Shown: one piece after another, positions 1 through 64,000 of the stretch
Position numbering within the stretch: the first letter of the stretch is position 1
Layout of the letters: each line of letters opens with the position of its first letter
Source: Verrucomicrobiota bacterium
Lineage (GTDB): Bacteria > Verrucomicrobiota > Verrucomicrobiia > Chthoniobacterales > UBA10450
Reading direction: 5' to 3'
Assembly (NCBI GenBank): GCA_003217875.1
Contig: QHMR01000017.1
Span: 2,711-66,710 of the forward strand
DNA length: 64,000 nucleotides
Position numbers and translations under genes: made by a program
The notes under the pieces: generated by a model
What the model was told of the DNA's origin: nothing
The model's input: only the letters and a program-made list of their open reading frames with translations
Databases searched by the model: none

Positions 1-542
<542 letters not shown>

Positions 543-739
543 ACTGATATGTCGATCCGAGGCGCAAAACCTTACGAGCGTGTGCAAGGTCTGTACCCTG
601 CCGCGGGATCAAGCATGCCAGTTACACGGGGCTGATTGTAAGGAATTACCGCGGCACCCGACACATCTCGAAACCTCTGATCACGATCCGTCAATCTAAA
701 GCTGCGTCGAAACTCACGCTGGTTTGCCTCGACGCCACT

Positions 740-1372
740 TTGAAGACGCCCCGCAGCCTTTACACAATTTCTTCCGAAGATCCGATGACCGATTCAAGGT
801 CCTCTTTTGCTGACGCCCTTTTTGGGGCTATCTCTTGGCCGGTTTCGCGCTTTCGTCTCGCAGAAGGACTGTTGCTCGAACAGCAAATGTTCTTGCCGCA
901 TGATGAATCAGCCGTCGCGATATCGTGGTCGCTCCGGGGCGACGTAGCTATCGCTGCGCAGCTTGTGGTAAGACCATTCTTTTCCGGTTGTGGGCCACGC
1001 GCTTACCGCGACGTCGGCTTCCAGTTTGACCCCAAAGACAACGGCGGGCGGCTCACCTGGCTACCAAATGTGCGAGGGCCAAGAGTCTTTGCCGATACCA
1101 ATGGCCGGTATCACGACGAACCAGTTCGGTTGTTCGATTGCCTTAGCGAGCAAGCGGCAGCTTCGGCTCCAGCGGCAGATGTGATCACGCCGGGACGTTT
1201 TGAATTTGAACTCAGCAGGCGACCCGCGGTTCTGATCCTCTCAATGGAAGATCCTGCCACTATTCAACATCACCAGCACATTGGTATTTTTCTGGCGGGG
1301 CTAATGCAAGAAAAAGCCTCTGCCAGAGCCGGTTCGACTATTGCGGAGAGTGTCGGGCTGGGAACTCAATAG
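740..1372 (+). pseudogene. Remnant of a bacterial glycogen debranching enzyme (part of the GDE N-terminal domain only)
   Basis: The 210-aa ORF (ISWPVSRFRLAEGLLLEQQMFLPHDESAVAISWSL...LVVRPFFSGCGPRAYRDVGFQF...) resembles the distal part of the GDE_N domain. The usual N-terminal NTRRYHGLL-type segment and the whole amylo-alpha-1,6-glucosidase catalytic domain (about 400 aa) are missing. Confidence 0.5.
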
Positions 1373-1439
1373 CTAGTCTTGACCGAACCCAAGAGACTCG
1401 AAAACTCTTGCGAAAGCATCTTTCCAGATAACCATTGCC

Positions 1440-1536
1440 GCTTCTAAATCGGTAGCTTATCCGGTAACGCACCGTTATTACCCTCGTCAGCGCTGTGGTT
1501 AAGAGTCACTTGCTCTGCCAATTGAGCTAATGGTGC
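1440..1536 (-). repeat. tRNA-Lys(CUU)-like element, copy A (canonical 5' half, no T-arm)
   Basis: The minus strand from 1536 reads GCACCAT-TA-GCTC-AATTGGCA-GAGC-A-AGTGA-CTCTTAA-CCACA. That is an acceptor 5' strand, U8, a perfect D-arm with G18G19, and an anticodon loop C-U-CUU-A-A. The 39-43 strand pairs at only 3 of 5 positions, and I find no GTTCRANYC T-loop. It is paralogous to 11015..11113. Confidence 0.55.
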
Positions 1537-1730
1537 TTTCCGGCTTTAGATGTTACATCGTCAAGCTTTTGCTCAAAATCACCCGACTTTGAAAGCGCAG
1601 CAACAAGATTGCCGCTTTTAGTATGACGCAAATTTTCAACGTCAGCTGCTGAAATTCGCACTTTCCAAAGTTGCGGAGCACCCGCCACGCATTGTAACAC
1701 GGCGCCTAATTTTTCGACTAATGAATCCAA
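1527..1730 (-). CDS. Hypothetical small protein (67 aa); its stop codon lies inside tRNA-like copy A
   Basis: ORF only: MDSLVEKLGAVLQCVAGAPQLWKVRISAADVENL.... No family recognised. It may be non-coding. Confidence 0.25.
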   Translation of the reverse strand: MDSLVEKLGAVLQCVAGAPQLWKVRISAADVENLRHTKSGNLVAALSKSGDFEQKLDDVTSKAGKHH

Positions 1731-1793
1731 CGCCCTCGCGGGCGTTGAAACAATCGCGTCGATATTTCCAAGTCATATCCTATAGGCTTAGAT

Positions 1794-4700
1794 ATGAGAT
1801 TTTGGCGGAAGAAGGCGCATCGCGTTTTGGTCGTTGGGATTTTCCAAAGCGTGGGAACCGGTCGGGCGGTATTGCAGAATCTCCATCGCGCTCGGTTTCG
1901 CCGCGCCGCCGCGATCCACGCTTCTGCCAAAGGCCGACAGCGGGTCGAGGAACAGGGGATTTCGGCGATCGGCGGGTCGGCCGCGGTTTCCGTTCTCAGC
2001 CTGGCCCTTGGGGCATTTATCTTCTGGGAGCGCGGGACGCTGGGCAACTACCGGCCGTCCGAGTTGGCCCTGGTACTCGCTGCGTTCGCGTTAGCAGGTG
2101 CTACCACCGGCTGGATTCTCGTTCAGTTGCTTCGAGAACATGTCGACGCGGCGAGCCTTGCCAGATTCACGAGCACGATCCTGCCGAATGAAACGGTCGT
2201 TCTAGCTGAAGTCGAAGCGAGCGAAGCCTCGCGCGCGCTGGCGATTTTGCGGGACGTGGAAGCCGAGGCACCCGTGACGTTCGGTTTTTATCCGCCGCCA
2301 CCTTTCTCTGTCGAACCGACCGCACGACCGCTCAGTCATGAACTACCTTCGAGTCAGCGTCTCGTGGAAAATGCGGCCAGCCTCGCAAGCGCAATCGCAG
2401 TCAGCCGCGGAGCGAAGCCGCGCGGGCCATCCTTTTTGCACCGGTTACTCGAAATCGAGGACGCACTGGAATGGGCGAACATGGGTCTCACCATGTCGGC
2501 CGATGCGCACCATGCCTTCACGCTTTCGGCGGAGTGGCTGCTTGATAACGCTTATTTGATTCGGGAACAGGTGACCGATCTGCGGAAGAGTCTCCCGCAA
2601 AAATACTATGGAAAGCTGCCTCTGATCGCAAACGGCCCAGCTGCGGGGTTGCCCAGGGTTTATCACGTTGCCGCGGAAATGGTCGCCGAGACCGACGGAG
2701 CCTTGGAGCCCGAGATCATCCGGAGATTTCTGGCCGCGTTTCAGGCGATCACACCGCTGGACATCGGAGAACTCTGGGCTCTTCCGTTGATGCTGCGATT
2801 GCAGTTACTCGAATGTATTCGCGCGCTCGCGATCCAAGTCGACCAACAGCAACGGGAAAGCGAGGAGGCCGATTTCTGGGCAAATCGGCTTATCACCGCC
2901 GTCCGTCACAGCTCACCGCGATTGCTCAAAATAATGGAGCAACTCGTGGAACGATATCCCGAGCCGACGCCGCATTTTGCGAGCGAGCTAGTGGCGCATC
3001 TCTACGACGACGAGGGAGCGCTCCCGGTGGTGAGCGGCTGGCTGGAACGCTCGCTCCGTTCGCCGCTGCTCGAGGTTATGCAGCAGGAACATCGGCACCA
3101 GGCCGTACAGCAGACCGCGCTCACCAATGCGATCAATAGTTGTCGCCGCCTTGCGCAAATCCAGTGGCGGGAACTTTTCCAATCGACCAGCTGGGCGGAA
3201 AGCGAGTTGGCTGCGGATCCGGCCGGCGTTTACGCCCGGATGGATTTTGAGACGCGTGATCGATGCCGGAGCGCGGTGGAGGAAATCGCCCGATGGTCAA
3301 ATTGTTCGGAGCAAAACGCCATCGATCGCGCCCTCGCGCTGGCGAAGGCCGCGCGGGACGAAGTTGCGCGCCACGTCGGGTATTATCTGATCGATGCGGG
3401 CCGGCCGGTGCTCGAGCAAGCTACTGGCGCCAGAGTACCCCTGGCGGAACGGTCGCGCCGATGGCTTCGCGCCCACGCGGTGGGCGCTTACTTCGGAAGC
3501 TTCTTCCTGCTCATGGCCGCCTTCGTGACGGCTCCGCTCCTTCTAGTTACTGGATTGGTCCCTTGGATGACACTGGCGCTCCTGGGATTGCTGCTACTCT
3601 TGCCCGCGAGTGAGCTAGCGGTGCTGGTCGTGAATTATTTCGTGACCTTGCTCCTGCCGCCGCAGGCGTTGCCGAAAATGTCCTTCGAAAAAGAAGGCAT
3701 TCCCGATGATTGCCGCACGCTGGTGGTAGTGCCGATGCTGCTGACCACTCCGAGCGCGATCCAAAGCCAACTCAGCAGGCTTGAAATTCATTACCTCGGA
3801 AACACCGATCGGAATCTGCGCTTTTCGCTCCTGACAGATTTTTCTGACGCCCCGCGGCAGAGTATGCCGGAGGACACAGAATATATCGACATCGTTGCCC
3901 GCGGCATCGAGGAATTGAATCGCCGACACGGAGCGGGGCACTTCTTTCTTTTCCATCGCGGTCGCATGTGGAGCGAGAGCGAGCAACGCTGGATCGGCTG
4001 GGAGCGCAAGCGCGGCAAGCTTGAGCAACTCAATCGATTTCTCATCGGTGAATCCGGGCCGGAGCTGGAAGGATTTCTCTGTGCGGGCGATCGCGCGCAG
4101 CTCGAGGGCATTCGTTTTGTCATCACTCTGGATGCCGATACCCAACTGCTGCGCGACACCGCCCGGAGGATGATCGAAACTCTCGCGCATCCGCTGAATC
4201 AGGCGCGGCTTTCGCCAGATGGTCACGTAATTCGCGGGTACACGATCATTCAACCCAGCGTCAGCGCGTCGCTCCCGAGCGCGACGGCGACATGGTTCTC
4301 ACGCATCTTTGCTGATCCGCGCGGGATCGACCCTTACACGCACGCGGTCTCCGACGTTTACCAGGATTTGGTCGGAGAAGGCAGTTATCACGGCAAGGGC
4401 ATTTACGAATTGCAGACGTTTCACCGGCTCTTATCAGGCCGATTTCCGACGGCGCACTTGTTGAGCCATGATCTGCTGGAAGGATGTCACGTCCGAGTGG
4501 GACTGGCGACAGACATCGAGTTGCTGGATGTCTTCCCGAATAGTTACATCGCGTGGTGGAGTCGGCAGCACCGCTGGATTCGTGGGGACTGGCAAATCAT
4601 TGACTGGCTCAAGTCTTGCGTGCCGGTGGGCGGCGGCAAGATGGAACCCAATCCGCTTTCCGCTTTCAACCGCTGGAAGATCTTCGACAATCTGCGCCGG

Positions 4701-7700
4701 AGTCTGGTGCCACCGGCGACCGTGGCCCTCCTCTTGGCAGGCTGGTTTTTCACGCCTACTCCGATGCTTTGGAGCGGACTTATCGCGGCCCTAATGTTGT
4801 GGCCGGTCCTGAATGCTTTCCTCGAGCTATTGTTCCATCCGCCGCCGCCCGGAACGAGATTTTGGCGCGACCCGCGCGACCGGCTCCTGCGCGTCATGCT
4901 CACGGTTATTTTTCTGGCGGATAATTCGGCCATGGCGCTCGATGCCATTGTTCGCGTCATCTACCGGCGAATCACGTCGCATCGGCTGCTCCTGGAATGG
5001 GAGACGGCGGCGGACGCTCACCGGCGCGCGAGAAGTCGGCAACTGCAATTTATTCTCAGCAGGCTTTGGATTCCCGCTGCCTGCGTGTTCCTTTTCGTCG
5101 GCGCGGCGTCGCGGGGAACCGCGGCGATGGTAGCCGCCGCCCCCTTCCTCCTCTTGGGGGCTCTCTTTCCGATGGCGGTAATGGTGATCAACCGGCCAGC
5201 GAAGAGTTGGCGTGGCGGAACGCTAACGTCGGATGATCGCCGATTCCTGAGCGCGGTCGCGCGACGAACGTGGAGATACTTCGATGATTTTGTCGGACCA
5301 CAGACCTCTTGGTTGCCGCCGGACAATATCCAGGAAACGCCGACGCGGGAAATTTTCATGCGCACTTCACCAACGAACATCGGGCTGTCCATGCTGGCGA
5401 CCGTCGCGGCGAATGATTTCGGTTACATCACCATCGATGATTTGGTGGAGCGCAACCTCCGCACGCTTGAAACCCTGGGCCGGCTCGAGCGTTTCGAAGG
5501 CCATCTTTTTAATTGGTACGACCTGAGCACTCTGGAGCCTTTGCGTCCACGCTACGTCTCCGCCGTGGACAGCGGAAATTTGCTTGCCAGCCTCTGGACT
5601 TTCGAAACCAGTTGCGATGAACTGGCGGCGCGTCCTCTTCTGGATGAGTCCGCATTGCGTGGAATAGCCGACACGCTGAGCGTGCTCCGGCAAATCGCAC
5701 CCAACATGAAACAAGCGGAACGCCCTTCGGCGTTTCTCCGCCTGGCGGAACTGACCATGGGCCAGCCGGCGAATCTGGAAGAAATCATTCTACGTGTAAG
5801 GGCGGCTCGACAGCCCGCGCAAGATCTTCTGCTCCACTACCGCGGACGGGAAACCGATCCGCGGGCTTATTGGGTGCAACAAATTTCGAAGCAGGTCGCG
5901 GCGTGGAATGGCGTCATCGACAAATATCTTCGACCGGTGGAAATTCTGATGTCGCCGCCCGCGCAATTGATGTTGTTAGGCGAGGCGACGCACGAATCCC
6001 GGCGGGAAGCGCTGGCGGCCACCTTTTCGCTACGCAACATTGCCATCGAGGGCATCTCTGGGCTGGTACCACTGCTTCCTTTTTATCAGAGGCGAGAGGA
6101 CCAGGAAATATCTCGCGACGTGCGCGAGTGGCTCGATCTTCTCGTCACAGAGGTCGACCGTTCGCGCCGGAACGCCTCGGAGCAGCTCGCGCAATTGGAC
6201 GAATTGATCGGCCAGAGCCAGCAACTGGAAGGCGGCATGGGGCTGCGATTTCTTTACGATGAGGAACGGCGAATTTTTGCCATTGGGTATCAGGTGGCTG
6301 AGCGCCGGCTTGAGACCTCGTTTTACGATCTGCTCGCAAGCGAAGCGCGCTTAACGAGCTTCCTGGCGATCGCGCGCGGAGAAGTGCCGGTAGAACACTG
6401 GTGGGCTTTGAGCCGGCCCTTTGGATCCGCCTACGGTCGGCTGCCGCTTCTCTCCTGGAGCGGGACGATGTTCGAATATTTGATGCCGCTGTTGTTCACT
6501 CAGACGCATGAGAATTCGCTGCTCGATCGCGCCTGTTACGACGCCGTGCGCTGTCAGATTGGCTATGCCCGGCAAAGCCGCGTGCCGTGGGGCATTTCGG
6601 AATCGGCCTTCAGTGCGCTCGACCGACACAACGTTTATCAATACCGAGCCTTTGGCGTACCGGCGCTGGCATTGAAACGTGGGCAGGAAGACGACCTGGT
6701 GGTTGCACCATATGCCGCCGCGCTCGCTCTCGGCGTGGAACCGGCCGCTGCGATGAAGAACTTGCGGCGGCTCGCGAACCTGGGCGATTCGGCACTGCTT
6801 GGCGATTACGGCTACTACGAAGCAATCGATTATTCGCGCCGCGCGGAACTCGACGGCGCGGCGGGAATCATCATCCACTGTTACATGGTTCATCACCAGG
6901 GAATGTCGCTCCTGGCTTATGACAACGCCTTACATGACAACGCGATGAGGAGGCGGTTTCATTCCGATCCCCGTATTCGCGCCACCGAGCCGCTCTTGCA
7001 CGAGCATATCCCAGAACAAATTTTGCCGACCACCGGTGAGGCGCATGAAGAACGACCTGTGCGCCAGACGATCGCGACGGTCGGCGCTCCCGCCGTGGCG
7101 CAAACACCGGACATCGCTTCGCCGCGCACTCATCTTCTTTCCAATGGAACCTGCTCCGTTACGGTGACTAACTCCGGTGGCGGCTACCTGCGTTGGCTGG
7201 AGCTGGACGTAACGCGCTGGCGCGCCGACGCGACCTGCGACATGTCCGGCCCGTTTTGTTATATCCGGGATTTGGAAAGCGGAACGACTTGGAGCAACAC
7301 CCATCAACCGGTGAGATCTCCCGAGCGCCGTTACACCTGGAGCTTCACGGCGGACAAAGCAGAGTTTCGGCGAAGGAGTGGGCCGTGCGAGACGATCACG
7401 GAAATTGTCATCTCCGCGGAAGACGATGCGGAAGTCCGGCGCGTGACCTTAGTGAATACCTCACGCAAAACATGCCAACTGGAGCTGACGAGTTATCTCG
7501 AGCTCGCTCTTGCGCCGCATCGGACGGACCGCGCGCATCCCGCTTTCAACAAGCTCTTCATCGAAACCGAATGGCTGCCGAATTGCGAAGCTCTTGTCGC
7601 CCGGCGCCGCCTGCGCGGTCCCGACGATCGCTCTGTCTGGGCTGCGCACCTCATGGTCCCAGAATCACCCATTGAGGCGATGGAATTTGAAACGGACCGG

Positions 7701-10700
7701 ACCAAGTTTCTCGGCCGGGGCCGCACGACCGAAAATCCCAAAGCCCTCAGCCGGCACTTAACGAACAGTATCGGTGCCGTCCTGGATCCGATCTTCAGCC
7801 TGCGTCGGCGCGTCACGATTCTGCCTAACCAGCGATTTCAGTTTGCGCTCGTTACCGTGGTGGCAGAGTCCCGCGAAGCGGTTGTTACACTGGCGGGGCG
7901 CTACTCTGAGTTTCACACTTGCGCGCGAGCTTTTGAGACCGCTTGGACCCATTCGCAGTTGGAGATGCGCCGGCTCCATATCCGCCGAGCCGACGTGCAA
8001 ACCTTTCAACAACTGGCCGGCCTCATTATCTTTCCACAGGCCCAACTTCGACCGCCGCCCGCCCGTCTCGGCCGCCGCGCCGAGGGTCAGCGAGCGCTAT
8101 GGCGACAAAGCATTTCAGGTGATCTGCCGATCGTCGTCGTCATGATTGGTCACCTCCGTGACATGGAAGTCGTGCGAGAAATATTGACCGCACATACCTT
8201 CTGGCATCTGCGCGGCTTGAAGGTCGATCTCGTTCTCGTGAGCGAGGAACTGCCGAGTTACGAAGAACCATTGACCGAGCATCTGCGCAGGCTCACCGAA
8301 GCGCAGGCGCACTTGACCGGCGTCGATCAACCCGGCGGCGTCTATCTCCGGTCGGCGACAAAAATTTCGAAAGAAGAGCTGATCGCACTTCAAGCGGCTG
8401 CACGGATGGTCCTGGTCGCAGCTCGCGGCACATTGCGCCAACAACTTGCCGCGACCGCACCGGCGGCTGCGAAACCGCGGCAATTAGTGCCCGGGCGCCA
8501 CTTTCGTGAAGAGCCCTCTGCGCCTCTGTCTTTCATGGAACTGAAATACTTTAACGGTCTCGGCGGCTTTACCGAGGACGGGAAGGAATTCGTCATTTAT
8601 TTGGGTCCAAGCACACACACGCCGCTTCCTTGGATCAATATCATGGCGAACCCGAAGTTCGGCACATTGGTTTCCGAATCCGGCGCAGAATGTGTCTGGG
8701 GCCGCAATAGCCAGAACGATCGTCTCACGCCGTGGTTTAACGATCCGATCTGCGATCCGCCCGGAACCGCCATCTACATCCGAGATGATGAGATCGGTGT
8801 CGTGTGGTCGCCAACCCCTAAACCGATTCGGGAAAAGGACGCCTATCGCGCGCGGCATGGTCAGGGTTACACAACCTTTGAACACAACAGCCACGCGATC
8901 GAACAATGGCTACTCACCTTTGTGCCGGTCGATGATACCGGGGGACAGCCGGTTCGCTTGCAGCGGCTGCGTTTGCGCAACAATTCGTCGCGCCGACGAA
9001 AGCTGACTGTCACCGCCTACGCCACACTCGTGCTCGGACCCGATCCAGAGGAAACCGGTATGCATATCGTTACGAAATGGGATTTGCAGAGCCAGAGTCT
9101 GTTTGCCCGCAATTCCTACAACCCGGAATTTTGCGATTGCATCACTTTTGCCACTTCGGCTCCGACGCCTACTTCGTTCACCGCTGATCGCGCCGGGTTC
9201 ATCGGACGTAATCGCTCGCTGCGCGATCCGGCCGCGATGGAACAGGAACGATTGACCGGCGAGGTTGGCGCTGGCCTCGACCCTTGCGCTGCCGTCCAGA
9301 TCGCAATTGAGATTGAACCGGGAGACATCGCCGAGATGACTTTCCTTTTCGGGCAAGCGGACGGCGAAGAAAAAGCGCGTGGACTCGTTACTCGCTTTCG
9401 CGATCCCGCTAACGTCGAAGCCGCATTCCAAGAAACACGCCATTGGTGGGATCGGCTCTTAAGCACGATCGAAGTAGAAACACCCGAGCTTTCCACGAAT
9501 TTTCTGCTCAACCGCTGGCTGCTTTACCAGACTCTCAGCTGCCGGGTCTGGGGCCGCACCGCCCTTTATCAATCGAGCGGCGCTTACGGGTTCCGAGACC
9601 AGTTGCAGGATGTGATGGCTCTCGTGCACGCCTCGCCACACTTGGCTCGCGAGCACATTCTGCGCGCGGCCGCACGGCAATTCGTGGAAGGCGACGTCCA
9701 GCACTGGTGGCATCCAGAGTCTGGCGTCGGCGTCCGGACCCGCATCAGTGACGATCTTCTCTGGCTTCCTTTCGTCACCGCGCATTACGTCCGCACCACC
9801 GGTGACGCGGCGATCCTCGATCAGATGATTCCGTTCCTCGAAGGCAAACCGTTGGAGGAACAACAGACGGAGAGCCTTTCTATTCCGGTCGCTTCCGCCA
9901 CGGAAGCTTCTCTACTCGAACATTGCCGCCGGGCCATTAGGCGCGCCGCCACTTCCGGTCCGCACGGATTACCGCTAATCGGAGGCGGCGATTGGAACGA
10001 CGGCCTTAACCGCGTTGGGCTGGGCGGCAAAGGCGAAAGCGTCTGGCTCGCTTGGTTTGAAATTTGTGTGCTTAGAGACTTCGCAGAATTGCTCGCACTG
10101 CGCGAACTCGACAAGGAAGCGCAGGCCTGCCATACCCGCGCTGTCGAACTCGCAAAAACCGTCGACGCCCAAGCTTGGGACGGAGCATGGTATTGCCGGG
10201 GATACTTTGACGATGGCACACCTTTCGGAGCCAGGGAAAATGCTGAAGCCCGCATCGATTCGCTCCCGCAAAGCTGGGCTGCCATTTGCGGCGCAGGCGA
10301 CTCGGAGCGCGTAGACGTCGCGCTGCGATCACTGGAGGAAAACCTCGTGCGTGAAGCCGACGACCTAATTTTGCTCTTTACTCCGCCTTTCGACAAAACC
10401 ATCGCCGATGTTGGCTACATCAAGGGTTACCCGCCCGGTGTCCGGGAAAACGGCGGCCAATACACGCATGCCGCCACTTGGGTCGCCATGGCCTTTGCCC
10501 GCCAAGGCGACGGCGACAAGGCCGTTCGGCTTTTACGGATGCTGAATCCGATTGAGCACGCCCGGGATGAGAAGGATTGCGAACGCTACAAGGTCGAACC
10601 GTACGTCATGCCGGGCGATGTTTACTCGTTAGCCGGCCACGTCGGGCGTGGAGGCTGGACATGGTACACGGGGGCGGCGGGCTGGACCTATCGCGTCTGG

Positions 10701-10967
10701 ATCGAAGAAGTTCTGGGATTCCAACGCCGCGGCGACACGCTCACGATCGATCCGGTCATACCGAAAGATTGGCCTGGTTTCCGTTTGCGATATCGTTTTC
10801 AGGACACTACTTATCGCATCTCGGTCGAGAACCCTGAACACTGTGCCCGAGGTGTCACCCTAGTGGAATTGGATGGAGCCGCGGTAGCCGACAAAATTGT
10901 AATGTTACGTAACGACGCGCTGCCTCACGAGGTCCGTGTTGTTTTAGGACCTAAACCGCCGACGTGA
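1794..10967 (+). CDS. ndvB: Cyclic beta-1,2-glucan synthase (Cgs/NdvB/ChvB type: GT84 glycosyltransferase plus GH94 phosphorylase-like domain), 3057 aa
   Basis: The GT84 core reads GYTIIQPSVSASLPSATATWFSRIFADPRGIDPYTHAVSDVYQDLVGEGSYHGKGIY...LSHDLLEG...QHRWIRGDWQI, flanked by TM helices. The C-terminal GH94 signature reads YQSSGAYGFRDQLQDVMALV...VQHWWHP...GGDWNDGLN...GGQYTHAATW. Size is typical of the family plus an N-terminal extension of about 200 aa. The exact start is uncertain. Confidence 0.9.
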   Translation: MRFWRKKAHRVLVVGIFQSVGTGRAVLQNLHRARFRRAAAIHASAKGRQRVEEQGISAIGGSAAVSVLSLALGAFIFWERGTLGNYRPSELALVLAAFALAGATTGWILVQLLREHVDAASLARFTSTILPNETVVLAEVEASEASRALAILRDVEAEAPVTFGFYPPPPFSVEPTARPLSHELPSSQRLVENAASLASAIAVSRGAKPRGPSFLHRLLEIEDALEWANMGLTMSADAHHAFTLSAEWLLDNAYLIREQVTDLRKSLPQKYYGKLPLIANGPAAGLPRVYHVAAEMVAETDGALEPEIIRRFLAAFQAITPLDIGELWALPLMLRLQLLECIRALAIQVDQQQRESEEADFWANRLITAVRHSSPRLLKIMEQLVERYPEPTPHFASELVAHLYDDEGALPVVSGWLERSLRSPLLEVMQQEHRHQAVQQTALTNAINSCRRLAQIQWRELFQSTSWAESELAADPAGVYARMDFETRDRCRSAVEEIARWSNCSEQNAIDRALALAKAARDEVARHVGYYLIDAGRPVLEQATGARVPLAERSRRWLRAHAVGAYFGSFFLLMAAFVTAPLLLVTGLVPWMTLALLGLLLLLPASELAVLVVNYFVTLLLPPQALPKMSFEKEGIPDDCRTLVVVPMLLTTPSAIQSQLSRLEIHYLGNTDRNLRFSLLTDFSDAPRQSMPEDTEYIDIVARGIEELNRRHGAGHFFLFHRGRMWSESEQRWIGWERKRGKLEQLNRFLIGESGPELEGFLCAGDRAQLEGIRFVITLDADTQLLRDTARRMIETLAHPLNQARLSPDGHVIRGYTIIQPSVSASLPSATATWFSRIFADPRGIDPYTHAVSDVYQDLVGEGSYHGKGIYELQTFHRLLSGRFPTAHLLSHDLLEGCHVRVGLATDIELLDVFPNSYIAWWSRQHRWIRGDWQIIDWLKSCVPVGGGKMEPNPLSAFNRWKIFDNLRRSLVPPATVALLLAGWFFTPTPMLWSGLIAALMLWPVLNAFLELLFHPPPPGTRFWRDPRDRLLRVMLTVIFLADNSAMALDAIVRVIYRRITSHRLLLEWETAADAHRRARSRQLQFILSRLWIPAACVFLFVGAASRGTAAMVAAAPFLLLGALFPMAVMVINRPAKSWRGGTLTSDDRRFLSAVARRTWRYFDDFVGPQTSWLPPDNIQETPTREIFMRTSPTNIGLSMLATVAANDFGYITIDDLVERNLRTLETLGRLERFEGHLFNWYDLSTLEPLRPRYVSAVDSGNLLASLWTFETSCDELAARPLLDESALRGIADTLSVLRQIAPNMKQAERPSAFLRLAELTMGQPANLEEIILRVRAARQPAQDLLLHYRGRETDPRAYWVQQISKQVAAWNGVIDKYLRPVEILMSPPAQLMLLGEATHESRREALAATFSLRNIAIEGISGLVPLLPFYQRREDQEISRDVREWLDLLVTEVDRSRRNASEQLAQLDELIGQSQQLEGGMGLRFLYDEERRIFAIGYQVAERRLETSFYDLLASEARLTSFLAIARGEVPVEHWWALSRPFGSAYGRLPLLSWSGTMFEYLMPLLFTQTHENSLLDRACYDAVRCQIGYARQSRVPWGISESAFSALDRHNVYQYRAFGVPALALKRGQEDDLVVAPYAAALALGVEPAAAMKNLRRLANLGDSALLGDYGYYEAIDYSRRAELDGAAGIIIHCYMVHHQGMSLLAYDNALHDNAMRRRFHSDPRIRATEPLLHEHIPEQILPTTGEAHEERPVRQTIATVGAPAVAQTPDIASPRTHLLSNGTCSVTVTNSGGGYLRWLELDVTRWRADATCDMSGPFCYIRDLESGTTWSNTHQPVRSPERRYTWSFTADKAEFRRRSGPCETITEIVISAEDDAEVRRVTLVNTSRKTCQLELTSYLELALAPHRTDRAHPAFNKLFIETEWLPNCEALVARRRLRGPDDRSVWAAHLMVPESPIEAMEFETDRTKFLGRGRTTENPKALSRHLTNSIGAVLDPIFSLRRRVTILPNQRFQFALVTVVAESREAVVTLAGRYSEFHTCARAFETAWTHSQLEMRRLHIRRADVQTFQQLAGLIIFPQAQLRPPPARLGRRAEGQRALWRQSISGDLPIVVVMIGHLRDMEVVREILTAHTFWHLRGLKVDLVLVSEELPSYEEPLTEHLRRLTEAQAHLTGVDQPGGVYLRSATKISKEELIALQAAARMVLVAARGTLRQQLAATAPAAAKPRQLVPGRHFREEPSAPLSFMELKYFNGLGGFTEDGKEFVIYLGPSTHTPLPWINIMANPKFGTLVSESGAECVWGRNSQNDRLTPWFNDPICDPPGTAIYIRDDEIGVVWSPTPKPIREKDAYRARHGQGYTTFEHNSHAIEQWLLTFVPVDDTGGQPVRLQRLRLRNNSSRRRKLTVTAYATLVLGPDPEETGMHIVTKWDLQSQSLFARNSYNPEFCDCITFATSAPTPTSFTADRAGFIGRNRSLRDPAAMEQERLTGEVGAGLDPCAAVQIAIEIEPGDIAEMTFLFGQADGEEKARGLVTRFRDPANVEAAFQETRHWWDRLLSTIEVETPELSTNFLLNRWLLYQTLSCRVWGRTALYQSSGAYGFRDQLQDVMALVHASPHLAREHILRAAARQFVEGDVQHWWHPESGVGVRTRISDDLLWLPFVTAHYVRTTGDAAILDQMIPFLEGKPLEEQQTESLSIPVASATEASLLEHCRRAIRRAATSGPHGLPLIGGGDWNDGLNRVGLGGKGESVWLAWFEICVLRDFAELLALRELDKEAQACHTRAVELAKTVDAQAWDGAWYCRGYFDDGTPFGARENAEARIDSLPQSWAAICGAGDSERVDVALRSLEENLVREADDLILLFTPPFDKTIADVGYIKGYPPGVRENGGQYTHAATWVAMAFARQGDGDKAVRLLRMLNPIEHARDEKDCERYKVEPYVMPGDVYSLAGHVGRGGWTWYTGAAGWTYRVWIEEVLGFQRRGDTLTIDPVIPKDWPGFRLRYRFQDTTYRISVENPEHCARGVTLVELDGAAVADKIVMLRNDALPHEVRVVLGPKPPT

Positions 10968-11014
10968 GGAATCATCTGGTCGCCGCCGCACCTCCGGAGC
11001 AGATCTCGTGAACG

Positions 11015-11113
11015 GTCGCTCAGAACAGGTGGTGTATTCGGTAACCCGCTAAGTTCTACCCCGGATCGGTCGTGGTCAAGAGTCACCTGCTCTGCCAATT
11101 GAGCTAACGGTGC
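11015..11113 (-). repeat. tRNA-Lys(CUU)-like element, copy B
   Basis: The minus strand from 11113 reads GCACCGT-TA-GCTC-AATTGGCA-GAGC-A-GGTGA-CTCTTGA-CCACG. By hand alignment 39 of 43 positions match copy A, and all four differences are A in copy A versus G in copy B. The next ~55 nt are only loosely similar but keep a GGTAR...TTACC hairpin. There is no T-arm and no 3' acceptor strand. Confidence 0.55.
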
Positions 11114-11120
11114 TGGAATA

Positions 11121-11139
11121 AAATTCGAATGTCGAATTT
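11121..11139 (-). terminator. AT-rich hairpin just downstream of rpmH (weak terminator candidate)
   Basis: Minus strand: AAATTCGA-CAT-TCGAATTT followed by TATT. That is an 8-bp stem with a 3-nt loop, 7 nt after the rpmH stop and 8 nt before tRNA-like copy B. Confidence 0.35.
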
Positions 11140-11145
11140 CGAAAA

Positions 11146-11319
11146 TCAAGCCCGCGTGTGGCGGACGTAATGCCTCTCGACGCCTTTCGGGAGCAGCCGT
11201 TTGCGGCCGCGTTGACGCCGGCGCGCAAGAGTCGCCCGACCGCCTTTGGTGCGCATCCGCGCACGAAAGCCGTGCTGTCGTTTCCGCGTCCGCTTGGATG
11301 GCTGATAAGTGCGTTTCAT
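11146..11319 (-). CDS. rpmH: 50S ribosomal protein L34 (57 aa, with an unusual ~13-aa C-terminal tail)
   Basis: Own translation: [57 protein letters not shown]. The first ~44 aa are the canonical L34 sequence. It is too short for the ORF track and is hidden inside the spurious 160-aa ORF 10925..11407. Confidence 0.9.
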
Positions 11320-11471
11320 AAATGGCGAAATGGCTTTTGCCCAGTCGGAGAGCGGTTACGCTATGGGCACGCGCAAGTTTGTCAATGCTGCCGGTATTCG
11401 TCTCCACGCGTCAATGCTCTCTCAATTAGGATTGCCAGCGACTCCGATTTCTGAAATAACCAGAGCGGGCA

Positions 11472-11957
11472 ATGGGCGAACAAGAACATGTCGTGGTCGA
11501 GCCGGCGACTGAGGCCGACCTGGATGAATTGTCGAAACTGCTGGGCGAATTGTTTGCTCAGGAAAGCGATTTTCGACCAGACAAGCACAAACAGCTTCGC
11601 GGGTTGCGACTCATTTTCGAACAACCCAGTCGCGGGCGCGTTTTCGTGCTGCGGCGCGACGGTGTGATTGTGGGCATGATCAATTTGCTGTTTACTATTA
11701 GCACCGCCGAAGGCGGCTTTGTGATTTTGCTCGAGGACCTGGTAATCCACAAAGAGTACCAGGCGAAGGGCTACGGATCAAAGCTGCTCAACCACGCCAT
11801 CGATTTTGCGAAGAAGAAAAATTTCCTTCGCATCACGCTGTTGACTGATCGACCCGAAAATGTCGCGCAGGAATTTTTCCGACGTCACGGGTTCGTTGAG
11901 TCTACGATGATCCCGATGCGTCTGTGGATTACGCCGCAGCAAAATAGTGATCAGTGA
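11472..11957 (+). CDS. GNAT family N-acetyltransferase
   Basis: Acetyl-CoA binding motif region ...VIHKEYQAKGYGSKLLNHAIDFAKKKNFLRITLLTD...EFFRRHGF. Confidence 0.8.
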   Translation: MGEQEHVVVEPATEADLDELSKLLGELFAQESDFRPDKHKQLRGLRLIFEQPSRGRVFVLRRDGVIVGMINLLFTISTAEGGFVILLEDLVIHKEYQAKGYGSKLLNHAIDFAKKKNFLRITLLTDRPENVAQEFFRRHGFVESTMIPMRLWITPQQNSDQ

Positions 11958-14561
11958 TTAGTGATTAGTGGGCCACGGAGGTCGCTCCTTGGCGCTCGCG
12001 GCATCCGAGTGATGATCGAGCCAGGTGTTCAGTTGAGTCACGAGGCGTTTTTTGAATTCTGACCGAAATTGAACTTCGTCGACGACTTTTGCTACTTCCG
12101 GAGCGCTGGCCGGAGGCAAATTATTTTTGGCGTAAGTTTTTAACTCATCCGCGCGCAAGTCATCAGAGAAAAAGGTAAACAGACTGGGCGCGTAGCGGTT
12201 TGCACCCGCCGCATCGATCTTCGCGAGCAGCGCTTTCATGTTTGTCCTGGCGAATTCCCAGGCAATGTCCGGATGCCCGCTGTCGCGTGCGACTTTTGGG
12301 ACAAGAGAAGTCGCACGGCTCGTTGGCAGCTCATCCGTGAGAGCAATCGCAAGTGTCTTCTTCACCAATTTCGGATCAGTCACACAACCAAGCGCATTGT
12401 AGTAATTTTGTTTTTCCTCAATGCTCGTCGTTGTCAGTCCGAGCTGGTGCAGCTTCGTCCAAGTTTTTTCGTCGGCATAACGGCAGACGACTGCAAAAAC
12501 TGCGGGCCGCAGATCTGGTGCGAGCGATGCAGGGTTCGCGAGATATTTTTCGAAACGTTCGCGGCAGCCGGCAATTATTTCCGGGTCATTCAAATCTCCC
12601 AGAGCGCTGATCAAGCTCGCGCGGAGGTTTGCGGCGGTGGACGGCTCCCCTTGTTTTGGTTCCCAGCCGAGTATCTCAAATATCGGACGCAAAAGCGATT
12701 GGGCATAACGTTGAAATTTTTCTCGCTCCGGATTTCCGGCTAGCAGCCCGTTAATGAAAGCCAGCACATTGATTATCTGTTCGCGTTCGGCGATTTCAGT
12801 CGAAGCGGGCAATTTCTCGACCAACTGAAAATAGCGCGACGCAGGCGCGCGATCGGCCTGCACAAGAGCCCACGCATCGCTGAGAAGATTAACGCGATCC
12901 TCAACGCCCAGCGTCGGCACAGCTTGAAGTAACAAACTCCAGGGTGGCTCGTCATATTCAACGCGATAATTTCCAGCGCCCTTTACATTCAACTTGACCG
13001 CGCGATCTGCGGGAATGTTCTCCAGAATCTCTGTCTTACCTGTCATCAACAAAGTCGCAGGCGCTTGTCCGATGACCAAATACGTCAGCGGGATCTTCCA
13101 CTCCAACGGCGGGACGTTTTTGAAATTCACGGTGAAGCGCTTTTGGGTAAACCGAACTTTTCCGTCTGTTTCCCGCTTAACCGTCACGACTGGAAATCCG
13201 GGCTGCTCGGTCCAGCCAGCTGCGATGTCGCCGACCGGTTTCTTGGACGCTTCCGAGAGAGCATTCCACAAATCTGCGGTCGTCGTGTTCGAATATTCGT
13301 GCGCGGCGATGTACCGCCGAATTCCATCGCGGAACACGTCTTCGCCCAGAAAACTCTCCAGCATTCGCAGAAACGATAGTCCCTTTTTGTAGGTGATATC
13401 ATCAAAAGCGCTGTTGGCTTCCGCCTCTGTTGCGATGTGTTGCTGAATCGCATGCGTGGTCGATCTCGCATCGCTCTCCATGGCTTGCTCTTTAGCGATG
13501 CCGATGCGCCGAGTGGGATCGCGCGGCAAATTGCGCCGCAGCCAGACCTCCCATTGCGGGTTGAAATGCGCGGTGCACTTGGTGCCCATCCATGAGGCGA
13601 ACCCTTCGTTGAGCCAGAGATTGTCCCACCAGGCCATCGTCACGAGATCGCCGAACCACATGTGCGCTACTTCGTGCGCGATCACTTCGTAGATATTTTG
13701 CTTTGTCTCGGTGGACGAATTTTTCGGATCAAACAAAAGCGCAGACTCGTAATAAGTGATCCCGCCCCAGTTTTCCATAGCGCCACCGAAACCGCCCGGC
13801 AGAGCGATTTGGTCCAGCTTCGGCAACGGATACGGCACGCCAAAATAATCGTTGTAGTATTGCAAAATCTGCGCCGTGGCTTCGAGTGCGTAGCGGCCCA
13901 GTTCTGCTTTGCCTTTCGTTGCGATCACGCGGACCTGCGTCGAGTCGCTTCGCGCTTCGATGACATCGAGCTCGCCAGCAACGAAGACATTCAGATAACT
14001 CGACATCGGCGGAGTCGCCGCAAAGCGTACCTCTTTGCCTTCCGTGATTTTTCTTTCGCTCTCGATCGGCATGTTCGACACAACGAGCCAGTTTTCCGGC
14101 ACCACGGCGCTTAATTGAAAACGGGCGCGAAAAACGGGTTCATCCCAGCAAGGAAAAAATCGCCGGGCATCCGTCGCTTCGAGCGCGAGAGTATGATCTC
14201 CTTGCGCAAGCTTTAAGGGCAACGTGAGCGTAAGCAGTTCCTTTTCTTTGTCGGTCTTGATTGCAGACGCCGGCAAATCTTTGCCGTCAACAGACGCTGC
14301 TTCAATTTTGAGTTCGAGCGTGTTAAGCACCAGCTGATGAACCGGGCTGCGCACGTTTAGCTTCACCGTTTCTGTTCCAGTGAAAGTGAACTGGTCGATT
14401 TTCGGAACGATACGGATGGAGTAATCCGTCGGAACAACCTCTTTCGGCAATTTTCCTGGCGTTTCCTTAAAACTGAACGGCTTTTCCGCAGTCACGATTG
14501 AGGGAACCATAATAGAAAACAAAGCCGCCCAACAAAGAACCCACGCTCGCATTTGTCGCAC
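11958..14561 (-). CDS. M1 family zinc aminopeptidase (aminopeptidase N-like), secreted
   Basis: It has GAMEN (GGFGGAMENWG), HEVAHMWFGD...WLNEGFA (HEXXH-18-E), an N-terminal signal peptide and an ERAP1-like C-terminal domain. The N-domain appears to carry an in-frame gap (see findings). Confidence 0.9.
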   Translation of the reverse strand: MRQMRAWVLCWAALFSIMVPSIVTAEKPFSFKETPGKLPKEVVPTDYSIRIVPKIDQFTFTGTETVKLNVRSPVHQLVLNTLELKIEAASVDGKDLPASAIKTDKEKELLTLTLPLKLAQGDHTLALEATDARRFFPCWDEPVFRARFQLSAVVPENWLVVSNMPIESERKITEGKEVRFAATPPMSSYLNVFVAGELDVIEARSDSTQVRVIATKGKAELGRYALEATAQILQYYNDYFGVPYPLPKLDQIALPGGFGGAMENWGGITYYESALLFDPKNSSTETKQNIYEVIAHEVAHMWFGDLVTMAWWDNLWLNEGFASWMGTKCTAHFNPQWEVWLRRNLPRDPTRRIGIAKEQAMESDARSTTHAIQQHIATEAEANSAFDDITYKKGLSFLRMLESFLGEDVFRDGIRRYIAAHEYSNTTTADLWNALSEASKKPVGDIAAGWTEQPGFPVVTVKRETDGKVRFTQKRFTVNFKNVPPLEWKIPLTYLVIGQAPATLLMTGKTEILENIPADRAVKLNVKGAGNYRVEYDEPPWSLLLQAVPTLGVEDRVNLLSDAWALVQADRAPASRYFQLVEKLPASTEIAEREQIINVLAFINGLLAGNPEREKFQRYAQSLLRPIFEILGWEPKQGEPSTAANLRASLISALGDLNDPEIIAGCRERFEKYLANPASLAPDLRPAVFAVVCRYADEKTWTKLHQLGLTTTSIEEKQNYYNALGCVTDPKLVKKTLAIALTDELPTSRATSLVPKVARDSGHPDIAWEFARTNMKALLAKIDAAGANRYAPSLFTFFSDDLRADELKTYAKNNLPPASAPEVAKVVDEVQFRSEFKKRLVTQLNTWLDHHSDAASAKERPPWPTNH

Positions 14562-14631
14562 TAAACAACGCGTGTGTGTTTTTTCACCCGCAAATGATAA
14601 GAACGGCGCGTACGGAGTGACGCCCTACCGC

Positions 14632-15075
14632 CTACTCAACAACCAGCACCAGCAGCAATTGTCCGCTCCCGATTTGCGGACCTTTAATGACCAACGGGCT
14701 GCGCTTGCTCAGCTTCGCATCTGTTTCCAGCAAGAGCTCTTTCTCTTTATAAAGTTTTAGGTTCAAAACGTAGCCTGCTTCGCTCTCGCCTCGGGCATCA
14801 ACATGCAGACCGAAGAATTTGCTGGTCGCAAGCCAATCTTCCTGGCCGGTCTTGAGTGTCTTTTGCGATTGGCCGATCACCTGAAATTGATTGTAGCCGA
14901 AAAACTTTTTCAGGGGTCCCTCGATGCGTGTCAATTCTGGCGGAATCGGTTGTGGTTGTGCGACATTTTCCGCGATGACGAGTCCACTCCAGACCGTCTC
15001 TGCGCCCCTCAGTCCCGGGATCGCGCTGAGGATGAGGGCGAAAACAGGAATCAAGTACGCTGACACGCCACCCAT
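14632..15075 (-). CDS. Secreted hypothetical protein, third gene of the ECF sigma/anti-sigma operon
   Basis: Signal peptide MGGVSAYLIPVFALILSAIPGLRG. It lies 6 nt downstream of the anti-sigma gene. No family recognised. Confidence 0.55.
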   Translation of the reverse strand: MGGVSAYLIPVFALILSAIPGLRGAETVWSGLVIAENVAQPQPIPPELTRIEGPLKKFFGYNQFQVIGQSQKTLKTGQEDWLATSKFFGLHVDARGESEAGYVLNLKLYKEKELLLETDAKLSKRSPLVIKGPQIGSGQLLLVLVVE

Positions 15076-15081
15076 AAGCAG

Positions 15082-15609
15082 TTATTTGGCCGCGTAATCG
15101 GCCGGCAAACTTTGCAATCCCTCTGTCCAAAGAACCGTCACGCGGTCCTGTTTTACCTCAAACATTGAGACGGTCGCATTTGGGCTGACTACCGGATCAA
15201 CGCGGGCGTTGAGGATTTGGGTCAAATACGATGACTCCTCAGTCGGAGTTTTTTCGTGCACGACGAAAAGCGTACAAACCAAAAAGACGGCGAGCGACAG
15301 AGTGCCTGCCCACAACAGACGAGGAATGGTCCACCACGTGGAGGTCGTGGCGGAGCGTCTGCCAGACGACTGAGACGCCTCGGCATCTTCCTGCGCGATT
15401 TTTTCGTGCACCTGATGACTGAAGAACTCTTGGTTCGTCAATGTCCGGGCGCCCAGCTCTTGTTTCAGGAGCTGCCGAAGTTTTCTTGCGTCCGCCTTTT
15501 CAACTTCAGCGGCAGCTTTGTCGGGGAGCGAGGCTTCGAACTTCGCCAATTCTCGCCCGCTAAGCTGGCCATCGAGCCATGCTGTCCATTTTTCCTCAAA
15601 TGTTTTCAT
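15082..15609 (-). CDS. Anti-sigma factor (single TM)
   Basis: The N-terminus MKTFEEKWTAWLDGQLSGRELAKFEASL is a typical anti-sigma N-domain, and there is a central TM helix. It overlaps the upstream ECF sigma gene by 14 nt. Confidence 0.7.
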   Translation of the reverse strand: MKTFEEKWTAWLDGQLSGRELAKFEASLPDKAAAEVEKADARKLRQLLKQELGARTLTNQEFFSHQVHEKIAQEDAEASQSSGRRSATTSTWWTIPRLLWAGTLSLAVFLVCTLFVVHEKTPTEESSYLTQILNARVDPVVSPNATVSMFEVKQDRVTVLWTEGLQSLPADYAAK

Positions 15610-16207
15610 AAACGTCCCTCAACAAATTTTGCAATTTCTTACGCGCATAAAACAGACGCGACATGACCGTGCCAATGGAGCATCCCAAGGCCTCTGCGAT
15701 CTCGTGGTATTGCATGTCTTCGAGTTCCTTCATCAAAATGACAGCGCGTTGCTCGGGCGAAAGCTGTGTGATTGCTTGCTCGATCCGGGCACGAATTTCG
15801 TCTCGTTCCATCATCTCGTAGGGCAATGCTTCCGTTTTGGGAACGGTTTTGGACGCGGGATCAACTTGCCTCAACTGAATCGCGTCATCGAACTCCGCGC
15901 CTGCGCCTTTCACCTGCTTTTTGCGCAGCCAATCAATCGTCACGTTCATGACGATGCGATAAATCCAAGTGTAAAAGGCGGAGCGTCCGCGAAAGCGTTT
16001 AATTGACTTCCACGCTTTGAGGAAGCTGTCTTGAGCCAGATCCCAGGCGTCCTGCTCGCTATGTACCATGTTGTAAACCATGCTAAACACACGTGTCCGG
16101 TAGCGGGTCACGAGCTCGTCGAATGCTTCGGTGTCACCGGCCTGGCATCGTCTTACCAGATCGAATTCCGATACATCGGCCTGAGCCGGAGTCGCTTCCG
16201 TTTGCAT
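15596..16207 (-). CDS. ECF (sigma-70 family group IV) RNA polymerase sigma factor
   Basis: Region 2 reads FDELVTRYRTRVFSMVYNMV...DAWDLAQDSFLKAWKSIKRFRG. Region 4 reads LSPEQRAVILMKELEDMQYHEIAEALGCSIGTVMSRLFYARKKL. Confidence 0.9.
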   Translation of the reverse strand: MQTEATPAQADVSEFDLVRRCQAGDTEAFDELVTRYRTRVFSMVYNMVHSEQDAWDLAQDSFLKAWKSIKRFRGRSAFYTWIYRIVMNVTIDWLRKKQVKGAGAEFDDAIQLRQVDPASKTVPKTEALPYEMMERDEIRARIEQAITQLSPEQRAVILMKELEDMQYHEIAEALGCSIGTVMSRLFYARKKLQNLLRDVYENI

Positions 16208-16235
16208 GATTGGACGGAACGCGCCCTTATTTCAT

Positions 16236-16901
16236 TCAACTGCGATTACCTTCAGAGCCGAACCGGCGACGCCACTCGCCGCGGTATTCGCCCATTAGGG
16301 CGATAATGCCGTCCCGCACTCGAAAGAGTCGCTGCTGCAGGACTGTGTATTGCGAACGGGTGATCGGCCCCGCAGGTTTCCGCAATTGTGCCGCCGCGTC
16401 CATCGCAATGGTGATGGCTTTCAAGGCGCGCTTTAAATACGCGATCGTCATCCCGATTTCATCAAGGCTATCGCCGCTCAATGCTGCTGCGAGCTTGGCG
16501 CTGGCCAGGGCAGCGTGGGTCGCCAGTTTCACCGCTGCCGGTTCGTTTTGGAGTGAAGCATTTTGATCGAACAGTTGATCGATCCAAATAGTGAGCGCGA
16601 ACGCAGCGCGATATAGGTCATGCTCCTCGAAGACCTCTGCCGACCTGTTGGTGTTGACCGCCTCCTCATCGTCGGTTACACCCTCATCGAGCAACGCATC
16701 GACTTCCGCGCTCCAATCCTTGGCATCCAACAGCTGCGTCCAACCCATCTCTCGAGCGATGATTTCGTCGCGGTCGGGATCATCAAGGTACGTCTCCAGC
16801 AATTGCATGTACTTTTCGGTCTTGCCATCCTGCTGCTGAAGGAAGCGCTCCCACTCGTACTCATCCCAGATACGTTCGGACTCACCCTCGTACTCAGCCA
16901 T
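16236..16901 (-). CDS. Acidic hypothetical protein upstream of the ECF sigma gene
   Basis: 221-aa ORF (MAEYEGESERIWDEYEWERFLQQQ...) on the same strand as the ECF operon. No family recognised. Confidence 0.5.
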   Translation of the reverse strand: MAEYEGESERIWDEYEWERFLQQQDGKTEKYMQLLETYLDDPDRDEIIAREMGWTQLLDAKDWSAEVDALLDEGVTDDEEAVNTNRSAEVFEEHDLYRAAFALTIWIDQLFDQNASLQNEPAAVKLATHAALASAKLAAALSGDSLDEIGMTIAYLKRALKAITIAMDAAAQLRKPAGPITRSQYTVLQQRLFRVRDGIIALMGEYRGEWRRRFGSEGNRS

Positions 16902-17025
16902 ACCGGACTAAACGCGAGCTTCGCGGTGTGCGCAAAATTTTTCGCACCGGCTTTGCTTCCTCACCAGAAAATCTTCCGAGCGCAGCTGATTGCATCAGAG
17001 ATATCCATGACTAGGTTCGTCATGA

Positions 17026-17226
17026 ATGGCCAAGCGCGTTGCAAAATCCAGTGTTCTAGCCTTGCTGATTGCGCTCTTGCTGTCTGCTTGCGCCTCGTCC
17101 GGTGATGAGTCAGCGGGCAGCGGGTCGACCACTCAATCTACCGGGACTGTTCCTGGAGAAAAACTATCCGACGAGGGAACGCTCGCTCCCGGCCCGCCTG
17201 GATCCAGCGGAAGCGTACGCTGGTGA
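17026..17226 (+). CDS. Small lipoprotein
   Basis: Signal peptide with a canonical lipobox LLLSAC, followed by a Gly/Ser/Thr-rich segment. Confidence 0.5.
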   Translation: MAKRVAKSSVLALLIALLLSACASSGDESAGSGSTTQSTGTVPGEKLSDEGTLAPGPPGSSGSVRW

Positions 17227-17274
17227 TCTGGTTGTTGTTGTGCCATCCTTGCTCGAGCTTCCGGCTTTAGGCCT

Positions 17275-18060
17275 TCAACGGAGTCCATTGGCGAAATGCA
17301 ACAGCGCCTCGTGAACACCAGCTCCGTACTCCTTTTTCGCGACATACCCGCCGGCGTCGCGCACGGCGTCTTGCACTTCCTGAATTGCGTTAGCTGGGCA
17401 AGAAGGCATCGCGGCGACTTTTCCGTCCAACATTGATATGTCGTTATGATGGTCGCCTGACGCAAAGATATTTTCGCGTGGAACTTCCAGTAGACGTGCC
17501 AGCTCAGCCAGTGCTGCCCCTTTGTGATAGTCAGCATGACAAAACCGCAGATAGACCGTGTTGCGTTGGTAATCCAAGTTCGGATGCATCGCTCGCGCTC
17601 TCTCGATAAACTCCACGATGCGCCTCATTTCTTCATCGTTCTCGGCGACTAGACCCTCGAGGCGTTCAGCGTCGTAAATAAGCCGCGCTTTCGTTTTTTG
17701 GCTCACGAAATCAACCACCTCGGCCAGGACGGAGTTAGCTGAAGAAAATAACTCGGCGTGATCGCGCGCGCAGCGCTCGTTCCAGTCGCCAAACGGCTCC
17801 CATGTATCGCGGTTTCCCCCGCGGCGAAAAACATCGCGCTCGGTCGTGAGAATGAAATCCGGCCGAAAGGGAAACCCGAAATCGGCGAGTCCGGATTCCA
17901 GTAAATCGACGGAACGACCTGTATTAATCGCCCACAGCGCGCCGGCATTCTGTAAGCGGCGAATCAATTCCATGCACTGGATATCGAGAACTGGTTCGCT
18001 AACTCTCGACACCAGCGTGCCGTCAAAATCGATGCTCAGTAACTTGATTAGTGAATGCAT
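17275..18060 (-). CDS. HAD-IIB family hydrolase (Cof / sugar-phosphate phosphatase-like)
   Basis: Motif I is SIDFDGTL and motif IV is GDHHNDISML. Confidence 0.8.
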   Translation of the reverse strand: MHSLIKLLSIDFDGTLVSRVSEPVLDIQCMELIRRLQNAGALWAINTGRSVDLLESGLADFGFPFRPDFILTTERDVFRRGGNRDTWEPFGDWNERCARDHAELFSSANSVLAEVVDFVSQKTKARLIYDAERLEGLVAENDEEMRRIVEFIERARAMHPNLDYQRNTVYLRFCHADYHKGAALAELARLLEVPRENIFASGDHHNDISMLDGKVAAMPSCPANAIQEVQDAVRDAGGYVAKKEYGAGVHEALLHFANGLR

Positions 18061-18127
18061 CTAACTGCAATTTAAGAATTGATTTCCGGCACGCAATGCG
18101 TCGATTGATGTCAGGAGCTAATCGAGC

Positions 18128-18412
18128 ATGAAATCGGCTTACGAACTGGCGATGGAACGGTTGGAGAAGACGTCGCCATCGCTTTCACTAACCGAGGACC
18201 AGAAGAAAGAAATCGCTGACATGGATTCCGTGTACCGAGCAAAGATCGCCGAAAAAGAGCTGTTCCTCAGGAATCAGATGAACAAGGCGCAGAGTGCCGG
18301 CAAGTTCGACGAAATGGAATCGCTGGAGAAGCAACTCGCGTCGGAGATCCGACGATTACAGGAGGCGTGCGAAGCGAAGAAAGAAAAGCTGCGCGCGCGC
18401 TTTGCGAAATAG
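18128..18412 (+). CDS. Hypothetical coiled-coil protein (94 aa)
   Basis: AGGAG lies 8-9 nt upstream of the ATG. The product is charged and helical. No family recognised. Confidence 0.5.
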   Translation: MKSAYELAMERLEKTSPSLSLTEDQKKEIADMDSVYRAKIAEKELFLRNQMNKAQSAGKFDEMESLEKQLASEIRRLQEACEAKKEKLRARFAK

Positions 18413-18423
18413 GTAGCGGCGGG

Positions 18424-19395
18424 TCACCGAACCACTCGGGGACGATTGAGTTCAATCGCCTCTACCTTCGCACGCCTTCCTTCGCGGCGTTTCGGTAGAT
18501 CGGGGTCTAAAAATCCGAGCATGTGTGCTCGTCTGATCGTGCGGACGCCTTCCTGCTTCTGCAAATCGACAATGTTTCGGCGAAACTTTTCCATCTTCGT
18601 CCAGTGCACCTTGGGGCGGAAATGGTGTTCGGCGTGGTAGCCGTTGTAGAAGAATAGCCAGTTATAGATTTTTCCGTAGCTGCTTACACCCCACGCAATC
18701 GGCTTGTCGGGATTCGCACCGTAATGACGGTAATAACCGTTCAAATAACTGAAACAGTGGCCAAGATACCAAAACGGCAGGAAATAAAAAATCACGTAAC
18801 GCCAGTTGAAAAGGAACATCACGAATAGCGCTGTAGCGAATGCCGCCAGCTCGAGATTTCCCCAAAACACGTCATCATTGCCGCGCTTGCGCAGTTCTTT
18901 GCGGATAGCGCCGACATCGTCACGGAAAAAGCTAAGGAAGACATACTTCCATGGACCTTCCGGCTCGCCATCGTGCCCATGCCGATAGATCGACAACCAA
19001 TCAATCGTGTCGCCATTTTCATTCTGTCGATCCGAATTCCCTTTGTGATGCTGCATGTGGACCGCGTCGTACATCGTTTGTGAGAAACAGCACCCGATCG
19101 ATTGCGTGACTCCAAACAGCCGATTCAGCAATTTTGAGCGGAAGAATGGGTTATGAATGAAATTGTGCCCCACCCCATTGATGTTGGCATTGACCATCAG
19201 CGAATAAATGAACCCGAGGATCAACATCACCCATAGCGGTGCATGCGGGTAAAGGAAGAAGAGGCCCAGGAAATATGTGAGATGAAAAAGACCCGCCGCA
19301 GCCGGGACTGCATCCCAGCGTGTGTGCACGAACAGCCTTGAGTTAGTAGTCGGACGTTCTATTGAAATCACTTGGGTGTTCATCGGGGAATTCAT
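18424..19395 (-). CDS. Membrane fatty acid desaturase family protein
   Basis: Three histidine boxes (HNFIHN, HMQHHKGN, HAEHH) plus TM segments. Confidence 0.8.
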   Translation of the reverse strand: MNSPMNTQVISIERPTTNSRLFVHTRWDAVPAAAGLFHLTYFLGLFFLYPHAPLWVMLILGFIYSLMVNANINGVGHNFIHNPFFRSKLLNRLFGVTQSIGCCFSQTMYDAVHMQHHKGNSDRQNENGDTIDWLSIYRHGHDGEPEGPWKYVFLSFFRDDVGAIRKELRKRGNDDVFWGNLELAAFATALFVMFLFNWRYVIFYFLPFWYLGHCFSYLNGYYRHYGANPDKPIAWGVSSYGKIYNWLFFYNGYHAEHHFRPKVHWTKMEKFRRNIVDLQKQEGVRTIRRAHMLGFLDPDLPKRREGRRAKVEAIELNRPRVVR

Positions 19396-19465
19396 CGAAT
19401 GCTAAAACTATTCGCCAGAGAAACACCTCCTGGCAAGTTTTGAAGATTGCCAACGCCGTTTCTGC

Positions 19466-19482
19466 GCGCCTAAGTTAGGCGC
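19466..19482. promoter_or_regulatory. 17-bp perfect palindrome GCGCCTAAGTTAGGCGC, 5 nt upstream of the prs start
   Basis: Read directly from the sequence. It could be an operator or a 5'-UTR hairpin. Function unknown. Confidence 0.25.
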
Positions 19483-19487
19483 TCCCG

Positions 19488-20462
19488 ATGTTTGCCCTTC
19501 AGCCAGAATTAAAAGTCTTCACGGGCTCGGCCAACCGTGATTTGGCCGAGAGGATTTGCAAATACATTGGTGTCCCGCTCGGGCAGGCAACGATCAGCTC
19601 GTTTCCGGATGGCGAAACTTACGTCAGAATCGAGGAGAACATTCGCGGGCATGACGTCTTCATCATTCAGCCGACTTGTCCGCCGACCAATCAGCACTTG
19701 ATGGAGTTGCTGATCATGGTCGATGCGGCGCGGCGCGCCAGCGCGGATCGGATCACGGCTGTGATTCCCTTTTTTGGTTACGCGCGGCAGGACCGCAAAG
19801 ACCAGCCGCGAGTCCCGATCACAGCCAAGCTCGTGGCCAATTTATTGCACGCGGCGGGGGTGAGTCGCGTGCTCACGATGGATCTGCATGCACAGCAGGT
19901 ACAGGGCTTTTTCGATATCCCGGTGGACCATCTCTATTCACTGCCAGTCTTGATTAAATATCTGCGACAACAGCTGACCGGGAAAACGACCGTTGTTTCG
20001 CCGGATTTAGGCGGCCTCAAAATGGCTTCGGCTTACGCGGAAGCGTTGCGTGCGAATCTGGCGATCGTGGCAAAGGAGCGCCGCAGCGCCACGGAGACCG
20101 AGGCGCTGTATCTCATTGGCGAAGTGGAAGGCCGCGACGTGCTTCTAGTTGATGACCTTACGGAAACAGCCGGCACATTGACTTCTGCGGCTGACCTTTT
20201 GAAAAAGCGCGGCGCGCAGAAGATTTATGCGGGCGTTTCGCATGCTGTTCTGGTGGACATGGCGATCCCGCGTTTGCAAAAATCGAAAATTACGGAATTA
20301 GTAACGACTAACAGCACGCCGGTGCGCACCGTGGAAGGGTTTAAAACCACGGTGCTCTGCGTCTCCGAGCTTCTCGGGGAAGGCATCAAACGGATACATA
20401 ACGACGAGTCCGTGTCGTCGCTGTTCAACATCGAGAACGAAAAAAATGGCAAAACAGGTTAA
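19488..20462 (+). CDS. prs: Ribose-phosphate pyrophosphokinase
   Basis: VFTGSANRDLAERI..., PFFGYARQDRK, and the PRPP-binding loop VLLVDDLTETAGT. Confidence 0.95.
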   Translation: MFALQPELKVFTGSANRDLAERICKYIGVPLGQATISSFPDGETYVRIEENIRGHDVFIIQPTCPPTNQHLMELLIMVDAARRASADRITAVIPFFGYARQDRKDQPRVPITAKLVANLLHAAGVSRVLTMDLHAQQVQGFFDIPVDHLYSLPVLIKYLRQQLTGKTTVVSPDLGGLKMASAYAEALRANLAIVAKERRSATETEALYLIGEVEGRDVLLVDDLTETAGTLTSAADLLKKRGAQKIYAGVSHAVLVDMAIPRLQKSKITELVTTNSTPVRTVEGFKTTVLCVSELLGEGIKRIHNDESVSSLFNIENEKNGKTG

Positions 20463-21156
20463 GCTCAAGGCCCAACCACGGACGGATGTGGGACGCTCAG
20501 CGACGCGCAAACTCAGGGCGTGCGGACTAATTCCTGCGATCATCTACGGCGGCAACAATAAGCCGCAGCCATTGCAAGTCGGCGCGCGAGAGATCAACGC
20601 GATGATGAGCCATGCTTCCGGAGAAAATGTTTTGGTTGAACTCGAAATCGCCGGGCAAGATTCAAGTCGTACCGCGCTTGTGCAGGAGGTGCAACACTCG
20701 CCTGTTGGTGGCGAAATTCGTCATGTCGATTTTCACGCCATTTCCATGGACCAGAAGATTCAAGCCGAAGTTCCTCTCGAACCGACCGGCACGGCCGTGG
20801 GCGTCAAAACTTTCGGGGGGCTACTTGAACAAAGCTTGCGCGCACTGGCGATTGAATGTCTCCCGGGCGATTTGCCGGATCGAATCACGGTGGATGTCTC
20901 TCAACTCAACATTGGTGACTCCATTCACGTTCGCGACATTCAATTGCCGCCCGGAGTAACTCCAAAGGTGCAGCCCGATCTCACTGCATTCTCCGTGGTC
21001 GCGCCCATAGTCGAAGAAGAGCCTGCGGTCGCGGAAGCAGAAGTGGCAGCCGCGGGACCGGAAGTGATCACCGAGAAAAAGGAAGAAGGCGAAGGTGCTG
21101 CGCCCGCTCCGGCTGCAAAGGAAAAAGCTCCAAAAGAGAAGGAGCAGAAGAAGTAA
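20446..21156 (+). CDS. rplY: 50S ribosomal protein L25 / general stress protein Ctc
   Basis: LKAQPRTDVGRSATRKLRACGLIPAIIYG...VQHSPVGGEIRHVDF, with an acidic/Lys-rich C-terminal tail. Confidence 0.9.
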   Translation: MAKQVKLKAQPRTDVGRSATRKLRACGLIPAIIYGGNNKPQPLQVGAREINAMMSHASGENVLVELEIAGQDSSRTALVQEVQHSPVGGEIRHVDFHAISMDQKIQAEVPLEPTGTAVGVKTFGGLLEQSLRALAIECLPGDLPDRITVDVSQLNIGDSIHVRDIQLPPGVTPKVQPDLTAFSVVAPIVEEEPAVAEAEVAAAGPEVITEKKEEGEGAAPAPAAKEKAPKEKEQKK

Positions 21157-21233
21157 TCCAATTTCGGATTCTGATCCGTTCGACTCCGTTCGCTTCGCTC
21201 ACGACAAGTTTTTGGATTTTCGATTTCGCGACA

Positions 21234-21809
21234 GTGGAAGAGAAACCAATCCGCCTAGTCGCCGGTCTCGGAAATGCCGGTCCGCAATACGCGGCCACAC
21301 GTCACAATATCGGGTTCATGGTTGCCGATCAGCTCTGCGCGCAGTTTGGATCGACGTGGGAGAAATCGTCAAAGTGGGACGCCCTCCTGGCTAAATGTGG
21401 CGCCGTGCTTCTGATCAAACCGACAAGCTTCATGAATCGGAGTGGCTATCCGCTTCTTGCGGTTTCGCAATTCTATAAAATCGAGCCTCAGGAAATTCTG
21501 ATTATCCTCGACGATTTTGCATTAGGGCTCGGTCGCCTGCGCATACGCGCACGCGGCGGATCAGGCGGCCATAACGGCTTGGAATCGATCATAATGCAAT
21601 TCGGAACGGAGGACATTCCGCGCTTGCGCATCGGGATCGGCGAGGCACCACGCGAAGGATCAGTCGATTACGTATTGAACCGCTTTTTCGATGAAGAGAA
21701 ACCTTTGGTTAGATCGACAATTAATCGCGCAGTGAATGCTGTGAAATCCGCGATTGACAACGGTCTTGTTTCCGCGATGAACACTTTCAACAAAATCGAA
21801 GAAACATGA
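21234..21809 (+). CDS. pth: Peptidyl-tRNA hydrolase
   Basis: LVAGLGNAGPQYAATRHNIGFMV...GGHNGLESI. Confidence 0.95.
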   Translation: MEEKPIRLVAGLGNAGPQYAATRHNIGFMVADQLCAQFGSTWEKSSKWDALLAKCGAVLLIKPTSFMNRSGYPLLAVSQFYKIEPQEILIILDDFALGLGRLRIRARGGSGGHNGLESIIMQFGTEDIPRLRIGIGEAPREGSVDYVLNRFFDEEKPLVRSTINRAVNAVKSAIDNGLVSAMNTFNKIEET

Positions 21810-22135
21810 ACCGCCGTTATGAAGCCCTGCTGGTGCTGAACGCTCAGGGCAAAGAAGACACCATCAGGGAAATTATCGATCGGCTGGAATCGGAGTTCCA
21901 AAAAGAAGGAGCTCAGATCGAACAGGTGCAGAAGATGGATAGACGCCAGTTTTCCTATGTGGCCGGCCCGCTCGATTCCGGATATTATGTGAACCTTGTT
22001 TTTAACGCTGATCCGGGAGTGATAGCGAAATTGCGAGCGAAATTTAAGCTCGATCCGGAAGTGTATCGACAGAATTACGAACGGTTGCGTCAGAAGAAGG
22101 AGAAGCCTGCAAAAAAGGTGGCTAAACGAAAGTGA
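21806..22135 (+). CDS. rpsF: 30S ribosomal protein S6
   Basis: MNRRYEALLVLNAQGKEDT.... It overlaps the pth stop by 4 nt. Confidence 0.9.
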   Translation: MNRRYEALLVLNAQGKEDTIREIIDRLESEFQKEGAQIEQVQKMDRRQFSYVAGPLDSGYYVNLVFNADPGVIAKLRAKFKLDPEVYRQNYERLRQKKEKPAKKVAKRK

Positions 22136-22153
22136 TTTCGTTATAACGCGAAT

Positions 22154-22597
22154 ATGGCGAGCTTTAACAAAGTTATTCTGCTCGGAAATCTCACTCGCGA
22201 CCCCGAAGTGCGTTACACGCCAAAGGGCAGCGCAGTCTGCGATCTCGGCATCGCCGTAAACCGCGTTTATACCACCGACAGCGGAGAAAGACGCGAGGAA
22301 GTCACTTATGTTGACGTTGTGCTCTGGGCACGCCTGGCTGAGATCGCCGGCGAATACCTGAAGAAAGGACGGCCAGTTTTCATCGAAGGCCGTTTGCAAA
22401 TGGACAGCTGGGACGACAAGCAAACCGGGCAGAAGCGAACAAGGCTGCGCGTCGTTGGCGAGAGCATGCAGTTGCTAGGCGGACGTCCCGGTGGAGCTGG
22501 TGGTGCAGGCGAAATGACTGGAGAGAATCGATCAACCTCTGCACCGCCCAAAGCATCAGCGCCAGCCGAGCCAGACGAGGACGAGATTCCGTTTTGA
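22154..22597 (+). CDS. ssb: Single-stranded DNA-binding protein
   Basis: MASFNKVILLGNLTRDPEVRYTPKGSAV..., a Gly-rich linker and the acidic tip DEDEIPF. Confidence 0.95.
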   Translation: MASFNKVILLGNLTRDPEVRYTPKGSAVCDLGIAVNRVYTTDSGERREEVTYVDVVLWARLAEIAGEYLKKGRPVFIEGRLQMDSWDDKQTGQKRTRLRVVGESMQLLGGRPGGAGGAGEMTGENRSTSAPPKASAPAEPDEDEIPF

Positions 22598-22606
22598 ATG
22601 GTAGTT

Positions 22607-22647
22607 GCGGTTCACCGAACCGCTACTGGCGATTGTGGTTAATCGCC
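22607..22647 (+). terminator. Two tandem hairpins after ssb
   Basis: GCGGTTC-ACC-GAACCGC and GGCGATT-GTGGTT-AATCGCC. There is no clear U-tract. Confidence 0.35.
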
Positions 22648-22666
22648 CCTCGTTCCCCAATTTCAA

Positions 22667-23767
22667 ATGAACGCGACTGAAGCGTGCATAGCGCTCAACA
22701 TGCTGCCAACCGTTGGGCCGGTGCGGTTGCGCAAATTGTTGGAAGTTTTTAAGGAGCCGCAGCAAATACTCGCTGCAAAACGCAGTGAGCTTCGCAAGGT
22801 CGAAGGAATCGGCAATGAAGTCGCGGACCAGATTTCAAACTGGGAATCGACTGTCGATCTTGCCGCGGAGGTGAAACGGCTTCGCGATTTTGGAGCGACC
22901 GTCATTACACAGGGGTCGCCATCCTACCCCCGGCCATTGCGCGAAATTCATGCGCCGCCGATCCTTCTTTACGTCTGGGGCGAACTACAGGAGCGCGATC
23001 ACCACGCCATTGGAGTTATTGGCGCGCGGCGCACAACGCACTACGGCACGGAGTCGGCCAAGAAGCTGGCTTACCAACTGGCCTACGCGGGATTAACCGT
23101 AATCAGTGGCCTCGCGCGCGGGATCGACACCGCTGCCCATCAAGGGGCACTCGCTGCGAAAGGACGCACGATCGCAGTGATCGGCTCGGGGTTAGCAAAG
23201 CTCTATCCGCCAGAGAACGCTGCGCTTGCCGAAAAGATCCGAGCAGGAAATGGCGCGATCGTCTCTGAATTCTCGATGGAGATTGAACCAGACCGTCAAA
23301 CTTTCCCGATGCGCAACCGGATCATTTCCGGCTGGAGCCACGGCATTCTCGTGGTGGAAGCTGGTTTGAATAGCGGTGCCCTCATCACCGCAGCGCAGGC
23401 CCTGGAACAGGGCCGCTCAGTTTACGCGGTACCCGGCCACATTAACGCGCCCAGCGCAATGGGATCGAATCGCCTCATCCAACAAGGAGCGAAGCTTGTC
23501 ATGGATGCCAGCGACATTTTGGACGATTTGCAGATTCTTCTTCCCGAAACGAAGCCATTGCCGGAGGCCGTTGCGCGCCCGTTACCGCCGCTATCTGACG
23601 AAGAACGACGTGTTTATGACGCGATTGACGCGACTGAGACGTCGATTGATAATATCTCCGTTAAAAGCAAATTGCCGAGCTCGATCGTTTCGTCGACATT
23701 GTTGCAGTTAGAATTGAAACGCCTAGTCAAGCAGTTGCCCGGGAAATATTTCGTCAAGTTGGGCTAG
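22667..23767 (+). CDS. dprA: DNA processing protein DprA (Smf)
   Basis: An N-terminal SAM-like region, then the Rossmann core IGVIGARRTTHYG...ISGLARGIDTAAHQGAL...VVEAGLNSGALITA. Confidence 0.9.
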   Translation: MNATEACIALNMLPTVGPVRLRKLLEVFKEPQQILAAKRSELRKVEGIGNEVADQISNWESTVDLAAEVKRLRDFGATVITQGSPSYPRPLREIHAPPILLYVWGELQERDHHAIGVIGARRTTHYGTESAKKLAYQLAYAGLTVISGLARGIDTAAHQGALAAKGRTIAVIGSGLAKLYPPENAALAEKIRAGNGAIVSEFSMEIEPDRQTFPMRNRIISGWSHGILVVEAGLNSGALITAAQALEQGRSVYAVPGHINAPSAMGSNRLIQQGAKLVMDASDILDDLQILLPETKPLPEAVARPLPPLSDEERRVYDAIDATETSIDNISVKSKLPSSIVSSTLLQLELKRLVKQLPGKYFVKLG

Positions 23768-23850
23768 GGCAAAGACTTACCCGCCTTTGACCGTGCAGGC
23801 AAACTGCTCTGACTTGCAAAGACGCCCCGACTGAGTTCGATTGCTGCCCC

Positions 23851-26763
23851 ATGTCCAAGTCCCTCATAATCACCGAGAAGCCTTCGGTTGCCACCGATAT
23901 CGCCAAGGCCCTCGGCGGATTCAAAAAAGGTAAGGATTACTACGACAACGAGAAATATGTGATCTCCTGGGCGGTCGGTCATCTCTTTGAGCTCGCGGTG
24001 CCTGCTTCCATGAAAGAGCAGGACAAGTGGGACATGACGAAGTTGCCCATCATGCCGGTCGAATTCGAGCTGGAGCCGGCTGAGAAAATGAGCGGTCGAG
24101 CCAATGTTCTTCGCAAGCTTATTAGAGATAAGAACGTGTCGGAGATTATCAATGCATGCGACGCCGGACGGGAAGGCGAATTGATTTTTCGCTATATCAT
24201 TCAATACGCGGGAACGAAAAAACCGATCAAGCGTGTCTGGCTGCAATCGATGACCCCTGAGGCCATCCGCGAAGGCTTCTCGCGATTGCGAAGCGATGCT
24301 GAGATGCAACCACTGGCCAGCGCAGCCCGCAGCCGAAACGAAGCCGACTGGCTCGTCGGCATCAACGCGACACGCGCCTTTACTCTGCGGCTAAGCGGTG
24401 GGCGCGGTAGCAGCGTGACTTCACTCGGCCGCGTGCAGACGCCGACGCTGGCAATCATCGTCGAGCGGGAGAACAAGATTCGGGAATTTAAGCCGCGCGA
24501 CCTACACGAGATCATCGGCATATTCCGCGCCGCTGCCGGCGAATATGCAGGACGCTGGTTCGACGAAGCATTCCAGAAAGACGAGGACGAAAGTGAGAGA
24601 ACCAAAAGACTGCTCCATCGGCTGCAATTGACTCTGCCCGATGCGAAGCAGCGGCTTGCCATTGAACGCGGTTCGTTATGGGAAGAGCACCGCGCCGCGC
24701 CGCGATTGTGGCATTATGAAATCGCCGAGGCCATCCAACGCAAATGCAGCGGCAAGCAGGGCGTCGTCAAGCTGGAGGAAAAGAAGCCGAGCACGCAAGT
24801 GGCGCCTCAGCTTTATGATCTCACTGCCTTGCAGCGCGAAGCGAATAATCGACTCGGATTTTCCGCGAAACGCACGTTGCAAATCGCACAGGCGCTTTAC
24901 GAAAAGCACAAGGTTATTACTTATCCGCGCACGGATTCGCGCGCGTTGCCCGAAGATTATCTCCCGACCGTAAGATCGACATTGAATAAGGTCGACAATC
25001 CGTTCGCGCGAAGAGTGGTCGAAAACAATTGGGTCAGGCCGAACAAACGCATTTTCAATGACGCGAAAGTCGGTGATCACTTCGCGATTATTCCGACCGG
25101 CACTGCCCCCCGATCGCTGGACGACCATGAGCGAGCGCTTTTCGACATGGTGAGCAAGCGCTTCGTAGCTGTATTTTTTCCACCCGCACAATACGAGAAC
25201 ACGACCAGAATTACACGTGTCGAAGGCGAGCCGTTCAAGACGGAAGGGAAAATTCTCGTGGCGCCCGGATGGCTTGAAGTTTATGGACGCGAAGCTGCGA
25301 GTGAGAAACCGGAAGAAAATCTGCCACCGGTGACGCAGGGCGAGAGCGTTCAAACACAGCGTATCGAAATCAAAATCGAGCAGACCAGGCCTCCTGTTCG
25401 CTACAACGAAGGGACCGTGCTCAGCGCGATGGAGGCAGCGGGGAAACTTGTCGAAGACGAAGAATTGCGCGACGCGATGAAGGAGAAAGGACTCGGCACG
25501 CCGGCAACGCGCGCGGCCATCATCGAGACACTGATTTCAGCGCATTACCTGGTGCGGCACGGTAAGGAGTTGCAGCCGACGCCGAAAGCAATCCAGACAA
25601 TCACACTTTTAAAAAATGCAGTGCCGGAGTTAACCAGTCCCGAACTGACCGGCGAATGGGAATTTCGTCTGCGCGAGATCGAACATCGCAAGCTCACCCG
25701 TGACGCGTTCATGCGCGACATTCGCGAGCTTACTAACGATATCGTCGGGAAAGCCAAACATTTTCATCCAGACGAGCACATGCCGGACAGCGAGCCGTTC
25801 GGAGAGTGCCCCAAGTGCGGCGCGCCTATCATCGAGCGGTTCAAGAGTTTCACATGCACAAATGAGGAATGTGATTTCACGATTTGGAAAACCATCGCCG
25901 GTCGGTTGCTAAGCCGCGAAGAATTTGAGACTCTCGTCCGGGACAAACACGTAGGACCATTGGGCGGCTTTCGCAGCAGAAAAGGCAAACGTTTCCATGC
26001 CCTGCTGAAACTCAGCGACGACTTCAAAGCAGAATTCGATTTCGGCTCAAACGGACAGGAGAACGGCGCTGCGCAAGCGGTGGATTTTTCGAGTCAGGAG
26101 CCGCTTGGTAAATGTCCCAAGTGCGGCGGTCGCGTGTTTGAGCTCGGAATGAGCTACATCTGCGAGAATTCGGTCGGCCCGGAAAAGACATGCGACTTTC
26201 GATCGGGCAAAGTCATCTTGCAGCGACCGATCGATCACGATCAAATGAAGAAACTGCTCGCAACTGGCAAGACCGATCTGCTCGAGCGGTTCATTTCCCG
26301 TAAAGGCAGGCCCTTCAAAGCGTTTCTCGTATTGACCGACAAGAAAGACGTTGGCTTCGAATTCGAAAAGCGCGAGCCGAAACAAAAAGGAAAAGGGAAA
26401 GCAGCGGAGGTTGCGCCGAAAATTGATTTCACTGGCAGCGAACCCATCGGGAAATGTCCGAAGTGCGGCGGTAAGATTTTTGAGACTGAAAACAGTTACA
26501 TTTGTGAACGTTCACAGGCTGACCGCAGACCATGCAAATTCAAACTAAGCAAAACAATTCTCGGTCGCGAGATCTCGAAAGAGCAGGCGCAGAAACTCGT
26601 CATGTTGGGCAAAACCGATCTCCTCGACGGCTTCATTTCGAAACGCGGCCGGCCGTTCTCTGCCTACTTGAAACTGGAGGACGGGAAAATCCGGTTCGAG
26701 TTTCCGGAGAAAACGGCGCAATCAAGCGAAGGCAAGCAAGGGAAGAACGAGCTAGTTTCCTAG
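23851..26763 (+). CDS. topB: Type IA DNA topoisomerase, topoisomerase III-like, with three C-terminal zinc-ribbon repeat modules
   Basis: The N-terminus is LIITEKPSVATDIAKAL...ISWAVGHLFEL, which is TopB-like rather than the TopA LVIVESPAKA type. The active-site region is ITYPRTDSRAL. There are three modules of about 90 aa, each of the form G(K/E)CPKCG...C.F...GKTDLL..FIS.(K/R)GRPF.A.L.L. Confidence 0.85.
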   Translation: MSKSLIITEKPSVATDIAKALGGFKKGKDYYDNEKYVISWAVGHLFELAVPASMKEQDKWDMTKLPIMPVEFELEPAEKMSGRANVLRKLIRDKNVSEIINACDAGREGELIFRYIIQYAGTKKPIKRVWLQSMTPEAIREGFSRLRSDAEMQPLASAARSRNEADWLVGINATRAFTLRLSGGRGSSVTSLGRVQTPTLAIIVERENKIREFKPRDLHEIIGIFRAAAGEYAGRWFDEAFQKDEDESERTKRLLHRLQLTLPDAKQRLAIERGSLWEEHRAAPRLWHYEIAEAIQRKCSGKQGVVKLEEKKPSTQVAPQLYDLTALQREANNRLGFSAKRTLQIAQALYEKHKVITYPRTDSRALPEDYLPTVRSTLNKVDNPFARRVVENNWVRPNKRIFNDAKVGDHFAIIPTGTAPRSLDDHERALFDMVSKRFVAVFFPPAQYENTTRITRVEGEPFKTEGKILVAPGWLEVYGREAASEKPEENLPPVTQGESVQTQRIEIKIEQTRPPVRYNEGTVLSAMEAAGKLVEDEELRDAMKEKGLGTPATRAAIIETLISAHYLVRHGKELQPTPKAIQTITLLKNAVPELTSPELTGEWEFRLREIEHRKLTRDAFMRDIRELTNDIVGKAKHFHPDEHMPDSEPFGECPKCGAPIIERFKSFTCTNEECDFTIWKTIAGRLLSREEFETLVRDKHVGPLGGFRSRKGKRFHALLKLSDDFKAEFDFGSNGQENGAAQAVDFSSQEPLGKCPKCGGRVFELGMSYICENSVGPEKTCDFRSGKVILQRPIDHDQMKKLLATGKTDLLERFISRKGRPFKAFLVLTDKKDVGFEFEKREPKQKGKGKAAEVAPKIDFTGSEPIGKCPKCGGKIFETENSYICERSQADRRPCKFKLSKTILGREISKEQAQKLVMLGKTDLLDGFISKRGRPFSAYLKLEDGKIRFEFPEKTAQSSEGKQGKNELVS

Positions 26764-26782
26764 GGCGCGGCGATGCGGAATC

Positions 26783-27760
26783 TTAACACTCGGCCGGCTC
26801 AACGTGTTGTTGCACTTGGTGCACCATGGCCACGGCACCAATCAGCACGATGGCCGCAATGACCTGGTGTATGTAAAGACTGGCATGAAAGAAACCCCAG
26901 GTGATACACACGGCAGCGAGCGTTTGCATCATCTCGAAATAGCCCGCCGTCGATGCGCGCGTGAGGCGCAAGCCCTGGAAATAAATCAAGAGCGGAATTC
27001 CGCCTGAGACTGACGCGAGTAGAATCAGCCAAACCATTGCCTTCGTGGGATGCGCTTGCGCGGTTACTGGCCAGAGCGCCGCGCCATTCAGTTTGCCATA
27101 AGCCAGAAGAATCAGCGTCATGCACGTAAGCCCGACGACGATGCGCATGCTGGAGGCGAGCTGGAGGGAAGTACCCATCATAACGCCACGACCCGCGACG
27201 GTTGATAGTCCCCAGAACAGCGCACATACCAACGCATAAGCGGTGCCGATATTCAGGCCAGCGCGTTCAAACGAAACTCCAATCATGGTCGGATGTGTAA
27301 CAGAAACGAAGATGCCAGCGAGGATAGCAATGCCAGCATAAAAGAAGAATTGCCGCGCAAGCCGGTCACCAAAAAGCGCGAACGCGCCGATCGTCGAGAT
27401 AACGGGCTGGATATTTAGGATCACGTTCACCACGGTCGGGTTACCGTGTTTCAAGGCCAAGGTGAAAAAAATTGTGCCGACTGCTGAGCCGGCGAATCCG
27501 GAGAAAAGAAGGAAGCCCCACGTGTAGGCGTTGACCTTTGGAATCTCGTGCAAACGCGAGATCAAGATTGGCAGGAACATGATGAGGAGAAGTACATGCT
27601 CCCAGAAGACGATTACCTTTGCGTCGAAAACCGCATTGAGCGGAATACGCCATGCGCTTTCTGTGCCCCAAAGCGCTGCGCCCAGGGCGACTAGCCACGG
27701 GCCATAGGCTGCGCTGCGCGCGTTGTGGTTCTGCATTTCCGAATGCGGTAGTGTCGGCAT
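26783..27760 (-). CDS. EamA/DMT family transporter
   Basis: About 10 predicted TM helices with a two-fold EamA-like repeat. Confidence 0.75.
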   Translation of the reverse strand: MPTLPHSEMQNHNARSAAYGPWLVALGAALWGTESAWRIPLNAVFDAKVIVFWEHVLLLIMFLPILISRLHEIPKVNAYTWGFLLFSGFAGSAVGTIFFTLALKHGNPTVVNVILNIQPVISTIGAFALFGDRLARQFFFYAGIAILAGIFVSVTHPTMIGVSFERAGLNIGTAYALVCALFWGLSTVAGRGVMMGTSLQLASSMRIVVGLTCMTLILLAYGKLNGAALWPVTAQAHPTKAMVWLILLASVSGGIPLLIYFQGLRLTRASTAGYFEMMQTLAAVCITWGFFHASLYIHQVIAAIVLIGAVAMVHQVQQHVEPAEC

Positions 27761-27826
27761 GTTGTCACGTCAATGCGCTGCCCACATTCAATCGCCACGC
27801 AAAATGGGCCCAAAGAAGGATTGACG

Positions 27827-27870
27827 CCACAACTTATGGTGTGGTAATTAGCGCTCAACACTATGCGTTG
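27827..27870. promoter_or_regulatory. Two NrdR-box-like imperfect palindromes at the nrdR promoter and start codon
   Basis: The sites are CCACAACTTATGGTGTGG (27827-27844, just after a TTGACG -35-like hexamer) and CAACACTATGCGTTG (27856-27870, spanning the ATG). They resemble the ACAC-AT-rich-GTGT NrdR box, but the spacing is not the textbook value. Confidence 0.3.
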
Positions 27871-28417
27871 CCCCAAGTGCGGGTCTCGTGATGACAAGGT
27901 CATCGATTCCCGTCAGTCGCGGGATGCTTCCAGCATCCGCCGCCGCCGCGAATGTCTGAAGTGCAAATATCGCTTCACCACTTATGAAGAAATCGAACGC
28001 TCTGATCTCCGTGTTGTGAAGCGTAATAGAACACATGAACCGTTCGATCGGCGCAAACTAGCTACCAGCATCGCCAAAGCGTTTGAAAAACGATCTACCA
28101 GTCTTCTTACCTTAGAGGACGTGGTAGACGAGATTGTGCACGAGTTGGAAACCGGCGGGCGCGAAGTTCCTTCATCAGTGATTGGGTCCAAAGTGCTCGA
28201 AAAACTTCGCGCCCTCGATGAAGTAGCCTATTTGCGTTACGCGTCGGTGTATCAGCGATTTCAGGATGTCGACCAATTTGTAGACGCCATTCATACATTG
28301 GGACGTCGCGTAAAACCCAATGCGCTCCAGCGGGAACTGTTTCCGCCCGAGCCAGCACCGAAATCCACGCAAGGATCGCGCAACGTGCCAATCAGCAAGA
28401 ATCATGGTCGCGTTTAA
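27863..28417 (+). CDS. nrdR: Transcriptional repressor NrdR
   Basis: Zinc ribbon MRCPKCGSRDDKVIDSR...RRRRECLKCKYRFTTYE plus an ATP-cone domain. Confidence 0.95.
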   Translation: MRCPKCGSRDDKVIDSRQSRDASSIRRRRECLKCKYRFTTYEEIERSDLRVVKRNRTHEPFDRRKLATSIAKAFEKRSTSLLTLEDVVDEIVHELETGGREVPSSVIGSKVLEKLRALDEVAYLRYASVYQRFQDVDQFVDAIHTLGRRVKPNALQRELFPPEPAPKSTQGSRNVPISKNHGRV

Positions 28418-28964
28418 GGAAGAATTTCCCTATCTCCGCACAAATTCGGGACAACTCTTCGAGTTCAGCCGCGATTGGCTACACGCTGCGATCACGCGGG
28501 CGGCTGACGAAGCTGGTTATCCCAGCTGGTGGCTGACCGATCATGTAACGGAAAGCATTGCTTTTTACCTGCACCTGCGGAATGACGAAAACGTGGTCGC
28601 CTTTAGCCAGTTGTCGCAGACTGTGCGGTACGTTCTGAAAGCCATAGGTTACAAGGAGATTGTGCCGCATTTTGCGCCCTCGCCGCCACCCATTTCCATC
28701 TCGTTGCTGGATATTGCGCGGCATGCCGGCGCAGGCTATGAGCTCGCGTTTTTTGATCTTCTGGAAAAGCGAATCAGCAGCTTGATCGAAACCGGCGTCG
28801 ACAATCTTCGGCTTTGTTCGCTTCAATCTTGCGTGAAACATCTTCGCGGCGTCAAAACGTGGACACGCGCCTGCGATGCTCTGCGCGAGGAAATTGTTTG
28901 CTTCGTCCGGGAAAGACTAACAGCGGCGACTGATGCCCCACGAATGGATTGCTCCGTGCGTTGA
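28404..28964 (+). CDS. Hypothetical protein translationally coupled to nrdR
   Basis: The in-frame ATG at 28404 (MVAFKEEFPYLRTNSGQLFEF...) overlaps the nrdR 3' end by 14 nt. No family recognised. Confidence 0.55.
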   Translation: MVAFKEEFPYLRTNSGQLFEFSRDWLHAAITRAADEAGYPSWWLTDHVTESIAFYLHLRNDENVVAFSQLSQTVRYVLKAIGYKEIVPHFAPSPPPISISLLDIARHAGAGYELAFFDLLEKRISSLIETGVDNLRLCSLQSCVKHLRGVKTWTRACDALREEIVCFVRERLTAATDAPRMDCSVR

Positions 28965-29072
28965 AAATTTGGAAGATTCGGCGACACCACTTCATCTTCG
29001 GGTTTGAATTAGCGTCAGATTGCGCAGATTTACACGGACTCCCGGTTTCTGCGACTTCCAAGCTTAAATGTC

Positions 29073-29350
<278 letters not shown>

Positions 29351-29359
29351 AGCGGCTAT

Positions 29360-29644
29360 TCACGAAACAAGCGCCCAGTCGATCCCAACGATCCGCTTGT
29401 CTGCGAAGCGTTTCAGCGACTTGGGAAAAACGAGATAGGTTGCGCCTTTTCTTTCTTTGAAGCCGACGATTCCAAAGTCCGTCCCGCTCTTGCTCTTTTG
29501 AACTGTCATGACCCGATTGCTCTTTATTTGCGATTGAAGATGTCGATCGGCAGACGGCTTTTGCCAGAGAGTGTACACCTGCGGCTTGCCGCATTTTTCG
29601 ATCACTTGCGAAAAGCGCGCCGTTTTTACTTTAACGAGTTTCAT
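29360..29644 (-). CDS. Hypothetical protein (94 aa)
   Basis: ORF MKLVKVKTARFSQVIEKCGKPQVYTLWQKPSADRHLQ.... No family recognised. Confidence 0.45.
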   Translation of the reverse strand: MKLVKVKTARFSQVIEKCGKPQVYTLWQKPSADRHLQSQIKSNRVMTVQKSKSGTDFGIVGFKERKGATYLVFPKSLKRFADKRIVGIDWALVS

Positions 29645-29909
29645 AACTCATGAACAGGCGATGTATCTGCTTTAGCTTGGTCAAGGACAGTACCGGCGCG
29701 CGATATAAAAAGCTCCGCCAGAGAACTACGGCACGGAGGATCAGACTACCGTTGCTGCATTCCTGCCCTGGCGGGATTCGTAAGTCCTCAGTCCATAGCC
29801 CCTGACGGAGAGTAAATTTTCTCGCAGGAATCGCCATGCGCAACCGCGAACTCCGAAGATTTCCCCCAAGTGGAAAAATCATCGCATTGACAAGCAATCA
29901 TGGTTCTGT

Positions 29910-30131
29910 TTGCATCGCGCCGTGAAATGGCTCGCTCTGGTGTTTCTTATTGTTCTCGTCGGTATGACGAACTCCTGCACAACATTGGTTAATCGGCGCG
30001 ATCTTTACAGTCCAGAGCCTGCACCCGACTCGTTGGAGGCCGCCCGGCAGTGGTACGGCACGACCAGCACCAGAACCGCGACAACGACAACGACGCGGAC
30101 TGAAGTCGTACCGGAACTCCACCAGTACTAG
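29910..30131 (+). CDS. Small secreted Thr-rich protein (possible lipoprotein)
   Basis: A hydrophobic signal segment ends in ...GMTNSC, which is a weak lipobox. Confidence 0.4.
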   Translation: MHRAVKWLALVFLIVLVGMTNSCTTLVNRRDLYSPEPAPDSLEAARQWYGTTSTRTATTTTTRTEVVPELHQY

Positions 30132-30168
30132 CTAAAAACTACCGAAGCGTTTGCCGATTTGGCCGTTT

Positions 30169-30378
30169 CTAGCCGAATGGGAGATTCGACTTTATGCGCG
30201 CGACATCCGTCTCGTCCACGCGCGCTGCTTTGCTCAACCGCCGTTTGCGTTTAGCGTTTTTGGCGGACAACAAATGGCGTCGCGCAGAGTGTGCTCGCAT
30301 CACTTTACCACGCGCGGTGATTTTAAAGCGCTTTGCGACTGATTTACGCGTTTTGCTGCGAGCGATCGGCTTCGGCAT
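30169..30378 (-). CDS. rpmI: 50S ribosomal protein L35
   Basis: MPKPIARSKTRKSVAKRFKITARGKVMRAHSARRHLL.... It stands alone, with no infC or rplT next to it. Confidence 0.9.
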   Translation of the reverse strand: MPKPIARSKTRKSVAKRFKITARGKVMRAHSARRHLLSAKNAKRKRRLSKAARVDETDVARIKSNLPFG

Positions 30379-30455
30379 GAGGCGCGAAACATAATGGTGG
30401 CAGCGATTGTTGACAACCGGCTTTTGCGGCGCGCGTTATCCGTTAAAATTTGACG

Positions 30456-31653
30456 ATGAGCATGCCATCAAACCAAAAACCGCGCGTCGTCATCGTCGGC
30501 TCCGGATTTGGCGGGCTGGAGGCAGCCAAAAAGCTTGCCTGCAAGAATGTGGACCTCACCGTGATCGACCGCACAAATTACCATCTCTTTCAGCCGTTAC
30601 TCTATCAGGTCGCGACAGCCGCCCTCTCACCGGCCGACATTGCTGCTCCTGTCCGCGCAATCTTGAGCAGATGCAGGAACGCCGAGGTAATCCTTGCTGA
30701 AGTGCAATCGGTGAATGTCGATGCCAAGAAAGTGAAAACGGTCGACATGGAAATCGACTACGACTATCTGATTCTCGCCACCGGCGCGCGACATTCGTAC
30801 TTTGGACATGACGCTTGGGAAAAACTTGCACCGGGATTGAAGAGTCTCGGCGATGAATTTTGTCGTCATTGGTGGTGGACCGACCGGTGTTGAAATGGCC
30901 GGCGCGATCGCCGAAATCTCCCGCCACACGCTCGCCAAAGATTTTCGACACATCGATCCATCGCAGGCACGTGTTATTCTCATAGAAGGCGAGCCACGTC
31001 TGCTGGCCGCTTACCCAGAGGATTTATCGGCGAGCGCGAAGAAACAGCTAACGGATTTGGGCGTGGAAGTGCGCACCGCCTCGCGAGCAACGAACCTTAC
31101 TGAAGGAGGAGTGCAAGTGGACGGCGATTTCGTCCCCTGCCGCGTGAAGATTTGGGCCGCCGGCAACAATGCGTCATTCGTTGGGAAGACCCTGGGAATA
31201 CCGGTTGACCGGGTCGGTCGTGTTATTGTGAAGGACGATCTTACCATTCCGGGGCATCCGGAAGTCCAGGTGATTGGAGATCTGGCAAATTTTTCGCATC
31301 AGACTGGAGAGCCTTTACCGGGTATCTCGCCGGTGGCGATGCAACAGGGACGCCACGCTGCCCGCAACGTACTGGCGATGATCAAAGGGCGTAAACCGGA
31401 ACGCTTCCGTTATTGGGACAAGGGCACCATGGCTACGATTGGACGAAATAAAGCGGTCGCGGATTTAAAATTCGTCCATCTCAGCGGTCTTTTCGCCTGG
31501 CTGGCATGGCTATTCGTGCACATTGTTTTCCTCGTCGGTTTCCGCAACCGCTTGCTGGTTCTGATTCAATGGGCGTGGGCGTATATTACGTTCGACAAAG
31601 GCGCCCGGTTAATCACGCGCAACTTTCAATCGGAGCAAAGACCGCCGACGTGA
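30456..31653 (+). pseudogene. ndh: Type II NADH dehydrogenase (NDH-2) with an internal deletion and frameshift
   Basis: Part 1 reads PRVVIVGSGFGGLEAAKKL...ILATGARHSYFGHDAWEKLAPGLKSLGD, then runs out of frame to a stop at 30891-30893. Part 2 (frame of 30853) reads NFVVIGGGPTGVEMAGAIAE... to the end. The ~28-aa linker normally between GLK and the second GGGxTG dinucleotide fold is missing. Confidence 0.8.
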
Positions 31654-32084
31654 TAATCTCCCCACGGATCACCGTTCGGAATCTTCAGCGAACGGTACCA
31701 GTTAATGTTGCCATGCTCCAAGAGTTCGCGGCAAACGCCGTGCGACATTGCTTGCAGTTGCGAAAGCGAAAACCAACGGACTTGAGCAAATTACGAAACA
31801 TTTTTGTCTGGCTCATTTCGGATCGTCGGATGTCGCGATTACATCGGCAGTTTCTCGGCCAGAGCGGTCCGACTGACGTGCTGACGTTTCAACACGGTGA
31901 AATTTTTATCAGCGTTGAGACAGCCAAACGACACGCTCGCATTTTTGATAATCCGCTCGTGCGCGAGCTTCAGCTATACATCGTTCATGGCCTTCTACAC
32001 TTGCATGGTTTCGGCGATCGAACGCCAGCCGAGGCGCGCAGAATGAAAAACGTCCAGGAAAAAATTGTGAATGATGCGCTGTAG
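31650..32084 (+). CDS. ybeY: Endoribonuclease YbeY
   Basis: SDRRMSRLHRQFLGQSGPTDVLTF...IVHGLLHLHGFGDR (H-x-x-x-H-x-x-x-x-x-H zinc site). The probable GTG start at 31650 overlaps the ndh stop. Confidence 0.85.
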   Translation: MIISPRITVRNLQRTVPVNVAMLQEFAANAVRHCLQLRKRKPTDLSKLRNIFVWLISDRRMSRLHRQFLGQSGPTDVLTFQHGEIFISVETAKRHARIFDNPLVRELQLYIVHGLLHLHGFGDRTPAEARRMKNVQEKIVNDAL

Positions 32085-32194
32085 CCGGGATCGATGATCC
32101 CGGCAGAACGAATGCTACACGATCCGGCGTCACCCCGAAAGCTTTCGGGGGCCACAGGTTTGAACTGAGGGCGTGGTATGTTAGCATTTTCAGC

Positions 32195-32575
32195 ATGAGT
32201 TGCGGGCCACGGCAGCCCGGCGCGTGCCTGGTGCAGATCAAAGGAATGGAAGGAACAACTCATGCCTCGAACGAGCTGGCGGGAACGATTACGACGGTGG
32301 AGCCCACCACCGAAAAAGAAGCGCGTTCCGAAGAAGATCTTGACGTTCCCTGGCAGGTGGTGGTCCACAACGATCCCGTAAATTTGATGAGCTATGTGAC
32401 CATGGTTTTCCAACGCGTCTTTGGCTATCCCCGCGAGAAAGCAGAGAGACACATGTTGGAAGTGCATCACAAAGGCCGATCGGTCTTGTGGAGCGGCATG
32501 CGTGAGCGGGCCGAACTTTATGTGCAACAACTACACGGTTATCTCCTGCTCGCCACTCTCGAGAAAGCGTGCTGA
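32195..32575 (+). CDS. clpS: ATP-dependent Clp protease adaptor ClpS
   Basis: PWQVVVHNDPVNLMSYVTMVFQRVFGYPREKAERHMLEVHHKGRSVL. The start is uncertain; an alternative is the internal Met of MEGTT. Confidence 0.85.
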   Translation: MSCGPRQPGACLVQIKGMEGTTHASNELAGTITTVEPTTEKEARSEEDLDVPWQVVVHNDPVNLMSYVTMVFQRVFGYPREKAERHMLEVHHKGRSVLWSGMRERAELYVQQLHGYLLLATLEKAC

Positions 32576-32576
32576 C

Positions 32577-33071
32577 ATGGAAATTCGCCGGCGTAAGGAC
32601 CAGATCGAGCTCTCCGAGTTGGACCCGTTCCTGGCCGAATTGCTTCGGCAGATCCCCGCAAGCGCTGACCCCGGCGGCGTACCCGCTGCCGAGCAACGCC
32701 TCTTTAGTCCTCCAACGAATGGAAAAAAAGAAACGGAGATGTGCGCAGAGTGGAAAATGTATGTCGAACCTGAGTTGCGGCGTCTTTTTCAGACGGCGAC
32801 GCAGACCGTCGCCGCAGATTTGGAGCAACTAAATAGGAACGAAAAAGCGTTCGCAAACCGCGTCCTACGCATTCCCACCAAGCATGCCGATGCCTGGTTG
32901 AGTGCCCTTAATCAGGCCCGCCTCGTCATAGCCGCCAAAAATAACTTCACCGAAAACGAACTGAACGACCACTTTCGTTCACCAATTGGATCCCGGCGTG
33001 ACCTGAGTCTGTTTCAGGTGAATTTCTACGGCTTTCTGCAGGAATTTATCTTGCGTGAGCTGGAGTGCTAA
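32577..33071 (+). CDS. DUF2017-like protein (ClpS-associated family)
   Basis: The ATG at 32577 lies 1 nt after the clpS stop: MEIRRRKDQIELSELDPFLAELLRQIP...DAWLSALNQARLVIA. The assignment comes from memory of the actinobacterial clpS-DUF2017 pairing. Confidence 0.5.
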   Translation: MEIRRRKDQIELSELDPFLAELLRQIPASADPGGVPAAEQRLFSPPTNGKKETEMCAEWKMYVEPELRRLFQTATQTVAADLEQLNRNEKAFANRVLRIPTKHADAWLSALNQARLVIAAKNNFTENELNDHFRSPIGSRRDLSLFQVNFYGFLQEFILRELEC

Positions 33072-33091
33072 GGGAAGGCGGGCCTGAGCTG

Positions 33092-33328
33092 TCAAGCTTC
33101 CTGCTTTGCTTTGACCATCGCCATCAGCCGTTCTTTGATTGCAGTGGAGGCTTTCGCCGGGCGCAAACTCAGCGCGAATGCTTCATGCAATGCATAACAT
33201 TTGGTGATGAATTCTTCCCCCTTTTTTCCGAATTTCTTCCGCGCTTTCTCGAATTCCTCTAATTCTTCCGGTTCCAGCGTGCCGATAACGTAGAGCCGCG
33301 ACCGGTTCTGGAATTCGCTAAAGTTCAT
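33092..33328 (-). CDS. Short anti-sigma factor-like protein (N-terminal anti-sigma domain only, no TM)
   Basis: It overlaps the upstream ECF sigma gene by 11 nt. LYVIGTLEPEELEEFEKA... resembles an RskA-type N-domain. Confidence 0.5.
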   Translation of the reverse strand: MNFSEFQNRSRLYVIGTLEPEELEEFEKARKKFGKKGEEFITKCYALHEAFALSLRPAKASTAIKERLMAMVKAKQEA

Positions 33329-33995
33329 CCTTCAACTCCTTGAGGCCGTCATAAATTTTTTTGAGCCCAAGTTCAAGCCTTGTTTTTACCGTGCCTAAGG
33401 GTGTATTCGTTTTCGCGGCGATTTCGCGCTGGCTCATACCTTTAAAAAATGCGAGGTCGATTGCCTGCTGCTGGGGTGGTGGCAGGCCGGCGATGACTTT
33501 GCGAATGAGAGCGCGCGTGTCGCTCAGGACGATTTCTTCTTCAGTTGCGTTATGAACCCACGCATCAGGCTGCTGTTCAGTTTCGTTTTGCAGGCGTTCC
33601 TCGGCACGCGCATAAGCCTGCTTCTTGCGTAGACCATCGATCGCGCGGCGCCGGGCCAAGGTAACCATCCATCCAAGCGGTTTCCCTTTCTGCGCGGAAA
33701 AATTCTTCGCCTGATTCCAGATCTCCATGAAAATCTCTTGTAAGAGATCATCGGCCTCGGCTTCGTTATGAATCACTCTCAGGATAAGTGCCTTCAAAAT
33801 CCCATTATATCGATCGTAGAGCTGAGAGAGCGCGTCTGCGTCGCCGGTCTGGATCCCTTTCATCAAGTCGAAGTCACTTGGCGCTCCAGGCTCGAGCTGG
33901 GGGACAACCGTGCGCGCCTGCGCTCGCGATTTTGACAGGCGCACCCGTTTCTCTGGCTTGCGGCGCGTGGAAGCAATTACTTTGGATGGCCTCAT
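33318..33995 (-). CDS. ECF RNA polymerase sigma factor
   Basis: ALSQLYDRYNGILKALILRVIHNEAEADDLLQEIFMEIW...LPPPQQQAIDLAFFKGMSQREIAAKTNTPLGTVKTRL. Confidence 0.9.
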   Translation of the reverse strand: MRPSKVIASTRRKPEKRVRLSKSRAQARTVVPQLEPGAPSDFDLMKGIQTGDADALSQLYDRYNGILKALILRVIHNEAEADDLLQEIFMEIWNQAKNFSAQKGKPLGWMVTLARRRAIDGLRKKQAYARAEERLQNETEQQPDAWVHNATEEEIVLSDTRALIRKVIAGLPPPQQQAIDLAFFKGMSQREIAAKTNTPLGTVKTRLELGLKKIYDGLKELKDEL

Positions 33996-34146
33996 GTGTG
34001 ATCAGAAATTGCAGGAATCAGAAACAGGATCGAGCGCAGGATCGCAATCGCGTGCCTTAATCTATGCGGGCCACTTCGTCCACCGATTTTGTGATTGCAA
34101 AATCGATTGATTGCGCGGGGCGCTTTGTGCGTCAAAAGTTAAGCGC

Positions 34147-37100
34147 ATGGCACAGGGTCCGAATGACACATCTGTCGATCCGCTTTGGTACAAGGACGCG
34201 ATCATCTACGAGCTGCACGTTAAGACATTTTGCGACAGCGATGGCGACGGCATGGGGGACTTCCGTGGTCTAATCGAAAAACTGGATTATCTGCAGGAGC
34301 TGGGAGTCACCGCCATCTGGCTGCTGCCATTCTATCCGTCCCCTCTGCGCGACGACGGCTACGACATCGCCGATTATTTCGACGTCAATCCAAGCTTCGG
34401 GACACTCGATGATTTTCGTGCGCTCCTAGACGCTGCACATCAACGTAACCTGCGCGTCATTACCGAACTCGTGATTAATCACACTTCCGATCAAAATCCG
34501 TGGTTCCAAAAGTCCCGACGTGCTGTAGCCGCGGCAGCCACCGGGGTCATCGACCCCGGCTCCAGTGACAACCTTGCCTACAAGGACTTCTATGTCTGGA
34601 GCAACACCCCGGAAAAGTACAAGGATGCGCGAATCATTTTCAAAGATTTCGAAACGTCGAACTGGGCGTGGGACCCTGTCGCAAAAGCGTACTATTGGCA
34701 CCGGTTTTATTCGCACCAACCGGAGCTGAATTTTGATAATCCGACGGTGCACGATGCGGTCGAGAAGGTCTGCGACTTCTGGTTATCCATGTGCGTGGAC
34801 GGACTTCGTCTCGATGCTGTTCCGTATCTGTACGAACGGGAAGACACCAACTGTGAGAATCTGCCTGAGACGCATGAATATCTGCGCAGGCTGCGCGCTC
34901 ATGTCGAAGCGAAGTTCCCGAACCGTATGCTGCTTGCAGAAGCCAACCAATGGCCCGAGGACGCGGCCGCTTATTTCGGCAAAGGGGACGAGTCGCACAT
35001 GAGTTTTCATTTTCCGCTCATGCCGCGCATGTTCATGGGGCTGCAGATGGAAGATCGCTTTCCGATCATAGACATAATGGAGCAGACGCCGCCGATCCCC
35101 GACAATTGCCAGTGGGCGATGTTTCTGCGCAATCATGACGAGCTCACCCTCGAGATGGTCACGGATGAGGAACGCGACTACATGTATCGGGTTTATGCCA
35201 CGGATCCACACGCGCGAATTAATCTTGGCATCCGCCGGCGACTTGCTCCGCTGCTTGCAAACAGTCGCCGCAAAATCGAGCTGCTCAACACGCTGCTGTT
35301 CTCAATGCCTGGCACGCCCATCATCTACTACGGCGATGAGATCGGTATGGGAGACAATTTTTATCTGGGCGATCGCAATGGCTGCCGCACGCCAATGCAA
35401 TGGAGCCCGGACCGCAACGCGGGGTTTTCGAGAGCGAATCCGCAGCAACTTTATCTGCCGGTCACGATCGACCCTGAATATCACTACGAAGCCGTCAACG
35501 TCGAGAACCAGCAGAAAAATCTTTCCTCTCTGTTGTGGTGGACGCGGCGGGTCATCGCCATGCGAAAAAACTTCAAGGCGTTCTCACGCGGCTCTCTCGA
35601 GTTTCTCTATCCGGATAACGCGAAAGTTCTGGCATTCCTTCGCCGGTGGGAAAACGAGACTATAGTGGTGGTGGCGAATCTTTCACGGTTCGCACAGTCG
35701 GCGGAGTTGGATCTATCGCGATTCGCCGGCTGCGTGCCGATGGAAGTTTTTAGTCGTAATCTTTTTCGGCCGATCAGGAAGTCGCGCTACGTCATCACGC
35801 TCGGCCCCCATGCGTATTACTGGTTCGCGCTGCAAGCGCCCACCGAGGCTCGTCGCGCGCAAAAGAAACGCGTTGTGCCGACGCTGAAAGCATCGGCTAC
35901 GCTGGAAATCCTGCTTCACGATAGTCAGCGAGATCAGCTCGAGCGCGAAATCTTACCGATGTATGTCCGCAACTGCCGCTGGTTTGGTTCGAAGGCGCGG
36001 ACTTTTCGCGATCTCAAAGTGATCGAGCAGCTTCCCATTTCCGCGGGCGCGAACGGCGCGCAACTCTGGTTTATTGAGGTTAACTATCTGGATGCTCCTA
36101 CGGAAATATATGCGATCCCGGTAAAGATCGCCTCACACGACGCAGCGCGCTCAGTTTCCCAGAACGCGCCGCATGCAATCATTGCGCGCTTTGCAGGCAG
36201 CGACGGAGCAATTCTCTTCGACGCGATCTGGGACGAAATTTTTCGTTCACAATTGTTCGAAGCAATCGCACGTCGCCAGGCGATGAAGGCGCGCGCTGGC
36301 GATTTTGTCGGCGTCACCGCCAGCAGATTCGAGGCGGATCAAACGGTTGCCTCTGGTAATTCGCAGGTAGTCAGTGGCGAGCAGAGCAACTCGTCGATGC
36401 TCTTCGATAACAAATTTTTTCTTAAACTCTACCGTAAGATCGAGGACGGTTTGAATCCCGATGTCGAAATCAACCGGTTCCTGACAGAACAGACGGAGTT
36501 TCCAAACGTGCCAGGATTCGTGGGTGCAATCGAATATCGCCGAGCAAAAGCAGAACCAACCGTTGTCTGCATGTTACAACGCGCTGCGGTAAATGAAGGC
36601 GATGTTTGGACACGCACTGTGGATGCGGTGGGCCGCTATTATGAGCGGGTGCTGGAGCGCAAAGCTGATCTTCAGAATGAAACCGTGCCTCCGGGTGCAC
36701 TGCTCGATGAGCTGATCGGTGGCATTTACCCTGAAAAAGTAAAGCTCAACATTGCGGCGGACGTTTACTCTTCTGGAAAAGAAGTTGCCGGACCTCTCCC
36801 GAGTATTTAGGGATGAAGCGAAGGAGGTGCTCGGCGCTGAGCAGGAAATACTCACGCGTGAAAAGCGGCTGCTTGATCGCCGCACCAACGCCGCGAAAAT
36901 TCGGATTCACGGCGACTATCATCTCGGGCAGTTGCTCTATACCGGAAAAGATTTTGTCATTCTCGATTTCGAAGGTGAACCAGCCCGGCCCCTCAGCGAC
37001 CGGAAGCTGAAACGCTCTGCATTGCGTGATGTCGCGGGAATGATGCGTTCATTCCAATACGCCGCTTATAGCGCACTCTGGCAACCAGCCATGCGCAAAG

Positions 37101-37351
37101 AAGATGTGCCTTTCCTAGAGCACTGGGCCGACCTCTGGTATCGCCAGATGAGCAGCGTCTTTCTAGAAAGCTATTTAAAGACGACCACCGGCGCGATTTT
37201 CATCCCGAAAAACAGCGACGATCTTCAAATCATGCTCGAAGCCTACTTGCTCGACAAAGCCGTATATGAGATTGGGTACGAGCTAAACCATCGTCCCAGC
37301 TGGGTTGTCATCCCCATCCGTGGCATTAAACACATTTTGCAATCCGCGTGA
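34147..37351 (+). pseudogene. treS: Trehalose synthase / maltokinase fusion (TreS-Pep2) interrupted by an internal deletion and frameshift in the kinase part
   Basis: The TreS part reads [63 protein letters not shown]...NHDELTLE. The Pep2 N-part runs to LIGGIYPEKVKL, then goes out of frame (stop 36808-36810). A second frame from about 36752 reads RRTFTLLEKKLPDL...IRIHGDYHLGQLL...DFEGEP...LRDVAGMMRSFQYAAY...LDKAVYEIGYELNHRP. About 45 aa expected between the two pieces are missing. Confidence 0.8.
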
Positions 37352-37360
37352 ATTTTCAGC

Positions 37361-37432
37361 CACAGATGAACACGGATGAAACACAGATAAGATTCTGCTT
37401 CTTTAATCCGTGAAAATCTGTGTCAATCTGTG
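37361..37432. repeat. Phased array: 3 direct plus 3 inverted copies of CAC(A/G)GAT at about 10-bp spacing
   Basis: Direct copies lie at 37361, 37371 and 37382 (CACAGAT, CACGGAT, CACAGAT). Inverted copies lie at 37406, 37416 and 37426 (ATCCGTG, ATCTGTG, ATCTGTG). The array sits between the treS-pep2 stop and the CADD-like start. Confidence 0.8.
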
Positions 37433-37454
37433 GCCCTGAAGTTATCTGGAGAAA

Positions 37455-38129
37455 ATGATGAACAAACATCTCGACAAAATCGACAATAACATCGAAGCGA
37501 AACATCTCTTAAAACATCCGTTTTATCTCGCGTGGACACGCGGCGAGTTGAGTAACGAAGCGCTCGCGGATTATGCGCGGCAGTACTATCATCATGTCAG
37601 GGCTTTCCCGACGTATCTTTCAGCTGTGCACGCGAAGTGCGAGAACGAAGCCACCCGCAAGCAACTGCTGAACAACTTGATCGATGAGGAAGCCGGATCG
37701 CCAGATCATCCCGAGCTGTGGCTTCACTTCGCCGACGGCCTCGGCGTCGCTCAGGACAATGCGAAAAACGCAGAAAAATGGCCAGAGACAAAGAAATTGA
37801 TCGAGACGTTCCGATCAGTTTGTGGCGACGGGTCGACAGCCGAAGGTCTCGCAGCTCTCTACGCGTACGAAAGTCAGATTCCGGCGATCTGTGAATCGAA
37901 AATCCACGGCCTAAAGAAACACTACGGCTTTAACAAGCCCGAACACTACCAGTATTTCAGCGTTCATATTGAAGCGGATCGCGAACATTCGGCTGCCGAG
38001 CGAAGGATGCTTGACGCCTATCTCAACGAGCAAAATTTCGAATCGGTAAAAAGATCAGTGAACCGCGTTCTGGACGCGCTCTGGGAAATGCTCTCCGGCG
38101 TTTGCCGTCGTCACGCGATCGCGTGCTGA
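37455..38129 (+). CDS. CADD / PqqC-like heme-oxygenase-like di-iron enzyme
   Basis: HPFYLAWTRGELSNEALADYARQYYHHVRAFPTYLS...LIDEEAGSPDHPELWLHFADGLG...YAYESQIP...HIEADREH. Confidence 0.75.
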   Translation: MMNKHLDKIDNNIEAKHLLKHPFYLAWTRGELSNEALADYARQYYHHVRAFPTYLSAVHAKCENEATRKQLLNNLIDEEAGSPDHPELWLHFADGLGVAQDNAKNAEKWPETKKLIETFRSVCGDGSTAEGLAALYAYESQIPAICESKIHGLKKHYGFNKPEHYQYFSVHIEADREHSAAERRMLDAYLNEQNFESVKRSVNRVLDALWEMLSGVCRRHAIAC

Positions 38130-38169
38130 GGCTAAGGCTCCGAGCGCTGACACAATCGCCGCTATAACT

Positions 38170-39705
38170 TCAGCGCGGTCGCAGAACAAGAAACGAGCGC
38201 ATCCGGTGGCGGCAAACTGATAAGACTTGGGGCTGGCTCGGATCAAGTGAGGCCGCGAGCTTGTTGTAGTCAGAAACTGATGTGACCGGCTGTTGATTGA
38301 TTTCTTCAATCACATCCCCTTTTTTCAATTCAGCCGCGCCGCTGTCAGGATCGACCCCGGTAACTAATACACCCTGCACATTGTTCGGAAGATCAAGCTG
38401 ACGCGCCATCTCAGGAGTCAACTCGTCGACGTGAATCGACGCCAGCGGGCCGCTGCTTGCTTCTTGGTCGTTCGGTTGCTCCGGCGATTCGGGCTGAGAC
38501 TGGCCTTGCCCTGGCGTAGTCCGGGCGGTTCCGTAATTGGCTGGCTGCTCTTTGACCTGAGCGGTCACATTCAGCGGTTTGCCATCGCGTATGATTTCAA
38601 GTTCAACATTCTTATTCAACTCTGTCTGCGCTACCATGCTCCTCAGCGCATTTATATTCTTCATTTCGCGACCATTGAATTTGCGGATCACGTCGCCGCG
38701 TTGCAATTTCGCTTGAGCTGCGGGCGATCCCGGCACTATTTGGTCAACGATTACACCTTCGTCCTCGGCGCTGGTTTGCCCCGGCTGCAACGCTCGCGTC
38801 TGGATCCCAAGGTAACCGCGAACGATTCGTCCCTGCTTCAACAAACTCTCGAGGGCGGTACGAATCGTGTTCGACGGAATAGCAAAGCCAATGCCCGCGG
38901 AAGCTTGGCTAGGTGAAATGATAGCCGTATTGATCCCGATGACTTCACCGCGAAGATTGATCAATGGGCCTCCGCTGTTACCGGGATTGATTGCTGCGTT
39001 TGTTTGCAGGAGATCTCCGAAAGCGTCGGTGCGATTTGGCCGCATTTTCGAACTAATAATGCCGTCCGTTACCGTCTCGTCGAATCCGAACGGATTGCCA
39101 ATGGCCAAAACAAAGTCTCCGGCCTGCACCGTGTCTGAATCGGCCAGTTTAAGTGGTTTGACGCCGGGATCGTCGATCTTGAGCACAGCGAGATCCACCT
39201 GTTCATCCGCACCCACTAACCGCGCTTTTTTTGTTCGTCCGTCGCTTAGTTGCACTTCGATTTGATCAACCTGATTGCCTTGCCTGTCGGTAACCACGTG
39301 ATTGTTGGTGATGATATGACCCTCGTTGGTCACGATCACCCCAGAGCCGAGCGAATTCTGCACCAACGCTTCATCATTCGGGTTCCGGGATCTTCGTTGA
39401 TTCGGGAAGAAAAACTCAAAGGGATCGAGTCCGTATTCTCGCCGAATCGCGATCTTCTTCGACGTTTTGACTGCCACAACAGACGGGACCACGCTTTTGA
39501 CCAGCGTCCGCCGTTCCCGATTCAATGCCTCCAGCGATGCGACTTGTTTTGAGTCCACGCTCGGCTCCAATGCTAGCGTGTACTTTTCCGGTGTGCGCCC
39601 GGAGGGTAGCTTTAAGCCTCCGTGCTTAAGACGGTAGTCGTACAGCAGAGAAATTCCTGCGCTGACCACCAGGACAAAGAGCAAAAATTTGGCGAGATTT
39701 TTCAT
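38170..39705 (-). CDS. HtrA/DegP family serine protease with two PDZ domains
   Basis: It has an N-terminal TM/signal segment, the catalytic motifs TNNHV and GNSGGPL, and two PDZ-like segments. Its ATG shares one base with the recG stop (TAATG). Confidence 0.9.
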   Translation of the reverse strand: MKNLAKFLLFVLVVSAGISLLYDYRLKHGGLKLPSGRTPEKYTLALEPSVDSKQVASLEALNRERRTLVKSVVPSVVAVKTSKKIAIRREYGLDPFEFFFPNQRRSRNPNDEALVQNSLGSGVIVTNEGHIITNNHVVTDRQGNQVDQIEVQLSDGRTKKARLVGADEQVDLAVLKIDDPGVKPLKLADSDTVQAGDFVLAIGNPFGFDETVTDGIISSKMRPNRTDAFGDLLQTNAAINPGNSGGPLINLRGEVIGINTAIISPSQASAGIGFAIPSNTIRTALESLLKQGRIVRGYLGIQTRALQPGQTSAEDEGVIVDQIVPGSPAAQAKLQRGDVIRKFNGREMKNINALRSMVAQTELNKNVELEIIRDGKPLNVTAQVKEQPANYGTARTTPGQGQSQPESPEQPNDQEASSGPLASIHVDELTPEMARQLDLPNNVQGVLVTGVDPDSGAAELKKGDVIEEINQQPVTSVSDYNKLAASLDPSQPQVLSVCRHRMRSFLVLRPR

Positions 39706-41840
39706 TAGCTAACATTAGAAAAAGTTCGTCCCTGTTGTTCGACAATCAGGCTGCGGAAACGTTGATTTTCGGGCCATTCCAGACGTGGATCTGCCTCGAA
39801 GATCGATATCGCAGCCGCGCGCGCGTGTCGCATTAGATCGGCATCAGTCTTCAGATTGCCGATCTTAAGCGCAGGCAGACCGCTTTGCGCCGTGCCCAGC
39901 AAATCGCCCGGACCCCGCAACTCCCAGTCAGCCTCAGCCACTTCGAAGCCGTTACCTGTTCTTTCCAAAACGGCGAGTTTTGCCGAGCCTTCCTTGGCCT
40001 GAGTCGAGGTGAGCAAAATGCAATACGATTTATGCTCTCCTCGGCCGATCCGCCCCCGAAGCTGATGCAATTGCGCCAGACCAAAACGCTCCGCGTTTTC
40101 AATCAGCATCACGCTGGCGTTGGGAACATCGACGCCGACCTCGAGCACAGTCGTGCTGATTAACACGTTCGTCTCGCCGCGCCGAAAGCCTTCCATAATC
40201 TGATGTTTTTCGACCGGCGCTATGCGGCCGTGAAGCAATTCGCAGCGAAACGGACGCAAACGTTCCCGCCACAACTGGTACTCCGCTGTTGCCGCTTTGA
40301 CGTCCAATTTCTCGCTTTCGTCGATTAATGGATAAATCACGTAGAGTTGGCGACCTCTTTCCAGTTCAGTTCGCAAGAAGGTAAGAACTTCAGGGAGCTT
40401 GGAGTCATCACGCACGGCGGTGACGATCTTTCCCCGATTCCGCGGCATTTCATCGATTGTTGAAACGTCGAGGTCGCCGTAAATGGTCATAGTTAGCGTG
40501 CGCGGGATCGGTGTGGCGGTCATCACCAGCATGTCGGGAGCCGGTTCGCGCATCGCTAGTCTGGCGCGTTGGGCGACGCCAAACTTGTGCTGCTCATCGA
40601 TGACAACGAGCCCGAGGTTCGAAAATGAAACGGATTCGTAGAGCAGCGCATGCGTTCCGACGATGATTTGTAGTTGGTGCACTCTGAATGGCACCTGCGC
40701 GGGACCAAACAATGAAAGAGGGCCACTCTCTTCCTGTCGCGCGCCGGTTCGCAGTGCAACGCGCACGCCCAGTGGATCGAGCCAGCGCCGCAGCACATCG
40801 TAGTGTTGTTCGGCCAGAATTTGCGTCGGCGCCATGAAGGCGGACTGATATCCGGCTTCAACCGCCAGAAGCATAGCTGCTATCGCGACTAAGGTTTTGC
40901 CTGAACCAACGTCGCCCTGTAGCAAACGATTCATTGGATGGCCAGCCGCCAGGTCGCGCCGGATTTCCGCAATCACTTTCTCCTGTGCACCGGTGAGTTC
41001 GAACGGAAGCGACTTCACAAATTTGTCGAATAATTCGCCTGACCCGCAGTGCGACTGGCCAATTCGAATCGACGAATCTGTGCGTCGCGAGGCGATGAGC
41101 ATTTGCGTCGCAAAAAATTCAGAGAGGACCAAATGTTCGCGCGCGGAATCGCGTTGCTGCCAATCATCGGGGAAATGAATCGCGCGAATCGCCGCCGCGC
41201 GCGTCATGTCACCGTTCATCAGTGCGTCCGGCAATAATGTTTCCAATCCCGCAGGCGCGGGATCATTCAAGAGCCGATAAATCATGCTACGCAACACGCG
41301 CTGCGATAGACCTTCCGTGGCGGGATAGATTGGAGTGATCCTGCGAAAATGAATTGATATTTCCTCATCGTTCTCGATGACCTCGAACTCCGGATGATCC
41401 ATGCAAATCCGTTTTCCGCGCAACCGCGGCTTTCCAAAAACCACCAGGCGTTGCCCGGTCACAATCATCTTCTGCACGTAATGCAGGTTGAACCATCGGC
41501 AGACCAGAGGCTCACTGAGAGCGTTTGCCTCCGACTCTTGAAGCGTCGCTTCAAAAATTTTCTTCCATCCGCCAAAACGACGCAGCGAAGTTTTGATTAC
41601 CTCGCCGCACAGACAAATCGGACTGTCGCTTTCCTCGCGCGGAAAATGCGGGAACTCGGTGCGATCTTCGTGCCGGCGCGGAAAATGAGTGAGCAAATCT
41701 TCTATCGTCTGAATCCCGAGACGCCGCAGTGCGAGGAGTTTCGGGCGTGGGATCCAACTCAGCTCCTCGAGCGGTTGCGAGATTTCGACGCTTCTAGCGG
41801 CTACTTGAGGTGATCGGTTAGCTGAGTTTATACCGTTCAC
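39705..41840 (-). CDS. recG: ATP-dependent DNA helicase RecG
   Basis: A wedge domain, then LLQGDVGSGKT (Walker A), DEQHKFG, and motifs VMTATPIPRT and QLHQLRGRIGRG. Confidence 0.95.
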   Translation of the reverse strand: MNGINSANRSPQVAARSVEISQPLEELSWIPRPKLLALRRLGIQTIEDLLTHFPRRHEDRTEFPHFPREESDSPICLCGEVIKTSLRRFGGWKKIFEATLQESEANALSEPLVCRWFNLHYVQKMIVTGQRLVVFGKPRLRGKRICMDHPEFEVIENDEEISIHFRRITPIYPATEGLSQRVLRSMIYRLLNDPAPAGLETLLPDALMNGDMTRAAAIRAIHFPDDWQQRDSAREHLVLSEFFATQMLIASRRTDSSIRIGQSHCGSGELFDKFVKSLPFELTGAQEKVIAEIRRDLAAGHPMNRLLQGDVGSGKTLVAIAAMLLAVEAGYQSAFMAPTQILAEQHYDVLRRWLDPLGVRVALRTGARQEESGPLSLFGPAQVPFRVHQLQIIVGTHALLYESVSFSNLGLVVIDEQHKFGVAQRARLAMREPAPDMLVMTATPIPRTLTMTIYGDLDVSTIDEMPRNRGKIVTAVRDDSKLPEVLTFLRTELERGRQLYVIYPLIDESEKLDVKAATAEYQLWRERLRPFRCELLHGRIAPVEKHQIMEGFRRGETNVLISTTVLEVGVDVPNASVMLIENAERFGLAQLHQLRGRIGRGEHKSYCILLTSTQAKEGSAKLAVLERTGNGFEVAEADWELRGPGDLLGTAQSGLPALKIGNLKTDADLMRHARAAAISIFEADPRLEWPENQRFRSLIVEQQGRTFSNVS

Positions 41841-41850
41841 TGTTTACCGA

Positions 41851-43617
41851 TCATTGATCACAATCGCAGCGTTCCGCTGCGCGCACCGCTTCGATCTGCA
41901 TGGAAACCAACGTTTCACCGCCATATTCATCCGCGCGAATTCGGAATGCGATATCCCACGGCGCGCGCGGCAATTGATTTGCCACCCCTTCAAAATAGAC
42001 AGCGCGGCGATGGCGATCACCCTGACGCAAACGAAAGACGAGGTGCTTGTCGTTCACGATGCGCGGCGGCGCCACGGGCTCGATTTCGCGAGCAAAAAAA
42101 AGCGGCTGTGGATTTCCATTTCCAAACGGCTGCAACATTTCATGCCAACGCAGAAACTCGACATTGATGTCCGTAAATGCCAACTCCTCGTCCAGACGCA
42201 GAGAAGGTTGCAACGCTTCTTCCGAAAGAAGCTCGCGTGCGATGGTGCGAAATGCTTCGGCAAAGCGATGAAAATTTTCCTCGCGCACTGCGAGTCCGGC
42301 TGCCATTTCGTGTCCGCCGTATTTGTCGAGGCTGTTAGCGCAATGAGTCAGCGCCGCGACCATGTTCAGTCCTTCGATGCTTCGTCCGCTTCCCTTGCCG
42401 ATTCCGTTCTCGTCGAAACCGATCACAATTGCTGGTCGATGATATTTTCGGACAATTCGCGACGCCACGATGCCAAGCACCCCTGGATGCCACGCGCGGC
42501 CGGCGGCAATGATGGCCGCATCACGAGCAGCGTCGAAATGAGCCTCGATCTGCTCTATCGCTGCATCAAAGATTTGGTGTTCCACGTCCTGCCGTTCCCG
42601 ATTGTTTTGATCGAGTTCTGCCGCGAGCGCCGTTGCTTCGCTTTCGTCATGTGTAAGCAGGAGCCGCAAGGATTTTTCCGCCGTGCTCAAACGCCCTGCA
42701 GCGTTCAACCGAGGGCCGAGCCGGTAACCGATGTCGTCTGGCAAGATCGGCGGATGGACTCCGGCAATTTGCATTAATCTCCTGAGGCCGATGCGCGACG
42801 TGCGGGCGATTTCTAGGGAACCGCGCTGCACGAGAACACGGTTCTCGCCAGCTAGCGGCACGATGTCTGCCACCGTGCCGAGCGCCACGAGATCGAGCTT
42901 CGATTTCAAATCGAAGCCGGGCAGTGGCCGCGTCTTCAACAGTGCGTGACAAACTTTGAAGACGATCCCGACACTGCAAAGATATTCCGTACCGCACGGC
43001 GCTGTTTTTGGATTCACAATTGCAACGCAATCTGGCACCTCCGACTTCGGCTCGTGATGATCCAGGATGATCACATCCACTCCGCGCTTGTTAAGATCCG
43101 CAACCTCAGCCACTGACGACGTGCCGCAATCGACCGCAATCAGTAGTTGCGGCCGATGTTTTTCGAGACACCGTTCGATGCTTTCACGGCTCAAGCCATA
43201 GCCCTCCTCCATGCGCAATGGCAAAAACAGCTCCGGCGCGCCGCCATAAGCGCGCAATATTTCATCCAGCAGCGCCAATGAAGTCACGCCATCCACATCG
43301 TAGTCGCCAAAGAGTACGATGCGTTCGCGTCGATCGAGGGCAGCGAGAATTCGCGAAACCGCAGCGCGTATTTGCGGCAGCAAAAACGGATCGCTCAGCG
43401 AGCTAAGGCGTGGGCGCAGGAAGTTCTCAACTTCCTCTGAGCAGCGAAACCCTTTTCGTGAAAGTAGCCGCGCGATGCATTCGGAGTCGCAAATTTCACT
43501 CCATGCGATAGCGCCGCCATTCACCTCCTCGCGCGACGCCAAAATCCAACGGCTTTGCCGCGCAAAGCTGCGACGCGGCTCTGCATCCACCAACTTGTCT
43601 TCAACGCGGCTTTGCAC
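41851..43617 (-). CDS. recJ: Single-stranded-DNA-specific exonuclease RecJ
   Basis: DHH motifs (LFGDYDVDGVTS, VDCG, ILDHH) and DHHA1 (GGHEMAAG). Confidence 0.95.
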   Translation of the reverse strand: MQSRVEDKLVDAEPRRSFARQSRWILASREEVNGGAIAWSEICDSECIARLLSRKGFRCSEEVENFLRPRLSSLSDPFLLPQIRAAVSRILAALDRRERIVLFGDYDVDGVTSLALLDEILRAYGGAPELFLPLRMEEGYGLSRESIERCLEKHRPQLLIAVDCGTSSVAEVADLNKRGVDVIILDHHEPKSEVPDCVAIVNPKTAPCGTEYLCSVGIVFKVCHALLKTRPLPGFDLKSKLDLVALGTVADIVPLAGENRVLVQRGSLEIARTSRIGLRRLMQIAGVHPPILPDDIGYRLGPRLNAAGRLSTAEKSLRLLLTHDESEATALAAELDQNNRERQDVEHQIFDAAIEQIEAHFDAARDAAIIAAGRAWHPGVLGIVASRIVRKYHRPAIVIGFDENGIGKGSGRSIEGLNMVAALTHCANSLDKYGGHEMAAGLAVREENFHRFAEAFRTIARELLSEEALQPSLRLDEELAFTDINVEFLRWHEMLQPFGNGNPQPLFFAREIEPVAPPRIVNDKHLVFRLRQGDRHRRAVYFEGVANQLPRAPWDIAFRIRADEYGGETLVSMQIEAVRAAERCDCDQ

Positions 43618-43723
43618 CGATCAGTTTATTCGCCTGCATCTTCCTGACAAGATGTCAGCCAGCACTCGAGACGAGCTCGCGATCACGCTCGACAAAGCGC
43701 GATTTTCACTGCAAAAAAGCACC

Positions 43724-44221
43724 ATGATCAAAGCGTTATCAATCGTCTTTATCAGCGTCGCAGCGACAGTTGTCGGCGGCTGCGCTAACAATCCTTTCGG
43801 CGTTACAACGTCAGAATCTCCCGCCGCGCAGCGAGATTACGAGCTGTTGTCGGGAACCTGGCAATTGACTCGCGGAGTGGTGAACGGAAAGGCCGTACCG
43901 GCAAGTGTGGCGCGAAACACGATTCTCATCACTGATCGCAATACGTTCCGATTCCCGAAGGCCAGCAGCGTTGGGACGCATTCCGCTGGACACTTCACGA
44001 TCAATCCGAATACCACACCCAAACAAGTGGACTCAATTGCAGACGGCGGACCTAATGCCGGTCAAGTAAGCCGCGGGATTTATGAGATTCCCGACCCGAC
44101 TCACCAGCGCGCTTGCTTTGGCCCGCCGGGTGGTCCGCGTCCGACAGAGTTCAAGTCGTCTCCGGGAAGCGGACGGACTCTGCAGTACTGGAAGAAAATT
44201 GGGCCGGTGCCATCACATTAA
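43724..44221 (+). CDS. TIGR03067-like lipoprotein
   Basis: In-frame ATG at 43724. The signal plus VVGGC lipobox is followed by LLSGTWQLTRGVVNGKAVP...GIYEI...RPTEF, matching the TIGR03067 pattern as I remember it. Confidence 0.6.
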   Translation: MIKALSIVFISVAATVVGGCANNPFGVTTSESPAAQRDYELLSGTWQLTRGVVNGKAVPASVARNTILITDRNTFRFPKASSVGTHSAGHFTINPNTTPKQVDSIADGGPNAGQVSRGIYEIPDPTHQRACFGPPGGPRPTEFKSSPGSGRTLQYWKKIGPVPSH

Positions 44222-44335
44222 AATTCGGGACATCTGGCCAACCTTCTGGCGTGCGCACTGCCTGCCCGCGCGTGTGCGGGCGTCGTCGCGTCGCGTTTCT
44301 AAACACGCACAGTTGCTTGTGACGCCACAGCGAAA

Positions 44336-44842
44336 ATGAGACTCATCCGCTGGATTGCACTCCCTTGCTTTTTTCTTGTGCTCATTTATGGCGTGTCGCC
44401 GTACTTTTCATTCTGGCGATTGACGAAAGCCTTGCGATCCGGTGACAGCGCCGCGGTCAGTTCGCACGTCGATTTTTCCGCTGTTCGAGTATCATTGAAG
44501 AAGCAACTCGTTATGCGATTTGCTAGTGCCACGGCTTCTCATAAGCGATGGGCGAACTTGGGGCCGACGCTGATCGACGCGATCGTCGACGCCTACGCCA
44601 CACCCGACGGAATCGCTGCGCTTCTTTCCAATCCGGGAGCGTTGAAAAACCTTCAAACTCCGCGCCATTTCCGGTTCTCCAGTGGTAAGCCCGAAGACTG
44701 GTCAAAAGTAAAATATGCGTTCTTCACAGGGCCACGCAGCTTTGTCGTCGAACGAGAGGGAATAAAGCTGAAGTTTCGTTTTACAGGCGTAGGCTGGCTA
44801 ATCAATGATCTCGATCTCGGTTTGGCCGAGGCCAAGCATTAA
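44336..44842 (+). CDS. DUF2939-like membrane-anchored protein
   Basis: An N-terminal TM segment, then SPYFSFWRLTKALRSGDSAAVSSHVDFSAVRVSLKKQL. Confidence 0.55.
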   Translation: MRLIRWIALPCFFLVLIYGVSPYFSFWRLTKALRSGDSAAVSSHVDFSAVRVSLKKQLVMRFASATASHKRWANLGPTLIDAIVDAYATPDGIAALLSNPGALKNLQTPRHFRFSSGKPEDWSKVKYAFFTGPRSFVVEREGIKLKFRFTGVGWLINDLDLGLAEAKH

Positions 44843-44887
44843 CTCGTGCAGCGAAACTCATTCAGCCAAATCGCATTCTGTATCCCG

Positions 44888-45700
44888 CTATACGAGGCTG
44901 AACACGAAATCTCGTTTTGAAAAAAAGCCATGCTTTGCGCAGAGTTTCGCGAACGTTCGCAGCCCTTCCTTTTCTTTTTCTCCAAAACTGAATAGGAGAT
45001 TTTCGCGGTAATAGCGAAACAAGAATTGTTGATCGAGTTTTGGGTGATCGGGACCAGGAACACCGGCTATGAGTTTTGCAATCAGGCCCTCAAGGTCGGT
45101 GAGATTTTCATCGCGCAAGGCGCGCAAGCGGTTCGCGATCTGTTTTGCATCCACGACTTCAGGTCGAATCAACCAGAGTGCGTAAACGAATGGAAGGCCG
45201 GTGAGTCTCTTCCATTGCTCACCGAGATCCCAAAATTGCACTTCACCTGCGTGATTTTGGCGAAAGCGAATCGCTTGATCACCGATCAGTAGCTGTGCGC
45301 GAGAACCGGAAGCTAATTTGCCAACTGCAGGAGAGACGCGCGCGCCATTCTGAACCAGGCGGGGGTTCAGTCGTAACTCTGCAAGCAAGCAGCGCAGGAG
45401 ATTGACGGCGGTTTGCGATGCAGGATCGAGTTCAATTTCTTCGACATCGGAAATTCGGCCGCGATGTGCGACGACGACGCTGTAAACCGATCCATCGGAT
45501 GAAATCGAAACGTCGTCCACGATCTGGTAGATTGGATTCCGCAGAAATTCGAAACTAGAAACCAGCGCGATGTCGAGTTCGCCTTTAGCAAGTCGCTGGC
45601 ATAACGCAGCGGGATGATCCAACTCGACGTCATCAGGCCAGCCGCGAATGAGCGGATGGGCGTTGAGATATTTTACGCAGCCGATTCGCACGGAGGTCAC
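44888..45700 (-). CDS. mqnA: Chorismate dehydratase MqnA (futalosine pathway)
   Basis: VRIGCVKYLNAHPLIRGW...ELDIALVSSFEF...PFVYALW. Confidence 0.8.
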   Translation of the reverse strand: MTSVRIGCVKYLNAHPLIRGWPDDVELDHPAALCQRLAKGELDIALVSSFEFLRNPIYQIVDDVSISSDGSVYSVVVAHRGRISDVEEIELDPASQTAVNLLRCLLAELRLNPRLVQNGARVSPAVGKLASGSRAQLLIGDQAIRFRQNHAGEVQFWDLGEQWKRLTGLPFVYALWLIRPEVVDAKQIANRLRALRDENLTDLEGLIAKLIAGVPGPDHPKLDQQFLFRYYRENLLFSFGEKEKEGLRTFAKLCAKHGFFSKRDFVFSLV

Positions 45701-45783
45701 GTCGGTCGATTTGTACGGCGTTTCTGTGAACTCCGAAAGCTTTCGCGAGCTGACACAGACGCCCTACAGCTCGCGCCCACCAT

Positions 45784-46935
45784 TCACGCGCAGGCCAGCT
45801 CAGCAGGCGCAGAGGCGGATCTTTCGGCAGACGAGCGCGAGGATATGTGACGATAGTGACTGTCGCGCTGGACCGGCTCACGACCGGCTTCACGAATCGC
45901 GTGCTCTAGCGCCGCTACAGTCTGTTGCTGCGGCGTGGTGGCGCCGGCCATGTGGAAAATTTTTTCCTCTAGAATTGTGCCGTGCAGATCGTCCACACCA
46001 TAGCTGAGCGAGACCTGTGCGAGAGGCAAGCCCAAGCTGACCCAATAAGCGGTCAAATGATCAATGTTGTCCAAGAAAATTCGGCTTACCGCCAGATTGC
46101 GAAGTTGTTCGAATGCGGAGGCGCGCTTTATGTGGGCGAGGATCCCATGGGATTGGGAGGGTTCGAACGCAAAAGGAACAAAGCCAGTGAAGCCGCTCGT
46201 TTCGTCTTGTAATTCGCGAAGGTGGCGCAAGTGATCCACCCGATGAGCCAGTGTCTCGATATGGCCGTAGAGCATGGTGCAGGTGCTACGACAGCCCATG
46301 GAGTGCCAGGTGCGATGCACATCCAGCCATTCGGTCGCAGTTTCCTTGCCGCGGCAGATTTGATCGCGCACAACCGGATCGAAAATCTCCGCCCCGCCGC
46401 CTGTGATTGAGCCAAGCCCCGCTTCACGAAGAATTTCAAGTGTATCGCGGATCGGCATCCGGAAAATCCGTTGAGCCAGGTGGCGGACTTCGATCGCGGT
46501 AAAAGCCTTGATGTGAAGATCGGGATCAAGTGCGCGTAACTCGCGTAAGAGGTCGAGATACCAATCCTTTTTCAAGCTGGGATGCAGTCCGCCGACCATG
46601 TGCACTTCAGTGACTCCGAGGTTAAGGGCCTCTCTTACAACCCGGATAATTTCTTCAATCGCGTACTCAAAGGCGTGCGCATCGCGTTTCTTGGCGGCAA
46701 AAGCACAGAATTGGCACGATAGCACACAGATATTGGAGTAATTGATGTACCGGTTGTGGATGTACGTGGCGTAGTTGCCGTTCTTGCGCTCGCGCACCAC
46801 GTTCGCGATCATTCCAAGGCCGTTGAGATCATTCGTGCCATAGAGCGTCAGAGCGTCCGCCTCTGAAATGCGCTGCTGCGCCTCAACTTTTTCAGCGATC
46901 GGCCTAAGTTCTTTCGGAATAAGCTGGTAATTCAT
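45784..46935 (-). CDS. Radical SAM futalosine-pathway enzyme (MqnE/MqnC family)
   Basis: Probable start at MNYQLIP (ATG 46935). The CxxxCxxC cluster is NYSNICVLSCQFCAF. It lies next to mqnA. I cannot separate MqnE from MqnC by eye. Confidence 0.8.
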   Translation of the reverse strand: MNYQLIPKELRPIAEKVEAQQRISEADALTLYGTNDLNGLGMIANVVRERKNGNYATYIHNRYINYSNICVLSCQFCAFAAKKRDAHAFEYAIEEIIRVVREALNLGVTEVHMVGGLHPSLKKDWYLDLLRELRALDPDLHIKAFTAIEVRHLAQRIFRMPIRDTLEILREAGLGSITGGGAEIFDPVVRDQICRGKETATEWLDVHRTWHSMGCRSTCTMLYGHIETLAHRVDHLRHLRELQDETSGFTGFVPFAFEPSQSHGILAHIKRASAFEQLRNLAVSRIFLDNIDHLTAYWVSLGLPLAQVSLSYGVDDLHGTILEEKIFHMAGATTPQQQTVAALEHAIREAGREPVQRDSHYRHISSRSSAERSASAPAELACA

Positions 46936-47088
46936 GCGTGGGTTGAGGGTAGCGCTTCGGCAGCCAAGCATGCACAGGCTGCTTGTGGCTTGCAACAAAA
47001 ACCGTGGCTACGAATGTAGTGCAGGGTAAATTTGTCGAGTTGCCATTTTTCTTGCAAACGTTGTCTTGTGCGAACGTCTAAGTGACCG

Positions 47089-47691
47089 ATGCCTGGCAAC
47101 GATCGAGGAAACCGAGCAAAATCGGAAGAAGACGCTGACGACTTGCGGCTCATGCAGCTGGTCGGTAGAGGCGATACCGGCGCATTCGAGCAGCTCATCG
47201 AAAAACATCAAGCTCTAGTGGCGGGGACAGTGGCGCGCATGCTGGGCAGTAACTCGGACGTAGAAGACATCGCGCAGCAGGTCTTTATCCGACTTTGGAA
47301 AAGCGCGCGCCGATACGTCCCCCGCGCAAAGTTCACCACGTGGCTGTTGAAAATTACGCGCAACCTGGTTTTTAACGAGATGCGCCGTACGAAGCGACGC
47401 GCGCATGTTCCGCTTCAGTCGGAACCGGGCGCAGAGGATCCCCCTGTGAAGGATGAGATGAATCTCGCGCCGGATGCGTCGCTTTTGGAGACGGAACTTC
47501 AGCGAACGATTGAAGAAGCGATTCTGCAGCTGCCGGAGACCCAACGCATGGCGCTGGTGCTGCGGAGGTATGAACAGCTTAGTTATGAGCAAATTGCCGA
47601 GGTCCTCGATCTCTCCGTTCCCGCTGTAAAAAGCGTGCTCTTTCGCGCGCGATCCGAACTCCGCTCCAAGCTGAGTAAGTATCTTACCTGA
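47089..47691 (+). CDS. ECF RNA polymerase sigma factor
   Basis: AFEQLIEKHQALVAGTVARML...DIAQQVFIRLW...LPETQRMALVLRRYEQLSYEQIAEVLDLSVPAVKSVLFRAR. No adjacent anti-sigma gene. Confidence 0.9.
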   Translation: MPGNDRGNRAKSEEDADDLRLMQLVGRGDTGAFEQLIEKHQALVAGTVARMLGSNSDVEDIAQQVFIRLWKSARRYVPRAKFTTWLLKITRNLVFNEMRRTKRRAHVPLQSEPGAEDPPVKDEMNLAPDASLLETELQRTIEEAILQLPETQRMALVLRRYEQLSYEQIAEVLDLSVPAVKSVLFRARSELRSKLSKYLT

Positions 47692-47714
47692 GCAGGAAGG
47701 CTCGGTCGCTTTCG

Positions 47715-48134
47715 TTAGCGCTCGATCACTCGTCCCCGGACACGCTTGATCTGCGCATGATGAGTGAGCACATGCACGTGCCCGTCGCTGCCACGGAAAA
47801 ATGCGCTCAGAATCCAGCTCACGATGCTGATAACGATCGCTCCCCAGAACGCGCTCCAGAAGTGATCCACATGGAAGCCGACCACCACGCTCGGCACTAC
47901 CAGCAGCAACAGACCGTTCAGGATGAGAATAAAAAAGCCGAGCGTAACGAGAATAAGCGGCGCACTGAGGATTAACAGAAAAGGGCGAACAAACGCGTTG
48001 AGAATGCCGAGCAAAAGTGAGGCGCCGATCAACGCCGCGACAGTGTCATAACGGATTCCGTGGATGACCGAGGAGGCAACCATTACGGCGATCGTTGTGA
48101 CAGCCCAGCGGAAAACGAAATGTTTAATGCCCAT
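47715..48134 (-). CDS. Four-TM membrane protein, phage-holin-4_2-like family
   Basis: FRWAVTTIAVMVAS...LLLGILNAFVRPFLLILSAPLILVTLGFFILILNGLLL.... Confidence 0.6.
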   Translation of the reverse strand: MGIKHFVFRWAVTTIAVMVASSVIHGIRYDTVAALIGASLLLGILNAFVRPFLLILSAPLILVTLGFFILILNGLLLLVVPSVVVGFHVDHFWSAFWGAIVISIVSWILSAFFRGSDGHVHVLTHHAQIKRVRGRVIER

Positions 48135-48195
48135 GCGTTTGCTCTAATTTACTCCTCAATCAAACAAGAGCGAGAAAGCACTTGCCAACCGATGG

Positions 48196-48455
48196 ATGAA
48201 CGATAAAGCAATTGAAGTTGCCGATACGGATCATTCTGTGGCCAAAAAGAACAAAATTGTCCAAAGCAAAAATCAGGCGCCCGCAGAAGCCGGCGGATCG
48301 TCCCCAGAAGCGAAGCCGCGTCGAGTGCCTCGACCGCGTCGCGGGGCAACAAGCCGGAAGAAACCGGCGACGGACGGAACAATTTGCCCGGTAACGCGGA
48401 GTCAGATTGGCTCGAAGCGAAGCGGCAGCTGCTCTTCGAAGGTGGCCGCCGCTAA
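48196..48455 (+). pseudogene. Possible DUF2934-like small gene split over two frames
   Basis: Frame 1 from ATG 48196 reads MNDKAIEVADTDHSVAKKNK...RKKPATDG. A different frame ends ...NNLPGNAESDWLEAKRQLLFEGGRR* (stop 48453-48455), which looks like the DUF2934 C-terminal DWLEAE+QL motif. Weak call. Confidence 0.3.
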
Positions 48456-48473
48456 GTTTACGGGCCTCAGTAG

Positions 48474-49397
48474 CTAATACGATGGAAAACGCTCTCGCTG
48501 ATCTGGCGCAGGCTCTCCGAGAACGCCTCGTAGTAATTCGGGATGAGCAAAGCCGTCGCGACCACGCAAACCACATTGCTCGATTGAAAGCAGTCGCAGA
48601 GAAGATCGAGACACTCCAAGAGGCGCTTCCGCGGCCAGTCGATCCCCGGCTGGCGCATTACCTCCAGCGCAAAAGTTTTGATAAGGCGCTGGAATATTTA
48701 GAAACCAACTGTAGGGGCGGTCTGTAAGCGCCCATCCCCCATGTCGCGCGGATTCTAGTCGACGCTCATAGTGCGCCGCTACAGATCGCCGCGAATAGAG
48801 CTCGACGATGAGCTGTTCGTTCACGATTGGCTGCATCTCTTCCCGAGATGGAATGCGGGCCACCTTGCCGCTGAGCGCATCGCGATCGACTGTGAGCCAG
48901 TCGGGCACGGGAACAATTTGTGTTAGATCAAGGTTGCGGAGCACCAGTTGGCGCGATTTTGGTTTATCTTTGATCGTGATCTCGTCGCCTGCCTTCACAT
49001 TGTAAGAAGCAACATTCACCGTGCGTCCATTTACGAGCACGTGGCCATGCGACACCAGTTGGCGAGCAGCGCTGCGCGTGTTAGCAAGGCCAAGTCGGTA
49101 AACGACATTATCGATACGCGTCTCCAATAGTTGAAGAAGTGTTTCACCTGTCACACCACGCTTCTGCAGCGCCTTCTCGAAAATCCTCCGAAATTGCCGC
49201 TCGAGAAGCCCATATTGATAGCGCAACTTTTGTTTCTCACCGAGGGCAATTGCATACTCCGATTGTTTGCGCCGGGAACCTCTCGGGCCGTGCATGCCGG
49301 GCGGATAATTTTTTCGCTCCAATGCCTTGGAGGAACCGAAAATCGGCACACCGTAACGCCTGCTTACTTTGGTTTTTGGTCCTGTGTATCTAGCCAT
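48474..49397 (-). CDS. rpsD: 30S ribosomal protein S4; canonical 204 aa followed by a ~103-codon read-through tail with no S4 similarity
   Basis: MARYTGPKTKVSRRYGVPIFG...IVELYSRR ends at about 48786, where S4 proteins normally stop. The frame stays open to 48474. Confidence 0.9.
   Translation of the reverse strand: MARYTGPKTKVSRRYGVPIFGSSKALERKNYPPGMHGPRGSRRKQSEYAIALGEKQKLRYQYGLLERQFRRIFEKALQKRGVTGETLLQLLETRIDNVVYRLGLANTRSAARQLVSHGHVLVNGRTVNVASYNVKAGDEITIKDKPKSRQLVLRNLDLTQIVPVPDWLTVDRDALSGKVARIPSREEMQPIVNEQLIVELYSRRSVAAHYERRLESARHGGWALTDRPYSWFLNIPAPYQNFCAGGNAPAGDRLAAEAPLGVSRSSLRLLSIEQCGLRGRDGFAHPELLRGVLGEPAPDQRERFPSY
48482..48727 (+). CDS. Hypothetical helical protein (81 aa)
   Basis: MENALADLAQALRERLVVIRDEQSRRDHANHIARLKAVAEKIETLQEAL.... 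It is convergent with, and overlapped by, the read-through tail of rpsD. Confidence 0.45.
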   Translation: MENALADLAQALRERLVVIRDEQSRRDHANHIARLKAVAEKIETLQEALPRPVDPRLAHYLQRKSFDKALEYLETNCRGGL

Positions 49398-49426
49398 TGG
49401 GTTCGTTAAGTCGTTAAAGCGGAATC

Positions 49427-50032
49427 CTACACCCGGCGTTGTTTTGGCGGACGACAGCCGTTGTGCGGCACAGGCGTAACGTCGCGAATCACAGTGAGAT
49501 CGAGTCCGATTGCCTGCAAGGCGCGCACGGCGGATTCGCGTCCGGCTCCGGGTCCCCTGACTAAAACTTCCACTTCTTTCAGCCCGTGGCCCATGGCCTG
49601 GCGAGAGGCGTCCTGCGCAACCATCTGTGCTGCGTAAGCCGTGCTCTTGCGCGAACCTTTGAAGCCCACTTTTCCAGCGCTCGACCATCCAATCACGTTC
49701 CCTTTCATGTCAGTGATCGTCACGATTGTGTTGTTAAAGGTCGAAAGCACATGGGCGATCCCTGAATGAACGTTCTTGCTGCCTTTGGCTTTAACAATCT
49801 TCGGCTTGTCGACGTCATCCGTCGCGAGTGAGAGGCTCTCCGCAGCGTCCGCGGCAGGGGCTGATTGTTCTTTCTTTTGCCTTGCAGGCTTTTTGGCAGA
49901 CTTGGCTGCGTCAGCTTTTGATGCTGGTACCTTCTCGCCTTCGCGAGAATCCGCCGGAGTTGCGGTTTGCTTCGGCTCCTTCTCCTTTGGTTCTTCTGGA
50001 GTTGGATCGGTCGGACTGTTCGGCTCAGCCAT
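49427..50032 (-). CDS. rpsK: 30S ribosomal protein S11 with an N-terminal low-complexity extension of about 70 aa
   Basis: The core is [18 protein letters not shown]...[13 protein letters not shown]. It is preceded by a Pro/Glu/Lys/Ala-rich segment. Confidence 0.95.
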
Positions 50033-50048
50033 AATTCTAATGAGTCAC

Positions 50049-50444
50049 TTAAACTTTGCCGGCTTTGGCTTCCGGATTGCGGATCACGCCGACGGTCTTA
50101 CGCGGTCCTTTGCGCGTCCGGGCATTCGTTGAAGTGCGTTGGCCGCGCACAGGCAAGCCCTTCCGGTGACGGATGCCGCGATAACTATTGATCGCTTGCA
50201 GACGTTTCAAGTTACCTTGCACGTCGCGGCGCAGATCGCCTTCAATTTTGATCTTGTTATTCGTGATTGCGTGAATGATTTCATTCAACTGCTGCGGCGT
50301 AAGGTTTTTCGCGCGAATGTTTGGGTCAATGTTAGTCTGCTCGAGAATGCGCCTCGCTGTGCTAAAGCCAATTCCGTAGATATAAGTCAGCGACGCCTCG
50401 ATGCGCTTGTCTGCTGGAATTTCAACTCCGAGTAATCTTGGCAT
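50049..50444 (-). CDS. rpsM: 30S ribosomal protein S13
   Basis: [26 protein letters not shown].... Confidence 0.97.
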
Positions 50445-50464
50445 AACTAATCACGTTCCACCGA

Positions 50465-50578
50465 TCACCCTTGCTTTTGTTTGTGGCGCGGGTTCTTGCA
50501 GATCACGCGCACGACATTCTTGCGCTTCACGATCCTGCAACTCGCACAAAGTCTTTTTACTGATGGTCGTACTTTCAT
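50465..50578 (-). CDS. rpmJ: 50S ribosomal protein L36
   Basis: Own translation: [37 protein letters not shown]. It is too short for the ORF track. Confidence 0.95.
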
Positions 50579-50617
50579 AATCTGCGAAATAGACAACAGC
50601 GGGGGGCCACCGCGTTA

Positions 50618-50836
50618 TCATTTTTGGCGATAAGTAATTCGCCCCTTCGACAAATCGTAAGGTGAAATCTCTAGCATAACTTTGTCACCTGGCAAGATCC
50701 GAATGAAGTGCAAACGCATTTTCCCGGAGATATGCGCCAGAACACGATGGCCATTAGCGAGTTCAACCCTGAACATGGTATTGGGCAGCAACTCGACCAC
50801 TTTGCCCTCTACTTCAATTGCGTCTTTGTGCGCCAT
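50618..50836 (-). CDS. infA: Translation initiation factor IF-1
   Basis: [41 protein letters not shown].... Confidence 0.97.
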
Positions 50837-51585
50837 GTCAGAATTTCAGGCTCATCCTTCGTAATCAGGACCGTGTGTTCGAAGTGCGCCGAAGGCATGC
50901 CATCTGCCGTTCGCACCGTCCACCCGTCATCAAGCAATCGTACTTCGGACGTGCCGATGTTGATCATCGGCTCAATTGCCAGCGTCATCCCTGCTTTTAA
51001 CTTTGGGCCGCTGCCGCGCTTGCCGTAATTGGGAATCTGCGGTTCCTCGTGCATTTTTCGTCCCACACCGTGCCCAACAAATTCGCGCACGACTGAGAAA
51101 CTAAAGCGCCGCGCTTCATCTTCGATTTCAGCGCAAATGTCACCCACCCGCCGACCTTCGCGGGCGACGCTGATCGCGTGTGCGAGCGCATTTTCCGTAA
51201 CGCGCAGCAGCTGATCCGTCCGTTCATCAATGATTCCAGCTGGGACAGTCGTGGCGTTATCGCCCACCCAGCCATCCTGGATAATGCCGATGTCCAGCTT
51301 TACAATGTCGCCGTACTGAATTCGCCGTTGGCTACCGATGCCGTGCACCACTTCGTCATTTAGCGAGATGCAAATGTTTCCAGGAAAAACGCGGTGCCCG
51401 AGCCGGTAACCGAGAAATGCGCTCTTCACGCGGGCCTCGCTCATGAAATCCGCTGCCGCTTCGTCGACTTCTTTGGTCGTAATCCCTGGGCGAACCAGGT
51501 CGCGGACCCGGTCCAGGATATCGCTGGCCGTGCGACACGCCTGCCGCATCTTCTCAATTTCTCTGGCGTTCTTAATCGGAATCAC
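50809..51585 (-). CDS. map: Type I methionine aminopeptidase
   Basis: [15 protein letters not shown]...VHGIG...DIVKLDIG...[10 protein letters not shown]...LAIEPM...FEHTVLIT. Confidence 0.95.
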
Positions 51586-52241
51586 GTCGCGCTTTTGCCC
51601 TCAATCAATCGCGAAATGTCGGCAAATACCGCTTCGCGATCACGGTTACCGTCGATCCGATGCAAGATCGACATTTTTTGATAAAAAGATGCCAGCGGTT
51701 CGGTTTTGGCGTGGAATTCTTGCAAGCGTGTTTGCAACACGCCCAGATCATCGTCATTGCGGCGCACCAATGGACCATCGCAGTAAGGACATACAGGCCG
51801 ATTGGCAAACTGCGCGCTCGATGAGCTGGTGGTAAAACCGCATTCGCCGCATTGAAGCCGGCCCGCGATACGGTCACGAACTGTCTCCTCCGACACTTCG
51901 AGCCAGATCACCAAATCCAAGGCCGTTCGTAACCTTGCTAACATTGCATTCAAACTCTCGGCCTGCAGCAGCGTGCGAGGGAAACCATCGAAAACGAACC
52001 CGTGGCTGCCATGCAACCGCAACCAATCCTCGATCAATTCAATGATGATCTTATCCGGGACCAGACCGCCGCTTCGGAGCACTTCAGCGGTCTCCTGTCC
52101 AAGGGGTGTCCCCAGATCTCGTTCACGGCGCAAGATAGCGCCCGGTGAAGTGACGGGAATGCCGAAGTGACGCGTAATCAATTCAGCCTGGGTCCCTTTG
52201 CCGGAACCGGGCGGACCAAGAAGCACAAGCCGCCTTTTCAC
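51582..52241 (-). CDS. adk: Adenylate kinase (zinc-lid type)
   Basis: GPPGSGKGTQ P-loop; the lid is CGECG...CPYCDG. GTG start directly after the secY stop. Confidence 0.95.
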   Translation of the reverse strand: MKRRLVLLGPPGSGKGTQAELITRHFGIPVTSPGAILRRERDLGTPLGQETAEVLRSGGLVPDKIIIELIEDWLRLHGSHGFVFDGFPRTLLQAESLNAMLARLRTALDLVIWLEVSEETVRDRIAGRLQCGECGFTTSSSSAQFANRPVCPYCDGPLVRRNDDDLGVLQTRLQEFHAKTEPLASFYQKMSILHRIDGNRDREAVFADISRLIEGKSAT

Positions 52242-53750
52242 CTATCGCCCGTAAAGAAAAATGGCGACCCCAGCGATCACAAGCACTGCGATCCCTACAT
52301 ACAGCCACATTAGCGTTCCACCTGCTGCTGCCTCGCCGCGAGCATACGAAGCGCGATCAAATGAACGTCCGCGAATCCGGCCTTTTCGCAAAAAGCCGTC
52401 GTAGTGTCGCTGAATCAGGTGTGTCTCCACTTGCCGCATTGTATCCAGCATGACGCCCACAATGATCAACAAACTGGTGCCGCCAAAGAATTGCGCCGTG
52501 ATCATGGGTACATTCAATCCCTGGCTAAGAAGACTTGGCACAACGGCTATGACCGTTAAAAAAATCGCGCCGGCAAACGTGAGTCGCGTCATCGTGAAAT
52601 CAAGAAAGTCGGCAGTCGGTTTTCCCGGCCGGACGCCAGGAATGTAACCGCCGTATTTCTTTAGATCGTCCGCGATTTGAGTCGGTTGAAACTGTGTGGC
52701 AACCCAGAAATAACTAAAAAAGAAAATCATTGCCGCCAGAGCAACGTAATGAGGCCAGCCCGTGGAAAGCGCGCTGGCGATCCGCGCGGCTGTAGGGCTG
52801 TTTCGAAACCCGTACTGAACAATCGTCGCTGGAAAGAGAAGTAGTGCCCAGGCAAAGATGATCGGCATCACACCGGCGTAATTCACTTTCAAAGGCATGT
52901 ATTGCGTCTGGCCGCCGTACATTTTGCGGCCCACCACCCGCTTGGCATACTGAACGGTGATCTTTCGTACCCCTTGCGTGATCGTGATCACCGCGGCAAT
53001 GACGATGATCAAGAACAACACTAGCAATACAAGGACCATCGGATTTACCTGGCTTGATCCAGTTTGCGCAGAAGGCACAAAGGTCTTCCATGCCTGCGCG
53101 AGCGCGGCCGGCAAGCGCGCGACAATTCCAATCGTGATGATCAGGGATATCCCGTTGCCAATACCCCGCTCGGTGATTTGATCGCCCAGCCACATCAGCA
53201 AAAGAGTGCCGGTCGTCAGGGATATCACTGTTACGATTCGAAATTTCCACCCAAGATCGTCCACCAGCGGAATTCCCAGGTTCCGAATGGTATCCGTAAT
53301 GCCCGGCAGCATGGTGTGATACGATTCGGGGTGCTGAAACGAGAGCGCCAGCAGGTAACCTTGAAAAATGCACAGCCCGACCGTGGTATAGCGCGTTAAC
53401 TGCATGATCTTTTGCCGACCGCCGTCTTCACGTGCCAGCCTGCCAAGCTGTGGAATGACTGCAGTGAGCAACTGCATCATGATCGAAGCGCTGATGTACG
53501 GCATGATCCCTAACGAAAAGATCGCGCAATTTTCGAGCGCGCCGCCACTGAACAGGTTAAACAGCGCCGCCAAACCGCCGCCGGTGCGCTGAGTCAGCGA
53601 CGTGCGAAACCATTCTTGCAAAACGGCCTGGTTAACTCCCGGGGTTGTGATTGCAGCTCCGAGACGCACAACCACGATTATCGCCAGCGTAAACAAAATA
53701 CGCCGGCGCAGTTCTGGTATTTTGACTGTGTTTAGAAACGCCGAGACCAT
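52242..53750 (-). CDS. secY: Preprotein translocase subunit SecY, with an extra C-terminal TM segment
   Basis: IPELRRRILFTLAIIVVVRLGAAITTPG...GIMPYISASIMMQLL.... The tail after HYDGFLRK is about 45 aa longer than usual and ends in the hydrophobic helix LMWLYVGIAVLVIAGVAIFLY. Confidence 0.95.
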   Translation of the reverse strand: MVSAFLNTVKIPELRRRILFTLAIIVVVRLGAAITTPGVNQAVLQEWFRTSLTQRTGGGLAALFNLFSGGALENCAIFSLGIMPYISASIMMQLLTAVIPQLGRLAREDGGRQKIMQLTRYTTVGLCIFQGYLLALSFQHPESYHTMLPGITDTIRNLGIPLVDDLGWKFRIVTVISLTTGTLLLMWLGDQITERGIGNGISLIITIGIVARLPAALAQAWKTFVPSAQTGSSQVNPMVLVLLVLFLIIVIAAVITITQGVRKITVQYAKRVVGRKMYGGQTQYMPLKVNYAGVMPIIFAWALLLFPATIVQYGFRNSPTAARIASALSTGWPHYVALAAMIFFFSYFWVATQFQPTQIADDLKKYGGYIPGVRPGKPTADFLDFTMTRLTFAGAIFLTVIAVVPSLLSQGLNVPMITAQFFGGTSLLIIVGVMLDTMRQVETHLIQRHYDGFLRKGRIRGRSFDRASYARGEAAAGGTLMWLYVGIAVLVIAGVAIFLYGR

Positions 53751-53782
53751 CCGCTAAATCTGGAACATCGGGTGCCGAGAAG

Positions 53783-54400
53783 CTAGCTTTCTCGCGATGC
53801 TTTCTTTTTCCCACGCGACTTCACTTTCACCGACGGCTTCCGGGTCGATTTTTTCTTCGTTCCCGCCTGCGAGGCAGGTTCAGCAAATGCTTCTCTGGAG
53901 GGGATCTCAGCCTGATCGCTCTCACTGATTGCACCTGATTTCCGTTCTCGTCCCTCGCGCAGTGTAATCGTTCCCCCAGCCTTCTCGATTTTCTCCCGTG
54001 CTGTGGCGCTGACCTTATCGGCTTCCACCCTCAGGCCGTGCTTCAATTCACCATCGCCAAGGATTTTTATTCCGGCGAAATGGCCTCGGACAAGATTCGA
54101 CTCGCGTAGCACTTGTTCGTTTATCACGACTCCGGCTTCAAATGCATTGAGGTCGTCGATATTGACAATCGCGTAATGCTTGTGAAACGCCGCATTATTG
54201 AATCCCCGCTTCGGCAACCGTCGAATCAGCGGCATCTGCCCACCTTCGAACCCAAGCCGAATGCTCCCGCCCGAGCGGGCCTTCTGCCCTTTATGCCCTT
54301 TGCCGCTGGTTTTCCCGTGCCCTGAGCTTTCGCCGCAGCCCAACCGCTTGACGCGATGTCGCGCACCAGGACGCGGCCGCAAGTTATGAAGACGCATCAT
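53783..54400 (-). CDS. rplO: 50S ribosomal protein L15 with a Lys-rich C-terminal extension
   Basis: (M)[44 protein letters not shown].... The extra tail of about 60 aa is ...[26 protein letters not shown]. Confidence 0.93.
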
Positions 54401-54950
54401 TTCGCTCTCCCTTTCCATCACCGGACTGGATTCCGCGCACTTTAAAAATTTCGTCCCTACGGCGAAGTGATCGTAGCGCGACAATCGTCGCCTTTACGAC
54501 GTTAGCGTGATTACTTGATCCGAGTGACTTCGCCAGCACGTCGCGAATGCCGGCCGCTTCGGCTACGGCTCGCACGCCTCCGCCAGCAATAATGCCGGTC
54601 CCCGGCGACGCCGGCCGCAGGAGCACTCGCGCTCCATCGAATTCGCCGATCACTTCGTGAGGAATGGTGTTTTCGTTCAATGAAACTTTTTCCATCGCTT
54701 TACGCGCTGCTTCCGAGGCTTTTCGAATAGCCTCGGAGACTTCGTTGGCCTTGCCAAATCCGCACCCCACTTTTCCATCGTGATCTCCAGCAACGATCAA
54801 CGCGCTGAAGCTAAAACGTCGACCGCCCTTCACGACCTTGGCACAACGATTGATAAAGACGACTTTCTCCGTCGTATCGCCTTTTGCCGCAGGGGTTTTA
54901 TCCGGCCTGCGCGAGTCTGGTCGTCTTCGTGAAGAAGTTGTTTGAGCCAT
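54384..54950 (-). CDS. rpsE: 30S ribosomal protein S5
   Basis: [27 protein letters not shown]...[13 protein letters not shown]. Confidence 0.97.
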
Positions 54951-54953
54951 AAA

Positions 54954-55316
54954 TCAGAATTTTAACCCGGTCGCACGTGCTGCTTCCGCTAATGCCTTTA
55001 CTTTTCCGTGATAAAAAAAACCCCCCCGATCAAAAACGACACGCTCGAGTTTCTTCGCCAGCGAACGTTCCGCGATTGCCTTGCCGATCAATTCTGCCGC
55101 AGCCTGATTGGCACGCAGTTTTTTTCCTTCGAGCAACGAGCGCTCTGTGGTTGAGGCAGCGGCCAGTGTCCGTCCGGCATCGTCATCGATCACTTGAGCG
55201 TAAACGTGCTTGCCAGAAAAATGAACTGCCAGCCGCGGTCGTTGCGCTGTGCCTGCGACTCTCTTCCTGATCCTTTGGTGAACACGCTTCCGCGCTGCCT
55301 TACGAGTCGTCGCCAT
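54954..55316 (-). CDS. rplR: 50S ribosomal protein L18
   Basis: RKRVHQRIRKRVAGTAQRPRLAVHFSGKHVYAQVIDD...FDRGGFFYHGKVKALAEAAR. Confidence 0.97.
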   Translation of the reverse strand: MATTRKAARKRVHQRIRKRVAGTAQRPRLAVHFSGKHVYAQVIDDDAGRTLAAASTTERSLLEGKKLRANQAAAELIGKAIAERSLAKKLERVVFDRGGFFYHGKVKALAEAARATGLKF

Positions 55317-55318
55317 AC

Positions 55319-55858
55319 CTATTGAACCGTCTTGCCCTCTTTGCGACGAATCTGCTCACCCGCGTAGCGCACCCCTTTGCCCTTATATGGTTCTGGAGGG
55401 TAAAACTGACGAATGTCCGCCGCCACCTGCCCGACGAGTTTCTTATCGACGCCTTGGATCGTAATTTTTGTGTTATCCGTGACCGTGATTTTGATGTCTT
55501 TCGGAATCGAAAATGGAACCGGATGCGAGAAGCCGAGGCTCAAGTTGAGGATCGATCCCTGCACCGCAGCCCTGAAACCGACGCCTTCGATTTCGAGTTG
55601 TTTGGTGAATCCTTCACTTACTCCCTGCACCATATTATGGACAAGACTGCGTGAAAGACCGTGTAATGCCTTCGCGCTTCGCGTTTCTGCTCCCCGCACC
55701 ACTGATATTCGGTTGTCTTTCACGCTTGCCGTGATATCGCGCGGGAGTCTCCACTGAAGTTTCCCCTTCGGCCCTTCCACCGAAACCGCTCCGTCACCGT
55801 CAATGTTTACTTTGACCTTGTCGGGGATCTCGACCGCTTTGTTTCCAATTCGTGACAT
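55319..55858 (-). CDS. rplF: 50S ribosomal protein L6
   Basis: MSRIGNKAVEIPDKVKVNIDG...YKGKGVRYAGE. Confidence 0.97.
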   Translation of the reverse strand: MSRIGNKAVEIPDKVKVNIDGDGAVSVEGPKGKLQWRLPRDITASVKDNRISVVRGAETRSAKALHGLSRSLVHNMVQGVSEGFTKQLEIEGVGFRAAVQGSILNLSLGFSHPVPFSIPKDIKITVTDNTKITIQGVDKKLVGQVAADIRQFYPPEPYKGKGVRYAGEQIRRKEGKTVQ

Positions 55859-55863
55859 AAAAT

Positions 55864-56262
55864 TTACCAAACGTATGCCAGCAGTTCCCCGCCGACCTTT
55901 TGTTTTCTCGCTTCGCGTCCTGACAAAATGCCGCGCGAAGTGGACAGAATTGCCAGACCCATTCCACCAAGGACCCGCGGAATTTCGTCCGCGCTAACGT
56001 ATCGGCGCAATCCCGGGCGGCTCACCCGCCGCAACCCTGCGATGGCGCTCGAACGGTTAGCGAGCTTGTTCGTGATCTTGATCTGTGGATGCGCCGCGCT
56101 CGTGTCAATCAAGTAGTCCGTGATGTAGCCTTCATCTTTCAAGATCCGGGCGATCTCGGCCTTGATTTTCGAGTACGGGACCAGTACTTCCGGCTTCTGC
56201 GCCCGCGTCCCGTTACGGAGACGCGCGAGAAAATCGGCAATGGGATCAGTAATAGTACTCAT
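55864..56262 (-). CDS. rpsH: 30S ribosomal protein S8
   Basis: DPIADFLARLRNG.... Its start lies 5 nt after the rplE stop, so no S14 gene sits between them. Confidence 0.97.
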   Translation of the reverse strand: MSTITDPIADFLARLRNGTRAQKPEVLVPYSKIKAEIARILKDEGYITDYLIDTSAAHPQIKITNKLANRSSAIAGLRRVSRPGLRRYVSADEIPRVLGGMGLAILSTSRGILSGREARKQKVGGELLAYVW

Positions 56263-56267
56263 GAGAA

Positions 56268-56840
56268 TCAGGCGGCTTGCGCAGCGGGTTTCTTTGCCCG
56301 GTCGCTAAACGGCATCCCCATCTCGCTTAAAAGCGATTTGGCTTCCTCGTCGGTGCGTGCCGTCGTGACGATTGTAACATCAAATCCGATATTTCGCTTG
56401 ATTTTATCGAGCTCGATCTCAGGGAAGATCGACTGATCCGAAACGCCGAGAGTATAGTTGCCGTGCTTGTCAAAACAACGCGGCGACACGCCGCGAAAGT
56501 CACGAATACGCGGGAGAGCGGCCTTGATGAAGCGCTCGAGAAATTCGTACATGCGCTCTCCACGCAAGGTTACCTTCGCGCCAATCGCCTGACCCTTGCG
56601 TAATTTGAAATTGGAGATGCTTTTCTTCGCCAGGGTTTCCATTGGACGCTGGCCCGTGATCAGCGCGAGTTCGGCTTTGGCTTCTTCCAGCGCTTGCTTC
56701 ACATCCGATTGCGAGCCGATCGAGGTGTTAATAACCACCTTCTCAACCTTCGGAATTTGGTGAACGTTTTTGTAGCCGTGCAGTTTTTGCAGCGCCGACA
56801 TAACCCGCTCCTTGTAATAGCGATGAAATTCGTTTTCCAT
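56268..56840 (-). CDS. rplE: 50S ribosomal protein L5
   Basis: ...VVINTSIGSQSDVKQALEEA...ITGQRP...RDFRG.... Confidence 0.97.
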   Translation of the reverse strand: MENEFHRYYKERVMSALQKLHGYKNVHQIPKVEKVVINTSIGSQSDVKQALEEAKAELALITGQRPMETLAKKSISNFKLRKGQAIGAKVTLRGERMYEFLERFIKAALPRIRDFRGVSPRCFDKHGNYTLGVSDQSIFPEIELDKIKRNIGFDVTIVTTARTDEEAKSLLSEMGMPFSDRAKKPAAQAA

Positions 56841-56850
56841 AGCCTCGCAG

Positions 56851-57141
56851 CTAGCGATTCTTGTTCTTTTTCGCTTTCGACTCTGCAGCTTTCACCGGTT
56901 TCGCATCGCGCTCGATCAATTTCACATTCGAAATATGAATTGGGCCTTCGCGCTCGGCGATCTTGCCGCTCGGATTGTCCTGTGATTTCCGCAGATGTTT
57001 CTTGATAATGCGTACACCTTCGACCAAAACGCGCTGCTTCCCCGGAAACACCGCCAGGATTCTGCCTGAGGAGCCGCGGAAATTCCCGGAGACGACTTCA
57101 ACTTGGTCGCCTTTTCTAACGTGACACTTCATTCGGTTCAT
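56851..57141 (-). CDS. rplX: 50S ribosomal protein L24
   Basis: [24 protein letters not shown]...(KOW motif). ATGA overlap with rplN. Confidence 0.95.
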
Positions 57142-57503
57142 AGCACTTCCGGGGCAAGCGAGACGATTTTCATGAAGTTGCGCTCACGCAATTCGCGCGC
57201 AACGGGGCCGAAAATGCGTGTGCCGCGCGGATTCAAATCTTTATCGATAATAACGATCGCGTTGTTATCAAAGCGAAGCAGAGAACCATCCTCACGTCGG
57301 ATCGGTTGTTTCGTGCGGACGAGAACTGCACGCACCACTTCGCCCTTCTTTACTGTTCCGGTGGCGCTCGCTTCCTTTACGTTCGCAGTGATAACATCAC
57401 CGATCCCGGCGTAACGGGTCGCTTTACCTATCACGCCAATCATGGTCGCCATGCGCGCGCCGCTGTTGTCTGCCACATCTAATCTGGATCGAAGTTGTAT
57501 CAT
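57138..57503 (-). CDS. rplN: 50S ribosomal protein L14
   Basis: [24 protein letters not shown].... Confidence 0.97.
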
Positions 57504-57552
57504 CGAAATCCTCCCTCTTCGTCTTACTGTATCCTTGCACCTGCGTCCGCAG

Positions 57553-57855
57553 CTATTTTCGGACGACCTCCACTAGACGCCATCGCTTCAACTTGCTCAG
57601 TGGTCGCGTCTCCATAATGCGAACAGTGTCGCCGGTCTTCGCCTGATTCTCCTCATCGTGCACATAAAATCTTTTCATTTGTTTGACAATTTTGCCAAAC
57701 TTGGGGTGCGGCACACGCGTGACCGTTCTCACTACAATTGTCTTGTTCATGCTGCTGGAAATCACTTCACCGGTTCGTGTCTTGCGTGCACTACGGTTCA
57801 CCGGCGCGGATTGCGGCGAAGCTGGTGACGGAACTGGTTGATCTTGCTCGGCCAT
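57553..57855 (-). CDS. rpsQ: 30S ribosomal protein S17
   Basis: Start taken at MAEQDQ (ATG 57855, 4 nt after the rpmC stop). The core is [39 protein letters not shown]. Confidence 0.93.
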
Positions 57856-57859
57856 AACT

Positions 57860-58072
57860 CTACTTACTCGCGGTCTGTTTGGCGCGCCGCGACAGCACTG
57901 TTTCGAGCCTGGCAATGTCGCGCCGCAGCAACCGCAACCTGCTTGGCTGCTCAAGCTGGCCACTCTGCTGTTGCAACCGCAGGTGGAGACTTTCCTGGCG
58001 CAAGTCGCGTCTCTTGGTCAGCAATTCGTCCGTGGTCAGCTCAGTGAGTTCTTTCATTTTCATTGTTCTCAA
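57860..58072 (-). CDS. rpmC: 50S ribosomal protein L29
   Basis: [31 protein letters not shown].... Confidence 0.95.
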
Positions 58073-58494
58073 GCGGCCCTGACATGATGTCGTGTAAGAA
58101 ACTTCGTGCGCACCGGCAACTTGTCCGCGGCAAGGCGCAGAGATTCGCGTGCGATCGATTCCGGCACGCCGTCCAACTCAAACAAAATGTTACCAGGGCG
58201 GACTGTCGCGACCCAGTACTCGGGTTGGCCTTTGCCCTTGCCCATACGCGTTTCCGGTGGACGCGAGGTCACCGATTTATCCGGGAAAATACGGATCCAC
58301 AGTTTGCCCTTGCGTTTCATATTGCGAGTGAGCGCGACGCGCGCGGCTTCGAGCTGCGTGTTGGTGATCCAGGCGCGTTCCAATGTCTGCAAACCGAACT
58401 CGCCAAAATCGATTTTTAGATTGCGCGAAGCCGTTCCCTTTCGGCTTCCTCGCTGGGTCTTTCGATACTTCACGCGTTTTGGCATTAACGGCAT
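58069..58494 (-). CDS. rplP: 50S ribosomal protein L16
   Basis: [20 protein letters not shown]...[12 protein letters not shown]. Confidence 0.97.
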
Positions 58495-58505
58495 AAATTT
58501 TCTCT

Positions 58506-59186
58506 TTAGACTTCAACCTGCTCGGGTGCGGGTGGCGGCGGTACGACTGGCTGAGGCGCTGGTTCTTCCTTTTTACACATCCAGCATTTCACGCCGATCT
58601 TACCATAGACCGTGTTTGCTTCCGCGAACCCGTAATCAATCGGCGTGCGCAAGGTATGCAGCGGGATTTTTCCCTCTCGATACCATTCCGAACGCGAAAT
58701 CTCCGCGCCATTGAGCCGGCCAGAACACCGCAGCCGAATTCCCTCGGCGCCAAAGTCCATCGCGGTCTGCACGGCTTTTTTCATTGCGCGGCGATAAGCA
58801 ATCCGCCGCTCGATCTGTAACGCCACATTTTCTGCGACAAGCTGAGCATCTAGTTCCGGCGTTTTGATTTCCTGAATATCGATCTTGACCTGTTTGCCCT
58901 CGGCCATCTTGGAAATTTCTTCCGTCATTTTTTCGATCTCCGCCCCTTTTCGTCCGATCACAATCCCAGGACGGGCGGTGTGAATGGTCACGCGAATTGA
59001 GTTCCACGCCCGTTCGATCACAATTTTCGATACCGCCGCAAATTGCAGCTTCTTCTTCACGTAATTGCGAATCTTCAGATCGCTGTGCAGAAATGACGGG
59101 AATTCCTGCGGCAATGCATACCAGCGCGAGCGCCAGTCTCGGTTTACACTGAGGCGAAACCCGGTTGGATTTACTTTTTGTCCCAT
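58506..59186 (-). CDS. rpsC: 30S ribosomal protein S3
   Basis: [24 protein letters not shown]...KH domain...[17 protein letters not shown]. Confidence 0.97.
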
Positions 59187-59189
59187 AGA

Positions 59190-59675
59190 TTATTTCTTTC
59201 TATTTGCGCTCTGCTTTGGCTTCGCCGCTTTTTTCTCAGGTTCCGCTCCCACGCTTTCTGTAGCCTCGCTCTTCATCTGCTTCTTTGTCGCCTTGTTTTC
59301 CTGTTTCCGTTTCGCTTTTCGCGTTTCTCGCGTCTCGATTGAAATTTCGTCCGATAAAACAATGCGAATGTGACTGGTACGCTTCAAAATCCGGCTGGCA
59401 CTGCCCCGCGCGCGCGCCATGATTCGCTTCAAAGTTGGGCCTTCACCGACAATCGCCTCTTTCACAACCAACCCATCCGGTTTCAGGTTGGCATTATTTT
59501 CTGCATTGGCGATTGCGCTCTTCAGCGTCTTACCAATTAGAAATGCGGCCTTCTTCGGGGTGAAAGCCAGCAGATCGAGTGCTGCGGAAACCGGCAGACC
59601 CTGGATCTCACGCGTGACTTCGCGCGCTTTATACGGCGAAATCCGCGCATACTTATGTATCGATCTAACTTCCAT
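59190..59675 (-). CDS. rplV: 50S ribosomal protein L22 with a Lys-rich C-terminal extension of about 45 aa
   Basis: The core is ARISPYKAREVTREIQGLPV...RARGSASRILKRTSHIRIVL. It is followed by ...RKAKRKQENKATKKQMKSE...KKAAKPKQSANRKK. Confidence 0.95.
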   Translation of the reverse strand: MEVRSIHKYARISPYKAREVTREIQGLPVSAALDLLAFTPKKAAFLIGKTLKSAIANAENNANLKPDGLVVKEAIVGEGPTLKRIMARARGSASRILKRTSHIRIVLSDEISIETRETRKAKRKQENKATKKQMKSEATESVGAEPEKKAAKPKQSANRKK

Positions 59676-60458
59676 TTATCTTAAACTCATATTGGGTTGT
59701 GCATCCACCTGGAGCCGGTCCCCAACTTTTATTCTTTCCTTGCTTGAATTCATTTCCTGAATCACCGCACCGCAAATCTTTTGCCGCACATCGACTACTC
59801 GCAGAATCGCGATCTTTCGATCATCTTGCATCACTCGCATAGGCATCCCAATTTTTACTCCTTGTTTTTCGCCAAGGTTGCCGACTACAAACGACCACTC
59901 CTCCTTCACGCTGATCACGCTCCCATCCATTAGGCCGGGCTCAGGCAGGTCCGGCGTGCTGGTGGACTTTGTGATCAGCGTATTAATGCTGCGCAGCTGC
60001 GCCTCCACTTCCATTCGCGCTTTTGCGTCGCCGCCCTGCGAGGTTTTCAAATAACACAACACCGCTTCGTTCAAGCGCAACATCTCGTCGCGATATTGAT
60101 CGCGCTCTTTTTGCGCAAGTTGAAGATCGCTTACTGCTGCCAGCAAACGCTGCTCCAGCTTCGCCCGATCCTTGTTCGCTGACGCCAGGCCCAGCGCCTC
60201 CATTCGCAATTCGAGATCGGAATATTTCCGGCGGAGTTCTTCTGCCTCCGCGTTGGATTCAGCCAGGCTGCTGGTTAATGCCTTGAGCGACTCCTGTGCA
60301 ATCGACAGTTGCCGTTGCAGTTGTTCGTTTTCCCGCAATGCTTCAGCCGTCGCGGGGGACGCAGCGGTTTCTATCTTCGATTCTGACAAAGAACTGTTTC
60401 CCTGCGCTTGCGCGCAAATCCCAATTGCAAGTTGCAAATTCAAAATTACAAATTGCAC
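59676..60458 (-). CDS. Non-ribosomal secreted coiled-coil protein embedded in the S10 operon (alternative TTG start at 60515)
   Basis: The ORF lies on the operon strand. Its stop TAA abuts the rplV ATG (TAAATG). The predicted product has a signal-like segment VQFVILNLQLAIGICAQAQG, about 150 aa of coiled coil and a C-terminal beta-rich module of about 80 aa. No ribosomal family recognised. Confidence 0.7.
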   Translation of the reverse strand: MQFVILNLQLAIGICAQAQGNSSLSESKIETAASPATAEALRENEQLQRQLSIAQESLKALTSSLAESNAEAEELRRKYSDLELRMEALGLASANKDRAKLEQRLLAAVSDLQLAQKERDQYRDEMLRLNEAVLCYLKTSQGGDAKARMEVEAQLRSINTLITKSTSTPDLPEPGLMDGSVISVKEEWSFVVGNLGEKQGVKIGMPMRVMQDDRKIAILRVVDVRQKICGAVIQEMNSSKERIKVGDRLQVDAQPNMSLR

Positions 60459-60516
60459 GATCCCGCGGCGTAACCGCGACGTGCCAATCTGCAATCTGCA
60501 ATCTTCAATCTGCAAT
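60421..60516 (-). repeat. Two phased 7-nt repeat arrays flanking a GC hairpin at the rpsS/ORF junction
   Basis: Minus strand, first array: ATTGCAG ATTGAAG ATTGCAG ATTGCAG ATTGG. Then comes the hairpin CGCGG-TTACG-CCGCG. The second array is GTG CAATTTG TAATTTTG AATTTG CAACTTG CAATTGG GATTTGC. Confidence 0.8.
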
Positions 60517-60794
60517 TACTTGGTCACCTTCGCCGTGTGCGAACCGTGTTTCTTAAACACACGCGTAGGCGAAAATTCACCGAGCTTGTGGCCAACCATG
60601 TTCTCGGTGACGAAAACAGAATTAAACGTCTTTCCGTTGTGCACCAAAAACGTGTGGCCAACAAAATCCGGCGTCACCATCGAGCGTCGCGACCAGGTCT
60701 TGATCGGTTTCTTGACGCCCGAGCTGTTCATCTTGTCGATCTTCTCCAGAAGATGCAACTCGACGAAGGGTCCTTTCTTTAACGATCTAGCCAT
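60516..60794 (-). CDS. rpsS: 30S ribosomal protein S19
   Basis: [19 protein letters not shown]...[33 protein letters not shown]. Confidence 0.97.
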
Positions 60795-60906
60795 AAAAAT
60801 CAAATGGTAATTGGAATCCGGAAGCTAGGAATCCAGGAGGAATTTGAAGTCCGGTTTCCTACATTCCTGTTTTCCTGATTCATCTTCTTCTGCAAAATTT
60901 TTCCGA

Positions 60907-61755
60907 TCAGGCTTTTTTCTTCGGCCTTCGCCTTTCCAAAATAAAACGGTCGCTCGGTTTATGTTTGCTGCGCGTTTTGAATCCTTTGGCCAGTTGTCCC
61001 CACGGACTGACTGGATGATGACGGCCGCCACCGCCTTTTGACTTCCCTTGTCCGCCACCCATGGGATGATCAATCGGATTCATCGCCATGCCCCGCACGT
61101 GCGGCCGGCGCCCTTGCCAGCGAGTGCGTCCCGCTTTGCCGCTCGACACATTCATGTGATCAACGTTCCCTACTTGGCCAACCGTAGCGAAACAGTTCTC
61201 GTGAATCCGTCGAATTTCGCCGGAGGGCATTTTCACGAGGGCGTAACCCGCCTCGATATTAGTTAACGTTGCCTGTTGCCCAGCGCTGCGCGCGACCTGG
61301 CCGCCACGACCGGGACTCAATTCGATGTTATGAATGTTCGTGCCAAGCGGAATGGCGCGAAGCGGCAGAGCATTTCCCAACTCAGGTGGAACATCATCTC
61401 CGGAGATAACCGTCGATCCTACTCGAAGCCCGTTTGGCGCAAGGATATAACTTAGCTCGCCATCTGAGTATTTGATAAGAGCGATTCGGGCAGAGCGGTT
61501 CGGATCGTACTCGATCCCTATAACGGCCGCTGAGACACCGCGCTTGCGCCGTTTGAAATCCACTTTGCGATATTTGTGCTTATGACCGCCCCCGATGTGA
61601 CGTGACGTAAGGCGGCCGTAGTTGTTGCGTCCGCCGGATTTGTTCTTCGGCTCAACCAACCTTCGTTCAGGGCGCCATTTCGTGATTTCATCGAAGCCAG
61701 GCAGCGACTTGAAACGCAGCGTTGGCGTTAGTGGGCGAAATTCCTTTAGAGCCAT
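60907..61755 (-). CDS. rplB: 50S ribosomal protein L2
   Basis: [23 protein letters not shown]...[18 protein letters not shown]. Confidence 0.97.
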
Positions 61756-61768
61756 ATGTGTCTCCCCA

Positions 61769-62050
61769 TCAGATGAGGTCGAGCTTTTCCCCTTCCTTCA
61801 ACGTCACGATGGCTTTCTTCCACCGCGGCCGCCGTCCTAAGGGGCCTCGCACACGCCTCTCCTTGCCGGCGTAATTACATGTATTGACATCGACAACTTT
61901 CTTTTGAAACAGCCGCTCAATTGCGTTCTTGATCTGAAGCTTGTTCGCTTTCGGACTGACGCGGAAGACATACTTGTTTTGCTTTTCGCTCATCAACGTC
62001 GATTTCTCAGTCAATGAGGCGGTCTGAATAATCTCGTGCGGCTCGTTCAT
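61769..62050 (-). CDS. rplW: 50S ribosomal protein L23
   Basis: ...[33 protein letters not shown].... Confidence 0.95.
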
Positions 62051-62054
62051 TGCA

Positions 62055-62690
62055 TCACTCCGTAGTTTGATGACTCCGCGGCGACCGGGTCCGATCCGCT
62101 AATTGTTCGAGTGCCTTCTGGGTGACAAGAATCTTCTCGAACGCCAGCAATTGCTCTGTGTTTACATCGGAAGCGGTCGCAAGCGTCACCCGCTTGACGT
62201 TGCGTCCCGATTTCAAGGTTGTTTGATCGAAGGTGTCCGAAATTAAAAGAACTTTCCTCGCGTCGGTTTGTTTTTTCACCAACGCAACGAAGGCCTTCGT
62301 TTTCAGCTCTGACACGGCGAATTTTTCGGTCGTCAAAACGTCGCCGGACTTGATGCGCTCGCTCAAGGCTTTCCGAAACGCCAGGCGCCGTAATGATTTT
62401 GAAATCTTTTTGGAATAATCGCGCGGCTTTGGGCCAAACACGACGCCGCCACCTCGCCATATGGGCGATGATTTGTAACCGGCGCGAGCGCGGCCAGTTC
62501 CCTTCTGCCGCCAGGGCTTTGCACCAGAAAGGTCCACTTCCGCTTTGGTCTTTGTGTTAGCCGAACCGGAACGACGCGCTGCGCGCATCGCAACGACCAC
62601 ATCATGGACGGCCTGGCTACCGCGTCCATCTTCAATAATGTCGATTCTCGCTTCCTTCGCTGCGGCTTTGGTCAAAACTTTGGCGCTCAT
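62055..62690 (-). CDS. rplD: 50S ribosomal protein L4
   Basis: ...GAKPWRQKGTGRARAGYKSSPIWRGGGVVFGPKPRDY.... Confidence 0.97.
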   Translation of the reverse strand: MSAKVLTKAAAKEARIDIIEDGRGSQAVHDVVVAMRAARRSGSANTKTKAEVDLSGAKPWRQKGTGRARAGYKSSPIWRGGGVVFGPKPRDYSKKISKSLRRLAFRKALSERIKSGDVLTTEKFAVSELKTKAFVALVKKQTDARKVLLISDTFDQTTLKSGRNVKRVTLATASDVNTEQLLAFEKILVTQKALEQLADRTRSPRSHQTTE

Positions 62691-62693
62691 TTC

Positions 62694-63404
62694 TTATCGG
62701 ACGGTTATCGCGGGCTTCTTCGCCGCCTCCTGTTCGTCGTGTTTCCGGTGCGCCGCGTGCGTCGCCAGCACTCTTTCCGGATGCTTGATAGCTGGCCTAA
62801 CTATCACGTATCCACCGTTCGGCCCGGGCACCGCACCGCTGACTAAAATCAATTTCTCGGCTTCGCGCACCTGCAGGATTTGGAGATTTTGCACAGTCAC
62901 ACGCTCGCTACCGAGGTGCCCTGGCATTCCCTGGTTCTTCCAAATGCGTCCGGGCGTAGAACGATTGCCGACTGCGCCGATGCGCCGATGCGTTTTCGAA
63001 CCGTGCGCTGCGCCCTGTCCATGGAAATTATGCTTCTTCATCACTCCCTGAAATCCCTTTCCTTTCGATCGACCAATCACATCCACATAGTCGCCTGGTT
63101 GAAACTGGGTAACGTTTAAATTGATCTCGCCTTCAGGGAGATCGCTTGTCAGGCGAAACTCGCGCACAAATTTCTTTGGCTCGACTCCGGCCTTTTTAAA
63201 CTCACCCAACGACGATTTTATAACACGGGATTCCTTCTGAGCGCCGAACGCAACCTGCACCGCTGAATATCCGTCGTTTTGGTGGGTCAAGCGGCGCAGT
63301 AAAACATTATCGCCCGCCGCTATCACAGTCACAGGGTGCAATCGACCTTTGGCGTCGTAAACGCTGGTCATACCGATTTTTTGTCCAAGAAGTCCGATGC
63401 TCAT
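62694..63404 (-). CDS. rplC: 50S ribosomal protein L3 (with a ~25-aa basic C-terminal tail)
   Basis: MSIGLLGQKIGMTSVYD...GKGFQGVMKKHNFHGQGAAHGS.... Confidence 0.97.
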   Translation of the reverse strand: MSIGLLGQKIGMTSVYDAKGRLHPVTVIAAGDNVLLRRLTHQNDGYSAVQVAFGAQKESRVIKSSLGEFKKAGVEPKKFVREFRLTSDLPEGEINLNVTQFQPGDYVDVIGRSKGKGFQGVMKKHNFHGQGAAHGSKTHRRIGAVGNRSTPGRIWKNQGMPGHLGSERVTVQNLQILQVREAEKLILVSGAVPGPNGGYVIVRPAIKHPERVLATHAAHRKHDEQEAAKKPAITVR

Positions 63405-63441
63405 GACCGTGCGATTGCAAATCTTTCAGAAGCGCCTCCGC

Positions 63442-63753
63442 TTAAATCTTAATGGTAATGTCAACGCCCGCAGGCAAGTTCAGTTTCTTTAGTTCATCCA
63501 CTGTCTTGGCCGTTGGCTCGATGATGTCCAACAGCCGTTTGTGGGTGCGAATTTCAAATTGTTCCATGGACTTTTTGTCAACGTGCGGGGAACGATTCAC
63601 CGTAAACTTCTCGACTAATGTCGGTAGCGGAATAGGACCGGCCACGCGTGCCCCGGTGCGCTTGGCGGTCTCCACGATCTCCACGGCGGATTGATCCAGC
63701 ATCCGGTGATCGAACGCCTTCAAGCGAATCCGAATTCGCTGGCCATTGCTCAT
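63442..63753 (-). CDS. rpsJ: 30S ribosomal protein S10
   Basis: [41 protein letters not shown].... Confidence 0.97.
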
Positions 63754-64000
63754 TTGCCCTCTTTCTGATCGAGAATGGCCGGAACCAGGTTCGCCGGCAC
63801 GGGCTGGAAATGCGAAGGTTCCATCGAATAACTGGAGCGACCCTTCGACAGCGAACGAATGGCAGTCGCGTAACCGAACAACTCGGCGAGTGGAACCTCG
63901 GCGTGAATAATCGCGAGGTTGCCGCGCGTTTCGATGTTGTTGATGCTGCCACGGCGCCGACTCAAGTCACCGCAAATGTCTCCCTGAAACTCGTCTGGAG
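63750..64000 (-). CDS. fusA: Elongation factor G, C-terminal end (gene continues past the window end)
   Basis: ...[65 protein letters not shown].... The stop overlaps the rpsJ start (ATGA). There is no tuf between fusA and rpsJ. Confidence 0.9.

Follow-up and report, generated by a model that had tools for sequence, protein, structure and literature searches.

A gene designated X (59676-60515, minus strand) lies between rpsS and rplV in the S10 operon of the 64,000-nucleotide stretch of Verrucomicrobiota DNA that was analysed (the window), and is very probably a real, exported, and ancient passenger of that operon. Few gene adjacencies in bacteria vary as little as rpsS-rplV. Its interruption by X is an old lineage trait that is not peculiar to the window genome, and it is apparently a lineage-wide gene-order exception that was unreported before. 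Literature searches on the Verrucomicrobia S10 operon, rpsS/rplV insertions, PVC signature proteins, FlgT_C, and Udaeobacter returned nothing on X. To our knowledge, the S10 operon has no known passengers, and no counter-example of an S10 operon passenger was found in the literature.

Position, conservation, and selection

The gene string on the minus strand of the window is rpsJ-rplC-rplD-rplW-rplB-rpsS-X-rplV-rpsC-rplP-rpmC-rpsQ. Upstream of X, rpsS (ribosomal protein S19; 60516-60803, minus strand) ends with a TAA codon at 60516-60518, and its translation probably begins at the ATG of MARSLKKG. Downstream, rplV (ribosomal protein L22; 59190-59675, minus strand) encodes a Lys-rich C-terminal extension, and its ATG (59675-59673) is directly adjoined by the TAA stop of X (59676-59678, minus strand; TAAATG). 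The frame of X comprises 279 codons when read from TTG 60515 and 260 codons from GTG 60458, with a TTG at codon 8 as a further candidate start. A preliminary description of the window had placed X across the whole rpsS-rplV gap, with the TAAATG junction, and wedged inside the S10 operon. The coordinates were re-checked and both statements held: X is on the operon strand, no promoter-like site was detected around it, and terminator-like sites occurred at chance level. By position (strand, tight spacing, no predicted promoter or terminator of its own, and conserved place), X qualifies as a predicted member of the S10 operon. In 26 of 40 sequences, the X stop and the rplV start abut, overlap, or lie 4 nt apart (TAAATG, ATGA), and a hairpin insert of ~86-117 nt separates the two genes in 13; remote relatives have gaps of 16-48 nt and 4-26 nt between the genes. 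The spc operon passengers secY, adk, map, and infA and the alpha operon passenger rpoA resemble X in being non-ribosomal and in having positions conserved over long evolutionary distances, and secY is likewise an envelope-linked gene embedded among ribosomal protein genes. The spc and alpha passengers are near-universal, whereas X splits rpsS-rplV in the S10 operon, apparently in Verrucomicrobiota only, and is predicted to encode an exported soluble protein.

The synteny comparison proposed in the preliminary description was performed with 44 related genome loci (Ca. Udaeobacter/Chthoniobacterales) from independent MAG projects. The order rplB-rpsS-X-rplV-rpsC was present in all 38 loci with both flanks, across which rpsS is 88-98% identical, and the 6 truncated loci were consistent with it. 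The same order was found in six further contexts, where the X homologues are only 26-50% identical; among them are clusters with the label Verrucomicrobiaceae and a Verrucomicrobiota MAG of marine origin. Ribosomal_S19 and Ribosomal_L22 flank X for P0279, P0132, P0220, P0428, and P0441, and on the short contig of P0260 L22 comes next after X. Pfam Ribosomal_S19 matches were obtained at the orthologous rpsS positions in L045-L052, as were Ribosomal_L22 matches at the orthologous rplV positions in remote contexts, and gene-call fusions of X with L22 (P0142, P0169) and of S19 with X (P0127) agree with the rpsS-X-rplV order. The sampled taxonomic breadth, read from MAG labels among the X clusters, comprises Terrimicrobium, Chthoniobacterales, Chthoniobacteraceae, Verrucomicrobiaceae, Verrucomicrobiales, and Verrucomicrobiota. 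X was moved or lost in no sampled lineage, while gene order evolves freely elsewhere. The gene was evidently fixed between rpsS and rplV before the Chthoniobacterales and Verrucomicrobiales diverged, and therefore appears to be an ancient, vertically inherited S10 passenger and not a recent insertion.

A total of 4361 database homologues of X were recovered at E<=1e-3; the family comprises 864 clusters (50% identity) at this threshold and 175 at E<=1e-10. Its members are typically 255-285 aa long, with the shared domain at the C-terminus. A search with a profile of the most remote members gave 8 matches only, because coiled-coil words swamped candidate selection, and added no taxon names. The dN/dS ratio, a check that had been proposed at the outset, was 0.11 for mature X and 0.09 for its barrel, compared with 0.05 for rpsS (dS was ~1 in X outside an invariant block), and X is evidently a genuine protein-coding gene under purifying selection. 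Frameshifted copies were seen in two loci (L038, L043). The family has no Pfam or NCBIfam entry of its own, and the window protein produced coiled-coil noise and a weak HupF/HypC match (0.0086) against these databases. No ribosomal or translation-factor match was found in Pfam, NCBIfam, or PDB profile searches, in agreement with the original view of X as non-ribosomal. The accompanying statement that no ribosomal, translation-factor, or known operon-passenger family was recognised in X stood for ribosomal and translation families. The C-terminal module is not an orphan and was assigned as a divergent FlgT_C-type barrel.

Signal peptide, coiled coil, and C-terminal barrel

The maximal signal-peptide coding region (60405-60515, minus strand) covers residues 1-37 of the 279-codon ORF and consists of an n-region ending in SRLRRG, the h-region IVQFVILNLQLAIGIC, and the c-region AQA, with predicted cleavage between AQA and QG. 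Upstream of the mature N-terminus, the X frame has no stop in 38 of 39 loci and alone is hydrophobic; the other two frames contain stops in 20 and 36 of the 39 loci (31 and 82 stops in all). Signal peptides differ in sequence between lineages, while the n-h-c/AXA layout is common to every lineage. Remote relatives have an ATG start followed by a canonical n-h-c signal peptide upstream of a SSLSES-type motif, and 85 of 88 family representatives are M-initial. Export, as originally predicted, is consistent with both the remote relatives and the frame comparison in the Udaeobacter loci, and by manual and heuristic tests the product carries a putative Sec-type signal peptide, with an n-h-c layout and an AXA-type site, that lacks a lipobox. 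The Braun lipoprotein Lpp is like X in being exported, mostly coiled coil, expected to be growth-coupled, and potentially present in large amounts. Unlike X, it has a lipobox and a C-terminal Lys for peptidoglycan linkage, and X is much longer and has a folded barrel. Lipoprotein or Lpp-like status was rejected on the basis of a lipobox-like motif in only 1 of 88 family members, variable C-termini, and the lack of a conserved C-terminal Lys.

The first mature residues, SSLSES, are encoded by the nucleotide-invariant block AGTTCTTTGTCAGAATC (60379-60395, minus strand), which is near-invariant even at synonymous sites, with few single-base changes, in 40 sequences (39 loci and the window). Its core, AGTTCTTTG, was found in L045, L046, and L048 at 30-49% protein identity, and beside the core TCA is also kept (GAATCC in L048). 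A helical, coiled-coil region follows at residues ~54-185 (59961-60356, minus strand), as assigned from a single-sequence AF2 model of full-length X that was of low confidence (pLDDT 47.8) and was used for secondary structure only, not tertiary structure. The mature N-terminus is conserved, and the ~130 helical residues are predicted to form three segments, with breaks at a nearly invariant EALG turn (G109) and at TSQGGD; the family motif in this region is L(T/S)ESLAxANxEAExF(K/R)R...L.LRxEALG.

Residues ~198-270 (59706-59924, minus strand) were modelled as a six-stranded beta-barrel using AF2 with a 71-sequence alignment (mean pLDDT 86; 95-97 over the barrel). The three-part layout of the preliminary description, in which a hydrophobic N-terminus, a coiled coil, and a beta-rich C-terminal module follow one another, was thereby recovered, with the helices at 54-185 and the module as the barrel. 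The profile and structure searches advised for the module were also performed. Pfam FlgT_C (PF16538) matched 25 of 89 family members at E<=0.01, and the top PDB matches of the barrel in Foldseek were 8z5n (LPHT ring; 6.4e-4), FlgT 3w1e (8.4e-4), and MreC 2j5u (1.1e-3; 23% identity). These E-values are marginal (~1e-3), TMq is 0.47-0.48 for the FlgT-type matches, and the N-terminal barrels of F1/V1-ATPases score about as well as FlgT and MreC, the fold being generic; superposition of the modelled small beta-barrel on the FlgT C domain is marginal. The window protein gave no FlgT_C match even at E<=10, and in-operon members score below the FlgT_C gathering cut-off of 27 bits (best 26.5, P0250). 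An X-barrel profile finds the two-barrel relative P0270 at E 5.4e-12, and P0270 scores 41.5 bits (1.8e-10) on FlgT_C. The X barrel appears to be linked to the FlgT_C superfamily transitively, through intermediates.

FlgT_C and MreC barrels are periplasmic protein-docking modules. The FlgT C-terminal domain (PF16538; 3w1e, 8z5n) and the FlgT-like domains of TsaP are, like the X barrel, small periplasmic six-stranded barrels, and FlgT_C has been described as a scaffold that contacts MotY in the Vibrio motor (bioRxiv 10.64898/2025.12.02.691832). FlgT has FlgT_N and FlgT_M domains and a flagellar context, whereas X has neither domain, sits in the S10 operon, and hangs its barrel on a long coiled coil; X as FlgT proper (flagellar H-ring) was rejected on the absent domains and the ribosomal gene context. 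X gave a weak profile match to TsaP, but has no LysM domain and no pilus gene context. MreC has a layout similar to that of X, with an N-terminal membrane or signal segment, a coiled coil, and one or more periplasmic barrels in the same order, but it has two barrels where X has one, and the X signal peptide is probably cleaved. Membership in MreC was rejected: the hhalign probability against bona fide MreC was 0.3%, Pfam MreC (PF04085) gave a weak match in 2 of 89 family members, and X has no mreBCD neighbourhood. A membrane-fusion (HlyD/AcrA) identity was likewise rejected, with no Pfam HlyD match; the sole similarity was to a MexC-like chain, over 35 residues in a profile search (E 0.009). 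Related two-barrel proteins were found outside ribosomal operons, and one such distant relative (P0186) is encoded two genes upstream of murA-mreB-mreC and PBP2.

RNA hairpins around the start of X

A predicted RNA hairpin of ~90 nt (hairpin 1; 60426-60514, minus strand) pairs the spacer after rpsS with the signal-peptide codons. Its 5' arm consists of four ATTGCAG-type heptamers directly 3' of the rpsS stop, its apex is a GC-rich stem-loop (CGCGG-UUA-CGCCGCG region), and its 3' arm consists of CAAUUUG-type repeats that overlap the signal-peptide codons. All candidate starts are located at its foot or near its apex. A second, short GC stem-loop (hairpin 2; 60401-60418, minus strand; UUUGCGC-GCAA-GCGCAGG) overlaps codons of the signal-peptide c-region (ICAQAQ). 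The region containing both hairpins (60370-60525, 156 nt) folds at -61.8 kcal/mol, with z = -6.26 versus shuffles. A long hairpin is predicted at the same place in most of 38 folded loci, and a short GC stem at the position of hairpin 2 in nearly all of them, with sequences that differ between loci and, for the long arms, between lineages; the fold of L025 was no better than its own shuffles. At hairpin 1, the sense strand folds more stably than its complement in 39 of 39 loci, 4-15 G·U pairs being present, and this strand preference suggests that selection acts on the RNA. A comparison of the 36 base pairs of hairpin 1 across 16 close relatives showed mainly wobble-compatible changes, and double changes at 3 pairs. 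A DNA inverted-repeat finder missed hairpin 1 because the stem depends on G·U pairs, and a sliding-window scan of raw MFE was uninformative, being dominated by GC-rich regions. No relevant Rfam match was obtained at E<=1 for the rpsS-X hairpins (55000-64000 searched), and no second heptamer array was present elsewhere in the window. The rplB-rpsS spacer was rejected as a structure of this repeat-like kind, since its fold was no better than shuffles (z -1.1).

No long hairpin was found in the remote relatives, whose spacers are short, apart from L046, where the SD and ATG lie in the apical loop between the two arms; the long hairpin is therefore not essential to the residence of X in the operon. 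Coupling of translation by start-sequestering hairpins is classical in ribosomal-protein operons and RNA phages, and X resembles these systems in that the downstream initiation region is predicted to be paired, in a stem that starts at the upstream stop. Compared with classical coupling hairpins, hairpin 1 is unusually long (~35-45 bp), is made of G·U-rich heptamer repeats, and overlaps signal-peptide codons; a stem of this length could also be an RNase III substrate.

Proposed role and alternative explanations

The reading that is favoured, with some reserve, is that X is an ancient periplasmic scaffold protein that is transcribed with the S10 operon and tuned at translation. With neither a promoter nor a terminator of its own, X would be transcribed as part of the S10 polycistronic mRNA. 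The ~90-nt hairpin of the Udaeobacter lineage would lock the initiation region, and most translation of X would occur as ribosomes completing rpsS melt the stem, i.e. by coupling with attenuation, with the non-ATG start further lowering the yield. Ribosomes ending X would halt on, or one base into, the rplV ATG and thereby pass the coupling on. Whereas the preliminary description had envisaged stoichiometric co-expression with ribosomal proteins, the position of a non-ATG start deep in a long hairpin speaks for attenuated translation, and such coupling or attenuation through the hairpin is given an even chance of being correct. The exported protein would be an elongated periplasmic scaffold whose coiled-coil stalk presents the barrel to an envelope partner (cell-wall or outer-membrane machinery), and its supply would be tied to growth rate via the ribosomal operon, by the same logic as for secY in the spc operon; an envelope scaffold role of this kind is plausible but held tentatively.

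It is very unlikely that X is instead a cytoplasmic, possibly ribosome-associated coiled-coil protein started at the invariant TTG of SSLSES, with the upstream 120 nt serving as a structured non-coding leader. An SD-like AGGGA 9 nt upstream of this TTG, the invariance of the AGTTCTTTG block and the preceding purine-rich stretch at the nucleotide level, the two conserved hairpins upstream, and a dN/dS of 0.73 in the putative signal-peptide codons would fit such a start; high dN/dS is normal for signal peptides. The internal start was rejected since remote relatives have an ATG and a canonical signal peptide upstream of the same motif, the upstream frame passes the openness and hydrophobicity comparison, and L034 has TTA in place of the TTG, which argues against an internal start; FlgT_C-type barrels are, moreover, periplasmic. 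Misassembly, a chimeric contig, or a chance ORF has virtually no probability: nothing but the two frameshifted copies speaks for an artefact, which was raised in the preliminary description, and the 44 loci and six further contexts with the same arrangement, the 4361 homologues, and the dN/dS of 0.11 speak against it.

That the hairpins are selfish or neutral palindromic repeats (REP/MITE-like, tandem heptamers) in the spacers flanking X, with no regulatory role, is considered rather improbable. Arm sequences turn over completely between lineages, and, of the 40 sequences, 13 have a further hairpin of this style (GTTGAAGCG or GTTACAA repeats) between X and rplV, and the others, close relatives among them, do not. 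Hairpin 1, however, keeps its place in every lineage and extends into codons, its stability is strand-specific, favouring the transcribed strand through G·U pairs in 39 of 39 loci, and the 64-kb window holds no other copy of the array. Unlikely as well, yet credible, is a frozen accident, in which X landed once between rpsS and rplV and was trapped, since it lacks its own promoter and its excision would disturb an essential operon. Its location would then be uninformative on function or dosage, and the hairpins would merely damp over-expression. The insertion occurred once and long ago, its position does not vary, related two-barrel proteins exist outside ribosomal operons, X evolves ~2x as fast as its neighbours by dN/dS, and the non-ATG start and sequestering hairpin of Udaeobacter look like expression damping. 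Against an accident, no sampled lineage moved or lost X despite free gene-order evolution elsewhere, the tight spacing and stop/start overlap with rplV have been maintained, and X is retained in Ca. Udaeobacter MAGs.

A bolder form of the scaffold reading, offered as speculation and judged improbable in its entirety, is that Verrucomicrobiota hard-wire a lineage-specific periplasmic scaffold (stalk and FlgT_C-type docking barrel) to ribosome synthesis, its dose in Udaeobacter being governed by a G·U-rich hairpin of heptamer repeats, of a new kind, that doubles as signal-peptide code, with an invariant element at the first mature codons. If this were true, the scaffold might be an outer-membrane/cell-wall spacer or a wall-building component replacing proteins that Verrucomicrobiota lack. 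The anciently fixed, clade-wide break of rpsS-rplV would mark at least Chthoniobacterales and Verrucomicrobiales cleanly, in the manner of a synapomorphy. X also draws attention to an uncharacterised family of 864 clusters (50% identity) without a Pfam entry, whose members are probably important and abundant or growth-coupled, would add a setting other than flagella and pili to those known for FlgT_C-type barrels, and may offer a natural system for the dosing of a passenger gene in a ribosomal operon, with a hairpin over the start and signal-peptide codons, a non-ATG start, and the rplV overlap. Ca. Udaeobacter is very abundant in soils, and X-carrying bacteria also occur in water.

Position and conservation of X in the S10 operon

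On its minus strand, the window has the gene order rpsJ-rplC-rplD-rplW-rplB-rpsS-X-rplV-rpsC-rplP-rpmC-rpsQ-rplN-rplX-rplE-rpsH, where X is the ORF at 59676-60515 (-). The rpsS stop codon (TAA) occupies 60516-60518 (-), the candidate starts TTG at 60515 (-) and GTG at 60458 (-) give 279 and 260 codons, and the TAA stop of X (59676-59678, -) is followed immediately by the rplV ATG; the coordinates and TAAATG junction reported in the preliminary description matched the window sequence exactly. No promoter-like site was found around X in a sequence scan, and terminator-like sites there were at chance level. Shine-Dalgarno-like sequence was seen before neither rpsS nor rplV. The 103-nt rplB-rpsS spacer (60804-60906, -) has GGAAxC/GGATTCC-type repeats and a hairpin-like look, and its fold was no better than that of shuffled sequence (z -1.1).

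A total of 4361 database homologues of X were found at E<=1e-3, and an identical sequence is on deposit as a hypothetical protein from a soil Verrucomicrobia MAG. The gene was present in at least 44 loci from species-representative genomes, labelled mostly Ca. Udaeobacter, Chthoniobacterales or Verrucomicrobia. The order rplB-rpsS-X-rplV-rpsC was found in all 38 loci having both flanks, and six loci truncated at a flank were consistent with it. Identity of X among related loci (65-90%) drops in parallel with the identity of the neighbouring ribosomal proteins, the pattern expected of vertical inheritance. Pairwise dN/dS was 0.11 for mature X (helical part, 0.13; barrel, 0.09), 0.05 for rpsS, and 0.03-0.05 for rplV. 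The homologues, the shared gene order, and the dN/dS of mature X establish that X is a real gene, as first described, and not an assembly artefact. Copies in two related loci, L038 (4001-4690) and L043 (3846-4640), are frameshifted or truncated, possibly as sequencing errors or pseudogenes.

A search of 1.84 billion cluster representatives with a profile of the C-terminal domain yielded 864 matches with E<=1e-3, 175 of them with E<=1e-10; most of the matched proteins are 255-285 aa long and have the domain at the extreme C-terminus. Genomic context was inspected for homologues 26-50% identical to window X. The homologue lies between Ribosomal_S19 and Ribosomal_L22 for cluster representatives P0279, P0132, P0220, P0428, and P0441; L22 directly follows it on the short contig of P0260; and mis-called fusions of X with L22 (P0142, P0169) and of S19 with X (P0127) agree with the same arrangement. 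Cluster source names were Terrimicrobium sp., Chthoniobacterales, Chthoniobacteraceae, Verrucomicrobiaceae, Verrucomicrobiales, and a marine Verrucomicrobiota MAG. Because distant homologues share the rpsS/rplV context, X was in place before the orders named in these clusters diverged. Across the groups sampled, the insertion is a lineage-wide trait, not a genome-specific one.

Other features of the operon were also recorded. Directly upstream of rpsJ is fusA (EF-G C-terminus), not tuf (window 63750-63965, -; 1-900 in L045 and L046, loci of distant homologues). The rpsH gene starts 5 nt after rplE with no intervening rpsN (S14) (window 55864-56840, -; L045 7667-8642), as also in distant relatives; the S14 gene must lie at another site or be absent from the cluster. 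L22 (59190-59675, -) has a Lys/Glu/Ala-rich C-terminal extension of ~50 residues, and the length of this tail varies widely across relatives (134-210 aa). The S17 ORF (57553-57963, -) has a long N-terminal extension if upstream starts are used.

Protein architecture and putative function

An alignment of 88 diverse family representatives revealed a constant plan of signal peptide, helical region, further helices, linker, and C-terminal motif. The mature N-terminal motif (G/N)SSL(S/T)(D/E) is frequent; the helical region carries L(T/S)ESLAxANxEAExF(K/R)R..L.LRxEALG, with a nearly invariant Gly; and the C-terminal motif is G.V(I/V)SVK..L.LVV.N.G...GVK.GMPF.V.R....IG.VRVVDVR..I.GAVIQ........I.VGD. 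In an AlphaFold2 model built from a 71-sequence alignment, residues 158-279 form a helix and then a six-stranded barrel (mean pLDDT 86; barrel 95-97). The signal peptides, the helical region, and this beta-rich module agree with the three-part product proposed earlier.

The best ranked Foldseek matches in the PDB were the Vibrio LPHT-ring 8z5n and FlgT 3w1e (6-8e-4), F1/V1 ATPase N-terminal barrels occupied most remaining ranks from rank 3 (6wnq, 1.0e-3), and MreC 2j5u matched at 1.1e-3. Pfam FlgT_C matched 25 of 89 family members; against a cut-off of 27 bits, the two-barrel relative P0270 scored 41.5 and the best in-operon member 26.5. A PDB sequence-profile search gave weak matches to a MexC-like adaptor and TsaP. 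The Foldseek, FlgT_C, and P0270 results identify the barrel as a divergent FlgT_C-type domain. Window X itself matched no Pfam or NCBIfam family, in keeping with the earlier statement that no ribosomal, translation-factor or known operon-passenger family was recognised; the C-terminal module has FlgT_C-type relatives. X shares its barrel fold with the FlgT C domain but lacks the FlgT N and M domains and any flagellar context, and assignment as FlgT was rejected; assignment as MreC was rejected on an hhalign probability of 0.3%.

The spc and alpha operons contain the classical non-ribosomal passengers secY, adk, map, infA, and rpoA. X is likewise a non-ribosomal gene in a ribosomal operon, but it splits rpsS-rplV and carries a FlgT_C-type periplasmic module; we know of no passenger that splits this pair, and full-text literature searches returned no report of X or of its location there. 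The family is uncharacterised and clade-defining, and X is accompanied by an unusual RNA structure. Two distant relatives outside ribosomal operons, P0186 (L049 1975-3120) and P0270 (L053 513-1736), each begin with a membrane helix, which is joined by a coiled coil and two FlgT_C-type barrels in tandem; the P0186 gene is separated by two gene positions from murA-mreB-mreC and PBP2, on their upstream side. In Vibrio, FlgT uses its C domain as a periplasmic scaffold for the docking of MotY (bioRxiv 10.64898/2025.12.02.691832). By analogy, this docking role and the P0186 neighbourhood point to a link between X and the cell envelope, and the best-supported reading is a putative growth-coupled periplasmic scaffold.

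Export and the mature N-terminus

Of the 88 representatives, 85 start with M and have typical n-h-c signal peptides, and only one has a lipobox-like motif. The signal peptide could be questioned because rpsS is followed by ~120 nt of odd, repetitive sequence and an invariant TTG with an upstream purine-rich stretch offers a possible internal start. Such a start is disfavoured by distant relatives, which have an ATG start and canonical signal peptide upstream of the same SSL motif, by L034, a related locus where TTA replaces the TTG, and by reading frame: between the rpsS stop and the SSL motif, stops interrupt the X frame in 1 of 39 loci and the other two frames in 20 and 36, and only the X frame is hydrophobic. 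Each Udaeobacter/Chthoniobacterales lineage has an n-h-c peptide of differing sequence, ending AQA|Q, ARA|Q, VQA|Q, ANA|Q, or LAA|Q. These observations favour export by signal peptide in this lineage too, as the preliminary description had suggested. Several upstream TTG/GTG codons are candidate starts, and in some metagenomic variants codon 8 or 19 is an ATG.

The first mature codons (60379-60395, -) form a block, AGT TCT TTG then GAATCC/GAATCG-AAG, that is near-invariant at the nucleotide level in all Udaeobacter/Chthoniobacterales loci; synonymous sites elsewhere in X are saturated. Parts of it recur in the distant loci L045, L046, and L048 (30-49% protein identity): each of them has AGTTCTTTG, and L048 has GAATCCAAG. 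No conserved local pairing accounting for the block was found.

Hairpins around X and proposed expression

Beyond the features described initially, a long hairpin and a short GC stem-loop were predicted between the rpsS stop and the mature N-terminus. The window stretch folds at -61.8 kcal/mol (z = -6.3). The 5' arm of the long hairpin comprises four ATTGCAG heptamers, the first one base past the rpsS stop codon, and the 3' arm encodes the signal-peptide hydrophobic core. A hairpin occurs at this position in most of 38 loci folded, with arm sequences wholly different between lineages; the fold of L025 does not surpass its shuffles (z = 0.2). In 39 of 39 loci the mRNA strand folds more stably than its complement (mean -55.1 vs -35.9 kcal/mol), a difference that comes from 4-15 G·U pairs. 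Across the 43 pairs of both hairpins in 16 close relatives, most substitutions were wobble-compatible and three pairs had double changes. Rfam gave no match for these hairpins.

It is proposed that X would be transcribed with the S10 operon, that the hairpin would mask its initiation region, and that translation of X would need ribosomes that have just terminated at rpsS, with an output below that of the ribosomal proteins. The long stem could instead be an RNase III site. Judged from sequence, the stoichiometric co-expression with ribosomal proteins envisaged earlier probably does not hold in Udaeobacter. In L046, an SD and ATG lie within the apical loop, between the hairpin arms; the other distant relatives have short rpsS-X spacers (16-39 nt) and ATG starts, so the hairpin is a refinement of one lineage and not the reason X resides in the S10 operon.

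A second hairpin in the same heptamer-repeat style, absent from the window, forms a ~100-nt (86-117-nt) insert between the X stop and the rplV ATG in 13 of 40 sequences (L002 4781-4885; L006, L008, L010, L013-L015, L019-L021, L025, L028, and L042). Its repeats are tandem and heptamer-like (GTTGAAGCG..., GTTACAAAG...), and Udaeobacter genomes may carry a family of such repeat-hairpin elements.
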